Below are positions 1 through 64,000 of a stretch of 64,000 nucleotides of DNA, piece after piece (position 1 is the first letter of the stretch; each line of letters opens with the position of its first letter). Made by a program: the position numbers and the translations under genes. Source of the DNA: Chrysomallon squamiferum. Lineage: Eukaryota; Animalia; Mollusca. The notes below the pieces were generated by a model that was given only the letters and a program-made list of their open reading frames with translations, was not told where the DNA came from and searched no databases. The stretch covers positions 22,630,001 to 22,694,000 of the forward strand of contig CM022665.1 in the NCBI GenBank assembly GCA_012295275.1, in the 5' to 3' direction.

Positions 1-145
1 GAAGACTAGCCTGATCAACAAGGACATGGGTCTGGTTGCTAAGATGACTGTGCTTTTGTTGATATTCCTCTTGGGTGGTGTGATCACACTGTGATGCCAT
101 GGAGTCCAGCATTGCCTTGTGAATTTCCAGATCACTAAAGAAATC
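1..145 (-). CDS. SYNE1: SYNE1-like exon, truncated by window edge (DFFSDLEIHKAMLDSMASQC...)
   Basis: ttcag acceptor at 146-147; open frame, phase 0. Confidence 0.9.
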
Positions 146-499
146 CTGAAGAAAAAGAAAAGAATTTGGTTAAAACAATAAGAATGTAAAAGACAGGTAT
201 TAGTAAATGAAATCCAGACAAATTATTTCAATAAGTCTTATTAAATAATTATCTAGACAATATTTTCGTGATAAGATGCTGAAAGGCTGTAGGAATTAAA
301 GCAATGGTAAAAAAAAACAAAAAAACATCCCCCCACTACCATGTATCTGGCAATCTGTCTTTCAACTGTAAGTCTTTAGCATAACAATCGGAAATTTGAA
401 CATATATATTAGATATTTACAAAAGGTTTATATCACTGTCATAGATTTCATCAAATTTGAAGGTTGATGTTAATTCTTGCTTTACAGTAATTGTGATAC

Positions 500-670
500 C
501 TTGTGAGAATTAAGCTGCTGTTTAAGATGGGCAAGATCTGTGCAGGAGATGGAATCTGTCTGCAGTTTTCCTTCAGCTGTTACTATGAACTCAGCATAAT
601 CATTGAGTAGTGTTGCATACTGCTCCTGTTGTGAAGTGGAATTCTGTAAACTGGCTTTCTTGTCCATTAC
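500..670 (-). CDS. SYNE1: SYNE1-like exon (VMDKKASLQN...LNSHK)
   Basis: cag/gtatca boundaries, 171 nt, phase 0-0. Confidence 0.9.
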
Positions 671-744
671 CTGTAAATTAAAAAGCAGACATTGCTAAAC
701 ATAAAACAACTGACATTCTGTTTGGTATTACTGAATAAATGTTA

Positions 745-835
745 CTAGCTTAGTAGGGGATGTTATTAAGCTGTCAGTCATAACACTGGAAAACTCTGGG
801 CTCAAATCTTGGTACCAGCTCATAGTCTGAGCTAT
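745..835 (+). mobile_element. Possible decayed tRNA-derived SINE head
   Basis: A-box-like tagcttagtagg and B-box-like gggctcaaatcttgg at tRNA-like spacing; no complete cloverleaf. Confidence 0.3.
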
Positions 836-1083
836 CTTCTCAAAAAAATATCCTTTGATTGTTTGAACACCTACCAATAACAAGAATTATTCAGTATCTG
901 AGAAACAGATAAAATAAATTAAAAAATAACATTCATTTTCACATGCATGTGGTGAATCAAATATTTTTCACAATAATGATTACTTTGAAAAGATAGTGTT
1001 TGTATGTCTAAACTAAGTAGTTATAGATTTTAAATAAAACAGACTAAAGAATTTTATTTATTTTTAATATCTGTAGTTTCTAC

Positions 1084-1230
1084 CTTTCTCTGCAGATCCA
1101 TATAGTTTGTCTGAAGTTTATTCAATTCAGAAGGAATGCTGCCTTGTGGGTAATGAGAAGATAATTCGGATTCTTTTTTTTTCAGTTGCTCAAGTTGGCC
1201 TTCACAGTTTTGCAAATGGTGTTCAATTCT
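1084..1230 (-). CDS. SYNE1: SYNE1-like exon (RIEHHLQNCE...MDLQRK)
   Basis: cag/gtagaa boundaries, 147 nt, phase 0-0; missed by the ORF track. Confidence 0.88.
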
Positions 1231-2747
1231 CTGTAGAAATGAATAAATATATCAGTGAGTATTTGTTTACTTAATATAATTATTGATTATACAAAAAAAT
1301 AAAACGTGCTCAAATATTTACATTTAAATACAGAATTTAAATTTAAAGATCAACTACTGTTGTTGGTAGTTTAGGTGTTAATAATGCTATTATTATTGGG
1401 CAAAATACTTTTATGTATGATTTTCAAATTAAATCAAGTAAATAAAATAAAATGTAATATTAAAAATAAATATATAAAAATAGATACATGTATGTGGAAG
1501 AAAAAAGAAACCTATAAGTCAGAAGGTGAGATGATAAATTAGAGATTATATATATGCATAAATTTCTTTATTTTTAATAAACATTTTTTAGTTCATATTT
1601 CAGTTGAAGTAATTAAAATAATACTTTTGCCCTGATGATAAAGATATTAAAAATATGTGTTACTAGATTTTAAATCTCTATTAGATACAGAATGATAAGT
1701 AAAATACAAAATAAGCAAAGAATGACAACTTCTAGATGATACTGATAGTGATCCAATGAAACTATGTGATATAAAAAAAAAAAAATAATAATAATAATAA
1801 TAATAAATAAATAACAAAATGAAAATCTCACAAAATAATAAATGAAACAAATAGAAAATCCTCTGTAATTAAAAAATAATACAGCACATGCATGGTGATC
1901 AATTAAAAGCTACACTAACAGCAAAAAGTGTCACTAAAGAGTTACAAAATTTTGTCAACCATTTAAAAAATATATAAGCTAAGCTACTAAAATCTAGACC
2001 GACACCATGATGTTTTAAAGACTAGAACAATGATATGGATCAGTGACAAGTTTTCCCTTAACCAATAAGCTTGTCTTTATAATTTTGACTTACCATAACT
2101 TCAGGAATGAAAACCTTTAGTTACAAAATATCATAACTATTTTGCTCATGTGATACTGGTATTTTTTATCTTTTAATATTAAATGTTATGGCATGTAATT
2201 ACTACTTCTACATATTACTATAGTATTAAAGTTTTCAAGAATATATATTTTTTAAACACTGAAGTCAGAAAATTATTGTTCTATCTTTACTGATTATGCC
2301 AAGGGATAGCTTAATTGGTTAGAAAGCCTGTACTGCATTTAGATAAGGCATCTTTATTAATAATACTATATTTATGAATAAACTTTAGCAGTAACATCAT
2401 GTATACCAATTGCTTAAATGACTAAAATACCCTGGGTGTTTAAACTGTAATAATTGTACCATGATTAAAGAAATATTTAACATTATAATTTCATATATAA
2501 TTACAATAAAGTCAATATTGTTAAATTATTATGAAAATGAAATTCTGTTTAATTTTTTAAATTTAAAAAAAAAAATAATAATAATAATAATAATGAAAAA
2601 AAAAGTAAAGAAAAGTAGATATCAATTAAGGAAATCTGATTAAAAAAATTAATAATAATACATTTTTTTTTTTTTTTTATATATATATATTATATAAAAT
2701 GAGTAAAAAAAAGACAGAGCTAAAATCTTTAACATTTATGAACCAAC

Positions 2748-2849
2748 CTGAATGTCAGATATTAGGTGTGATACAGATGAAGCTTGTGGTTGGGAAAATA
2801 GCATTCTATGGGCTTGTTGAAGTCCTTTTTGTAAACTGTGAACATCATC
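2748..2849 (-). CDS. SYNE1: SYNE1-like exon (DDVHSLQKGL...ISDIQ)
   Basis: cag/gttggt boundaries, 102 nt, phase 0-0. Confidence 0.87.
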
Positions 2850-3254
2850 CTGGTATAATAATAATAATGAGAGTAATAACTTAAAAACAGCTGAACAGAT
2901 TACTGATGAAAATAAACCAAGCATTGACATTCATATATAAATAATTACAAATTATCTGTTCCAAGTAAATTAATATTATAAAACATATGCATATGAGCTT
3001 GTTGTACAAATGTCAAAATTCTTTATCAAACATTTATCACTTTATACAAATAAAACATGGCCATTTGTACTTTTTATCAATTGCACACTTTATTGCTATA
3101 CTTTATCATTGTCAAAAATTGGTGTTCAGTAACACCTAACACTTACACATTTATAAAATGGAAGTATGATATGAAATATATATGGACGATACAATTTCAG
3201 ACATATAAATTTTATTTTTGTTATTGTTAAAAGTTGGTGTCAAAAATAACAAAC

Positions 3255-3467
3255 CTGATATTGTTTCCACATAGAATTGACTTTTCTGAGTTCTTCTCCT
3301 TGAGTCTGAGCCTGACCTTCTAGAATCATAACTCGGTCATTCAGACTGGCCAGAGTTTGCTGAATCAAATCTCTACTCTCTATGCTGGTTTCAGCTAGCA
3401 ACTGTTGTGCCTGGTTGCTCATTGTAGCTATCTCCTTCTGCAGTGCTTTGATTTCATGCTGAAGTGC
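3255..3467 (-). CDS. SYNE1: SYNE1-like exon (ALQHEIKALQ...MWKQYQ)
   Basis: tag/gtttgt boundaries, 213 nt, phase 0-0. Confidence 0.9.
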
Positions 3468-3960
3468 CTAAACAATAAAGATTTAATTAATATTTATCCT
3501 CATATTCCATCCACCCATCCATATCTCCAATAAACGTATACTTCCATGTGTGCTATGCTTTAATATCTTTAAGTACCAAGTACCTGGTTTTCTCAAATTT
3601 ACATTTCCTGCAATGCTGTATTCTTCAAAGCTGTAATGACTCAATACTGTTTTGATAAATATTTTTATCATTCAATAAATTTATAAAATTGTAAAAATAT
3701 TTAACTTCTTGTTTTTATGTCATTAATTTTAATAACATCACGAAAATGTTATTATATCTTAATGTAAGAAGAACTACCAAAACAATAACAAAAAACCAAA
3801 AAACAACATTAATAAAAACAACGTCAGTAACAAAAAAACAACTGTTAATAACAACAACAACTAGACAATAATAGAAAAAACAACAAAAACCACAACATTA
3901 ACAACAACAACAACAATAATACATTTTTAATTTCAGTATATTAAACCCTCATAAGCTTAC

Positions 3961-4239
3961 TTCATTGTCTTTGAGCTGCTTCTCTGTCGACTGACTTGAG
4001 TCTGGTGCTAACACCCGTTGTTCAGCAAAATCTAGCCAGGAAGAAATGCTCAGCAGTGCATTCTGATATTGCTGCTGAAAGGATAAAGCATCTTCTAGTC
4101 GCAGCTGTCGATGCTCCACCTGATCTTCCAGTTGTTGCCAACATTCGCTAAGATCTGCGATAATCTGTCTTATTTCATTCAGATTTCTGATAGTCTCAGT
4201 ACTTGATCCAAATGAATCTAGTCTGTATGCTGCCAGCTC
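3961..4239 (-). CDS. SYNE1: SYNE1-like exon (ELAAYRLDSF...SISSWLDFAEQR...LKDNE)
   Basis: cag/gtaagc boundaries, 279 nt, phase 0-0; spectrin W motif. Confidence 0.9.
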
Positions 4240-4250
4240 CTGAAAAACAA

Positions 4251-4296
<46 letters not shown>

Positions 4297-4651
4297 GTAA
4301 GGAAATAATTATGTCCTGCTGTTGCTACTACTACTACTACTAGTAGTGCTAATATTACTACTACTAATAATAATAAGAAGAAGGAAAGAAGAGATATTAA
4401 GTTCAAAGCAGTTTCCAAGGCAATTTTAAATTGAATTGTTGCAAAAAAAAGAAAAAAAACAACATTATATACTTAATATTGTTGAATATTGGAGGCAAAT
4501 ACTAATGAAACATTGTGAAAACTAACTGAAAAACAAAAATTAAATTAAATACAAAGTAGATAGATAAATAAATAAATAATAAAAAATAAAAATCCCCCCC
4601 CCGAAAATAAAATCAACACATAAAATAAAATAAAATAAAATAAAAATTTAC

Positions 4652-4873
4652 CTCAGGTTTCTTTGATCTAACAATATGTTCCAGATTACTCGTCTTGTTT
4701 GTGATTTCTCTCTGTAAATTCTCCCACTGAGTCTGCAGCTCTGCCTCTGTTAATGTAGCTGGCATTTTTTGTCTGCCTACATTGACACTGTGACCTGCAT
4801 CCTGGAATTTCTGACCACTGATAGATATTTGTCTGACCAGTTGTCTGTGTTCACTTAGATCTGTTTCTAGTTC
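4652..4873 (-). CDS. SYNE1: SYNE1-like exon (ELETDLSEHR...QWENLQRE...KKPE)
   Basis: tag/gtaaat boundaries, 222 nt, phase 0-0. Confidence 0.9.
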
Positions 4874-5324
4874 CTAAAAATAGACACACAGATATATATA
4901 TTAATAGCAATAGTATTAATAGTAGAAGTAGCAGTAATAGAAGAGATAGTAATAGTGGTATAAGTGGAGACAGGTTGGAATAATAGTAGTTATCTTAGTG
5001 AATCTAGAATTGTGATGACAACAGTACATGCAATATTAATAGCAGCAGTAAACCCAGAAGTACTAGCAGTAATAGCTGAATGTATAAAGGATGTGATAGT
5101 TATAGTAGTGGTAATAGATGAATACACATAGGACAAATTATTGTAATAGGAATAAAAGCAAATTTTCTGATAATATTAATGGTAGTTGTAATTATAATAG
5201 TAAAAATTTATTTCACACAACATGAAAACAATTACGACAATAAAATATGAGGGGAAAAACAAAATGACTGTAAAGACATATTTGGTTTTTTCAATTAACC
5301 TTGGAATATAAACAATATGTTTAC

Positions 5325-5669
5325 CTGTTGCAGTTTCTGCATTTCTGGAATTTGAATGCTGGCTTCTGTTGTCAGTGGAGACATGGTCATCTGCTTGGTG
5401 TCCGAGATCCACTGTTGTAATTTGGCCACATGTGACTCATAATCCTCCATCTCTCTGTGACGTTTCTCAGATTCTTTCATCGTAGCTCTCAGCTGACTCT
5501 GTTTGTCAATGGCTGCCAATTTAAACTCACCAAGCTGACTCTGAATGTTTGCTAGCTGGTTTCTGAGTTTCTCTGCAGTGGCTGGGGACTCTGACTCACA
5601 GACATTGTCACACTGAAGGGCAAGGTCATGGATAAGTTGTTGTCTCTTGTTAATCTCTTCCTGTAGTTC
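5325..5669 (-). CDS. SYNE1: SYNE1-like exon (ELQEEINKRQ...QKLQQ)
   Basis: cag/gtaaac boundaries, 345 nt, phase 0-0. Confidence 0.9.
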
Positions 5670-6073
5670 CTGGAAGAAAATTTAAATATAAAATAAAAAA
5701 CATTTCAATTATATTATTTACCATGTTATTAAAATTCAGTTTTACCAACTGTATTATTAAAATTCAGCATTAATAAATTTGATTATATTATTACCATTTA
5801 GCATTACCAATTGCAAATGTTATTATTAATATTCAGTTATTGCAATTTTGAAAATATTATTAAACCTCAGCATTTTCTGTAGTTAAAATATTAAGACAAA
5901 TTATCCCATAATGTAATTACATATTATTTAGTCACTGGAGAATGAAATCTGGTGAAAAAAGCCTTGAGACTATATAACACTGTAGTAGTTTAATATATAA
6001 TGAATTGTAATAAAGTAGTGTGGCGTGAAATGAGTAGAAGTAAAAATAAATTATAAAAGACTCATCATCATAC

Positions 6074-6238
6074 CCTGTTTTCTTGCAACTGTTGCTGCAG
6101 TGCTTCAGGACCTTCCATTGGCAGACCACTGGCTGCATGTCTGACTTTCATTTCATCCAGCCAAGATTCCAGCTCTGAGACACGCTTCAAGTAAGCCTGA
6201 AGATGAATGTTGTGTTTTTCCTTCTGCTTAGCAGCATC
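6074..6238 (-). CDS. SYNE1: SYNE1-like exon (DAAKQKEKHN...ELESWLDEM...LQENR)
   Basis: cag/gtatga boundaries, 165 nt, phase 0-0. Confidence 0.9.
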
Positions 6239-6625
6239 CTGAAATGAAAATTATTCTCTTCAAAGATTTGTCTAATGAAGCATACAAGCTATCAGTTATT
6301 CTGCTGAATGTATGTGTGTTTGTTTCTGTGTCCAAGTGTCTGTCATCTATTTGTATATATATACATGCTGTTATATTAATAAAATAATACATATATATCT
6401 TATTTTTTCATTCGATTTCCTAATTTACTAAATATACAAAAAAGAAAATGTATTAAGTTATTTAAAAAAAAAAAAAAGTCAAAAATAAATAAACAAAATA
6501 AAATAAATTAAAATATCTAAATGAATGAATGAATGAATAAATAAATAAACAGATAAAATAAAATAAAATAAATACAAATGTGGAAATCAAAGGTAAGACA
6601 TCTTGAAAAGTTACAAAACACTCAC

Positions 6626-6808
6626 CTGTAGTTGTTTGCCCTTGTCAATGGCTAAGCTCTGTAGATTGTCCAAGCGGTCAGTCATCATGGTCAGAGTGGC
6701 TTGCATTGCCTGGTACCCTTCTGGATCAGACTGTTCCATCATCTGACGGCCTTTCTCTTTGACCTTAGCAATATCTTCCTTTATAGAGTCAATCTCCTGA
6801 AGACACTC
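6626..6808 (-). CDS. SYNE1: SYNE1-like exon (ECLQEIDSIK...DPEGYQAMQATL...KQLQ)
   Basis: cag/gtgagt boundaries, 183 nt, phase 0-0. Confidence 0.92.
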
Positions 6809-8455
6809 CTGGATAAAATAAAATAAAATAAAATAAAGTTATGTAAAATAAAATTAAAATAAAATTGTAAACTGAAATTTTAAAATTTTTGTTTCTATAC
6901 CATGCAGCAACTTGACTACAACTCTTGAATATTAATTATTTTATATTGAAATGCTATATGTAATATGCAATTACAAAAAACAGTTTTGTTCATATGAAAC
7001 ATTTTGAATACAGCCCATAAAAATTTATAATCTAAAAAAACAAAACAACCAAGAAATAACAACAACAACAACAACAACAACAACATAGAAAGGATTATAA
7101 ACAGAAATAAAAGCCATTCCTTCTCAAAGTTGAGAATTTTATGCTTGAAATATTTACGGTTAAGTAAATTTTAATAATTATTATTTTTTTAAATTGTATG
7201 TTTTTGTCTGCATATATTGTGCAGAATTTCAATGAAAGAGAAATAAGAGTTACATTAGAATGTTTATGTGTATGTGTACAAAAGACTACTTAAAAGAAAA
7301 ATTAAATACCAAATTGAAAAATAGTTAAAGGATTTCATGAATTTTTGTCATCTTAGCAGAAACCTTTTAAACTCAATCTTTGAAGAAAGTAACAACAAAA
7401 AAACAAAACATGAATGAAACCCAAACTAACAACAACCCAAAAATTTGAAATGCTATCTTCATTTATCATCTTTTCTTTTTTTCACAGCAAAATATTGACA
7501 TTTATGTCTTTCTTACAAGCACATTTTATTTTATATTTCCAAGATTTACTTTTACAGAAAAATGTAACTAAGATTCAGAAATATCTGAATATACTTTTGC
7601 TATATTTGTTTTTAAGGAAGACATGGAACTAAGGCACCCCAATGTTGTCATTGCAATGATAATTAATTTTAAAATGTTATAACAACATAAAAAAATTGTG
7701 AAAATAAAATGTACATATTTAAGATGGCTTTATTTTTTTCTCTGTGTAAATCTAATTCTCAGATGTTTTTGCATGTATATTCATTTAGATTTGTCTGATA
7801 CTAAAATCCCCACCAAACTTATGGGAAACTGCCAAGCTGAAAGTTATGTGTCTCTTATAATTCATGGTTCTTAATATGATGTCAAAAAAATAAACCGGAG
7901 TATTTTTATGGGGAATATGAACAATTAAAATAAACAACACATTTGGCTGAACTGGCAGCCTGTTGAATTATTGTTAAAATCATGAAAGTCAGTATCCTGG
8001 ATATGTGCCAAAATTAAATGTTTTTAAACAATGAGCGAATGACTTTTTAATCAGTGCTTATTAAACATGGGTAAATTAAATTATTCTGGAGTAAATGTCA
8101 TTAGAATAAGATAAAATTTACACCCAAAACATAAAGAAATTTGGTCGTGGGTGAATTAAATTCTGTAATAAAGATGAAAGAGCTTCAAACGCACTGATCT
8201 TAATTTCACTTTGTTAAAGTACATTTCATCAACATTTCAAAAAAAAGGAAAAAAAAAAAAAAGATGTTGATTAATACCCCAATGAAATAATTAATGTTTT
8301 AGAAAAAAATAACTAAAATCCTTTTAAGGAAGCAGAAATAGAAGTGATTTAGAGAGAAAACTGAAAATCCATAATTAGCTCATTCTGTGGGCTGTAGCTC
8401 AAAATAGCTGTATGATCTTTGGCCAATTATCAAGGTCAATTTTGATATGTATTAC

Positions 8456-8623
8456 CTTATAGTCTAGCATCTCCTGCTCAAGGTTTTCTGTCTTGTCTGA
8501 TGGTGATTGCTGGGTAAGTCGTTGATGAACTTGTTCCATCTTGGTAGTAATATCCTGTACAGAATGCTGATAGCGTTCCTGCTTTTGTAGGGCAGTCTGA
8601 AGTTCTTTTTCCTTTGCTGCTGC
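8456..8623 (-). CDS. SYNE1: SYNE1-like exon (AAAKEKELQT...MLDYK)
   Basis: cag/gtaata boundaries, 168 nt, phase 0-0. Confidence 0.9.
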
Positions 8624-9840
8624 CTGAATTAAGTAGATAATAAATATTTAATAAATATGAATGCATTTTAATATATCTGAATGTTAATAGTGTTTCTTCT
8701 ATTCTTCCTTTCATTTTTTTTCAACTCCACTCCCCAAAAGCATTACAATAACCAACAAAAGAGCAGCAGCAACAACAACAACAACAACAAAATCTGAATG
8801 AAACACACATACAAGGTGGTTTAAATAATTTAAAAAAGCACAACTGTAGAAATACACAAACTACAGAAAAGGCAAAATACAATTTACAATATATAAATAA
8901 TTCTTTGATAAACATCATAAAAAATTTAAAAATTTAATATTAAAATACAAACCTTAATAAACCATTAAGTATAAAGAATCATCTTAACTCTAAAAAGTTA
9001 ACAGCATTACACCACACTCTTGTACAAAATCTATAACCTGTCTGCCATTCAAAAAACCCAATAAAATATATTTAAAAAAATATGATAATATTGAACTGTT
9101 AAAAGTTACATTCCTGTGTGCACTGAAAACCGTCCTAAGCAGATTATAAAACTCAACAGAGTCTATGTGCATGATAATACACAAGATTAATACAGTATTG
9201 TATCATTCATAATAAACACTTTCTTGATATTTTAAAAATGAACATGCATAGCTGATAAGAAAATATACAATAGTATCCATATAAAACACAGGTAGACAAG
9301 GCAAGTATAATTATTTTTTCTGAATGTAATTAATTCCTGTTGTATAATAGAATTCAAAGAGTTATATAGCAGATCACAGTAATATGTTGTTTAGTAATAA
9401 TGCTGTGCTGACTTTAATTGCAGCAGAACACAACAGTCATATTTTTACACACACCTTAATACAGTTTATTCAGTGAACAGCACTGAACATGTTAATCATA
9501 TCTGAAAGCAGATATTCACATTGTATATCATACCAAAAGGCAGGTAACAGACATAATAACACTTCTTGCATGGATATTAAAGAAAATGAACCTAACATTT
9601 ACGAAAGCTATATGGCTTGATACAAAAACCATTTTTAGTAGGATATTAAGCACATATAAAAATAAAACTTTAATAATAAGGAATATTTTATTCTAAAATG
9701 TGTACAGAATAACTGCACAAACTGAACAGAAATCGAATATAATAATCTTTTATATGAATACAGTATATATTCAGTTGTCCATATCTCTATTCACAAGTCC
9801 AACTGTTTAAATGGATATAAATATTATAATTATATTTTAC

Positions 9841-9969
9841 CTGTTGTTGTAGTGAGCTGAGAGACATATTTAGTTCAACCACCTGTCCTGTTTGACCAAG
9901 TGGTCTTCCTACTGCAGGGACCCTTGTTCCAAATGAAGCACTGCGTTGCCTCACCTCTGCAGCACCACC
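9841..9969 (-). CDS. SYNE1: SYNE1-like exon (GGAAEVRQRS...SLSSLQQQ): end of the disordered insertion and start of helix C
   Basis: cag/gtaaaa boundaries, 129 nt, phase 0-0. Confidence 0.85.
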
Positions 9970-10441
9970 CTGCAGAATAACCATAGCAACACCAACGTCA
10001 ACATCATCTCTTAACAATATTACTTCTGTTAATCAGTTTCAGAGTCATTCCTTACTTTAGACAAACTTCAGTGCAGTTAGTTTTAGTATGGAGAAAGTAT
10101 CATACGTTCATAATATCACAAAAGTTTAATATCTCAGGATAGTAAGTTCAATAATGAGTTACACATACCCCACAGTCTCAGAGATAATATAAAATAAATC
10201 TTTTTACCACCTACTATGTTTATATGTGATATATGAAATTCGGTTTTTATGTCAATACTTTGTCTATTTTAGTAAAAATATCTTGTAAAATGGACAAAGG
10301 TCCAATTAAAGCATAATTATGACAAATGAATCATAGCAAATGTGGCAATATATTTGAGAAAACAAGAAGAAGGCAAGAAAAAAGGTTCTACTTTAATATT
10401 CTATTAAAAAAGAAATAATAATAATAGAAAATTATAAAAGA

Positions 10442-10489
<48 letters not shown>

Positions 10490-10719
10490 GAAAATAAAGA
10501 GATAACTGTTGGATATATTATGGAAGGTATATGTAAAAATAAAGCGGCTGATCTGCCAAAATTGAAAACAATCAATCAATAATTTCAAATATGTCTACAT
10601 CTACTGATGATTCGTGCACGTCAGTCATGCCCATGACAAATTACTGTTATTTCACATAAAATTCTCCTAAGTGTTAGAGAGAAAGGAAACTGTGGTCTTA
10701 GACTTCACAATTAGCTTTA

Positions 10720-10980
10720 AATGAAGAAAGAAATATTTTTTTCAAAACATTCAACCAACTTTCATCCTATGGTTATATGGTATCAAACATAAGGCTATGA
10801 CCATAATCACTGATGGAATGGGATATCTACTACTGCCATACAATAATTACTTTTTTCATTAGTAGCAAGGATTCTTAATTTTATGTACACCTTCCAATAA
10901 ATATGAAAAAAAAAATACCATGATCTTTCATAAACTGGTAGTCGGGCATTAGTTGGATGGGAAATAGCCTAAAGGGATGC
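10720..10980 (+). mobile_element. Degenerate interspersed repeat (SINE-like family), copy A
   Basis: Shares ordered motifs ttag(c/t)agcaa.ga.t, catg.tcttt.ataaa and gaaatagcc.a.aggg with 41040-41250; resembles an abundant gastropod repeat I recall (unverified). Confidence 0.55.
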
Positions 10981-12134
10981 ACAAAATTAAAACTTAATTA
11001 TAATTATAAAACTATCTATGCTACTTATATGATATAATTTTGTGCTTGTATGTGAATGTATGTGGAAGAATGCCATAACCATATTCACGTACGCATATTT
11101 CAATTCTTGTTTTAAAATGTCGATAAACACACAAATATTTATATATATGCACTCTGTTTAGGAGATATTTTTTATTTGTGCAACAAACTAAAAAAAATAA
11201 AAATTAAAAAAATCCCAGAAAGCACACACATTAAAAAAAAAAAAAAAAAAAAAGAACCCACAATTATGAAGTCTATACTCAACACAGACAATCTTTCAGA
11301 AAAACCTTAAGTAGAAATTTTAATACATTTTTAAAACAATATGGCCTTTTTGTTTGTATTTTTTTTTTAATTAAGAACAATATAATAACATTTAATTATG
11401 AAAATTAACTGCACAAAAAGATGTGAAATATAAACATTTTCAAAATCAGAATTTGAAAAAAAAAAAAAAATATCACCAACATGTTATTTATAAACTCTCA
11501 AAAAATATTATTAAACAAACTGTTGGCAGATTCATTTTTCAAAATGTAAAGAAAAAATTATCTTTTAAATTAATCTCTCAATGAATGGAAAAAACTGAAG
11601 CAATGAAGATGAACTAAAGCAAAATTTAAATATATCTTTTTAAAACAACACATACACACATAAATAATAAAAATTAAAAAGAATCAAAAATAAAACAAAA
11701 TAGTAGAAATTACACCCAAAACACTTTGGAATATGGATATTGGTTTAACTAATATAATGTACAGGTCTTTGTATTTATTCATTTTCTTTTTTTCCTTCCT
11801 GAATTTAAAATCAGAGAAAAACTTGTTTCAGCATATATTAAATTTTTAAAAAACATAATGTTTTATGTTAAATACAGGATTTAAAAAAAAACATTTTTGC
11901 ATTTTAAAAATTCTGAATTGGAAAAAGTAACAAAAAAACAACAAAAAAACATAATAAAGAAGAAAAGAATAATAAACAAAAAGAAATAGCAAATAAATAA
12001 AAAATATAAATTATTATTATTTTTGAATAATCAAAAACTTCAGAAAACATCTTCTAATACACAGAATATCATTAGTAGTGAACTGTTGAAAGATCACAAA
12101 GTTAAACAGGAAGAATGCATACACTATTAATAAT

Positions 12135-12187
<53 letters not shown>

Positions 12188-12247
12188 CACACACATATAT
12201 TAGTATTAGTAGAGGACTGACTAACTGTTACATCACACACAACCCAC

Positions 12248-13075
12248 CAGATGTTTTTCCAGGTGACCATGTGATGACCCTACACCTGAAATGACAGTAG
12301 CTTTTTCACTAAATGACTTAGGTGAGAGTGATCTCATTTGTGGAGGGGTGTAATATCGGTGGGTACCAGGTGACTGAGATGCTGCCTGAATAGACTCCTC
12401 AGATGCACTGAATCCTGCAGAATTTGATGACCTTCCAATAACTGATGACGTCTCTGGTGAAGTGCTCTGAGGATCGAGTTTTTGTTTCTTTGAAGAATGT
12501 CTGTCACTTTCAGTGTCTGTTTTGATTGGTCTGAAAGGAGAATCAAGTCCAAATCGGTCTTGTCTTTCTTTTGAGCTCAGCTTTGATTCAGAACCATAGT
12601 AATATCCAGTTACTTTCTTAGTATCATCTTTGTCTGGCAGTGTGTCTTCTGATCTTGTTGATAACAAACTTTCTTTACTGTAAGAATACTCCCCTCCACT
12701 GAAATCATCTACATTTCCACTAGATGCAAATGAGTATGATTTGGTCTTTCTAATCATGCTAATGTCAGACTGTTCTGAAAAAGATGATCTTGAAATACCA
12801 GGCTGAATTGTTCCAGTGGTTGATGACATGCTAGAAGATATATGTAATCCACTATCAGAGGTAAAACTGTCATAACCATTTTGCTGCTGTGCCCAAATTG
12901 GTGGCTCTTTGCCAGTGTAGTTTCCTTGGAAATCTGTTCCGTATGTTGCACTCAACATAAAACGTTTGCGGACTAGAGTGGGACTTCTTTGTAAACTTTT
13001 TTCTGAGAGTTCTCGACTTTTCTCATTGATTTCATTGACTCGAATTTGATAACTCTTTATTTGTGAAGCTAAATT
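12248..13075 (-). CDS. SYNE1: SYNE1-like large exon: helix B (NLASQIKSYQ...) followed by a Ser-rich disordered insertion
   Basis: tttcag acceptor, gtgggt donor, 828 nt, phase 0-0; lies within the 296-aa ORF. Confidence 0.85.
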
Positions 13076-14916
13076 CTGAAAACAGGGTTGGAGGAAACAT
13101 GCTGAAGCTATTAACATGCTCAAATATATTTAAATACTTCTAAATAAGACCATGCATTAAATAACAGAGTGCAAATACAACATAATAAAAAGAAATTTAC
13201 AATATTTACTACAATACAGATTTTTTCAGATTCAGTCAGTGCATCTATTTCTGTGTTGAAGAATTATACCAAAAAGTTATTTAAAATTATTTTTCAATAT
13301 TCATTTGAAAAAAAAAAAAAAAAAAAGAATTCAAAGAAATAATATGTTAAGGTACTATATATCTAGCCAAAACACAACACCAACTTCTAGCAAATATTGG
13401 AAATACAAAAATAAATGACCTTAAACATCATAGATGGATTTGTCTAACAATTCAAATAATTTCATAGCTAAATTAAATAAGGAATGCTGACAACTGAACG
13501 TCATGTATCCCAATGTACACTTGGGCTTGTGGTTACCAGACATGAAATGGCAGCTATATTTTGTTGGGTCAGTTCCTTTTAAGAGAATCTGAAAACCCAG
13601 CAAATGAAGACCACCATTTCTTGCACAAATTCACACACATCAGTGAAATAAATAGAAATGGGATAAATATGTAAGCCATAAGTTAGAAGTGAAGCTAAGA
13701 ATGCTTCTTAAAGTAATGTATGTTACAATGATATAATGTTATAGAAGTGTATTAGTTGTATAAAACTGGAATTAGAAAAAGGAAAGACAAGTTATGTTTA
13801 TAAATATGTCTTATCATAGAAAAGTGTCAGAATTTTCAAAAAAGAAAATCTTGACAAGATTAAAGTTTAATTGAAATTTAATTAGCAGTGCTAATTACAG
13901 AAAGAAAGACATAATTAAGAATTGACTGATGGATAGAATTAATGTATAACAAATTAACATACACTGAACACTGCATATGTGTTATACATGTGAAGATATT
14001 ATAAAAAAACACAAATTGTTAGCATTACTGTATAAACTATTATAAATGCTTAACAAGGAATATCAATACAAGTATACACATGTATCAGTAAATCAATAAA
14101 CACTCATGAAAATTTAGTAGTTCCAATTAACTACAGAACTAGCAAAATAAAATACACATGAGAAAGCAAAAACAAAGTTAATGTCGGTACATTAGTTTTG
14201 TTTGCAAAAAATATTTTGCATAAACTAAATCCATTATTATCAATAATATTAACAATTAAAATGAGTTTTAATGTGTTTGTATATATATATATATTATGCA
14301 TATATATTTTATGAGTGGTAGAAATTATTATTTTTCATTTTAATGCAATAAATATATACACAGGTTAACCTTACACTATTGCAGTCTATCCCACTTTAAA
14401 ACTTTAAAGTTAAAATATTTTTGTATATTTCAGAAACTAGAAAAGCAAGCAAAGCAGAAACTGGAATAACAATAATTTGACAGTTTATAACATTTATAAT
14501 TATTAATTATTTTTGGTTTATTTCAATTTAAACTGAAAATAAATTTGTCAGCAATTAGTTTTTTATTTTCAAAGAAAAGAAAATCATGCATACACACATG
14601 CACACACACAGACACATTCACACTCTCACACATAATACTCTTGAAAAACAATAAGTAGAACATTAATTACTAAACAATTACATATTAAAGTGGCATAAAA
14701 ATAGATTATATATAGCTTTTTTTTTCTTTTTTTAAAAGAAAGAAACAGTGTTAATGAAAATAAAATACAGAAAAAGTGCCTCTTTCAAACATAAGATTAG
14801 TGCAATCAGTTAAAAACACACACAGAGGAAAAGGAGAAATAATGAAAAATAAAACTATGTGTGCGAATCTGATACTAAGATACATGCACCATGTCTGCTA
14901 GCCACAAGGTACATAC

Positions 14917-15231
14917 ATCATGTTCAGCTATCTGCTTTTTCAGTGCCTCAACACTGGTGGCCATCACTGGTGATGCCAACAACTTCTCCTGGGCTTCGGC
15001 AATTGCTGTGTTCAGTTGTTGTATTTCCGTCTCATACTTCTCCTGTTCCTCAATGGCATCACGAAGTGTGTCACAAGTCTCAATGGCAGCCTGCTCCAGA
15101 TTTGACACCTCTGTCATGACACGTGTTGCTTGTGATGTTGACATGTCACCAGTAATGTTTTGAAGCTCAGAGTGCTTCTGAAGAACCATCTGCGCTCGGC
15201 TTTTGTTCTCTCTGACATTTTGTAACAGTTT
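14917..15231 (-). CDS. SYNE1: SYNE1-like exon (KLLQNVRENK...KQIAEHD)
   Basis: cag/gtatgt boundaries, 315 nt, phase 0-0. Confidence 0.92.
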
Positions 15232-17090
15232 CTGAAAATAAATATTAAAATTAGATTACACAATATATGGATATTATATGGAAATTATTTTGATTATATT
15301 ATATTGTATCATACTGTATTAATTATATTATATTATTATATATTGTATTTTGCCTAATTATACCATATTATAATGTATTTAATAAGGAAGAAACAATATT
15401 CTGAAATAAAAGTGCAATTAAAATACTAAAATAAATTTTCAATAAAATGATAAATTAGATGCATTTTTAATTTTCATAAAACACTACCAGACCTTTCTAA
15501 CCTTTTAACTATTAACATTTTTCTTTTGTTAATTTCAAAATGTAACAGCAAATGACAGAACTTAAGCATGATTTCTACATTCTGGGAATGTTTGCCAGCC
15601 TGTTTTATTCACATATGTTCAACACTAAAAAAAAGTACAAAGACAACAAATCCAGCAGACAAACATCCAAAACATTGTTTTTGACAAAGCCAAGTTATTC
15701 CTATATCAGTATAAAGCAACAATTGGAATACTTCAAGCCTATATATCACACTGTCAGACACTCTGATGAGAAAAAGTGACTGTATGCAAAATGACATTAA
15801 ATCTCCTTTGTAAAGGAACTTGTCAAATTGAAAAAATAGAGTGTCAAATGATACTGTTTTTCTTTTCTTTTTTTTGAGAATTTTTATTGCTGCACAGCCT
15901 GTCACTGGTTGCAATAAAATATATATATATAATAACAAAAAAACAACAACATAATAATAATAATGAAAAAAAAAAAAAAAAAATCTATGTGGAGAAACTA
16001 TATATGTGTTGTGCTTGATCTCAGTGCCTAATACAACAGCTATAAACATTTTAGAATTTTGCTTGTTTTTTTTTTTTAAAGTTTATTGTAGTTACATAAC
16101 TAGACATAAAAATATGAAAGGACATACTTTGTTTTAATCATTGTCAGATTCATAATATTGCTATTTTTGTTTCATTTGACACCAAAATATTAGTTATTTA
16201 AAAAAAAAAAAAAATTATACTTGACAATGAAATAATTTGTTAATTTTTTATTAATTTGGCAACAGAATAATTTGTGAATTTTTCTTTAATTTGGCAATAA
16301 AATAATTTATTAATATTTAATCTGCAACAGAGTAATAAATATATCATCCAAAAAAACACCAAAATAAAAATATGATATAATCTTGCTCATATTATTATAT
16401 AATTAATATGTTTGTTTCATGCCATGAACAATACAATATTTTTTCTCTCTTATTATTCTGACATCTCATTTACTTCAGCAATATAAAATAAAACTGCTGA
16501 GTGTTCAACAGCATCTATTTTTGCTGTCAGGTTTCATTTATATTTGTGTTTAGCTAAGAACAAACAAGATATAGTGTGATAAAAAATAATAGAGAAATAC
16601 ATTCTGAGTATTTGGAATAGATTGATATTAAACTAGCTTTTTGATCAATTCACATGAAACCTGTAATACAATAGTTTATTCAACAATCTAATTCAGAATT
16701 TACTTAGTCATGCTTGCTGGATCATGAACATAATTTACTGAACAATCAGTTAACAAAATTAATTGATGGTGTTATCTCTGATTTGGTATGCTCAACAAAA
16801 TATATTGCATGACAAACTTGTGCCAGGTTATGGTTATTTGCTGCCAAATAAAGACTGAATCACATTAATATGTATACAGTGGTTGCATGACAAAAAGATC
16901 AAGTCATCGTCATCACAAGCATTTGGTAAATAATGGATGTATGTCCAGTATGTGACAAGTAATGGCAGTATGATAAAATGTGTCAAGTAATGTTTGTATG
17001 ACAAACCTATACCAAGTAAAGGTTGGATAACAAATATATAATAAAACAAACTGCTTGGTGTTTCAAACAAGATGAAAAGAAAATTATTAG

Positions 17091-17092
<2 letters not shown>

Positions 17093-17153
<61 letters not shown>
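17093..17153. repeat. (AAT)n microsatellite
   Basis: Perfect trinucleotide run; similar runs at about 4250-4293, 10443-10489 and 50800-50842. Confidence 0.95.
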
Positions 17154-18959
17154 TTTTTTAAATATTGACTGTATGAACAGCAGTTTTATAAAATATATTT
17201 ATTAAAACACTGAAACCTGCTTTGATGAACAGTTGTCCTTTAATCATAACATAACACAAGCAGCATTGCTAGAACTTAAGTATGGGTATTTATTCATTAG
17301 TCCTGTATAATAAATAAAACACCAGATTAACTGAGTGGAGGTTTCATAGTAAAATAAAATAAGAAGGAAGTAAGGTGTTATTGTTTATTAATAATGCTCA
17401 ATCTCACCTTGCAGCAGAACTCAGTAATGTGAAGTTAGTATTTCTACCACTTCCAAACTGCAACCAAAGGACCAATGTATTATAATACAAAAAATGACAA
17501 CTACAGCACAATTTCTGCTATGCAGAAGGATACAAGCAAATGTGACAGCATAACATTCTGCAGGTTATTTACTGGATCTACAAGGAAGCATTAATCAAAT
17601 AAAAGTGCTTCTCATAATGTGGGTTCAAAGATTCTTAAGTAGATATTTTGCAACAAACAATATTGACACTGATGATGTCGATGAATATGACTTGCCTCTA
17701 GTTTAACTGGCCAACTCAAACCAACTGTTCAACTGTTGAACTTTGAAAAGGAAAGAGTCTAAAACCTGCAATCTGAAAATACTTGCATGCAGAGCAAATT
17801 AAGTGATTTCTTTAGTAAGGATCACTACTGATGTTAATTTGCAGGAAACTGCTCCATAGTCTGCCATTTGTTAAATATGGTCTTTTTAATAAAACTGGAT
17901 ATAGCTCAATATTTTTGGTTTTGTTTTTAATTACATTTTTTTGCATATATCCTTAACAGTTCTAATGCAAATATTTTGTTTGAAACTTTTGGTCTATATA
18001 AGACTGGTATATCAGGATGCTGGTCCCATAAGTGGCCATAATAGACACACACACACACACACACACAGACATACACACCTACACAAAAAGAAAGAGATAA
18101 ATTAATTTGGCAAAATATCTGGTTATTATAAAACAGAACAACAGCATGTCAACATTCCAGTTTTCACAATCTCTTTAGCTGTACTGTCCTAACATATGTT
18201 ATGTCACGAACATAAAAAAAATATAATAATAAAATCATTTGTACATTCAGGATTCTGACAAAAATACATTCACTTTTAGTTATTGAACTTGCTGTAATGC
18301 CTGTCCAGTTTTATAAAGAGTACTTCAACAGTAATAATCCCACGTGTCTTATACAATGTCTTGTAAATAACTTGCAAACAAATGTGATGTCAGGTTATAC
18401 TAGCAGTATTATATCAATATATAAAGATCCCCTCATGCTATATCTAAACATGCACATTAGGCAAGATCAAAGGAAGCAAGATAAAATCTCTGGCCATTGT
18501 GGACATTTATGTTTACATTATAAATAAAAGTCAGAATAAATCATTTTGAAATAAAAACAGCATTTAAAATGTTTTATTGTTTGTTCAGGTGTGCATATTT
18601 TATGCATTTTAAACATTAGAATCTGTGGACGTAATAACATGATTGTAAAATTAAAAAGAATGCTTTTGAAAACATTTTTATTGCATCATGGAAGGCAAAG
18701 AAATTTTAAGTCCAAGCATTAATTTATTGTCTGGAATTGCAGATAATACATTTTCTTTTACTTATTTCTGAACTACAACAATTCTTTTATGTTTTGTTTG
18801 TTATTCTGTAACATTTTAAAACAGCAGAAAGTTGTTTATTTGGTGCAAGATGTTTCATTTTAATATTTTTTTGTATTTTTTAAATTTTGTTTTTGCATAT
18901 TACTTAAGTCTTTGTTCACAGCATAATATTATTTACAATTCTAATGTTTCTATATATAG

Positions 18960-19115
18960 AACACTTTCCATTCCCACCAGTTCCAAATGACTGGTTTATC
19001 AAAATCCTTGGTATGTGTGTTCCTGTCTGTGTGAGTGGGTTATGTAAAAAAGGGCTATTAATTAGAAGAGTCACATACTGAATGGTGGCAGTTGGTTTCC
19101 TCTTTTGCATCACTT
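18960..19115 (-). mobile_element. Degenerate interspersed repeat, same family, inverted copy
   Basis: Its reverse complement has the same motif order as copies A and B (ctcttctaattaatagc ... cacacagacaggaacacacataccaagg ... ataaaccagt ... ggaatggaaa). Confidence 0.5.
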
Positions 19116-19123
19116 TGAGATAG

Positions 19124-19161
<38 letters not shown>

Positions 19162-19566
19162 ATGTCTGTGTGTGTCTCTGTGTGTGTATGTGTGTGTGTT
19201 TGTTTGATACCTAATCTTCATTTCTAAAATATTCTAAAATATTAACAATGATTTATTCATTAAATCATATCACAAACAACATTAAAAGCTATAATTATGT
19301 TTGTCACCATTAATAAAATGCACTGAAATATTAACAGATATTCATTTATTCATTCTATGTAATCAGAATTAACATCAGTGGCTTACATTTATTTATTTTA
19401 ACTCACCAAAAAAAGAGAATAATAATGAAATAAAATAAATAAATAAATAAATAAACCTTGAAAGTTGTGTTTTGACATTATAGTTCTGTTATTAACCGAA
19501 CAGAAGACAGCTCATCTAACCACTGTTTGTTTTTAAAAAAATATTTTGCCATTGTAACAAAGTTAC

Positions 19567-19872
19567 CTCGTTAGTGGCCAGCTGTTCTTTCAAACTCCTT
19601 GTTGTGTCTCTCATACTGAGATGGATTCTCGTCTGCTCCAGCCATCTCATCAGATCAGAGATCTCCTTTTCATACTCTTCCATATGAACACTAGCTTCCT
19701 CCAGAGTCTGCATCTTGTTCTGAGCCTGGTTCTGAATGCTGGTAAGTCTCCTACTCATAGTGTCCAGTCTGTCACTGGCCTCAGAAGCATCACACAGCTG
19801 ACTCAGTTGTTTTACTGTCACATTCAAATTGGTTAACTTGTCCTGGGTCTGTTCTGCTTCTCGGGATATTTT
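19567..19872 (-). CDS. SYNE1: SYNE1-like exon (KISREAEQTQ...LKEQLATNE)
   Basis: cag/gtaact boundaries, 306 nt, phase 0-0. Confidence 0.92.
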
Positions 19873-20048
19873 CTGTGTTGAAAAATATTATTATAATAAT
19901 ATAATAGTATAATATTCAGAATTAATTTAGTTTGATTTTGTATCTATTCTACTTCATGAAAAAAATCAGAAATTCAGTTAGCATTTTTTTTTAATGTTCA
20001 TTGACTGCTTTTGTTCTAAAGTATTTGAAAAGGTTCAAGATAAGTGAA

Positions 20049-20049
<1 letters not shown>

Positions 20050-20143
<94 letters not shown>
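20050..20143. repeat. Compound (TA)n-(TG)n microsatellite
   Basis: Direct observation. Confidence 0.95.
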
Positions 20144-20146
<3 letters not shown>

Positions 20147-20996
20147 TTTTTTCCTTTTTTTTAAAGAAACCAATATAATGTCCCTATATATATTCTAACA
20201 ACTTGAATTCCAAAAAGAACAATATTAATAAAATAGACACACACACACTCAAAACAGATTCTTTGGGACAAAAGCTATAATTTATACATTTCTTATTTGG
20301 TTTTACTTTATCCATGAAAATATACATATATATAAAATGGGATCAACACAACAAAAATATTCATGCCAATGTAGTCAAGCATGTAGGTGGAACTGTTGTT
20401 CTATTGTTAAAACCTCACATCTGCAAAACAATGCTATAGAATTTTTCACCCAGACATAAGGTGATCTGTGAAGAAAAAAAAGAAAAAAATCTAGTCATAA
20501 AGACTTATCAATTTGCAGTTATTGAACACAAGCCAAACACATAAAAAAAAAAATAGATTGCAGAAGTTTGTGGCAGTTGGTCCACTAGAGAAAATAAACA
20601 TCAACATACCAGTTTAAAAAAACAAATTATTCTATATGAGATTGCAACTAAACTTGTTATGCAGATATGGAATTGGTAAAACAGAATGATTTGAAAGCTT
20701 AATTTAGAATGCAACAATTATTTGCATAATGATATATAAAAAACATATCTATAGTTTTAAAGCCTGAAATGGTTAAAAAAAGAAATAGTAAATTTGCAGT
20801 TTTAACATTATGTTATACTGAATGTATTGGGTTACTACTGTGACAAAGTTATTATGTTTTTGAGTGTACCCAGTTATTTTCAGCTTTAATTGAAGTTGAT
20901 GTTATGAGTACTGTGCAGTGTGTTATATAAACAGTTTATTAGACTGCAACAGATAAAATTATTTGTTTTTATAAATTTTAAATGTGTGTACCTATT

Positions 20997-20998
<2 letters not shown>

Positions 20999-21059
<61 letters not shown>
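20999..21059. repeat. (TC)n microsatellite
   Basis: Perfect dinucleotide run about 25 nt into the intron after exon 21085-21411. Confidence 0.95.
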
Positions 21060-21063
<4 letters not shown>

Positions 21064-21084
21064 ATATCTATAAATCCCACCAAC

Positions 21085-21411
21085 CTTCAATGTCTTTAAG
21101 TCTTCCTTCACTGTATTAAAATCAACCAGTGTTAGTTCTGACTGCAGCAGATGCTCAGTCTGTGTAGCCCACACTTCAAGAGTATGGGCAGCTTCTGTGA
21201 TAGAAAGAGACAACTCAGCTGCCTCATTCAGACGTCGAGTTCGTTCTGCTGTTGTTGCCTGCAGTGACAACCACTGGCGATTTACATCAGCTAGTGTCTT
21301 CTGGATTCCTTGCTTCTCATCTGAATCATGGCTGTGTCGAATAATCTCACCTCCTTTGGTACGAAGTCTGTCCAGTTGTTGCTTGATGTCTTCAAATTCA
21401 TTTAGTAAAGA
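21085..21411 (-). CDS. SYNE1: SYNE1-like exon (SLLNEFEDIK...DLKTLK)
   Basis: cag/gttggt boundaries, 327 nt, phase 0-0. Confidence 0.92.
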
Positions 21412-22017
21412 CTGAAAAAAGATTAAGGGTAAGCAGATGGATATTATAACATTAGCACCCACCCACACAGTTGGAACAAAAAAATAATTAGAAAAAAAGA
21501 AATGATTAATGATGAACATATATAAAATAATTAAATTTAAAAGAAAACAGAGAAAAAAAATGTTTAATGATAAACACATATAAAACTTGCCCTCCCCCCA
21601 AAAATTAAATAAATAAATAAAAAATAGAAATGATTAATTATAAAGATATATAAATTTGAACAAATATCTAGGGGGAAAAAAGAACAAAAGAAATGATTAA
21701 TAACAGATGTAGGACATTTGCTCACTGGACAATTTCTCACCAATAAATTGAGAAATAGGAAAACTGCTTATCTTTAGGGTTTTTTGTTGATAAAAAAACC
21801 CAACCCAAAACACAGAACAAAGAATTTCTAAAAGCACAACTTCAAAGTCTCACTGTATGTGCTAGTTCAACATTGGTCTGTCAGTTTGCTGCATGAATTT
21901 ACATTATGCAAAATGATTCAAGATTATTCCATGCACAATGTCCAAATGCAGAAACCTGAGACATGGAAAATCAGCAGTTTTTAATTTGCTGCATTTTGAA
22001 ATACACTGCTATAATTG

Positions 22018-22050
<33 letters not shown>

Positions 22051-23025
22051 AACCCAAACAAAACAGTTGCAACAAAATGAAAATAAGTTTAAAAACCCCA
22101 ACAAGAATTGAAAATACATTGAAAAATTATAATCACAAGAAGTAAAAAACACAATCTTAAGTTAGCATTCTACAGTATTTCTGATAAAACAAGCCATTAT
22201 TTTTAAGTGCTATTTTAATTGAATTGGTATACATTAATTAAATAATATATTTCTTTAATGAGTTTTAATATACATGTATATAAACTGTAGAAAATATGAA
22301 AAATATTGATTTTCTTTGCTTTCTCAGTTTTGCTTGTTTCTTTTTCAATTGGATTTACTTATAATTAAAAAGTATTTTAAATAATGTGTCAGTTCTTAGT
22401 TACATAGATGTTGTTTAATTCAAAATATGAGAAAGTTTTATGCACCCAAATATTTGAAATAATTTTTAATCTTAAAAAAAATAATCCAAATATTTTTTAT
22501 ATCAGTCAGTGTCACACCATTAATTGTAAAGCATTATCAGTAGGTAATTACACCTATTAATATAATTTTGCATCATAAACTCATAAAGATAAAACCAAAG
22601 AATTATGGTAAACCTATATAATACTTTCAGTAAACAAGAAATAATGAACAATTATATTAAGGACTGTCATAAGCATAAAACATTATCAATCTGATAAACT
22701 TCTGAATCCTAAACTAATAAAGAAAAAAAAACCCACCAAAAAAAAAAACGCCAAAACAACAAACAAAAAACCTGGTATAATAGTGATAAAATAATAAATA
22801 TACTAACAATGTAAACCCAAATAGTTATTCATTATGTCAAGAAGTGTCAAAGCAATAAAGCTTTATCAATTTGATACAATTCTGAATCATACACTAATAA
22901 TGATAAAACTATACAAATGGTGAAAACCAAAAAAAACACTTTTATCAGTATAATCAGAAAGAGTTACACAAATCTGTCAGTAGATATGAAAAAAAACACC
23001 CCAGTGAATCTGTTTCAACACTTAC

Positions 23026-23870
23026 ATGTCAACATGTCCTGGCAAGAAGGTTCTAAAGACAAGGTATCAAGTAGAAAACTATAATAATACTCCACCACAC
23101 AAAGCGATGATAATCCCACAGAGAGGATTTATTGTCACATATCGATCAAGTCGTGGTGATAGTTTGAAAAAAAAAAAAAATAATAATTGTAATTGTAATA
23201 AAAATAAAAAGACTGCTTTCTTTGCATTGAGCAAAATGTCATAAATGTTGTTGAAGCTTGCTCTGCAAAGTTTATCAAAACGTCCCGCCTTGGCAAAGTT
23301 TCAAACAGGTTTTCCCTCAAGTCTACATAGCTGATCGAAACTATTTATCAAGTATATTGTATTTTACTGTAGACTGACATAACCGCACCTCTGATAAAAA
23401 ATCTTTCACATAACCAAAGTTAAGCAGTAGTTTTTTCCCGAATACATCTATAATACAAGCATGTAATGATATACTGAATGTTCCTGTCCCTGCTTAAAAG
23501 TGCCCACCCTACAGAATATTTAAGCAGTGATTGTAAAGAAATTCATTTGTTATGGTACAATCAAAAGGTGAAAGACTTTTTAAAATTTACTTAAAGGCCT
23601 AAAGATTTTGCTTATCTTTCCTTTCAATATGGGAAGACAAGTTAGAAAATAAAGAGATTTAGTGATCATAACACAACGAGTAGTTAAAGGTTTGTGTAGA
23701 ACAAACAATAAGGAAAACCGCACAGTGGAATTTGATCTGTGTTGACTATGCCACTTGACAGCTGATAAAGAAAATGGGAACAGAAAAGCCAAACTGAATT
23801 GGCAGGCAATCATAAACAGGTATATAATCAAACAAGTGGAAAGGGAATTTGATCTTTAATAACACGAAGG
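23026..23870 (-). promoter_or_regulatory. Candidate internal promoter / non-coding first exon (CpG-retaining patch ending in a CAT|GTAAGT donor)
   Basis: About 11 CpGs in about 770 bp against a strongly CpG-depleted intron; consensus donor at 23025-23020. Confidence 0.35.
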
Positions 23871-24516
23871 AAATATAATGTTCCATGGTTCTGAGAACCC
23901 ATCATTAAATAACCATAAACAGTAATAATCATAAAAACAGAAATCATCAAACAGTGTTGAAACTCCTAGACTAATAATTCAGTCTGTGGTTAAAAGACAG
24001 TATTGTTAATTAGAAATTACTTTTTAAGTGTGTTCACAAAAGACCTTGATTAGAATTAATCATTATTTTAATCTCAACTTTCTTTTCAGTTTACAGGAAA
24101 CAGAAATAAAAAAAAAAAAAAAAAAAATGAAATGTAATTCAAAAAATATAAAAATTAATAATAATAATAAAAAATAGAATTAAAAAGGATAAATAAATAA
24201 AAATTAAAATGTTTTAACAATATGTTTAAAAAAAAAGAAGTTATTTCTCACTTTTAATAGTTATTTTGTTTTGTTATGTTTTATTTGTTATTATAATTTT
24301 TTTTATCTTTAGGCATTCCTACATTTTTATTTTTAAAATCATTACAAAATTTGTCATTATTAACAGTGCCTAAAACATTAAAACACTGACAAATGAAATT
24401 ATCAGTAATTCTAAACCATCAGCATGTAATTTGCATAAGGAGTCTTAAAAATTAGCAAGCTTATTTTCTCCAAATATGTGATATATATTAAATTACTTAA
24501 ATACATGCTCTGTACT

Positions 24517-24547
<31 letters not shown>

Positions 24548-25595
24548 AATGATCTTTTGAACCATCATTTTATAATTAAATTTAGAAGAAAACAAATTCA
24601 TGCCCTAAATTTAATAATATTTTACAAACTCAAAAAGCTGTAAGACAATATTATTGTGTACAGCAAGCAGTTTAATGCAATAGGGACAGGTACAGACAAG
24701 AAAAGCACCATGTGTTATGAATATAAAGTAATCTGTCAAAAGCAGAATGGAAAAGGTAACTTTATATTAAACCAACTCTGCACTGTAACCAGAAACACTG
24801 TAGTGTCTATAGCTAAATGAAATTATGTTGCCATTGTGTATGTGAATGTTAGAAATAAGAACACATTTAACTACTAGTACTGTTATTACTGTTTACTACC
24901 ACCACCACCACCACTACCACAACTGCTGTCACTGTTACATCTACCAGTGTGACCACTACTACTGTAAAGTATTACTGCTACTACTACTGTTACAATGTTA
25001 CTGCTACTACCACCAATACTGTTATTACTGCAACCCCAATGAAAAAAAAAAAAAAATATATATATATATATCAACAGAATAAAACCTAACCAGTTAACTA
25101 ATCATATTACCTTTCAAAATATGAAACAGTTTTCATTAATAATGACACTGCTATCACTTTTATCTGAAGTGATAATTCCCTCAACAGTAATCTTGCCACA
25201 AATCATAAACAGACTCACATCAGTGACAAATTATCATACCAGTAAATATGGCCAAGGTCTTAAGTAGCTACCTCATATTTTCAACAGACCCACAACAGAT
25301 CAGAAAACACAGTAAAGCAATAAAATTAATAATTATTCTACATTTAATAATCATCTACCTGGACATATACAGAATGTATATTACCCTTTGGTAAGGCTCT
25401 CCAGTTTCATCTACAGTGTATTGCTCTGTTCACAATGAGATACTCAATCTTTTTTATTATTGGTTATGGTAGTAAATCAGGCTTGATTCCAGTCTCAAAG
25501 GGTCAACAACTTTAACAAGTAAACTCATACACACAACCAAACACAGAATGCAATCTAATATATAATATGAAAAATTGCTTGCAAAGCTGGATTGG

Positions 25596-25730
25596 ATATC
25601 AGATATGAATGCAAACAATAGCTGAATGAAAATCAGCATGAACTGTATTAATTTGTTTATGTTCATTAATATTGTGGAAAGTAATTCAGTTCTCATGTTG
25701 CCAAACACATTCAGTACTATACCCACAACA
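25596..25730 (+). repeat. 135-bp intronic direct duplication, copy 1 (pairs with 31188-31322)
   Basis: Near-identical atatcagata..gcaaacaatagctgaa..aaaatcagcatgaactgtattaattt..atgttcattaatattgtggaaa..ccacaaca. Confidence 0.9.
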
Positions 25731-26966
25731 ATCTTATATATATATATATATATATCATAAGAATGAATGATAATGGACAATAAATATTCTTCTGAAACAA
25801 AGAAAACACCTTTCAGTGTTTTCAAATTAGTAGTAAATTTAAAAACTGGGATAACAAATCTTGAATCTGTTAAATCTGAATAAACCAAACAGTTATAATT
25901 ATAAAAAAAGATTTATATATTTTATTAAAGTACTGACCACTGATAGTTCAAGTGCAATTCAATTTTTAACTGATTTTTTTCCCCATCCCTCAGAACTTTC
26001 AAACAACTTGATTATCCTTATATATTTTGAATTAAAAGGATCATCAGCCAAACATTTCTTAAATAAATGTGTGAATGTGACATTGATTGGGACTTTGATG
26101 TTATTTTGGCAACATCTAAGTCAGTAGTGTCCATAATATCAGTGGTGTCCATCACCTAAACTGCAGCTCTCTACTATCTTTGATTAATCAGCTTCCATGA
26201 ACTTGCATAATTAAAGTTAATTTAATAATAAAACATGTTTGGTTAGATGACGTAATTTTACATTATTTGAAAAGAATAATGTTGCAGCAGTGCATGTCTT
26301 TATTTATTTTTGTCCTAAGATGTAATCATTTCTCTGCAGAGAAAACTGTAATTAAGAACAATAAAATAAACAATGGCCTATTTGAATTTTGTTCTTTGAC
26401 TAAATATTAAATGGATATATATTAATATTAATTCAATATGTTGCTTACTTATTAAATTTTTATTATATTTTAAACCATTAGTTACGTGGAATAAAGGTCC
26501 AAGTAGCCTTCTGATCATGCTCTTAAATTTGTAAAGTAAATACAAATATATTATTATACAAATGTTTTATTACTACTCTGACCTCGTACTATGCAGTAAA
26601 ATAACATATTTTTAATAATAATAAAATATTTGTATCAGCACTAATTGTGATTTTTTAAAATTATGCTTCTATTGTTGTTCTGTTAACCTGTTGTTTTTTG
26701 CATTGTTATTTTTAATGGGATCTGAAGATTCAAGTTAAATGTACTGGTGCATAAAGTGCAATAAATGCAAAATTACATACTTGTAAAAATAAAGCACTTG
26801 GTAATATATATAGGGGCTACCTTTAGGTGAATTGACAATACAAGGAAAGTAAAGGAATTCCTACTAAATTTAATAATATATTTACAGCACATTCATGGAC
26901 TTGGATTGTGTAACAAATACTATTCCAATCATCTTGATGTTAACATTATTGTAAATACAGAAAAAG

Positions 26967-27003
<37 letters not shown>

Positions 27004-29440
27004 TGAGAGGCATTACAGATAAATTAATTTTATTATCACATCTATTATTCTGAAATAAAATCTGAAATAAAACCTTAATAAGAAGGAATTTTTGTCATTT
27101 CTATTAAGTTAAAGTAATAACATCAATAATACTTCTACTACTACTACCAAATAAATAATACTTATATTCAAAAATTAGAAAAAGAAAAGAAAGAGAGATG
27201 TAAAAATATGTAGTTATGTGCAGTCATCTTTGATTGCAGTTTCTCAGTAACATAAATATACACAGAATATTAACAAAGAAAATTAAATTGTCCTGACAAT
27301 TTTGTAAAATGATTTTACTTTAAAAAAAAAAAAAAAAAAAAAATAATGTTTATGATATTTATTATTGATATATAGAGTGGATTAAAATCTGGCAATGAAA
27401 AATACATAATCAATCCATCAAAAAGAAAAATTCATTATAAATATATTTATTATATCCCATAAAACTTTTGAAAATTATATTAGTTTTGTAATAAAATTTG
27501 GTTTTTCTAAGAAGTAAATTATTTTATGTAGATTTAATGAAATCTTGAAATCAGCTCTTGGTTGATGTATGCACTTCATCTTATTCAGATGTTCTGGTTA
27601 GTGTTATAGAAGAAAATTTAAAAAAAAAGTTATTTGAATATGACACTATGATAACAGGGCTGAAAACAAAACAAAAAAACCTCTTGGTCCCATTAGGTAT
27701 TTTCTGTATATAATTCCATTATATTATAATTCAACTCAGTAAAAGTTTAGTGCTTATAAATCATGGATTGGACAATTTTACATCATATAATGTGAAAACA
27801 CTGAATTATTTTGTTTGTTTTTTATATTGTTTGGGAAAATGGTTTTAGTGTTACACTTCCACAAATGTTATGTAAGCTATTCATCAATTCTGGAGAAACC
27901 CTTCTCCCAAACAAAATAACTACCTTATATTTACTTCATTTTATTGAATACAAAGGACTTGATTTAATATTACTTTATCTCATTTTCTGTTTGACGCTAT
28001 AGAATAATGATCACCTGTAAAAGATATTAAGTATATAAATTTTACTGGACTATTTCAACAAATATTTTATTTCATATTTTAATTAAAGAAAAATAAAAGT
28101 AATAATTTTTAAAAGAAGTTACATTTTATATTAACATTTAAAGTTTAAAAAAGATTATTATTATTATGTTAGATAAAGATGAGTTCATATAAATAATAAT
28201 TATGAATACTGTTTATCAAAACAGATTTTTAAATGAAATTCGTAAGGAAAATAAAAGTAAAACAAAAAAGGAAGAAAAAAAGTAAATGTGAAAAAAAAAG
28301 AAAAAAAAGATACAAAATAAGAAAAAAGGAAAAAGAAAAGAAAAAAGAAACAAAAATTTCATTAAATAAACAGATATATCTAAATCTGTTTAATTTTTAA
28401 CTAAAAATAAAAGCAATTATTTTGTGTAATGTAATACCAGGCAAAGTTGAATATATCACACAAGTTCCAGCACACAGCCTGTTTTGTTATTTATAATATC
28501 TTAAACATTTTTTTTTTTTTTTTTTTTTAAATAAAATGATTTTACAAAATTGTCAGGACACTAATATTTAATTTTATTTGTTAATATGAAAAAAAAAAAG
28601 CTATTTTCTCAAACTGTTTTTCTCTTTTTCAGTTTGTATTATTAACAGTACAAACATTTACAGAGATATTAAATGATATTCCATTTATTATTAAATTTAT
28701 GTATTTTTTGTCTAAAAGTTACTGGTTTTCTCTTGGATTTATTTAGCTACAATGAAATGTTTTAATCCTTTCATTGTATAATTAAAAATAGCTCCTGACA
28801 AATTTAACAAGCGTAGTAGTTGTGGTACTGTCTCACAGTTGGCAGCACATACTGAGCTGATATGATGTCTGGGAGTCTGTGGGGCATGTCCACTTCTCAT
28901 AGCATAACAAGAATATTTTTTAGCCTATGGGGTAAACCCACTTTCCACAGTTAACAGCTATATAAATTGGAGCAGATATATCTGCTTATGGCAAGGAAAG
29001 GGTTGAAAAACACAGCACAGTAAGTGTTATTAGAATTGTCATTCTAAATAACAAGACAATATTTACAGAATAACACTGATTCATTGCCAGCAGAGTAATA
29101 CACTGAAAACCAAAATGGAACCCTTTTCTAAATGATAACATAATTTATACCACCAAAATTAAGAAGTAAAAATTTTTTTTGAAATCTTTGCTTTTTTTTT
29201 TATCTCAAAATAAGGTGTCTCACATAAGTGTGGTATCCCTGTCTTGAACACTGGATGTAATGAATATACTAAAATTTCCACTTGATATTAACAATTTCCA
29301 TTTTAAAACTGGTTTCTGAATTTGTGATAACACAGAAAAGGCATAGATGTCAGGACTGTATAATCCTAAAATTAAAATATACATGCTAAAGACTGATAAA
29401 GACAAAACAAATGACATAAATAAGGCTGGAGGTCACATAC

Positions 29441-29749
29441 CTGTTGTTTTTCCTGACTGTGGGAAATGCTGACAATTTGTTCCTGTAGATTGGCATCTGC
29501 CTGTGTCAACTGTGTTGTCACAGTTTGCAGTGTGGCCATGTATTCCCTGCGATCCTCATTAATATGCAACAGTTCATCTTCTTTCTCTCTCAGAATCATG
29601 GACACATCAGCCTGCAGTTCTTTCATTCTTTCCAGCTGTATTTGTAACTCCTGTGGCAGCTCTCTCCCTTGTGAACCATATTTAGCTTCTTGTGTTTGAA
29701 CCAGTCGTCGCATCTGTTCCATTCGGACTGATATATCTTGTTCTAGCAT
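29441..29749 (-). CDS. SYNE1: SYNE1-like exon (MLEQDISVRM...SQEKQQ)
   Basis: cag/gtatgt boundaries, 309 nt, phase 0-0. Confidence 0.92.
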
Positions 29750-30247
29750 CTGAAATATATGAGAAAATTAAATGAATAAACCATTATATTTTAGGAACAA
29801 ATAAATTTAAGTTTTGTGAATAGTTCACATAAATAATCAATTGGACCAGAACTAATTTTAGAATTTTAAATTGGTAAATATCTTCCATTAGACTCTGAAA
29901 TAATTGAGAAGAGTAGGAAAAAACTAAATAATTTCCTACTATAAGAAAACTGAACAAACCAAAGATTCACTATAAATAGTAAGTGTGAGTTTAAATCTAT
30001 ACATTTAAATGAAAGGTACCTGAGAAAATAAATTGGCTGACTTCTGTTACAAATAGCATTTTGTTTGAAAATGCTACTTGATGAATTAGAATTAAATGAA
30101 ACTTCACACTTTATTATAAATTATTGTGTAGAGAGAGAAAGGTGACAAGTTCCCAAACATTGAACACCTTGATGTGCTGTCACAGCAACAGATTTAAATT
30201 AAAGGCAACTTTCACATGTTCATTAAATGACAGGCATTTTGTGTCTA

Positions 30248-30465
30248 TCTGTTCATTGAGTTACTTTATGTTTCAGCATTTGTGCAATGTCTGGGTTTTT
30301 TACTTACTTTATGCTTCTCTATTTGTGTAATGTCTGTTCTTTGACTTAGTTTATATTTCTCTATTTGTGTAACGTCTGTTTTTTGACTCACTTTGTGCTT
30401 CAGTATTTGTCTAATGTCTCTGTTTTTTTTACTCACTTTATGCTTCTCTATTTGTGTAATGTCTG
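30248..30465. repeat. Minisatellite of about five 42-45 bp units, each a copy of the exon 3' end plus splice donor
   Basis: Repeated plus-strand unit (tctg)tt..act(c/t)actttatgcttctctatttgtgtaatg; donor-equivalent exon ends at 30437, 30392, 30350, 30308 and 30265. Confidence 0.9.
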
Positions 30466-30614
30466 CCTGGTCTTTGTTAGCAGTCAGACCATTGAGTTCC
30501 TCTCTGCTCTCTGTGAGCCAGTCAATGCTCTGAGTGACCTCTTCCAGGAAACTTCCTCTGTCATCTATCTCATCCTGAAGAAGCTGATGCTGTTCCTTCA
30601 CATGATCTCGGAAC
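30437..30614 (-). CDS. SYNE1: SYNE1-like exon (FRDHVKEQHQ...ITQIEKHK); additional duplicated in-frame donors would move its end to 30392 or 30308
   Basis: aag acceptor, gtgagt donor, 178 nt, phase 2-0. Confidence 0.85.
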
Positions 30615-31187
30615 CTTTAAAAACAAATATTATATATTTATATAAAAAATCATTTCTGATACTCAGAACAGTTTTATCTATGAAAATGAATTCATTAGTT
30701 AACAGGTAAGTGTTTAAAGTTTTAATTATCCAAGTTATTTAACACTGGAACAGGATAAAGTTCAAGTAACTGTTTATATATCAAAGAAAGTAATTGTCTG
30801 CTAAAACCCTACATATCATAATTTAAAAGTTAATACAATTCAGATGTATGAATGTTATTTTTGGTAATCCAATTTTATTTGTGAAGAATTGATTTTTTAG
30901 AATCAAAATAAGATGAAGACTTCATATGTGATTTCAAGATCCAATTTAGGTGAATGCTATTTAAGCAGAACCTGCTGCATTATTATTACATAACATAGGC
31001 CTGCAAAACTCCTCCACCGTTAATATTAATAACAACATCCTCAAAACTTACAAAAATTGTTAAAAAATTGTTAATACATTTCAGATTACATTTTTAATGG
31101 ATAAAGTAAAAAGGATATTGTTTTTTGTTTTCTATCTCTATTATACTTTTAACTGTGAATGCAAAAAAGTATGTCATTTTTATTTTA

Positions 31188-31322
31188 ATATCAGATACAA
31201 ATGCAAACAATAGCTGAAAGAAAATCAGCATGAACTGTATTAATTTTTTTATGTTCATTAATATTGTGGAAATTAATTCAGTTTTCATGTTGCCATACAC
31301 ATGTAATACTATATCCACAACA
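31188..31322 (+). repeat. 135-bp intronic direct duplication, copy 2, ending just inside the intron next to the donor of exon 31330-31475
   Basis: Direct alignment with 25596-25730. Confidence 0.9.
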
Positions 31323-31329
31323 GCCTCAC

Positions 31330-31475
31330 CTTTCAAACTTTTCCATCAAAGCCATGAACTCTTCCTGAGACTGAACCTTTGCCTCAGCAGTTGGCAGAGA
31401 TCTTTGGAGTATTACTGATGATTTCTTCATGGCTTCTAGAGTGGAATCCACATTCTCTAGATCAGCATGAATTGC
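31330..31475 (-). CDS. SYNE1: SYNE1-like exon (AIHADLENVD...MEKFE)
   Basis: tag/gtgagg boundaries, 146 nt, phase 0-2. Confidence 0.9.
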
Positions 31476-31754
31476 CTAAAAGAATACATTTAATGTTATA
31501 GTATTTAATGCAATGTTAAATGAAAGAGTAACAAAAGAAAGTTATGAAATACAATATTTAAAATTAATATGATCTATTACCATTAAAGATTTAAAAGATG
31601 GAGTAAAAAATAAAACAGAACAAAAAAAGAAGTAAAACAACAAAAATATACAACTCCAGATATGCATACAAAAAATAACAGCGATAATAATGATCAGTAT
31701 AATAACAATATATATATATATATATATTTTTATAATTATTCTAATAGAGCTCAC

Positions 31755-31898
31755 CTCAATGTTCTGTATCTGGTTGACTAATTGGTTACTGTCAGCAGTT
31801 TGCAGATTAACAACTTCTAGTCTGTCTTGACACTGATGCAGGACATCATCTGCTGACTGCAACATGGAACTGAACTCTTGCCACTGGACTCCCATATC
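31755..31898 (-). CDS. SYNE1: SYNE1-like exon (DMGVQWQEFS...IQNIE)
   Basis: tag/gtgagc boundaries, 144 nt, phase 0-0. Confidence 0.9.
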
Positions 31899-32393
31899 CT
31901 ATAAAAACATATTTTGAAATACTATTGCAGTCATATTGGTATTAAGGAAATGGACATTTGCCACTAAATTGCCATATCCTACAAAAATAAAATATGTCCA
32001 CTGCCATACAAATACAACAGCACTGAAATTCCATATTCTATTAAAAAAAAGTATCATCATCATAAACAGATCCACAAAAAAATAGGCATATCTATATGGT
32101 GAAATCAGTTTGTTAGAGAAAAGAACAGCAACAAACAGTGGTCATTTCAGTACATATTCAATACAGTTTGGGGGTTAATTCCTTGAGTTTAACCTGTGAA
32201 ATTACACTAAAACATCTTGTGATTGTTATAATTTTATTTTTACTTTTGTATTATTTTACACTGTCTTGAGCTGATTCTATGCAATGTTTATCAAGTCTCT
32301 GCCAAAAACAATCATATTTAAATGTTATCAAAATTAGTTTGAAATAATATAAGATTTTTACATTATCTTAAATAAATAACTGATGCATAATAC

Positions 32394-32576
32394 CTGTAGA
32401 GTTGTTTGCCTTGCTTCACAGTTATTGATGAGAGTACTCCAGCGACTGTTTATAGATGATATGAATTTGTCGATAAGAGAGTGACTATCTGATGAAGCCA
32501 TTCTGTCCAGTGATCTGGCTTGTTCATTCAACTCATCCACTGAAGAACGATTTGCCTCCAGTTTACCAGAGAAATC
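32394..32576 (-). CDS. SYNE1: SYNE1-like exon (DFSGKLEANR...NSRWSTL...QTTLQ)
   Basis: aag/gtatta boundaries, 183 nt, phase 0-0. Confidence 0.88.
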
Positions 32577-32936
32577 CTTAATGACACAAAAATTTATTAT
32601 TTTTATTAAAATACTTATAAAACTCAGATATATTCATAAAAATCTGTTACTTGTGTTTATTATTGAAACTACACATTTTTTATGTAGTAGAAATAATAAT
32701 AATAATAATAGTAATAATATTAAAATAATAATAATAATGAAAATGTTCAATTAATGATAACAAAAATCTCAAAAAGATGTATAAATGTTATACAAAATAA
32801 TGTTATTTCATATTTGAATTTAAACATTTTTGTATTCACTTTTTACAAAAAGATAACTCTAAATATTTCTTTTAGTATAGACATTTTATTTATAACTACC
32901 AACCATTCAATGAACTGAGTATGAAACATGCCAAAC

Positions 32937-33053
32937 CTTTGTCTGTTGAAGAGCGTGTTGTATTTCTCCTGGGCTGGTTAAAGGTGCTTTTTCTAGTTCA
33001 GCCCACTCTTCTTCCAGACACTGAAGAATACCATTCAACTCCTCATGGGCATC
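32937..33053 (-). CDS. SYNE1: SYNE1-like exon (DAHEELNGIL...LQQTK)
   Basis: tag/gtttgg boundaries, 117 nt, phase 0-0. Confidence 0.87.
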
Positions 33054-33474
33054 CTACCATTAACATTTTAATAAAATTAAAAAATATCTTTAATTTTCTA
33101 AGCCATCAATGCTCTTATTATACAAGCATACACCAAATTACATTATTATAATGCAGAGATTTATGTAAATAGCTACAGTCTTTGGCAAAATGGGCTATAG
33201 TCTGTTCAGTGAACAGAATACACTTTAAATTTAAAGTAATCATTAATAATACAAAATAAATATATAAATAAATTTATTTATTTAAAAAGCAGATTAAGAC
33301 AGTAATAATATAGATCTATTTATCTATACAATTATGTATTAAAAAAAAAAAAAATAATAATAAATAATAAAAAATAAGTAAATAAGTAAATAATAAAAAA
33401 AATACACACACAAATAAAAGAACAAAGCCTTAGTAAACATGGAGTTTTTGACTTAGGGTGAAACTACATTTTAC

Positions 33475-33687
33475 CTGGAAGTCTCTCCATTTAGATGCCT
33501 TCTCTTCAAGCATTTCCTGTTTCTTCTGTGAAGCAGACATGACAGCTGCTAGTTTGTTGCTGACTTTTTGAAGAGATTGTTGCAGTGTTTCTTTGTCATT
33601 AGGATCAAGAGTGAGCAGAAGACGTTCTGATATTTCCATCACCTGATCCATCTCATCCTGACACAAACTGGCCTCAGAGAAATAGTC
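33475..33687 (-). CDS. SYNE1: SYNE1-like exon (DYFSEASLCQ...KWRDFQ)
   Basis: cag/gtaaaa boundaries, 213 nt, phase 0-0. Confidence 0.9.
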
Positions 33688-34124
33688 CTGTATAGTAATA
33701 ATAATATTATTATTTAACAATGATAATAATAACAAGAAGAAGAAGAAGAAGAAGAAGAAGAAAAAGAAGAAGAAAAATAAAAACAAAAACATATAGATGT
33801 ACAAATAATTATATTACTAGTAATAGTATTAATAATATGAATAATATCAGTATGCTCAACAACAAAACAAATCAAAATAATAATAATCAAATTTATCATA
33901 ATAATGAATAAAATAATATATTTTGTTTACATTCATCATCTCCATTATTAGAAGAAAAAAGAACCAAAAATTATTGCAAGCAACCATGTAAACATCGATA
34001 AGAAATAAAAAAATAACAACAGAAACAATAAAATTTGAACATTTTTAAACTGCACTTAATTGTGTTTACTCTCTGAGTTTTAATCTGTTTTTCATATAAT
34101 CATTAAACAGTTTTAAAAACTCAC

Positions 34125-34448
34125 AGTATATTCACTCAGTGTCTGATCCACTGTATCATAATCAAGACCTTCATAACCAGAATCCAGCAACTCCTCAGCT
34201 CCTTTCAGCCAAGCAGTGACCTGGTGTATAGAGTTTTCATACCGCTCCCTGTCCTCTTGGGCCTCCTGTAGATACTGCTCTTTCTTCTGAGTTGCCTCCC
34301 TTATAGACTCCTCTAGTGTTTCAATCTGTACCAGTTTGGCAGACACTGCAGGAGGAACAGATTCCTGAAGTTTCTGGTAATGTTCCATTTCAAGCTGAGC
34401 CTTCATTTTCACTGCTTGCAGGTTGCCCAGAGCCTGGCAGGTCATTTC
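34125..34448 (-). CDS. SYNE1: SYNE1-like exon (EMTCQALGNL...VTAWLKGAE...LSEYT)
   Basis: tag/gtgagt boundaries, 324 nt, phase 0-0. Confidence 0.92.
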
Positions 34449-34811
34449 CTAGAAGATGAAGAAAACAGAGAATATTATAGTAAAAAAACCCAAACAATTT
34501 ACTTTTTTATAATGAAATGTATGTAATAGTGACTGTATAACTGACATGCATATGTGATACTCTAAATACATTTTTACATTTTTGTTTCATTTTTGTTTTC
34601 TGCACAAAAGAAATAAAATAAAAATATGTGAAAGTTTCAAGCACAATTTAAAACCTGAGTTTGTTGAGTAATGTTTCATCTATTTTCTTTTATAAACAAT
34701 TTAATAACATTAAATTAACAAGTCTTGTCAACACAATTCTAAATCATTTCTGTCACAAAATATTTACAGTATTATACATATAAAAGACTAAACTAATTTT
34801 AAAAGACAAAC

Positions 34812-35138
34812 CTGATGCTTTCTAAGAACTGGTTTAACTTTGCCAGAATCTAAATCCAGAGCATCACAAGAAGCTAAAACATTTTCTTTCTGCTCCAGCC
34901 ATGATATTGTCTGTTCCACTGAGGATTCAAAGTCCTCACGTTCCTGCTTTATCTGTTTACAATTCTCACACTTTTCTGTGGCAGTTTTAGTCAGTTCTGT
35001 TAATTTCGTCTGTATTGTTTTCAGTCTGCCTGCAATTGCTGCAGCATCCTGCTCTGATCCTTCTTTCCCAATCTGATTACCTCTTTCTTCTATTGCAAAT
35101 AATCCTTGTTCAAGATCTTGGAATTTTTCTAGTACATT
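34812..35138 (-). CDS. SYNE1: SYNE1-like exon (NVLEKFQDLE...LRKHQ)
   Basis: tag/gtttgt boundaries, 327 nt, phase 0-0. Confidence 0.9.
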
Positions 35139-35830
35139 CTATTTAAACACAAATATGGTACTCATTATTTAGAATACAAAATAAAACCCAGTAATATTAG
35201 AAAACAAAATGACTTTTAAAACACAAATCACACCCATGTTAAAAGTGTGCAAGAAAACATAATTAATTATAAACTGTCAATGTGAAAATGTGTTAAGTCA
35301 AAAATTACTAGTGTGATTGAAAGTTATAGAATCTATAATAGGGACTGAGTGGAAAGTTTATATTTAATTACATTTCTGAAAATTAATGATTAAAAACATT
35401 TTGATATTCCTTTGAAATAAATTACATGCTCAGGCAAAATCAAAATCAAATAAGTTAGTAAAAATTTAATATGTAACAACAGACACAATATTAATAAATA
35501 TATTAGTATTTCAGCACTTTAAATATTTTATAAACAAAATTATATAATACCATTACATCTTTCTTTTTTTCAGTAAATAATATATTGTACTTAGGTTAAT
35601 GAAATAAACATGCTTTCAGTCCACTGAAATCCATTTCATAAATCTATGCATTAAAATAAAATAATTGCATACACACAATGTGTTTCTCAATCCAAAAATT
35701 TAAGGCCAGTCTGGATTAATACTTCCTTTTTTTTTTTTTTTCATTTTTTGTGCATACAAGGCAATAAAATACAAAAAGTCTCAAACATTCACAAAATTAA
35801 AGTCTCAGATTAAAATAAAAGAGTACATAC

Positions 35831-36136
35831 AGTGTATTTTTCAATCCGAGCTGGTATGGCCAGACCAAGATCAGTGACAGCATCAATCTGATTTTCACAG
35901 TCAAGAATGGTCATCTCCATGTCTTCCAACTGTCTGTGGAACTGCTTCCTGGAAGCCACAGCTTGATGGCAACGATTTACTTGCTGAGTAATCTGGTCTA
36001 TCAGCATTTCATACTGTGATGTTAAGTGGAGAATCTCTTCAGCATTGCTGATGTGGCCTGCTGATCTCAAAGGCTCAACAGACTGGTTCAGTGTGGACAT
36101 TGTTGGCTGGTATTCTGATATTTTCTGTTCTAATGC
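35831..36136 (-). CDS. SYNE1: SYNE1-like exon (ALEQKISEYQ...RIEKYT)
   Basis: tag/gtatgt boundaries, 306 nt, phase 0-0. Confidence 0.92.
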
Positions 36137-36659
36137 CTACAAAACAAATATGAATAATTTATTATTTTATTGTTATACTTATTTTAATGGGAATATAGAA
36201 CAGTACTGAGGTTCAGTGGTTAAAATAAAATATATATCTTCTATTGATAAATATTAATAAAGGAAACCTGCTTATTCCTTATCAACAAATACTGTTACTG
36301 ATCATATGTATAAACAGCAAATAGGAAAGCCCACACCAGCACACTATTACCACTACTACCATTACTACTTCTACTACTACCACTACTACTACTACTATCA
36401 CCACCACCACCACAAGCACTATTATTATTACTGCTATTGCCACCAAATTCACTACTACAACTCCACTGCTTCTATCATCATTATTACTATTACTTCTGCT
36501 AATACTTTCACTTACTCGTACTACTATTACTACTACTAATAATAATATAAATATCATCTCATTATGTTGAAATAAAACACATTGATTCGTTTATGTTGAA
36601 TACTGCTCATAATTTTATTTTTTTAATTTTGACTTCTGTCAATCACATGAAACAAGTAC

Positions 36660-36846
36660 CTCATATTTTGCTAGTACATGTTCAGCATCACTGACTCTTG
36701 GTCCTATTGAGGTGGATGCTTCCCGGAGTTGATCCTGTGTTTTAGACAGCCACTGCCTGCTCTCTTCAATACTGGACTGCATTTCAGACTGAGTCTTTAA
36801 AGCAGACTCCAAAACAGCCATTCGTTCAGTGATCTGGTTTGAAGCA
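36660..36846 (-). CDS. SYNE1: SYNE1-like exon (ASNQITERMA...LAKYE)
   Basis: cag/gtactt boundaries, 187 nt, phase 2-0. Confidence 0.9.
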
Positions 36847-36854
36847 CTGAATAA

Positions 36855-36889
<35 letters not shown>

Positions 36890-36974
36890 ATTTAAAAAGA
36901 ATTTAAAAAGTAAAATAAAATAAAATAAAATAAAATAATGAAAAAGAAACCAAAATGATTCAAGAGAAACAACA

Positions 36975-37014
<40 letters not shown>

Positions 37015-37326
37015 AAATATATAATTATCATATGAATAAATTACAATTTTAGGATATTACTTTAAGGTGTAATTACTACAGCTTCAGTTTTTTTTTATGA
37101 TTCAAAAAGAAGGACATTTCTGCTGCATTACATTTCACAGGCATTAGAATATAAAGCAATTGACAAATCAAAACAGATATAATTCAACAAGTATATTTAT
37201 ACCTATACTGTCACACACACACACACACACACACACACTAATAATAAATTAAAGGAACAATAATAGCTATGACTACAACTATTAATGACCATAAATTAAA
37301 ATTTCTAATTAAACAAAATTAAATAC

Positions 37327-37469
37327 CCTTGATATTTGTCTTTGAGAGTTTCTAACTGCTCCTCTAGAATTGGAAGGTCTGTTTCATACAAGTCAGGTTT
37401 GAATCCTTCTCCGAGCTGTATAGTCTGTGCCACCAGAGATTCAAACATGCAGCTGCTGTTGTGCAGATT
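37327..37469 (-). CDS. SYNE1: SYNE1-like exon (NLHNSSCMFE...KDKYQ)
   Basis: cag/gtattt boundaries, 143 nt, phase 0-2. Confidence 0.88.
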
Positions 37470-37926
37470 CTGTATGTAACATTTTAAAAGTAAAGATGTA
37501 CAGTACCATAACATGATAAGGAAAATGTAAAATAAATAAATAAAAAATAATGATGATGATGATAATAATAATTATAGAACAAAAAAAGAAAAAGAAAAAA
37601 ATGCTTTCCAAATACTCAACTAAATAAACTAAATGAATAAAAAAAAAAAGAAGAAAAAAAAAGCACACTATATAAAATTAAGATACAGAGACAGATGAGA
37701 AAATTTGGAAATGATTATTATTACTTCATTTTTAATAAAGAGAAAAATCACCATAAAATGCAAAGGAAAAGTCTGAAATCTGAAGAATAAATATAACATT
37801 CAAAGATAACAGTAAAAAACAGTAAGATTTTATAAAACATTACCCACCCAAAAAAGAGAGAAAACCCAATAAAACAAACTAAACAACCACAAACAAAATT
37901 TACAAAAAAAAATATTTTTTTTTTAC

Positions 37927-38132
37927 TTTATACTGTTCAACTTGTTCTTGTAATATTTCTGTTGCACAGTCTAGAGTTAATTCCCCTGTGCACTTAATAT
38001 CTGTCTCCATGCACCATCGTTCGATTTTCTGAAAATCTGTCTCAAACTGTTTTCTGGCCAATGAACAATCACGCAGGTGATCATATTGGTATTTGAGTCT
38101 TTGAAGTAGGTTTTCATATCTTCGTGATATAT
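37927..38132 (-). CDS. SYNE1: SYNE1-like exon (ISRRYENLLQ...VEQYK)
   Basis: cag/gtaaaa boundaries, 206 nt, phase 1-0. Confidence 0.88.
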
Positions 38133-38249
38133 CTGAAATAATATTTATTATTTAAAACTAAATATCACCAAATTTTGAAATAAACAAATAGAGTAATGGT
38201 AACAACAATAATAATATTTTTCTCTGTGATAGTTTGTATTATGTCTCAC

Positions 38250-38370
38250 CATCCAATTTGTGATCCAATTCAGCAGCAGTTTCATCTGTACATTCAGATT
38301 TTAAACTTTCAGCCTTGGACCTGATTGGCTCCATATGGCTCATGTGATTCTGTACTTCACTACAGAGGTT
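38250..38370 (-). CDS. SYNE1: SYNE1-like exon (NLCSEVQNHM...DHKLD)
   Basis: cag/gtgaga boundaries, 121 nt, phase 0-1. Confidence 0.88.
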
Positions 38371-38879
38371 CTGTGAAGAAGAAAAACATAATCAGTATTC
38401 ATATTTTATATTAATGATTATATATGTGACTATTGTGTTTTTTGTTAATATTAGTTTTATTTTTGTCTCTGATTTTTTTTTATTCCTTTTCTTTTTCTAT
38501 CTTTGTTGTTTTGTTGGGGTTTCTTGGTTTCTTTTTTTTTTTTCTTCTTCTTTTCTAAATTTGCTTAAGTAAGAACATGTAAACCAAAACAATTAATGAC
38601 AACAATTAATTCCTGAACGACTTTTAAAAAAATATTTTTTAAACCTTTTCCCCTGACTAACATGGAGGTCATATTTGAGAACTAAATAATATTACCAAGA
38701 TATAAACTAAACATTCTGGACCACTGCTGGATTCTATCACAGTTAAATGATGTTATGTCCATTGCTTCTTATCCAAGTTTTCTATCACTAAATTACAGAC
38801 AGCTTTCCCTGACTGATAATTTACTTATAAATAAATTTATAACTTAAATATATAAAAATGTATGCAAACCATTCCTTAC

Positions 38880-39206
38880 CTTGCATTTTTCTGCCTGTTT
38901 CTCCACATCAAAAGCCAATAGTCGTATGCTGTCATTTTTCTCTGCCAGCCTCTCTTTGTCTTGTAACCAACTGTTCTCCTTCTCCAAGCTAGACTGGAAC
39001 TCAATCCTTTCTGACACTGCCTCTTCACACGTATCACATTTCTGTTGCACAAGACTGTACATCTTGTCATGTTCTCTCTGAACAGTTGCAATAAGTTGTT
39101 CAACAGTGTCACGTTCCTTCACTGGGAGATCTTCAGTTAGGATTTTAGCTTTCTTGGCAACACTGTCCAAGGTTATCTGACGATGATCCAGCTCTACATA
39201 CAAATC
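38880..39206 (-). CDS. SYNE1: SYNE1-like exon (DLYVELDHRQ...AEKCK)
   Basis: cag/gtaagg boundaries, 327 nt, phase 0-0. Confidence 0.92.
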
Positions 39207-39901
39207 CTGAAAATAATAATTGTAGCAATAAGAAAAGTTAAAACCAACCAGTTATTTTGTTATTGATTTGATAGCTTTTATTCCATGGCTAGCTATCATG
39301 AATCTTTTACCTGTACATCCTTACATGCATGTCAATACATATCATGGTTTATTTCATAAAGCAAAATATCCATTAGCTACTAACCAGAATAAGAAATATG
39401 CAAAAGGGAAGTCTGTGGAAACAAATCCTTCCACTAATTATGAAATATCAATGTAAATTCAATTTTCAACATAGGCTTAAGACCTTACTACATCATTAGT
39501 TGAAAAGAATAATAGTATAGTAGTAATAATAATAATAATAATAATAAAACTTAAATATAAAATAAATACACTGAATATAATGGAAAAACATCAGTAGTTT
39601 ATAAACATGTATTGTATATAATTCAACATTTTGTATTTACTAATTACTAACCATGATAAACATTTACTGTTTGAGTCTGATATTAATGATATATCTTTAA
39701 AAACATCTACTTGTAACTTGCAATCATTTTCAAATTTATAAAGAGGCTATATTATGCAATAATATTACCTTTACTATAAAACAAAATCAAACCCAACGTT
39801 ATCCAGAAAAATTTCACATCAAAGTTCCACAGTATTTCCCCACAGCTGGATGTTGACAAGAAAATAGAAATAAATATCCAAGCATGCATATCCCAAAGGA
39901 A

Positions 39902-39941
<40 letters not shown>

Positions 39942-41039
39942 TGACAACACAGACACAATATTGATACTTTGATCAGCTTTTTCTGTTCAGAGTCACCACC
40001 AGACTGGGTGCAATCATTTGCAATCAGAGACAGACAAAACCATGAATTCACAAAATACACTTATTGAGAAGATTAGTTTCATAATAAAAGAATAAATGTC
40101 TGGAAACATAAACTCCTTTTTTCTAACTTGCCCAGTCATGTAGCCATATTAATTGACACAATGACAGTTTATTGATTATGTATGGGGAAACAAATATTTT
40201 GATTTTCAGTGATTTTTATTCCTCCTTTTTTTGTTTGTTCCTAATACCATAAGATTCTTAAAATATTTGTCAACTAGAATCATTATTATAGAATCTAACT
40301 TTATTGTAATAATTAATATCCTTTCATATTTTCTTTTAATGTTCTTAACAATTATACTAGAATTTTTTAAAGAAGGATTCTTCAAAAAATATGTATGCAG
40401 GTAGCTATAATGCTTTAAACCCACACACACACATTTTAATTTTTATTAATTTTATTGCTTATCACAATAGTAAAACAATTTAATCTTCACTGACAAATCA
40501 AATTAAAGCTATATTCAAGCACCGTGAATTTATCTTGTGGGCTGATCTTTCATTGTCTGCAGAATTACTTATAAACCTGGTTATAAGAGGTTTGACTGTT
40601 CCAATTTATAATAAGAAATTCTAATACAATGAAGCTGTAACAGTATATTTAAAATGCAGTGTCACGTTCATGTTCTCTAATCAGTCTATCACAGGACTTG
40701 TATAGAATTATTAGTTATAGTTGACTGCACAAAATAATTTCAATACAGTCTCATACTTCACTGACAGAAAACACTGCCTGTAACTTAAAAACCATACTTG
40801 TTTTACAAGAACACTGATTGTTTACTTTGTAGTTATTTATTTGATATATCTATTACTTGTACATTTTGATATTTATTTTGAAATCAAGCCAAAATAAAAG
40901 GAATGGAAATATACTGTGCATCCAACAAGTAACTACCCTAGTGCAACAGAAATTAATAATATCTGGGCTGCACAAATTTAGAAAAAAACCCACCCCAAAA
41001 CTGTGGTAATCTCCTTGGCACTGACACATATGTGATGTG

Positions 41040-41086
41040 CTATGTGCTATTCTTTTTCAATTAGCAGCAAAGAATTGTATATATAT

Positions 41087-41135
<49 letters not shown>

Positions 41136-41250
41136 CCTGCCCACACAATGGAAAGTACATATCATGGTCTTTTAATAAAATCAGTTATGTGGAACCATGT
41201 GGTACAAGAAATAGCCCAGAGGGAGTATTGTGAAGAATTGATCCTATAAC
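41040..41250 (+). mobile_element. Degenerate interspersed repeat, copy B, interrupted by a (TATACA)n microsatellite
   Basis: Motifs shared with 10720-10980. Confidence 0.55.
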
Positions 41251-41292
41251 CTATGATAAGTATTTAGCAGTGTTTTTTATATATTCAGTTAC

Positions 41293-41500
41293 CTTTGCTT
41301 TTTCCAGTGCAACTTCAGCTTCTTTCACCTGGTAGCCAATAAACACCTTCTCCTCTATCTTCTCCTCCTGCTGCTTCAGCCAGTAGAGGTATTTCTCTGC
41401 TTCTTCTTGGATCTCCTCCAAGTTGCTATCCATGACATCATACGTCTTCTGTTTCCTCTCAACACTGGAAAGGAGGTCTGCATACTTCCTCTCCTCAGTT
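41293..41500 (-). CDS. SYNE1: SYNE1-like exon (TEERKYADLL...LEKAK)
   Basis: cag/gtaact boundaries, 208 nt, phase 2-0. Confidence 0.9.
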
Positions 41501-43071
41501 CTGTAATCAGATTAATATTTGGTAGCTTTATTTTAATTAAATTTGGTTATGTTGTTGTTATAGTTAAATCAAAAATCAAAATTCAAATTAAATTAAGTCT
41601 CAGTGTAAAAGGTTAACAAATCTCATTGTGTTATAGTAATATTCTGCCATTTTGCAGTAGTATTCTTCATATCAGTAGTTATAAACTTACTGGAAGTATA
41701 TTCATTGGAAGTCAGGTTGATATTTAAGATTGTTAATCTATATTTTTATTTTTCTAAAAAATTGTCCAATGGACAGAATGATTAGTCTTTGTTAATTCCT
41801 TCTTAACTAATTTTGTTTACCTTCAGATAAACATTATTAATGTCTACATAATTAAATATACATATACATACATTCACACAAACATATATATAACATTTAA
41901 AAATAAAATTACTATATACTCTGAGATTATATTTTTTTCTACATCTGTACATATTTATTTTAGTTTAATTATTTTAGTGTATATTCTGAAGTTTATATAA
42001 GCATGCAGCTGTCCAGCTTTCAGTATCATGCATTTAAAAAGATAACAATACTTTTAAAACAAACCAGTATATAAAAGATTTTGCATTAAATTATTTATCA
42101 CAAATAGCAAACAAACAACAAAAAAACAACAACAACAACATGTATTGTTCACATTATCATTTTAAAATTCCATTTATATATTTCCATTCTTATATATTGG
42201 GCGTAAAGATACCAAAAAATCATTTTTTCATCTCTGAAGTAATATTCATCAATCCAAAATTATGGTTCAGCAGGAAAATACAATCATGATATTCTTATCT
42301 TTTAGTTCCAAGACCTCCTCTAACATTTACAAGCAGATTCTGTCAAGCACTAATACAAAGCAGCTCAAGACTAGATTTAATCATAAGGATCCTCAATAAC
42401 AAGAGTGGGCATGAACAAGCACACAGCACAATAGATGTAGTTGCTGGATATATTGATATGATGGTTTCAATACCCTGAGTACAAGAATATATGTTGTACA
42501 TGTTGAAGATAATAATAATAAAGAATCAACAGCCTTACACAGTATCATTGAGCTCCATGTTACTGAAAATATATAATAATGTTGAGTATGTTAAAATATA
42601 TTTTCTTTTGTTTGTTAATGTTTGTTTGTGTATTGTTCTAACTAACTGACACATTTTAAAGCTAGAATGTATGGGTCCAGAAAGACTACCCTGAATAGAC
42701 TAAAACATTAAAAAGTAAATAAATACAATATTTATGAAATATATCATTATTCATAAATACTAATGTCTGTAAAAATATGTATAAAGAAATTGTTAGTATT
42801 GTTGATTTATGAAAACCAATAAACAAAATATATATATATAAAAAAAAAAAAAAAAAAAAATAATAATAAATAAAATAATAATAATAATAAAATGAAATAA
42901 ATAAATAAATACAAAACCAATAATGATAATGAAAGAATATTCAAAAAAATTAAAAATAAAAAAAAAAAAAAAATTATATTTAGATTATTCCTGAAGATGA
43001 ACTAAACTAAAAGAATAGAATTAAATAAAATTAATAGATTTGTTTTGGGATGTTTTACTTTTTATTATATA

Positions 43072-43104
<33 letters not shown>

Positions 43105-43121
43105 GATTATTAAGGGCATTA

Positions 43122-43152
<31 letters not shown>

Positions 43153-44420
43153 CTAAATAAATAAATAAAGCAGTAATATGATTATAATGTTAGTGTGATT
43201 CATTAAATACCGAACATCATCACTGTGTGAAAAAGGTAAACAATGTGTAAGAATTAAATTGACTTAATTATGTTTCTGGAAAGGACTTTGCACATTTATT
43301 TTTATTTTAAATTTTTATCTTTTCAGATGTTTATTTAATAACTTTATTCATACATTAACAATCATTTCATCATTGAGGTGTTTAGTAAAGAATATGCAAG
43401 TGCCTAGTACATGCCTTCAACAACAAAAACAGCAACATGCTTTGTTTTACAGAAAAATCAGTTCTACTTTATATGCAGGTTCAGGTGTTTATTTGCAGCC
43501 ATACCATTGATCTGGGAAGAAAGTTCACTGATTATAAAGTATCAATTACCAGAGTTTAATGTCAACTCACATAAAAATGTACTTCACTGCTTCAGAATAC
43601 AGTATCAAAGAAACATTATTTTGTTGTTCTAGACTGTTTGTAAAAGTCTTCAATGATACAATGGTTAAACCACTTGGCTCGAGATAAATATGAATCAGGA
43701 TCACATTCTCACACCAGACTAAAATGGGGTAAAGCCACTATACCTTCTCTAAAATATTCCTGTTACATATTAATTTTAACACAATTAGGGCAGATGGCTT
43801 CATTACATTCTTACACATTAATTCTTATATTGTTTTTCCTTCAGTGGTGCAGATGTTAAACCACAGACCTAAACAGGAAGGTATACAATATGGATCAAAA
43901 CACAGAGTTGTAAAACTGTTGTATCTTCCAATATCTCTAATGAATCTTCTAATGCACTAACACTACAGTGTTAATATTAACATTGCTTCCATGGTGCAAT
44001 AATTAAACTGCAAACCTCAAGTTAAGCAGGTACCAGGATTATTTTCTGATACAAAACCCAATTTCAAAAAGCATAAGAAAACTGTTATCTCTAACTAATT
44101 CAGTATGAAATTAATATTGATGCTGTTGTGAGCTGACATTTTGAGTTGAAAGTGAAAACTGGGATTGTTTTCTGACAAAAGAAAAATAACAGTTTATCTA
44201 ACACACTAATACTCTTTCATCAGATAAAATAGACTGCTGAACTATGCATGCCCATGGAAGATGTGCTTAGCCCTTCATTGGATAAAAGCATACTTCATAT
44301 GGTTAACAGTATCTGACTGACATTAAACAAAGTTATATTATGTAACACAATGACTAAAGATCTTGTTTCATTCATTGTTTTAATTTTCTTTCATTTTTTT
44401 TTAATTTAAATTCAACTAAC

Positions 44421-44539
44421 CTGACACGATCTTCAACCAATTCTGCATCTTGTGGACTAAGTTTGGAAGCCATTTCATTGACTTTTGTTCGAATGCTGTC
44501 AACTTCATCTTGTCTGGCTGCAAGCTCTTCTGCAAGTTT
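44421..44539 (-). CDS. SYNE1: SYNE1-like exon (KLAEELAARQ...VEDRV)
   Basis: tag/gttagt boundaries, 119 nt, phase 0-2; continues the spectrin repeat begun in exon 58408-58713. Confidence 0.88.
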
Positions 44540-47144
44540 CTAAAATCATAAGAAAAAAAAATTAATATTTACTAATCTTTTATTTTTTAAATTACAGAAT
44601 CAATTAAAAAATGATTTTAAAATAACTGAAAAGAAATTAAAGATTTTATTAGCAAACAATACAAATAACAAATAAATAAATAAATAAAATAAAATATAGC
44701 ATTTGAAAGAATTACTGCCAAATAAATAAAACATGACTAATTTAAAATTCAATAATGTGGCTGAATATACAATTAACAAAATGTTTACAAAAAGCAGGTC
44801 TATTTAAATTTAAAAATCAGTTTCATTCATGTGAGTTTTAAATATGAAATAGTTAAATTTGGTATAAAACCTGGTAAGCTCATAAAACACTAAATACAGT
44901 ACTATTTAGAAACCATTCTTAAATTCTTCACTCTCATGAAGTCTAAATATTTTCATATTAAATGCAGTACAATTACAAAGTATTTGGAAAGAAGAATCAT
45001 ATATATTTTGGGAAAGAGCCAGAATTACACAGTATCAGATAACCATTATTGCAATGACCTTAGTAATGATCAACATAGTATATTCTAAAAGATTCCCAAA
45101 CTGAATAAACAACAAATGTTTTAATACCAAAAATCACAGAGTAAAATGGCCACACAGAGACAAGTTCTTATTCCTTCTTACAAAATGATTTAAATAAATA
45201 TTTATAGTGTTTTTAACATTACTTATACCTGGACATGAAGGCATGGAAAAACTGATCATTCAGCCCATTTTACTATACCTGAGAATACTCAAAACTTTCT
45301 AAAGAAATTTAATATTCTTGATATTTACATGTTTAAATGAAAATAATAAAAATGGACAATTTAGACTTCTGTGAAATGTATAAAATATGTGCTTAACTTT
45401 AAAAAAAAAAAAGCTGCTTAGTATTATTGATAACAAATTTCTGAACATTTCCAGAATTTGTTTTTATTATTGCAAAAAAAAATGAGGACAATTTACTAAA
45501 ATAAAAACAACCAAACCCAAAAGTATTCTGAAACATTTTCTGATATGGAAAAATACATACATTTTTTTTCAAATCTACCAAATATATACACTAATGCAGA
45601 TCCTTTTGGAAATTTATTTGTTTAAATCCATCAGACAAACATGTTTGTTTAAGCTGAAAAGTAATCAGTTTCAACATTAAACAAAACAGGATACAGCAAT
45701 AAGAAATAGCGTCTGTGTGTGTGTGTGTGTGTGTCTGTGTGTGTATTTACACACACACACACACACACACAGACAATAAGAAAGAACTCTTTGTAAATTT
45801 AGAGAATTATGTGTTTGCATAAGTAATTTTATGAATGTCCACTAACCTTGTATAAAAGTGAATACTTAATTATAAGGTAGGACTTTAGATTTTAAAATAC
45901 TGGTATGTACAGTAGATGCTAGAGAAGAAATATAATAAATTAAATTTAAAAAAATATAAAAATAAAACCAAACAAATAAAAAAAATATATATAACACAAA
46001 AACAATAATTATAAATGATAAATAATAATTATAAAATTTTTTTAAAAATAATAAAATTGAAATACTGACATAGCTGGGTAATCTATAAACAGGTGTGTAC
46101 ATTAGCTGTTATTGATGCAGTGAACAATATGTACAATAATGACTGTATGTAACAGTGACTGATAATCAAATATTACTTCATAATGCATGTTCATTATTAA
46201 TCTTATCTATTGTTAGTATTAACATATGTCATCTTCTGATTACTAGTCAGACCGACATGAATTAGTGTAATAAATTGCAACATTAAAGTATTACTGAATA
46301 TTAAATCTGAACATATTTATCTTTTTATAAAAGATATGACGAATTTTGAACTTAGCTCTTTTTTTTTCTCTAATTTCTTGAATTAGGGTATTTTTGTTTT
46401 TGTTGTTATTTTCTTTTTTGTCTGGATTTTATTCTATGATATAGAGAATTCATAACTTGCATAACTTAAATATTTTATTTTTCGGATTAAAATAAAATAT
46501 TTTACCTTAATAAATCATCATTCATATTTAAAAAAATATATATTTTTAATTTTATTTTCATTAAAAAACCCACCTTATACAGAACTAGATAAAAAATACA
46601 TGATCCCTACATACAAGGATTATTTCAGTAAATTTATTTATTTATTTTTATAATTGTTTATTTAAAGTTCTATTAATTCTAAACTAAAAAATACTAGTAT
46701 TTCTATTGAATAGTTTATACCTATGTACAATTTACAATATTTTAACTGTTAGATATTGTGCCAATTCACATGTAAAATAGTTTCTGTGATATTAAGTTTG
46801 TTTCAGAATGCAGTGAAAACTTACCTAATGTTTTTCTTTAATGGTGTTATCATGTTAATGTGATAAAGTTAAATTATTTGTTTCAAAAACAAACCTTTTT
46901 CTTCTTTTTGTTCTTTCTTTTTCTTGACTGTTTTCTGGAACAACTAAGTAATGAATGTCCATTTCCCATAATACAATTTAACCAATCAGCATTTTTCCAG
47001 TATTACATAGACCAAAGAAAATCATTAACAATTTATGTACATGAATAGTTAATCTTTTTTTTCCTTTCAATATTTTCAGCTTCTTAATTATTATTATTTT
47101 TTATAAAGAGTTATTCTCTCCAAATGCCTGAATAATTACATATT

Positions 47145-47510
47145 TATACTCCAGTTAACATTTGACCATCAATAAAACCAGAAACTCAACACATCTCTAT
47201 TTCTGTTAATAATTACTAATTCAACTGTTAAACAGAATACTGAGCTCTTCAGCTGACCAAAGATCAAGTCTTACACATGTAAACTCATTAATATAGTAAT
47301 TATTATTAATCCAAAGATAAATGTCTGACCAAAATTTTAACTAAACGTTAACACATTATACACCACATTATAATTATTAATCCAACAGATATACTGCAAC
47401 TGTCATTTGATCAAAGATTTAATCAAAAGTTCTACACATTTACACCACAGTTTAATTACTAATCCAGCAGTTATACTGCAGTTGACATTTGACCAAAGTT
47501 TAAAACCTAC
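47145..47510. repeat. Degenerate minisatellite, period about 82 bp, about 4 copies
   Basis: tga(c/t)caaa anchors at 47326, 47408 and 47490 with shared acaccaca..taatt..taatcca.cag.tatactgca; more diverged copies at about 47163 and 47254. Confidence 0.75.
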
Positions 47511-50500
47511 GCAGCATATCAGTTGTATAGATCTAACCTGGATCATATGATTTGTCAATAACTGCCAGTCTTAACATGTCAATACACTCTGAGGCTGTTG
47601 TCTGCAGATAAAAGCTCAGTTCAGGTTACACTGTGACATAGAGATCACTCAATGGTTTTCATGTATGTACTTTCTAATAATACTTACTGTTTGTTAAACA
47701 GAGATAATGCCTTTAGTACTATATAATCAATTTTATTTAATTTTCTTTTATGAAGTAATTATTTTATTACAATGCTTTAAATAATTATTTTCAATAAGCA
47801 AGTAAATAAATAAATATATAAATAAATAAATAAATAAATAAATGACAACAATAATAATAGTAATAATAATGAATATAAATTATTTTTAAAAATAATAAAT
47901 AATAAAGAAACAGATTTTGACAATTTATCTATCAAGTTTTATGTTATTATTTGATATCTAAAAATCAAAGAATAAATATAAGACATAAGGGACTCATTAT
48001 TTTTTGCTTATAATTCCACAACAAAAACTATTATGAGAAGGAAAAAAAAAAATATTATTACTATTATTTTATTACTATTGTATTGTTTTTGCTATTTAAG
48101 TATCAAAAACAACTATATTCTTGAAAATTCTTGCTTTATAAACTTAATGTAGCTGATTATAAATACTATCCAACCACAGCACCTTTTTAAGAACTTTAAT
48201 GATTTTCTTTTTAATTTACTGTTTTGAGAAATCATCCCTGATATTCTTTGACTCCAGACATAATTTATTTCATTTTACTCTCTTTACTACATACATACAT
48301 ACATACATACATACATACATACAAACAAACATATTAGGCCAAACAGTGTTGTTTTTTTTATCTAAAAGGTGAAGATTTGACAAAAGCTGTAAAGAATCTT
48401 TTGAAATAAAATAAAATATTTTGGAAAATTATCATAAATGACTATTTTATCCATACCATGTCAAAAAAAAAAAAAAAAAAAAAACCCCACCTGTGAACAT
48501 TGGGAGATTATGAGCAAAGCCAGAAAACTCTTGTCATTTATGATTTAGTATGAGAAAAGAATTACCTCCCATTATACATAAAAAGCACCAATAAATTTAT
48601 AAGCTTTAAATCACTTTTGTTTAGGTTTTTGTTAATTGTGTGAACTCTTTTAATTGTCCTTAATCAAATTAAACCATAAGACTTTAAAAATAATACACCT
48701 TCAACATGCCTATCAAAAAAAATAAAAAAATTGTAAGAAGTCTTTCATTATACCACACAAATTTCAATATTTAATCATAAGTCTTTGCATGAGTATTTAT
48801 TTCATACTGTGATTAATTCATTAATTCACCCATGCATCCAGTTATTTGTTTTATTATTATTGTTTAAAGCTTATTATTAAATAATATATAGTGATGATTA
48901 CATTTTTCTGCAAATTTAGACATGCTTCATAACTGTAATTTACTAATGCAGTTAGTAATGATCAACAATATAATTGCTACATGGCACCTTCAAGATATGC
49001 ACACCAAAACATTCCAGCAATTGTTTTAAATGTTTTTTCAAACACAACTGCATGCAAGTGTACAAATGAAATTTTTTGTAATAATAATAATTCAGATATA
49101 AAATAACTTTTCAATATATCTATCAAATTTATAATCAACAAAACCAATTTTTGATTTAGTACTTTTATTTCTGATATATGCAAAAATAAATAAGAACATG
49201 CATTTAATATACATGTTGCAGATTATAAATAAATAAATAGTTATCATAATTATACATAAAATAGTTGAAATTTTATACAAAATGGCATACAAAAATAAAA
49301 GCCTTTGACCATAATGGAGACTGATTAAAATTGTTTATTCCCAATAATAAAAACTGATAATAAACAAGTAATCTTTCCCAGAGCCATGACAATTAATTAT
49401 GTTCATTCTTCTTTCTTTTTTTATTCTGTTTTTATTAAACAGAAGTTTTGTGTTTATACATGGCTGATTCACATTAAGATTCAGACAGATGTTTTTGTCT
49501 ATATATTTTGACATTTTATTAGTTTTAAAAAAAGTACAGTTTGTTCTTTTCCAATTTTAAAATGCTTATTTTGCACAAATTATAATCTGTATTAGCACAC
49601 AATTATTCTTCAGTTTTCTGGGCACTAACTAATATTAATGTTGAATAATAATCTGTTAATGGTACATAATTTAATTCCTTAAACTAAATAAAAACCATAA
49701 TATCTCACATCACACTATCAACCTTATTAAAAATTAATACTAAAAGAATGTAATATAAATCTTTAAAACGCTATCAAGGTTAACTTTGGTATAATAGATT
49801 ATATGATTAATAAGGACGGAAGAACTGAATTACATTAATTGTAACTTTGGTAGGTTATAAATAGGTATCATAGATAATACATTAGGCATTCAATAAAATC
49901 ATTATGATTTATGTCAGGTAATTGCTTATCACAATAAGCCATTAATATATTACACAAACAATGAAAATTTCACATAATAATTTGCTGAATATATAAAATG
50001 TTTTATAAAAATAAAACAAAATAATAAAAAGATTTGATATTATTAATGATTATTAATGTTTTCTAACAAGTCTAAGTATATGCAAAACACAGTTACTACA
50101 ATAAAAATGTAACAGATACTCAGAATCCAAATTTCACCTTTGGACAAATTAAAAAAAGAATAATGGGATGGATGGATGGAAAAGACGGACACGAATGTAC
50201 ATGGTCAGAAAAAGCCATGCTAACAGTTGTTTGAAAATAAGTACATTTAAATAATTTCCTAACTAATATATTATTTTTAAGGGGAATAAGTTAATTATAA
50301 ATATTATTTTGCTGAAAATTATATATAAAATAACAGAATTAATGGCATTTCATCATCAGTAATAAAAACATTATTTTATTTTTGTTTGTAAAGTTATATC
50401 ATGAAAGATCAAAAGCATTTAATAAAATTTCACTGAATAATGCAATAAAATAAACTGTTTATAATAAGTATGTCTATGCAAAAGCTGAATACTTTTAAAT

Positions 50501-50799
50501 TATTTTATTATTCATACCCTAGCAATACCATTGGACATTTTAGATATTGTTCAAATCATGAGACAGATAATAAAAATGTCTTTCATATTTCATTCAGTTA
50601 CCTTTATTTATTTGAGACAACTATCATCTATTTAATGAGCAACATTCAAAATATAAATTAAAATTAACAAAACAATGGAAATATATCATCATCCCTTCAT
50701 TTTCTTGAAATTATAAACTGAGCATTAGATAGTAGAATCCATTTTCATTTATCAATTTTTAAAACTTTAAACTTTTATTTATTAAAAAAAAAATAAATA

Positions 50800-50843
<44 letters not shown>

Positions 50844-51663
50844 TGATGATGATTTATATATTGATAAAAATTATCACAGATATTTATTAGCAACACAAAC
50901 TGAAACAGAACAGTATATACAGTTTATCACAGACATTAAAAGATCCTTGAATTCTAAAATTTGAATGGAAGAAAAAATATCTCCATTAAAAAGCTTATCA
51001 CAAAATGTCAGGACTTCAGAAATGTTACTTATTATCCTATACAAAATATATGCTAACTATTTCCTACAACTAATGTCTTTGATATTTATTCAAATACATG
51101 AAAGTATTTTATCAATTAAAACATTTTAATAATTAAAAATTAAAATTAAAATTATAAAACATATGCTTCTTTAAAATATAATAATAATAACAAGGAAACA
51201 AACAATACTATCTTTGCTTAATGATTTAATGCTAATCATCATTCATATATTTTTTTTTTTTTTCAATCTATTATTAAGGAAAAAAACAACAAAACAATCA
51301 GAGTAATAATTAGTCTGTGTGTTTTAGTGCACAAATTTTTTAAGTATTAACTTTAGCTATTAAAATAATGTTTGTGTTAACTTTAACAGATCATTTCTAT
51401 ATAACTGAAAATAGAGACACTTGATATTTTCATAATAAAAATACACATGTTCAAGAGGATTAAAATGTCTAAAAAAGACAAAATTATTCTTTGATATTCG
51501 CTTTTATGTAAAATACACAGAATAAATAAATTGATAAAAAGTTTTACATGAAAAAACTTCTTATAATAAGAGATATATTTTGTTTTAAACTGACAAAAAT
51601 ATCACAGATATAAATTAAATAACCATCATTAAATGAGACAGGCATCAAAATACTGTTCACCAA

Positions 51664-53346
51664 CTAGTACCCAAATTTAGTCAGTTCATTTCTGAGATCT
51701 CTTTTCATCTTTGATGACATTTTCTTGAGCTGTCGTGCTGTTGATGCAGCAGCAGATAAAGCATCATCTAAATGGTAACGCCCCATGACACTCTCATAAT
51801 TTGAAGTGCGGTGACGTCGACGTGAAGATGTTCTGATATCAATACCACCTGAGAGTAAATCCATGTCATCATATGAGTGAACGAACTCTCTAACACGGTA
51901 TCTCCTCGGATGAACTAGAACAGGTGGTGGGGGAGCAGGCAGAGCCCTTCTGCTTTCAGGATATGTCATATTTGGATTAACTGGGAGTGCTCTTCGAGAA
52001 GGCAGTTGATAGTTACGAAGTCGCTCAAGTCTTTCATTAACATTGTTCAGATCATCTATGGTAACTCGGCGCTGGGTTGAAACTGGAGATGGTAGTGGAG
52101 CAACTCCATCTACTGGATATGTGCTCATGAAACGTGGCTGGTATTCATATGGCTCAGGTCCATTAACTTCTGGACCAGTAGCTCGGGGAACAGCTGGTTG
52201 AGGAACAGGTGCAAATCCATTTACAAATGAGCCAAATGGAGCATTTCTTGCTACAGCAGGTTCTCCTGTCATTGGTTTAGGTGATTCAAGTTGTGCTGAT
52301 GTTGCACGTGTTCCGAGGCTTGAACGGTTTCTCTGATCAAATGGTGACTCAAAAATACTTCTACTTGCTGTCTGAGATGGTGAACTCCTGTCCCCACTCT
52401 TTATGCGATTTACTTCTTCAAACAGTTCTTGAAATCGACCTTGTCTTTGTCTGCGGGTATTATCTCCTTCTGGAAAAAGCCTTAGAGATGTCTGAGTAGC
52501 CTGCTGAGAACTAGTTTGTGTCATTGCATCTCCCTGTCGACCAGCATTTTTCAAATCCTGGACATCACGATACAACATCTCCAACTGTTCTTTCTGAATT
52601 GACATGTCAGATGCTAAAGAAATATCATCACAGAAACTGCTGTTTGCTGAACTAATTCCTTGCTGCCTTTTAATGTCTTTCACTTCAGAGAGAATACTGC
52701 GTAACAAGTTGCTTTTTGACTTACTTCGTTTCTTAGTTTGAGCACCAATGGAATGAAGTGATAGATTTGATGTTTGTGCTGCTGAATCTTGGGGAAACCT
52801 TTCAGTCTGGGTCTGAATTGAGCGGGGAAACATATGTTCATCAGTTTGAGTTCGAGAATGAGCTGGAGTTTGAGAAGTAGCATTTCTAAGATCCTCAGGA
52901 TTTACAGGCAAAAAGAAGCCTGATACAAAACTAGCTATAGATTCTGTGTCTGAATCTCCAAATACAGTGGGTGTTTCAGAACCTATCCAATCAGATGGTT
53001 CTTCAAGATGGGTGTCAAAACTAGAGGCATGCATTGTGTCTCCTACTGTATCACCATATCCAGACTCCTCACTGTCAGACAAACATCCTGCAGCAGCAGC
53101 ACCTTTCTTTAACTTTTCCACCCGGCTTTGATTCAGAGTTCGATTTAAAGTCCTTGGAGTCATGGATCTGGACAAATTGCCACTGCGGGATCTCTTCATG
53201 GATGGTGATCCTGGAGGCTGGCCTTTTCCTTTGGATGATCCACGTGGTGTTTTCCATCGAAATGAATCATCAGCACTGTTGTCAAGTGGGTTTATATGTT
53301 GACGAGATGTGTTAGGAGTTTGTGTTGACCGACAAGGGCGTTTAGT
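51664..53346 (-). CDS. Putative alternative terminal exon: 560-aa disordered tail with multiple TQT (LC8-type) motifs, SH3 ligands and a C-terminal helix, ending in TAG
   Basis: The 511-aa ORF extends 49 codons upstream without a stop to a pyrimidine-rich acceptor (ctattcctccatcactttgtacag). It is phase 0, matching the donor of exon 58408-58713, and on the same strand as the host gene. Confidence 0.8.
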   Translation of the reverse strand, partial: TKRPCRSTQTPNTSRQHINPLDNSADDSFRWKTPRGSSKGKGQPPGSPSMKRSRSGNLSRSMTPRTLNRTLNQSRVEKLKKGAAAAGCLSDSEESGYGDTVGDTMHASSFDTHLEEPSDWIGSETPTVFGDSDTESIASFVSGFFLPVNPEDLRNATSQTPAHSRTQTDEHMFPRSIQTQTERFPQDSAAQTSNLSLHSIGAQTKKRSKSKSNLLRSILSEVKDIKRQQGISSANSSFCDDISLASDMSIQKEQLEMLYRDVQDLKNAGRQGDAMTQTSSQQATQTSLRLFPEGDNTRRQRQGRFQELFEEVNRIKSGDRSSPSQTASRSIFESPFDQRNRSSLGTRATSAQLESPKPMTGEPAVARNAPFGSFVNGFAPVPQPAVPRATGPEVNGPEPYEYQPRFMSTYPVDGVAPLPSPVSTQRRVTIDDLNNVNERLERLRNYQLPSRRALPVNPNMTYPESRRALPAPPPPVLVHPRRYRVREFVHSYDDMDLLSGGIDIRTSSRRRHRTSNYESVMGRYHLDDALSAAASTARQLKKMSSKMKRDLRNELTKFGY

Positions 53347-53510
53347 CTGTACAAAGTGATGGAGGAATAGCAGTTATTATAACAAGTTGTTGCATGCATG
53401 GTAATTGTACTATAAAAAATCTAAAACATGCTTTAGTGCATTATTATAATTAATAGTATTTATTGAAGAAAAAAAAATTCTAGATCAAAAGTGAAATTAG
53501 CAATTATTGA

Positions 53511-53610
53511 TTTTTTGGTTTTAGTAAAATAAAAATTAAAATCTGTCATTTTAATTATTAATTTTTGGTTTTATTAAAAAAAAAAAATTAAAATCTGTCA
53601 TTTTAATTAT
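53511..53610. repeat. Short tandem duplication (2 x about 50 bp)
   Basis: tttttggtttta.taaaa..aaaaattaaaatctgtcattttaattat occurs twice. Confidence 0.75.
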
Positions 53611-56600
53611 CAGAAAAAAAAAAAAAAAAATTTTTAGATAAATATTTCAGAAAATTTTCTTTTTTACTTCCTCCCAAAATAAGGATATAAATTTTGAATG
53701 CTTTATGTTAGAAAATCATAACCAAAAAGTAAAACTGAAACAAATGAAAAATGAAAATGCATAAAGAAAACAAAATTCACAAAAACTAGCAAGGCACTAT
53801 TAAAGACTTTTTATAAAAGGAAAAATAAGGACTAAACTAATAAATATGCCACACAATAATCTAAAGCTAAACATGCAATGCAACATCATTAAATTTCTGA
53901 AGCACCAAAACTTGAAAGATAAAAATAAACTGCTCCATTTGCAAACTTGCCTTGCATGGTATTTACAATACATTAATTTGTGTAGAAATTCTTTATCAAT
54001 TCACTGGGCCGTCAAATAAATGGATTTGGTAGAACACAAGTCACCATATGAAGGTGAATAAACAGGACATTGTTGACTGTACTAAGTGATTGAGGTTTCA
54101 AATGCATTCACAAACAAGTGAAAACAGTAAGCAATAGAAATCATAGTAAACAAAAAGACAAAATAATCTGAAAAACAGTTTTACCAGTTAGTCCAGGTAA
54201 GCAGAAATACAATACTGGCTGGGTAAGATATGGTATAATCCCTAAACAGATTAACTGACCCCATGTTGTGCAAGTTTGGGCAAGCTTAGCTATCCTCAAA
54301 GGAGTAGAGGGAAACTGAAGCAATGCTAGGTAATCACATTTTATATTTATGAACTGTTTAGTATGACATTTTATTATGCCTAAATTGACCAATACGAGTG
54401 GGTGAGGCTCACAGCTAATAGCTGTTGTTATTTTTGAATATATCAATATTAGTCTGAATCATTCACCAAATCCAGTGACTATAAACTTAGACTTCTTTTG
54501 TGTTCTGAGAGTTATTGATATGTTAAGGCTTGATTCATGTGACTGCTTTACTCCGCTAACGTAATTAACTACATTCAAACAATCAATTAAAAATGAACCA
54601 AATCTAACAATGGGTTTAATGCAGTTACATGCAATCACATGCTTGGACTGTTTATTAAATTTATTTATTTTACATCAGAGTAATTATTTTACACAATCAT
54701 AATTCACTTTAAAGTAATTCTTTTAATAAATTTATAAATAAATAAATAAACATAATGCAAATAATGTAAATGAAATAAATAAAATAAACAAAATAAATAA
54801 ATACACAAATAAAATCACCCAAACACCTAACATTTATGTTACAAATAAGAAAGCAGAAGGTCAGTAAATAAAATATTCTTTTATCAGTGTCTGCATGCCT
54901 AAGTGAAGTTTCTTTAACAATATTCAATGAAAATAATATCAATTACATTTTATCTTCAGTCACAGTAATCCTTCTATTGGTCCATTATACTTGTAGGATA
55001 CAAAGCTAAACATAAAACTGATCTGTTGCCAAACAAAGCAGATATTTTGAAAAGTTACCAAAACTTTTCACATTAACAGACTGAAAAGATAATTAATTTT
55101 ATTGTTTTCTTCAACAACAATACTTTGTGCATTAATAATTTTGTTAGATATTTTAAAACCATTTTTAATTGCTTCTTTCTTTCTTTTACTTTTGTTTTAT
55201 AATTATTAAGACAGAATATTTAAAAACATATTGATAACATTTAAAACAACAGAAGAAATTACAAAAAAAATAAAGTAAAATAATAATACAAATTTATCAT
55301 TTCTTATATTTGTAAAAACAATCTTTTAATGTGTATTTTTAAAATATTATTTTTTAATTTTTTATTTATATTATTATTATTATTTTTATTATTAACAACA
55401 GAATATTCTGAAGGATGCAAGTAATCTATTCTAATCAATTCTTTTATGAACATAGTTCTTATTGAACTCTATATTATGCATGCATTTCTGATTATGTAAC
55501 TATTAAAGCTCTAATTATTTGGAACAAAGTTATTTCAGGGATAAACAATTATATCTAGGATATTACAACTGTATTTTGTAAGTAAGTAATTATACTGGAT
55601 ATCGAAAAAAAAATATATATATTAATTTATGTTGTGTATACTCTAATTTTGATGGATTAGGTTTTTTCTTCTGTTTTCAGCTGTCACTTCTTTGATTTAT
55701 TTATTTTGGGGATTAGAGCTAATTTTTTTTTTTTTTTTTTTTTTCTGTGGATCAATGAAAGCAATAAGATTTAACTGACAAAATTTTCCTTTCTTATGTA
55801 TCAATAAATATGACTATAGGGCACTGACAAGGTATTTTACTTTGAAAAAATAAACAATACTGATGATTATTTTTGTTTCTTATTACAAGTCTGAGCACTG
55901 TTTTAAGTATGAATGTGGCTTTGCCCCTAACAAGCTCTATTTCTTATATAACTAGATCAGCAGTTTCTTTTTGAAAATACATGTTGTAACACAGCAATGC
56001 ACTTCAGTTTTTATCAGTGACGAAAAAGGACTTTCTAGCCATGATTAATTTGGTTTCGATTTGTAAAATATTTTCTGCATATATTGACTCAGAAAGCTAA
56101 ATTATATAAATTATAAACAGAACATTTATGCTTCCTATGACTACAAAAGCAGGCATGTAATTTGCTTGAACACACAGATTTTATGTGCAAACATTATTAC
56201 TGAATTCTTGTTTGTGGATGTTAATTGGCCCAGTGAATTTCAGTAAACAAGGAATGGCATGAAAGAATTAACACAAAACAGTAATGTACAAAGCAAATGT
56301 GCTGAATAACAGGTGCAGTCAGAAAGTGATTTATGATGTAACTGTGCTTAACTGTAACAGTCACAAAGCAAACCAGGGTTTGAAGAATTTATTTTTAGTA
56401 CAGTAAAATCAGTTCCTTTGTGTTCCTTTATACACACACACACACACACATATGCATCCATGCATAGATGCTCACACATGTAAACATACATTTACAAACA
56501 TGCATGTGTATAATGTACATATAAAGGAATACTAAATTTCTTTGTAAACAAGTTAGACTGAAACAAAAAACTCTCTTCAAATGTAAAATAATAACAAAGA

Positions 56601-58407
56601 ATTATTGGTTATCATACTATTAACCCTGGACTGTTTTGCTGGGAAAAGGTATGTGCAGAAAAACACTTAAATAAAGTAAATGAATGGTGTCAGAAATTTA
56701 CTGTTATTCAAACAACTATTCCTCCATCACCTGATTAAAGACAACAACACTAAAGTTTTCATGCAATAGTAAGTATAATATCAGTACCTGTATGTCTATG
56801 TTTGTAACCAAACTTCAAGTATGTTGTCTAGTTCTTGGTTAGAAAAATAAAATTCTGCTGCTGCACTCCAAGTTAAGTGCATCATTCCATATCTTCTCTT
56901 GAATACAGTCTAATTTTTCATATATTTCTTTTCCTTTTTGGAACATCTTTTCCCATTTTATTTTCTTCTCATTTTCACAATGTTAACAATAGTTTTGTAT
57001 GGTTTATTGAAAGCTTTACACTCCCCAGTTTTATACTGTATGGTTGTATGTATATTTGTATAAGTATCTACCAAACTACAAATGGCTACAGTTTAAAAAT
57101 CTATTACATTCTGAAATTTAAAAGGACTATTTTTCACACCTCTGAGTTCTAAACAGAAATGCTACAATACAACACACAAAATGTACACTAAATGTTATTG
57201 TATAAAATTACAATGAATTATTTTTTTTTTTTTTTTTTTACATCCTAAAATAAAGGTAATATTTTTCAAATAGAAAAATCACTGACTAAACTATAAACAG
57301 AAAATCCATCATCCATTCATCAGTCAGTCAGTATTTTATGTCCATCCATCCTCCTGGTACAAGACATATTTTTTTTTTTTTTTGTACAAAATATACACAG
57401 GAAATATGCCTTAAAACAATTACAGAAATCATTTTTGTTTGTTCAGTGCATATGGTGACCTGTGAGATTAACTATGCTATGTTTAGTAAAACAGTTTTGA
57501 AAAAACCAACAACAACAACAACAAAAAATCACCCTGATATTAAAAGTTCAGTTTAAAATTTGTTTCTGCATGCAAAGCAAGTAGGCAAACTAATCGACTA
57601 ATCAATGATGGAAGCAGCTTTAATTGCATGCATTTTATTTCTCACTGTTGTCTCAAAAACTATTTTAAATACACTTCTTCACTTTACAGACAACAAACTG
57701 TTGTGAAACAAAAAACAGAATATGCCATATTACTGAATCAAATACAAAAAGAAAAATCATTGTCTTAACTTTTCTTTTAATTACACTGGAAAGCTGATAT
57801 TAAACAACATGATGGAATCCTGTATGTTATTATATTTGTCTGAAATACTAAGACAACTATACTGACAGAAAGAATATGATAATTTGATTATCACATTTCA
57901 TAAAATGCATGCACTCAGACATCTTATTGTAACAATAAGATGATGGAAATTCAAAAAGCTTTTAAAGAAAACCACACAGAATAAAGATTCTAAAAAAAAT
58001 GTTAACTTAGTTTAGTGGTTTGCTGGAAACTGCTTAAAAAACGATTCTCCTCTACTATTCCACAACCAAAATATAATTGTCAAAAGGTGCATTATCTTTT
58101 ATGCTCTCTTTCAGTGAATTAAAGTTTGTTTATGAATTGAGAAAACTAGCTGCACAACACATTTATAAATAAGAAATGTAGATAGTTTTTAGGCATGAGA
58201 TATACCCCAAGTTATATATTAGACACCAAAAATATTTTAAATGTTAGAAACAGTATCTATCTGTTTCTGTTTCATTTTACATTTTTCCTTGTGCAATTGC
58301 AGCAAACCACAATTTCAAGTATTTAAAATAAATAATAATAATAAAATAAAAATGATTAAAAATTCAGTTGGAAAAATGTTAAGTCCAAATGGACAAACTA
58401 TTCCTAC

Positions 58408-58713
58408 CTTCATCAGCATACTTTTGTTCTGTACTGAAGCCTCTGACTGGTCAATACGCTCCAGCTCTCTGACATAGTTCTCCAAGTCTTCATCCATGGT
58501 TTCCTGCTGAGCCTGCAGGTCACGGGCAGAGATCATTTCCTGACAACGTTGATCTATCAGCATGTCCATTTGTCCAAGAAGTTCCTCCCAGTCATCCTGA
58601 AGAGCTCTCATGACTGGGTCAACAAGAGAGGAGTTATGTTCTGTCAGAGAGTTGTACTGGGAGAGAAGTTCTTTGATGGCTGGGCCTCGGGCTTGGATCT
58701 CATCCCTTAATGC
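58408..58713 (-). CDS. SYNE1: SYNE1-like exon (ALRDEIQARG...DDWEELL...SMLMK)
   Basis: cag/gtagga boundaries, 306 nt, phase 0-0. Confidence 0.92.
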
Positions 58714-59126
58714 CTGAAATGAAGAATAAATACAGAAATCAAATAAGGAACAAGAAATAACAGAATATTCTAAATGTGTAAAAATACAAGAATTATTCAT
58801 GAATTATCCAGTTCATACATTTTAGTGGAAAATAATCATTAACGTTATGCAGTTTTTATAAACCAACAAATGAATATCAAATATGATGTATAATAAATAT
58901 TTTGTTAATCTATTTCCAAGTTTATGAAGGCGCATCTATGGTTAAATAACTTAACATATTTTCATAATAAATATCTATCTATTAAAAGGTTTTACTTCTT
59001 GTTTTGGACAATCTGATTAATTTTAAAGCCAAGTAATTGTTTTGTCTAATCTACTGATTCATAATAATGTAATTTTTACTTTGTGTTTTTTATCACAATG
59101 AGTACTTCATTGTTTCTAGAATGTAC

Positions 59127-59303
59127 CTTAAGTTTTTCAATGTCCAGCTCTGCTGCTTCAGCATGTAGTTTGGATGGCTTCTGTTCAAGGTCACTGACCT
59201 CTTCCTGCTTGCTGTGAAGCCAGTGTCGGAGATCTGTTCGTTGACGATCAACATTGTCCCACTGACGTATAATATCTCGCAAGTGATCAAGTCGTTTTTC
59301 AAC
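59127..59303 (-). CDS. SYNE1: SYNE1-like exon (VEKRLDHLRD...LRHWLHSK...IEKLK)
   Basis: tag/gtacat boundaries, 177 nt, phase 0-0. Confidence 0.9.
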
Positions 59304-59566
59304 CTAGACAGAAATAAACACACCAGTAAAATAAGGAATTGATGCTTAAACAATTTTCAGAAATACTACATGAGCTATTAGGTGGAGGCAGATGCAAATA
59401 TATGAATATGTTAATAAAATATTTAAGATTTAAATTAAACCAGAGTATATGTAGCTGTGCAAATTTAAAAAAAAAGAAAAGAAAAAAAGAAAAGAAGCTA
59501 TTTTGAAACATTACATATATTTCTATTACTTATTACTCATGATGGAGCAGTAACAATTTGTCTTAC

Positions 59567-59737
59567 CTGGTTAATGGCATCATGTAACAGTCCATTGACA
59601 GTGTCTGCAAGCTGTGAAACAGAATCAGTTAGAGCAGCCTCTGTCTGGTCCAAACTGTCCATACTACCCAGGTTCTCACAGCGCACAGAGGAATTACACA
59701 ATTCTTGTTTCATCTGGGTTAGTCTGTCTAGCATAGC
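59567..59737 (-). CDS. SYNE1: SYNE1-like exon (AMLDRLTQMK...DAINQ)
   Basis: cag/gtaaga boundaries, 171 nt, phase 0-0. Confidence 0.9.
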
Positions 59738-59943
59738 CTGTAAACAACAACAGACATTTGAATTAAATTTTATTTTCAACAATATTGATAAACAAATAAG
59801 TTAAAAATTACATTTAAAATGGTTTTTATTAACAAAAATTAAATTTCATGTAAAAATTTGGAATTTGTCTTGGGAAATAAATATGATGTACAATATATAT
59901 ATTGTATTTACATATAATACAACACACACACACACACACACAA

Positions 59944-59984
<41 letters not shown>

Positions 59985-60084
59985 AAGTATTATAATATGA
60001 CATGATATATGTTATATGTGACACATTATATATATTATATAATGACAAAACCAGTATCTGTACTTAGCTGAATATAGACTATAC

Positions 60085-60246
60085 CTGGGTACTTTCTCTT
60101 TGTCTCTGGGCTTCTTCAAGGGTGTCAGGAACATTTGTTTCATTTTCCTGTAGCCAAGATGGAAGTTCCTCTTGAAGGAAATACTGGTTCTTTTCCAGCA
60201 GGTCTTTGTACTGTTGCCACTTCTGATAAACTTCATTGAGGTGATC
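60085..60246 (-). CDS. SYNE1: SYNE1-like exon (DHLNEVYQKW...RESTQ)
   Basis: tag/gtatag boundaries, 162 nt, phase 0-0. Confidence 0.9.
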
Positions 60247-60903
60247 CTAAAATATATTCCAAAATGTTACTCGAAACTGACAGAAACATTATTTCTGAAC
60301 TTTTAGTATGTAGTGACACTTACTAAAGTTACAAAAATAATTTCACAAATTATTCCATACAATTCTTTTATCTATTAATTATATTACACTTTTTTATGTA
60401 AGTGATTTTTATATATATATTATGTATGTATGTACGTATGTATGTATGTAATATCTATGTATAAATGCATGAAACAATCTTATATTACACTACAAAGGAA
60501 TATTGTTAAAATACAGTCAAAATATTTGTATAAATAAATTACTAAGATATTGTTGATGTTTGTACAACATTTTTGGAACAATTTATGGTACATATATGAT
60601 TTTCTTATAATGGATTTGTATAGAAAAACAACTATATAATAAACTTTGCTTATCATTTGCCTGCAAATTATTATTACTACTGAAGAAAGATATAATCTCA
60701 TGTTTTCATGTTAATTTATATTCTATTATGATTTTATCTTACGTTATATATGTACTTGTTGATCAATATGTACCAAATGAACATTCAAGAAAATTGATTT
60801 ATTTATATTTATCTCTGATACACGCAACTGCAAATGTTCCATTTATTATTATCTATCTACATTTAATTTAAACCACAAAGATTAATCAGTAGAAAAGTCT
60901 TAC

Positions 60904-60933
60904 CTTTTTGTGTTTTGAAGACCCCTTTCCCAT
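60904..60933 (-). CDS. Putative alternative first coding exon encoding MGKGSSKHKK (N-myristoylation plus polybasic signal)
   Basis: ACAACT-ATG-G Kozak context, 10 codons, then a strong AAG|GTAAGA donor in phase 0, in frame with exon 60085-60246. Confidence 0.6.
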
Positions 60934-63900
60934 AGTTGTTATATAAACAGACAAAAGACTGTGCTATTCTTTTTAACAATTTAAATCTTGAGGTATATTT
61001 ACCATTTTGTATTAATATATTTCTTTTTCATATTTAAAAAAAAGTAAACATATTACCATGTCTGACCGAGCCTTTTTCGTTAAATTGTTTTCTACTTATC
61101 AGCATTTTTATTACCTTTATATTATCATTTACAGCATACATTGTAGAAGATGTAAAAATAAGTTGTGGCAGTTTTCATAATAAAATCTATGCAATATTCT
61201 TAATACACAGTTATGAAAGAAAGATATTGGCAGTGCCACCATAAATCATTTTTATGCAATTAGTTTCTAGTTAAGTGACAATCCAGATTTCTTGCTGATG
61301 GTTGGCTAACACGCAAAGCCAATTAAATCTGAAATCTTACTTCATTGTAAATGTATGAGCAAATCTAAACCCTCTATTTTTGTCTGCATTATCACATGCA
61401 CATAGGCAGTTAATTCTAATACAACAGCAAATTAAGTAAAGCCAAAGATAATTTAAATACACTTTCATAAAAGCCTTAACCAAATGAAAGAAGTGTATTC
61501 AGTTCTAGAGCTAGGTTTTATTGTGTTGCATAGTGATCACATTAATCTGATTCATGTATTTTAATCTAATGTCAAAATGGTAAAAACATTTCAAAATTAA
61601 AATTTATAAAACGTATTCACCCTTAAAATTTTCATTGTTAGAAAAGAAACACACTCAAATACATCAGAATGCACAATATGTTCTTTTCTCATTTTGATAA
61701 TTATCGTAGGTCAAAACATATGATTAGTAAACTTCACTCAAACTTGGGTCTTTGTTAAAACGGGTTTAACTGAATTGTCCACAGTTAGATAATTATTTGC
61801 AGGGAAAATATCACTGTTCAATTCAATTACTGAAATAAACATTCTTTCAAACTTGAGATAACATCAAGTTACAGTATTTCATGGTTAAACCAGACTGAAT
61901 ATTTAGTATTTTTTATATGCAGGTATTTACATCAAAACAGCAGCAAGCAGGAGCTGGAAAGGTTAACTGTCAGTAGGTTTTTGCTGATATTTACCATTTA
62001 GTGAAACTTAAGACGAACATTAATTTGCAAACAATTTTTTTTTTTTTCTTGTTTTAAATTTTAAAACAAATCTTGTATATACTATTTTAAATTGGTGCTT
62101 GTATTTATCTAAAATAAAAAATACAAATGAATTCTATTCTATTTATTCTAAGTTTCTTCTTTTAAGAAGAAGGCATTATTAATCATCTATTTATTATTGT
62201 TATATTCAGCCAGTCCTAATAATCTGTTGTTTTATCTTTCATTAATAAATAACCAATTATATTCTTTTTGTTAAACTGAAACAGCAGTTACTTATACCTT
62301 TTTTGTTTTTGGATTTTTTCTTTAATATGCATTTTCTTTCTTTCTTTATTTATTTACTTATTTGAATTTTATTTAATATATACATCATGTAAGAAAACAC
62401 ATTCCTATAATTACTTTCACTGGTAGATTTAACCAAATTATGATCCCATTTTGTATCCACTGTATTAAACTTTGTATAATTTGCTTACATAGAAAAACTG
62501 ATATTTCTCAAAAATAAAAGTGAATTCTAAAATTATGGTTCTTTTTGTAATTAAAAAAAAAGAAAAAAAAAAGAAACTAGAGATTTTAATATATAAAATA
62601 TCTTTTCTTTTTTTCTTTCTTAATTTTGTTTTATTACACAAAATTAAATGTTGTTTAAATATGATGTATAACTGGGAAAATTCTATTATCTGTCTATTGC
62701 CATGGCATTTCTTATGCATTACATGCAAACATAACAAATAAAAAATAAAAAACAACAAGCCTGGTGCAGAATACATGGTTTATTGGTATATTCACCAAAT
62801 CCATAAATAAATATATATGAATATAATACTGATTGTTTTAAGTAAATGTACTAGTTAACTAGTTAAAAATGGAAAATTAAAATCATATGATAGTAAGTTT
62901 TTTTTAATACAAACATGTAGTAAATGTATAATTAAAGCAGACAGTTAAATATTATTAAATCATGGGCAAGATAGAATAACACACACAACAGAAAATTGTC
63001 TATCAGTTTTCAGCAAATGTTTTGTGTTTATTGTAAGTCATCCCCTTCATGTTTAATTAAAAAACACTGTAATGTAATGCACTGATGGTCTTTTGTTTTA
63101 TACTGCACAATATTTCAATTATATGTAATATCACTATTAAAATATTATCATCAGTTTCACAAGTTCACAAAATTATAATAATATGCAGGATCATGAAATT
63201 TAAAAAAAAATTGCAGTGAGTATATGAATTATTTATCTTTCTCCAGGAAGGACTACATAATTAGCAACTAAAATAAAAACTGATAAATTTTATCACAGTT
63301 AGAAAACATCTAATAAATAAAAGCACACTGATATAAATTAAAATATCACAGAAAGTGAAAATGGACAGAGGTAAAAATAAATATTAACACAGTAATAGGT
63401 GCATAACATAAAGAGCTATGTTATTTCAGCATTTTGTCTATTAATTTCTGTATTTCTGTATTATGCCTCTCTTTGTGATAACTAGCAGGCATTTTGTGTA
63501 ACAGTATACAGACAGTATAATAATACATTCTTGAGAGATTTTGCAAATAAAATATAATCTGTTTCCTCCTGCAGAATATAATATATATGCTGTAGACAAA
63601 TTAAGCAAAGTAAATTTTAGATGATACCAAATTTAAAGTTTAATGTATAAATTTATCAAATGATAAAAAATTAGAAAGCAAATAAGGTAGTCATTGGTAA
63701 TCTTTTCAAACATTTCTAAAATTATAAACTGTTGAAAATTTCTTTCAGTATCAAAAACAATATTTATATTTTATATGTGGTACATCTTTAAATATTTACA
63801 TCACAATGATGCTGAGGTCTGTTATGATTATGTGTCAAACTGCAGTGACATGTGACCAAAATGAATTTTGAACAGCTATATTTAAATATTAATGTCATTA

Positions 63901-64000
63901 TGGCTCCAGTTATCTCATAATAAGAATAAATGATGAAACAACTTTCTGTATTGTCAAATTATGAATCAGCCACAGTTAAAAAGGTAACATTTGTCACATT

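What the first reader, a model, noticed from the sequence alone, without database searches (positions are those of the whole stretch)
51664..60933. Predicted 'gene within the gene': a myristoylated, CH-less and KASH-less mini-nesprin built from a private first exon, four rod exons and a private last exon
Seen: a 10-codon first exon (MGKGSSKHKK, 60904-60933), four phase-0 spectrin exons (54+57+59+102 aa) and a 560-aa terminal exon (51664-53346) can be joined in frame into an 842-aa protein. Known: nesprin genes make many short isoforms through internal promoters and alternative ends; the giant form is anchored by N-terminal CH domains (actin) and a C-terminal KASH domain (nuclear envelope). Inference: this product would replace both anchors with a lipid membrane anchor at one end and an LC8/SH3/possibly centrosomal tail at the other. 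That would make it a membrane-to-microtubule adaptor independent of the LINC complex. I know of no described nesprin isoform with this architecture.
Basis: partly seen in the sequence, partly recalled or inferred. Interest (0 to 1): 0.9.

Follow-up and report, generated by a model that had tools for sequence, protein, structure and literature searches.

The report
Mollusc nesprin with LC8-binding alternative tail
A snail-like mollusc's giant nuclear-anchoring gene (nesprin-1) has an extra last exon that is spliced in RNA, found in many molluscs, and stops the protein before its usual nuclear anchor with a floppy tail predicted to bind the hub protein LC8; a likely fat-anchored start exon would give a small membrane-bound version, but that small transcript is not yet shown.

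Summary
The six exons are real, phase 0 and join to 842 aa. The 560-aa last exon is solid. The 58408→53346 joint is in RNA contigs of 3 of 4 runs. Homologues occur in 14 named molluscs, with no named hit outside Mollusca. The tail is disordered, with seven conserved QT motifs of LC8 type.

The last exon is probably not private to a mini isoform. In 4 of 4 runs, contigs enter exon 60246 from an upstream rod exon, and three bivalve gene models end long rods with this tail.

The MGKGSSK first exon has only indirect support. Two Mytilus models put MGNKSS…+basic on the same acceptor and give the same 863–878-aa product, and such a motif with a donor is rare by chance. Its joint was not seen in the contigs.

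The rod is two spectrin repeats plus one helix, not four repeats. CH-less, KASH-less nesprins are known (p50Nesp1, CPG2, Drosophila Msp300-PE). Multivalent LC8 binding would dimerise the tail and does not imply a microtubule link.

Verdict: a new, mollusc-conserved variant of nesprin alternative ends. The mini isoform is about even odds; the membrane-to-microtubule role is untested.

The parts
60904..60933 (-). Coding part of the likely alternative first exon, MGKGSSKHKK (Gly2, Ser6, Lys7; 4 Lys, no acidic residue), strong Kozak context, donor AAG|gtaaga
   Evidence: Sequence. Same acceptor used by MGNKSS... exons in Mytilus models P0018 and P0042. Chance control. Joint not seen in RNA contigs.
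60085..60246 (-). Rod exon A, 54 aa; begins at a spectrin-repeat boundary; acceptor also used by the upstream giant-form exon outside the window
   Evidence: Joints and loose ends in 4 of 4 runs; loose end reads NLEGTARQIR, like Mytilus NLQSTAEQIK
59567..59737 (-). Rod exon B, 57 aa
59127..59303 (-). Rod exon C, 59 aa
58408..58713 (-). Rod exon D, 102 aa; its donor is the branch point to 53346 (tail) or 44539 (giant form)
   Evidence: Pfam Spectrin E 0.0036, below the curated cut-off; joint to 53346 in 3 of 4 runs, loose end into exon 44539 in X4
51664..53346 (-). Alternative last exon, 560 aa + stop; mostly disordered; conserved in gastropods and bivalves
53314..53337 (-). First TQT motif (PCRSTQTP), upstream of the first Met of the exon, so translated only when spliced to an upstream coding exon
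   Evidence: QT kept in 17 of 17 rows that reach it; first in-exon Met is residue 50
52489..52878 (-). Predicted multivalent LC8 array: QT at tail residues 159, 167, 180, 203, 277, 285, with predicted helices 208-228 and 252-270 in between
   Evidence: QT in 29, 28, 28, 27, 29 and 29 of 29 rows; AlphaFold2
51676..51771 (-). Conserved C-terminal helix (tail residues 526-557); partner unknown
   Evidence: pLDDT about 90-95; alignment; no database match
44421..44539 (-). Next rod exon of the giant form (KLAEELAARQ...), reached when the last exon is skipped; the 3' boundary is my reading of the sequence
   Evidence: X4 contig of 22,341 nt continues into it; sequence

Best explanation
This molluscan nesprin-1 gene has a conserved alternative last exon, spliced onto the spectrin rod in RNA, that stops the protein before KASH with a disordered tail predicted to be zipped into a dimer by several LC8 molecules; it likely ends long rod transcripts and, with a likely myristoylated first exon, would also give an 842-aa membrane-bound mini isoform. 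SHOWN: exon structure; the 58408->53346 joint; the upstream-rod->60246 and 58408->44539 paths; conservation of the tail and its QT motifs. INFERRED from annotation and sequence: an internal promoter near 61 kb drives the MG exon, which splices to 60246 as in Mytilus. INFERRED from known biochemistry: Met1 is removed; NMT myristoylates Gly2, recognising Ser6 and Lys7 as in ARF6; the lysines add binding to acidic membranes; two spectrin repeats act as a short spacer; LC8 dimers bind about seven QT sites on two parallel tails, stabilising the flanking helices and presenting the conserved C-terminal helix as a dimer to an unknown partner. The gene thus likely has a two-way choice at 60246 (giant upstream exon or MG lead) and at 58408 (continue towards KASH or end in the LC8 tail), and the mini form is one of four possible products: a LINC-independent cytoplasmic or cortical scaffold.
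For:: 58408->53346 GT..AG joint in 3 of 4 runs; contigs run unbroken from an upstream exon through 60246 in 4 of 4; in X1-X3 the rod contig ends exactly at 58408, as expected at a branch; homologues in 4 named gastropods and 10 named bivalves; the quick tree separates the 4 named gastropods from the 5 named bivalves in it and puts the window with the gastropods (SH-aLRT 99). M. coruscus CAC5390745 (878 aa) and M. edulis CAG2199470 (863 aa) are MG lead + orthologous rod + tail. M. coruscus CAC5390742 (2937 aa) shares the last 841 aa of CAC5390745 but starts in upstream rods. Sinanodonta (2582 aa) and Pinctada (3560 aa) models also end in the tail; 10 QT (1 of 10,000 shuffles reach it) and 5 TQT (0 of 10,000); 7.5-10.6 TQT per 1000 aa in tails against 0-0.5 in rods of three long models; 39 of 39 ORF calls that hold the first motif (many near-identical) have Gln 4-9 residues before it, as a conserved phase-0 CAG acceptor would give. 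Papers: the LC8 motif sits in disordered segments flanked by coiled coil (PMC3078936, abstract); NMT reads Ser6 and Lys7 in ARF6 GKVLSK (PMC7044312, passages).
Against: The first exon rests on two gene models of one genus, whose transcript support I could not see, and on a motif chance test. The other 2 of 4 models that start at this rod exon (Plakobranchus, Magallana) have non-MG starts. The window and Mytilus leads share only MGxxSS + basic residues. Lys3 fails my recalled PROSITE myristoylation pattern. There are 24 ATGs in the 800 nt upstream of the start. Three RefSeq Mytilus models and several others annotate the tail as a separate 412-557-aa gene. LC8 binding and myristoylation were not tested. 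No CH or KASH exon was identified in the window, so nesprin-1 identity rests on orthologue names and Spectrin_SYNE1 hits. All RNA comes from one study.
Confidence: 0.6

Rival explanations
1. Only the last exon is real. It makes a long KASH-less nesprin ending in the LC8 tail; MGKGSSKHKK is intronic chance sequence, or a first exon used only for KASH-directed transcripts, so the 842-aa protein is not made.
For: In 4 of 4 runs the contigs enter 60246 from the upstream rod exon. 3 bivalve models are long rod + tail. 2 of 4 models starting at this exon lack MG.
Against: Mytilus models place an MG+basic exon on the same acceptor and join it to the tail. The chance rate of such an exon is 0.05-0.10 per 64-kb strand. 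Contigs drop rare variants.
Confidence: 0.25
2. One reading: the mini isoform is the main product of both end exons and links membrane to microtubules or the centrosome through LC8/dynein and the C-terminal helix.
For: Same architecture in two Mytilus models. KANK1 uses multivalent LC8 to bridge cortex and microtubules (PMC12803091, abstract and Introduction). Msp300-PE organises an MTOC (PMC11230431, passages). A resemblance of the last helix to the AKNA C-terminus is recalled, not tested.
Against: The tail is probably shared with long forms. No hit to any centrosomal or microtubule-binding family. LC8 is now viewed as a dimerisation hub rather than a dynein cargo adaptor (10.1101/2023.09.15.557927, passages).
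Confidence: 0.1
3. The 51.7-53.3 kb ORF is mainly a nested single-exon gene with its own promoter, and the splice from 58408 is incidental.
For: RefSeq Mytilus models of 428-429 aa start at the internal MHASSF. RNA contigs also cover parts of the intron upstream of the exon.
Against: The joint is in 3 of 4 runs. The CRSTQT motif lies upstream of the first in-exon Met yet is kept in 17 of 17 rows that reach it, behind a Gln consistent with a CAG acceptor in 39 of 39 ORF calls.
Confidence: 0.05

Closest known systems
Drosophila Msp300-PE (PMC11230431, passages)
   Same: Nesprin isoform from an internal promoter with no CH, only 2 spectrin repeats, no KASH, a large isoform-specific region and a non-KASH membrane anchor
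   Different: About 1 MDa, built of ~100-aa tandem repeats, with a predicted C-terminal transmembrane helix. Here the product is 842 aa with a predicted N-terminal lipid anchor and an LC8-type tail. No sequence relationship was found.
Human rod-only nesprin-1 isoforms p50Nesp1, p41, p31, p23, p12, CPG2 (PMC3388047, passages)
   Same: Made by pairing internal 5' and 3' ends; lack both CH and KASH; p50 localises to microtubules
   Different: Described as composed of spectrin repeats; no 560-aa conserved tail described in the passages read
Human p931KASH-Nesp1 (PMC3388047, passage)
   Same: Nesprin-1 alternative N-terminus with a predicted N-myristoylation site
   Different: Giant and KASH-containing; the site is an ELM prediction only
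Dystonin BPAG1a3 (PMC3352950; 10.1101/122010, passages)
   Same: Spectrin-family giant gene with an alternative first exon carrying a conserved myristoylation motif
   Different: A spectraplakin with plakin, EF-hand and GAR domains; not a short rod isoform
Multivalent LC8 clients: KANK1 L2, ASCIZ (PMC12803091 abstract and Introduction; PMC10046861 and PMC5963919 search listing)
   Same: Long disordered segment with many TQT-type motifs, expected to be dimerised and stiffened by LC8
   Different: Unrelated proteins; here binding is predicted only and the array caps a spectrin rod

Membership tests
Nesprin-1/SYNE1 locus | Spectrin-repeat rod of nesprin type | tested here: met
   Orthologous long models hit Spectrin_SYNE1 at E 1e-59 to 1e-83. 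6 of 15 single window exons hit it weakly (E 7e-6 to 0.019, below cut-off). The fold of the rod part ranks tandem spectrin repeats first, best E 1.3e-3.
Nesprin-1/SYNE1 locus | N-terminal CH pair in the giant form | not testable with these tools
   The gene runs off the window; no genome is held; the long bivalve models carry no CH hit and may be 5'-incomplete
Nesprin-1/SYNE1 locus | C-terminal KASH in the giant form | not testable with these tools
   Rod exons continue to the window's low end; no KASH exon was identified inside
CH-less, KASH-less rod isoform | Alternative last exon spliced to the rod, ending before KASH | tested here: met
   Joint 58408->53346 in 3 of 4 runs and an in-frame stop at 51664-51666
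CH-less, KASH-less rod isoform | Internal first exon spliced to the rod | tested here: inconclusive
   Not seen in contigs of 4 runs, which cannot show absence; present in 2 Mytilus models
CH-less, KASH-less rod isoform | Both ends on one transcript | not testable with these tools
   Only assembled short-read contigs were available
N-myristoylated proteins | Gly2, Ser/Thr6, Lys7 and a basic second signal at a true N-terminus | tested here: inconclusive
   Motif present and of ARF6 type; fails my recalled PROSITE pattern at Lys3; true start not shown
Multivalent LC8 clients | Several conserved TQT-type motifs in disordered sequence near helices | tested here: met
Multivalent LC8 clients | Physical binding to LC8 | not testable with these tools
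Centrosomal targeting tails (AKNA-like, recalled lead) | Detectable homology of the C-terminal helix | tested here: inconclusive
   No hit with the whole-tail profile (21 hits), the Atlas, Pfam or PDB; a 30-aa helix could fall below these thresholds

The most novel reading that the evidence does not exclude
Since before gastropods and bivalves split, the nesprin-1 gene has carried a second, LINC-independent protein: a myristoylated (possibly also Lys3-acylated) two-repeat mini-nesprin whose tail is zipped by about seven LC8 dimers into a stiff rod that ties the plasma membrane to microtubule ends or basal bodies through a conserved C-terminal helix, a KANK1-like solution built inside a nesprin gene.
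Probability: 0.18. Interest if true: 0.72.

Novelty: new variant of a known kind. Interest (0 to 1): 0.5.

Why it matters
The finding adds a third kind of nesprin C-terminus (not KASH, not bare rod): a 560-aa disordered tail with a conserved array of LC8-type motifs, kept across gastropods and bivalves. Current annotations mostly split it off as an uncharacterised gene. No nesprin-LC8 link or molluscan nesprin isoform study was evident in the listings. If the myristoylated first exon is confirmed, one gene would switch both anchors independently, giving a testable model of how nesprins work away from the nuclear envelope. The general principle (alternative ends, CH-less and KASH-less forms) is well known, which caps the surprise.

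Tried and rejected
RNA test of the first exon: no 60904->60246 joint in 4 of 4 runs. X3 has an 811-nt contig reaching from beyond 61400 to 60922, and no run covers the bin 60437-60767. Contigs drop rare variants and a hole proves nothing, so this counts neither way. Depth ratios (tail joint/rod 0.10, 0.15, 0.51, 0) were computed but not used, because contig depth cannot rank parts of a gene. The 58408->44539 path is seen only as a loose end in X4, since the stretch laid was 51500-61400. No whole genome was held, so the upstream exon, CH and KASH were not located. Genomic test of the first exon in other molluscs: the one metagenome scan gave 2 loci from 225 pattern matches, and neither reaches the orthologous intron. 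A search with the N-terminal 330 aa of the Mytilus mini model found only 3 proteins of 482-1537 aa. Tail identity: Pfam 0 families; ESM Atlas no usable hit for residues 470-560; PDB sequence best E 0.7; Foldseek best E 4.9; the wide structural search was busy and not run. SH3 binding: two class-I-like RxxPxxP matches (residues 452, 467) in a proline-rich, poorly aligned stretch; left as a weak lead. AKNA likeness: recalled, no test supports it. Literature search was badly formed and uninformative. Earlier scan findings: none. The careful tree did not finish; the quick tree is reported. Searches used 59126-59302 for exon C, off by one; corrected to 59127-59303's own list and rescanned.

Full report
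Observation. The minus strand carries the six exons at 60904-60933, 60085-60246, 59567-59737, 59127-59303, 58408-58713 and 51664-53346. All are phase 0 with AG/GT ends, and they total 842 aa. They lie in a spectrin-rod gene whose exons continue to the low end of the window. No CH or KASH exon was identified, and no genome is held. Orthologous proteins are named SYNE1 or nesprin-1-like and hit Pfam Spectrin_SYNE1 strongly. A quick tree of 36 tails places the window with the gastropods, apart from the bivalves (the careful search did not finish).

RNA. Four RNA runs of one study, held as contigs, were laid on 51500-61400. The three rod-rod joints are in 4 of 4 runs. The 58408->53346 joint, with GT..AG ends, is in 3 of 4. 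In X4 a 22,341-nt contig instead goes from 58408 into the next rod exon at 44539. In 4 of 4 runs the contig continues from 60246 into an exon outside the window that reads NLEGTARQIR, matching Mytilus NLQSTAEQIK at the same place. So 58408 is a real branch point and 60246 is an internal exon of the giant form. The only entry into 60246 that these assemblies keep is the upstream rod, so the simplest reading is that the tail ends long transcripts there (inference). A 60904->60246 joint was not seen; contigs cannot show absence.

The last exon. It has 37 homologues among 7,993 scored candidates. A 29-sequence profile found 21 proteins among 1.84 billion representatives. Every species name seen is a mollusc (4 gastropods, 10 bivalves); many hits are unnamed. 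There is no Pfam, Atlas, PDB or fold match. AlphaFold2 gives a mostly disordered chain (mean pLDDT 52.5) with helices at 208-228, 252-270, 296-316, 430-444 and 526-557. The five invariant glutamines and four of the invariant threonines are QT motifs. The window tail has 10 QT (1 of 10,000 shuffles reach that) and 5 TQT (0 of 10,000). QT at 159, 277 and 285 is in 29 of 29 rows, at 167 and 180 in 28, at 203 in 27, and at 9 in 17 of 17 rows that reach it. This fits the LC8 motif in disordered sequence flanked by coiled coil (PMC3078936, abstract). The first motif lies before the first in-exon Met (residue 50) and behind a Gln in 39 of 39 ORF calls, many of them near-identical. That argues that the exon is translated by splicing from upstream, against tail-only annotations such as the 428-429-aa RefSeq Mytilus models. 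Three bivalve models join long rods to the tail: M. coruscus 2937 aa, Sinanodonta 2582 aa and Pinctada 3560 aa.

The first exon. M. coruscus CAC5390745 (878 aa) and M. edulis CAG2199470 (863 aa) begin MGNKSSTRKQ with a 38-aa lead (13 Lys/Arg, no acidic residue). The two other models that start at this exon (Plakobranchus 832 aa, Magallana 576 aa) have non-MG starts, so the count is 2 of 4. I could not see what transcript evidence lies behind any of these models. In the window, an MGxxxS/T frame with an in-frame donor occurs once on the minus strand, 657 nt above that acceptor, against 0.05-0.10 expected per 64 kb (post hoc pattern). MGKGSSK has Lys3, which my recalled PROSITE pattern rejects, but ARF6 (GKVLSK) is myristoylated on Gly2 and Lys3 with Ser6 and Lys7 read by NMT (PMC7044312, passages). 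I put the first exon at about 0.7 and the 842-aa product at about 0.5.

Rod content. On the Mytilus orthologue the rod folds as helices 26-75, 81-113, 124-191, 198-232 and 242-314, i.e. two whole repeats plus one further helix. Tandem spectrin-repeat structures rank first, best E 1.3e-3. The new start therefore sits at a repeat boundary, and the tail cuts the third repeat.

Mechanism. Shown: exon use at 58408, conservation, motif content. Inferred: internal promoter, myristoylation with a basic second signal, a short spectrin spacer, LC8-driven parallel dimerisation of the tail, and display of the C-terminal helix to an unknown partner. A microtubule or centrosome role is not supported by any test here. 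LC8 is described as a dimerisation hub (10.1101/2023.09.15.557927, passages), although in KANK1 multivalent LC8 does build a membrane-to-microtubule rod (PMC12803091, abstract and Introduction). The AKNA likeness of the last helix is recalled only; PMC8535656 (passages) confirms only that AKNA's C-terminus targets the centrosome.

Comparison. Human nesprin-1 makes CH-less, KASH-less rod isoforms, and p931KASH has a predicted myristoylation site (PMC3388047, passages). Drosophila Msp300-PE has no CH, 2 repeats, no KASH and a predicted transmembrane anchor, and organises an MTOC (PMC11230431, passages). Dystonin BPAG1a3 has a myristoylation lead (PMC3352950; 10.1101/122010; passages). The searches nesprin+myristoylation+isoform+KASH-less (45 papers, 20 listed), nesprin+LC8 (10), nesprin+mollus (22, 20 listed) and nesprin+N-myristoylation (6, 5 listed) showed, at listing level, no study of a nesprin LC8 tail or of molluscan isoforms. 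The library lacks most subscription papers, and no supplements were read.

Verdict. A real, mollusc-conserved alternative nesprin C-terminus with a predicted LC8 array. The myristoylated start is probable but unproven, the mini isoform is about even odds, and the microtubule function is speculative. New variant of a known kind; interest 0.5.

Noticed in passing
L001 420-2261 and L002 885-3059 (+): In two metagenome loci holding the orthologue of rod exons C+D, the intron just upstream carries a same-strand single-frame ORF (613 and 724 aa) that starts with a myristoylation-type polybasic lead (MGQSHGK..., MGQSQGK...) and stops about 200-250 nt before the rod acceptor. The two share little beyond the lead and PPPSPF.DR, have internal phase-0 donors and no Pfam hit. 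This could be a second lipid-anchored start or a nested gene, two exons downstream of the window's MG exon.
   Followed up: partly
L001 about 2466-2954, L002 about 3306-3800: Rod exons C and D are one exon in both loci; the window has an intron of about 413 nt between them.
   Followed up: no
window 12233-13075 (-): A second candidate alternative last exon: phase-0 acceptor, a helical start, then a Ser-rich 280-aa frame ending in a stop; no Pfam hit; RNA and conservation not checked.
   Followed up: partly
window 9841-9969 (-): A 50% GC, 43-codon phase-0 non-spectrin exon candidate (GGAAEVRQRSASFG...), with an in-frame ATG five codons above the acceptor; could be a cassette or another first exon.
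   Followed up: no
window 53347-58407 and 60922-61400: RNA contigs cover much of these intronic stretches, while two bins inside short rod introns have none; may be nascent RNA, DNA carry-over or UTR.
   Followed up: no
P0037, P0103, P0104: Unnamed, deeply branching tail homologues outside the gastropod and bivalve groups of the quick tree; they may extend the exon to other mollusc classes.
   Followed up: no

What the first reader, a model, noticed from the sequence alone, without database searches (positions are those of the whole stretch)
52367..53331. Multivalent LC8 (DYNLL) binding array: about 9 (T)QT motifs interleaved with short helical repeats
Seen: RSTQTP, ATSQTP, SRTQTD, SIQTQTE, SAAQTS, IGAQTK, AMTQTS, QATQTS and SPSQTA; five of them are spaced roughly 7-12 aa apart. 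They alternate with three similar amphipathic segments (LRSILSEVKDIK, LEMLYRDVQDLK, FQELFEEVNRIK). Known: LC8 dimers bind TQT-anchored motifs in disordered regions (for example Bim KSTQTP, and multivalent arrays in ASCIZ and Nup159) and promote dimerisation of adjacent coiled coils. Inference: the tail is an LC8-zippered dimeric scaffold.
Basis: partly seen in the sequence, partly recalled or inferred. Interest (0 to 1): 0.75.

Follow-up and report, generated by a model that had tools for sequence, protein, structure and literature searches.

The report
Nesprin alternative tail with LC8 motifs
A nesprin-1-like gene, whose named relatives are all molluscs, splices into a conserved, likely alternative last exon whose predicted-disordered tail holds eight conserved QT motifs that likely bind the dimer-forming hub protein LC8, which would pair two chains into a scaffold lacking the nuclear-membrane anchor.

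Summary
All nine motifs and three helices are in the sequence. They lie in a 560-codon minus-strand exon (53346-51664) of a giant spectrin-repeat gene; homologs are annotated nesprin-1/SYNE1 in snails and bivalves. RNA contigs of 2 of 4 runs (one study) show the splice from the upstream spectrin exon, and one runs unspliced past the stop. More spectrin exons follow, and skipping this exon restores a broken spectrin repeat, so it is likely an alternative last exon. The tail has no transmembrane segment, so no KASH anchor. Ten QT dipeptides occur where 2.3 are expected (3 of 100,000 shuffles). Eight sites are conserved (87-100% of aligned homologs); the ninth, SPSQTA, is not (0 of 36). Six fit published LC8 anchor rules, two (AQT-type) do not. 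Two pairs sit exactly 8 residues apart in every sequence, tighter than any LC8 array in the papers read (11 or more). Motifs and helices do not strictly alternate, and two more conserved helices follow. LC8 binding is inferred, not shown. Verdict: a new variant combining two known things, multivalent LC8 arrays and KASH-less nesprin isoforms.

The parts
51664..53346 (-). Large coding exon, 560 codons plus TAG stop; likely alternative terminal exon of the nesprin-1-like gene
   Evidence: Open frame; phase-0 acceptor; RNA junction and unspliced run past the stop; homolog proteins end with it
58408..58713 (-). Upstream spectrin-repeat exon that splices to the tail exon (GT donor, phase 0)
   Evidence: 27-base loose end of RNA contigs maps to 58410-58436
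44421..44539 (-). First downstream spectrin exon (phase-0 acceptor); completes the spectrin repeat that the tail exon interrupts
   Evidence: Predicted: in-frame join, repeat scores 15.3 bits across the junction against 0.1; homologous stretch in Biomphalaria P0096. Not seen in RNA
53314..53337 (-). Motif 1, PCRSTQTP (Q9): canonical TQT site at the exon start, next to the last spectrin helix
   Evidence: QT in 21 of 21 covering homologs; no rule broken
52840..52887 (-). Doublet A: RNATSQTP (Q159) and AHSRTQTD (Q167), abutting, spacing 8
   Evidence: QT in 36 of 36 and 35 of 36 homologs; spacing 8 in 37 of 37 sequences
52801..52824 (-). Motif 4, RSIQTQTE (Q180): canonical TQT site
   Evidence: 35 of 36 homologs; no rule broken
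52732..52791 (-). Weak-anchor motifs QDSAAQTS (Q191) and HSIGAQTK (Q203), spaced 11 and 12 after motif 4
   Evidence: QT in 20 of 23 and 33 of 37 homologs; -1 residue mostly M, A or N; site 191 deleted as a unit in 14 sequences
52486..52533 (-). Doublet B: GDAMTQTS (Q277) and SQQATQTS (Q285), abutting, spacing 8
   Evidence: QT in 37 of 37 for both; spacing 8 in 38 of 38 sequences
52366..52389 (-).
   Evidence: 0 of 36 homologs; internal proline
52663..52725 (-). Predicted amphipathic helix 1 (residues 208-228)
   Evidence: AlphaFold2, pLDDT about 75; conserved hydrophobic positions
52534..52593 (-). Predicted amphipathic helix 2 (residues 252-271)
52399..52461 (-). Predicted amphipathic helix 3 (residues 296-316)
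52015..52059 (-).
   Evidence: pLDDT about 90; R439 and L443 invariant in 38 sequences
51676..51771 (-). Predicted C-terminal helix (residues 526-557), soluble, in place of a KASH anchor
   Evidence: pLDDT 91-96; conserved heptad-like leucines; no hydrophobic segment
53020..53082 (-). Conserved acidic, serine-rich element (residues 89-109), function not determined
   Evidence: Column identity 0.85-0.92; pattern present in 33 of 38 sequences

Best explanation
This is a spliced exon of a nesprin-1-like spectrin-repeat gene that likely acts as an alternative last exon and whose predicted-disordered product likely binds several LC8 dimers through its conserved QT motifs, which would pair two chains of a KASH-less isoform. 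Shown: the exon, the splice into it, the stop, the lack of a transmembrane segment, and selection on eight QT sites across snails and bivalves. Inferred: (1) the long form skips the exon and continues through the spectrin rod; (2) LC8 dimers add a beta-strand from each of two chains at the canonical sites (Q9, Q180, Q285, and the doublet partners), and the weak sites Q191 and Q203, spaced 11 and 12, fill cooperatively as in KANK1; (3) the short two-heptad helices, too short to pair alone, self-associate once LC8 holds the chains in register, as in dynein intermediate chain and Swallow; (4) each 8-spaced doublet most likely holds one LC8 dimer at a time, giving about 5-6 dimers rather than 9; (5) the dimeric C-terminal helices would dock the isoform on a cytoplasmic structure instead of the nuclear envelope.
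For: Enrichment over shuffles and over the rod of the same proteins: 5-6 TQT in 524-565 tail residues against 0-1 in 2040-4217 rod residues of three homologs. Anchor Q kept in 92-100% of homologs against 24% for 23 other Q positions. Flank rules met at 250 of 274 QT sites against 3367 of 4812 other positions (rows are related, not independent). Close likeness to validated binders in Table S4 of PMC6607443 and to the two sub-micromolar Panoramix sites, which also have Ala at -3 (PMC7861614). Site 191 is deleted as a 10-residue unit in 14 sequences, leaving a spacing of 13. Spacings of 11-12 equal the 3-4 residue linkers of KANK1. Splice in RNA; eight annotated mollusc proteins join the same upstream exon to this tail and end there; the skip form restores a spectrin repeat; the same downstream exons follow in Biomphalaria.
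Against: No binding experiment exists. Sites 191 and 203 mostly have M, A or N at -1, seen in none of 79 published binders. Site 277 usually has a small residue at -3 and a hydrophobic one at +2, both disfavoured. The published predictor is only 78% accurate and lists 32 anchor-bearing non-binders. Motif flanks are no more conserved than the rest of the region (0.58 against 0.59), so the whole region is constrained, not only the motifs. An invariant spacing of 8 is shorter than any in the LC8 arrays read and suggests a geometry that LC8 stacking may not explain. The skip form was not seen in RNA, and no CH or KASH domain lies in the exons examined. The RNA junction rests on one study and a 27-base overhang.
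Confidence: 0.62

Rival explanations
1. The QT sites, above all the two 16-residue doublets, are read by another partner or fold with the helices into a self-assembled structure; LC8 binds few or none of them. Candidates would be another dimeric light chain such as Tctex-1, or an unknown strand-accepting domain.
For: Invariant spacing of 8 in 37 of 37 and 38 of 38 sequences, below the 11 or more of known arrays; non-canonical -1 residues at two conserved sites; flanks and neighbouring sequence equally conserved.
Against: Sites 9, 180 and 285 break no published rule in the window and in 18 of 21, 25 of 36 and 33 of 37 homologs; the conservation peak falls on Q0 and T+1 (0.98, 0.96), the LC8 anchor; no folded domain is predicted (pTM 0.26).
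Confidence: 0.17
2. The exon is not an alternative end: either it is the only end of a KASH-less gene and the downstream exons are a separate gene, or it is an internal exon spliced onward just before its stop.
For: Biomphalaria annotations list the downstream exons as a separate 'dystrophin' (P0095, P0096); one B. glabrata model (P0094) carries the exon internally; no skip-form protein or RNA was found.
Against: The exon falls in the middle of a spectrin repeat that the downstream exon completes in phase; P0094's join drops the first 10 residues of the downstream exon, as a prediction artefact would; an RNA contig runs 88 bases past the stop unspliced.
Confidence: 0.1
3. The exon is mainly a separate nested gene, translated from an internal Met as a 428-430 residue protein.
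For: NCBI XP_ records in three Mytilus species and Crassostrea virginica list a stand-alone uncharacterised protein starting at that Met.
Against: Motif 1 lies 100-133 residues before that Met and is kept in 21 of 21 covering homologs; in Mytilus and Sinanodonta no Met precedes it within the exon after motif 1; the splice from the spectrin exon is in RNA. A short second transcript could still coexist.
Confidence: 0.06
4. The array is an S/T-Q cluster phosphorylated by ATM or ATR kinases (definition recalled).
For: Six sites carry S/T-Q, three of them within 22 residues.
Against: These kinases do not need a Thr after the Gln (recalled), yet 200 of 329 S/T-Q in the 38 tails are followed by Thr where Thr is 7.6% of residues, and 127 QT have no S/T before them.
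Confidence: 0.05

Closest known systems
KANK1 linker L2 with LC8 (bioRxiv 10.1101/2025.07.16.665182; abstract, passages and section 10 read)
   Same: Cytoskeletal scaffold with a disordered stretch holding many LC8 sites, several weak, at 3-4 residue linkers; cooperative binding stiffens two chains into a rod.
   Different: KANK1 has 15 or more mostly non-canonical sites in an internal linker; here eight mostly QT sites in clusters of 1, 5 and 2, with zero-linker doublets and short helices, in a spliced-in terminal exon.
ASCIZ/ATMIN and Nup159 multivalent LC8 arrays (PMC10046861, introduction and part 1 of the discussion read)
   Same: Several TQT sites in a disordered region forming an LC8-bridged duplex; mixed strong and weak sites.
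   Different: Shortest linker there is 3 residues (anchor spacing 11); unrelated proteins and functions.
Dynein intermediate chain, Swallow, syntaphilin (PMC3995210, passages read)
   Same: LC8 binding promotes self-association of nearby weak helices or coiled coils.
   Different: One or two sites and one helix there; here eight sites and five predicted helices; self-association is untested here.
KASH-less isoforms of Drosophila Msp300 (B, E, F) and vertebrate nesprin-1/2 (PMC11230431, passages read)
   Same: Nesprin genes make KASH-less isoforms by alternative terminators and splice sites, with their own locations and jobs.
   Different: No LC8 array is described in the passages read; Msp300-PE has tandem repeats and a transmembrane end, this tail has neither; the profile search found no insect or vertebrate-named match.
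[quoted passage not shown]
   Same: A KASH-family protein linked to the LC8 homologue DLC-1.
   Different: UNC-83 keeps its KASH anchor, has no described multivalent QT array in the passages read, and recruits dynein regulators.

Membership tests
Multivalent LC8/DYNLL client | Anchor with Q at 0, T/V/I/C at +1 and T/S/V/I at -1 | tested here: met
   Met at six sites (9, 159, 167, 180, 277, 285); rules from PMC6607443 section 9 and Table S4
Multivalent LC8/DYNLL client | Same anchor rule at sites 191 and 203 | tested here: not met
   -1 is A in the window at both; rule broken in 17 of 22 and 35 of 37 homologs. KANK1 shows that weak sites can still bind in arrays
Multivalent LC8/DYNLL client | Motifs lie in disordered sequence | tested here: met
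   pLDDT under 50 over most of 1-205 in both models; 277-299 under 50 in the single-sequence model, but a low-confidence helix (pLDDT 50-53) in the alignment model
Multivalent LC8/DYNLL client | Anchors conserved while linkers vary | tested here: met
   0.96 against 0.33 in 9 divergent homologs; 167-to-180 spacing varies 13-21
Multivalent LC8/DYNLL client | Inter-motif spacing that lets LC8 dimers stack (11 or more in the arrays read) | tested here: inconclusive
   Met for 167-180-191-203; not met for the two doublets at 8
Multivalent LC8/DYNLL client | LC8Pred score above threshold | not tested
Multivalent LC8/DYNLL client | Direct, QT-dependent binding and duplex formation | not testable with these tools
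   Needs ITC, SEC-MALS or pull-down
Nesprin-1/SYNE1/Msp300 | Long rod of nesprin-type spectrin repeats | tested here: met
   Pfam Spectrin and Spectrin_SYNE1 far above cut-off in homologs P0040, P0002, P0054, P0097, whose exons match the window in order; single window exons score below cut-off
Nesprin-1/SYNE1/Msp300 | N-terminal calponin homology domains | not testable with these tools
   Outside the window; no genome held; homolog models scanned are partial
Nesprin-1/SYNE1/Msp300 | C-terminal transmembrane helix and KASH peptide, in the tail isoform | tested here: not met
   Highest 19-residue hydropathy 0.97 in 38 tails; no KASH hit in tail-ending proteins. Consistent with a KASH-less isoform
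Nesprin-1/SYNE1/Msp300 | KASH domain at the end of the long isoform | not testable with these tools
   The gene runs off the low end of the window
Alternative terminal exon | Spliced to an upstream exon and read through to its own stop | tested here: met
   2 of 4 runs show the junction, one study
Alternative terminal exon | A skipping transcript exists, and a polyadenylation site follows the stop | tested here: inconclusive
   In-frame, repeat-restoring skip predicted; candidate signals from 51225 downward; neither seen in RNA
ATM/ATR S/T-Q cluster | Selection on S/T-Q regardless of the next residue (recalled) | tested here: not met
   selection falls on Q-T

The most novel reading that the evidence does not exclude
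Molluscs switch nesprin-1 between two anchors by last-exon choice: the nuclear-envelope KASH end, or an LC8-zippered dimeric tail that makes it the first nesprin to be a direct multivalent LC8 client. Its invariant zero-linker QT doublets are both occupied, in an LC8 packing tighter than any described, or act as a built-in register switch.
Probability: 0.3. Interest if true: 0.72.

Novelty: new variant of a known kind. Interest (0 to 1): 0.5.

Why it matters
KASH-less nesprin isoforms are known in flies, worms and vertebrates, but how they are dimerised and placed without the anchor is unclear. Here a single conserved exon supplies a concrete, testable answer for molluscs. It adds a natural LC8 array with dozens of orthologs, including a clade that lost one motif as a unit, and with motif pairs closer than the published minimum, which directly tests how tightly LC8 dimers can stack. 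It also corrects annotation: several databases list the exon as a separate uncharacterised gene.

Tried and rejected
Complex prediction of residues 244-322 (2 copies) with a stand-in LC8 (4 copies; 87 of 89 residues identical to a solved dynein light chain 2) gave no answer: 0.19 and 0.21 against a mark of 0.34, alignments not used, controls not folded. Pfam found no family in the tail. The tail profile had no solved relative (best E 3.7). The protein atlas gave no usable hit for residues 85-325 or 512-560. No fold search was run, because both models are low-confidence (pTM 0.26 and 0.21). RNA was laid only on 50860-53600, so the skip junction is untested; runs X1 and X4 also hold contigs that cross the acceptor unspliced, so coverage alone is no proof of transcription. 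SPSQTA rejected as a motif. Strict motif-helix alternation rejected. The read-through model P0094 judged a likely prediction artefact. A recalled likeness of the last helix to the C-terminus of AKNA-family centrosomal proteins found no support (paper search 0 hits; no such hit). Earlier scan findings: none. Paper searches (25 of 306, 25 of 54, 8 of 9, 15 of 16 and 20 of 80 listed, seen as listings) showed no title or abstract start describing this exon or a nesprin LC8 array. SYNE1/2 and nesprin are absent from the four readable supplements of PMC6607443; Msp300 occurs only in two expression tables among the supplements of PMC7861614, not in its TQT list. Two .doc supplements of PMC6607443, all seven of PMC3078936 and bioRxiv supplements could not be read and might list a human nesprin motif.

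Full report
The window is AT-rich animal DNA that carries many short coding exons on the minus strand from one end to the other, with the pattern of spectrin repeats. The finding lies in a much larger exon. It opens at a phase-0 acceptor at 53346 and reads 560 codons to a stop at 51664-51666. No Pfam family matches it.

Observation. The tail has 10 QT and 5 TQT; shuffles give 2.28 and 0.16 on average, and 3 and 0 of 100,000 reach the observed values. The anchors lie at residues 9, 159, 167, 180, 191, 203, 277, 285 and 325. The five clustered sites are spaced 8, 13, 11 and 12. Motifs and helices do not alternate strictly: helices 1 and 2 have no motif between them.

What gene this is. A search among longer proteins found one hit, a 2582-residue Sinanodonta protein named for nesprin-1 spectrin repeats, which ends in this tail at 38% identity. 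A search among similar lengths found 37 hits among the 7993 candidates scored, and a third found Biomphalaria nesprin-1. Every named member is a snail or bivalve (names; the grouping is my knowledge). The long homologs carry Pfam Spectrin and Spectrin_SYNE1 far above cut-off and match the window's exons in order. A profile of the 38 aligned tails, run against 1.84 billion representatives, gave 21 hits at E 0.001 or better; 12 were already in the alignment and the four new ones looked up are unnamed. So the tail looks confined to molluscs or near kin, though the divergent unnamed hits cannot be placed.

Exon status. RNA contigs from 2 of 4 runs, all of one study, end at the acceptor with a 27-base loose end that matches the end of the upstream spectrin exon exactly and only there. 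One contig runs unspliced from the acceptor to 88 bases past the stop. Two runs also hold unspliced contigs across the acceptor, so DNA or pre-mRNA is present, but a join over a 5 kb GT-AG intron is not explained by that. Eight annotated proteins join the same two exons and end in the tail (P0002, P0010, P0020, P0040, P0054, P0056, P0093, P0097). Spectrin exons resume at 44539. Joining 58408 to 44539 keeps the frame, and a profile built from homolog repeats scores one repeat across that junction at 15.3 bits, against 0.1 when the tail is joined instead. The same downstream exons follow in Biomphalaria. I infer an alternative last exon set in the middle of a repeat. The skip form itself was not seen. 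Against this, Biomphalaria annotations split the downstream exons off as a separate gene, and one model carries the exon internally, by a join that drops 10 residues of the next exon. NCBI records in Mytilus and Crassostrea list the exon as a stand-alone 428-430 residue protein, but the invariant first motif lies 100 or more residues before their start. No tail has a hydrophobic segment (highest 19-residue hydropathy 0.97 in 38 sequences), so this isoform has no KASH anchor.

Conservation. Among homologs that cover each column, QT is kept in 21 of 21, 36 of 36, 35 of 36, 35 of 36, 20 of 23, 33 of 37, 37 of 37 and 37 of 37, but in 0 of 36 for SPSQTA (the rest of the 37 are truncated or gapped there). 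Other Gln positions are kept 24% of the time. In 9 homologs under 55% identical to each other, the QT columns score 0.96, eight linker columns 0.33, motif flanks 0.58 and the rest of the region 0.59. Spacing is fixed at 8 for 159-167 (37 of 37 sequences) and 277-285 (38 of 38), at 11 for 180-191 (20 of 21) and 12 for 191-203 (20 of 20), and free for 167-180 (13-21) (these counts include the window's own sequence). Fourteen sequences lack site 191 through a 10-residue deletion that leaves 180-203 at 13, which looks like loss of one module.

Fit to LC8. I applied the positional rules of PMC6607443 (sections 9 and 12, supplement 1 and Table S4 read), not its scoring matrices. Sites 9, 180 and 285 break no rule in the window; 159, 167 and 277 break only the soft rule on a small residue at -3; 191 and 203 break the -1 rule; 325 has an internal proline. 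By my reading of Table S4, all 79 binders have T, S, V or I at -1. The two Panoramix sites, bound at 0.2-0.7 micromolar, also have Ala at -3 (PMC7861614, passages and supplement rows), so that rule is soft. KANK1 shows that individually weak sites at 3-4 residue linkers bind cooperatively and stiffen two chains into a rod (bioRxiv 10.1101/2025.07.16.665182); spacings of 11 and 12 here are the same linker lengths. The doublets are the odd part. The shortest linker in ASCIZ is 3 residues (PMC10046861), Nup159 has 4-5, and the closest listed pair in Table S4 is 11 apart. A spacing of 8 leaves no linker. Two LC8 dimers may not fit side by side, so I expect one dimer per doublet, but the invariance of the spacing is unexplained by that.

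Structure. AlphaFold2 with and without the alignment predicts no folded domain (pTM 0.26, 0.21), disorder over most of 1-205 and 322-427, and helices at about 208-228, 252-271, 296-316, 430-444 and 526-557. Conserved hydrophobic residues in them fall at 3-4 spacing. LC8-promoted pairing of such weak helices is established for dynein intermediate chain and Swallow (PMC3995210, passages). Pairing here is inferred.

Mechanism. Most likely the gene makes a long form that ends at the nuclear envelope and a shorter form that stops at this exon. LC8 dimers would clamp two tails in parallel, first at the canonical sites, then cooperatively at the weak ones; the short helices would pair; and the dimeric end would dock the rod on a cytoplasmic structure. 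I put this at 0.62. Another partner or fold for the doublets gets 0.17, a different exon arrangement 0.10, a nested gene 0.06, and an ATM/ATR cluster 0.05, since selection falls on the Thr after the Gln (200 of 329 S/T-Q are followed by Thr at 7.6% background, and 127 QT lack a preceding S/T).

Comparison. It works like KANK1, ASCIZ and Nup159 arrays and belongs, by homology, to the nesprin-1 family; membership among LC8 clients awaits a binding test. KASH-less nesprin isoforms are known in flies and vertebrates (PMC11230431, passages), and the worm KASH protein UNC-83 acts with a DLC-1-containing complex (PMC2953438, passages). My five searches on nesprin with LC8 or molluscs (seen as listings) showed no description of this exon; subscription papers and several supplements were out of reach. 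Both ingredients are known; their combination in a conserved exon, and the zero-linker doublets, appear undescribed. Interest 0.5.

Noticed in passing
window 53020-53082 (-): The most conserved non-QT block of the tail is an acidic serine-rich stretch ending in a Ser-Gly-Tyr-Gly-acid-Thr pattern (33 of 38 sequences). It recalls a beta-TrCP phosphodegron (recalled, non-canonical first residue, untested).
   Followed up: partly
window 51676-51771 (-): The soluble C-terminal helix recalls, from memory only, the C-terminus of AKNA-family centrosomal proteins; searches gave no support.
   Followed up: partly
window 12248-13075 (-), approximate: A second large non-spectrin exon of the same gene, about 275 codons, serine-rich, with no QT motif and a candidate donor just before its stop, so probably internal.
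   Followed up: partly
window 30248-30465: A 42-base tandem repeat (5.1 copies) overlaps the end of a spectrin exon and extends its reading frame with repeated peptide units; it may duplicate the splice donor.
   Followed up: partly
window 47536-47601 (-): A short frame of 22 codons behind a good acceptor and ending in a stop, in the same intron as the tail exon; could be a chance frame or a second tiny last exon.
   Followed up: no
P0097 (Biomphalaria glabrata): Named 'KASH domain-containing protein' by its source, yet it ends in this tail and Pfam finds no KASH domain in it.
   Followed up: yes
P0100 (unnamed, divergent): Keeps doublet A, a motif like site 180, helix 1 and both C-terminal helices but seems to lack doublet B; may show the older core of the exon.
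   Followed up: partly
window 52429: A T-to-C difference in RNA contigs of 3 of 4 runs; probably an allele.
   Followed up: no
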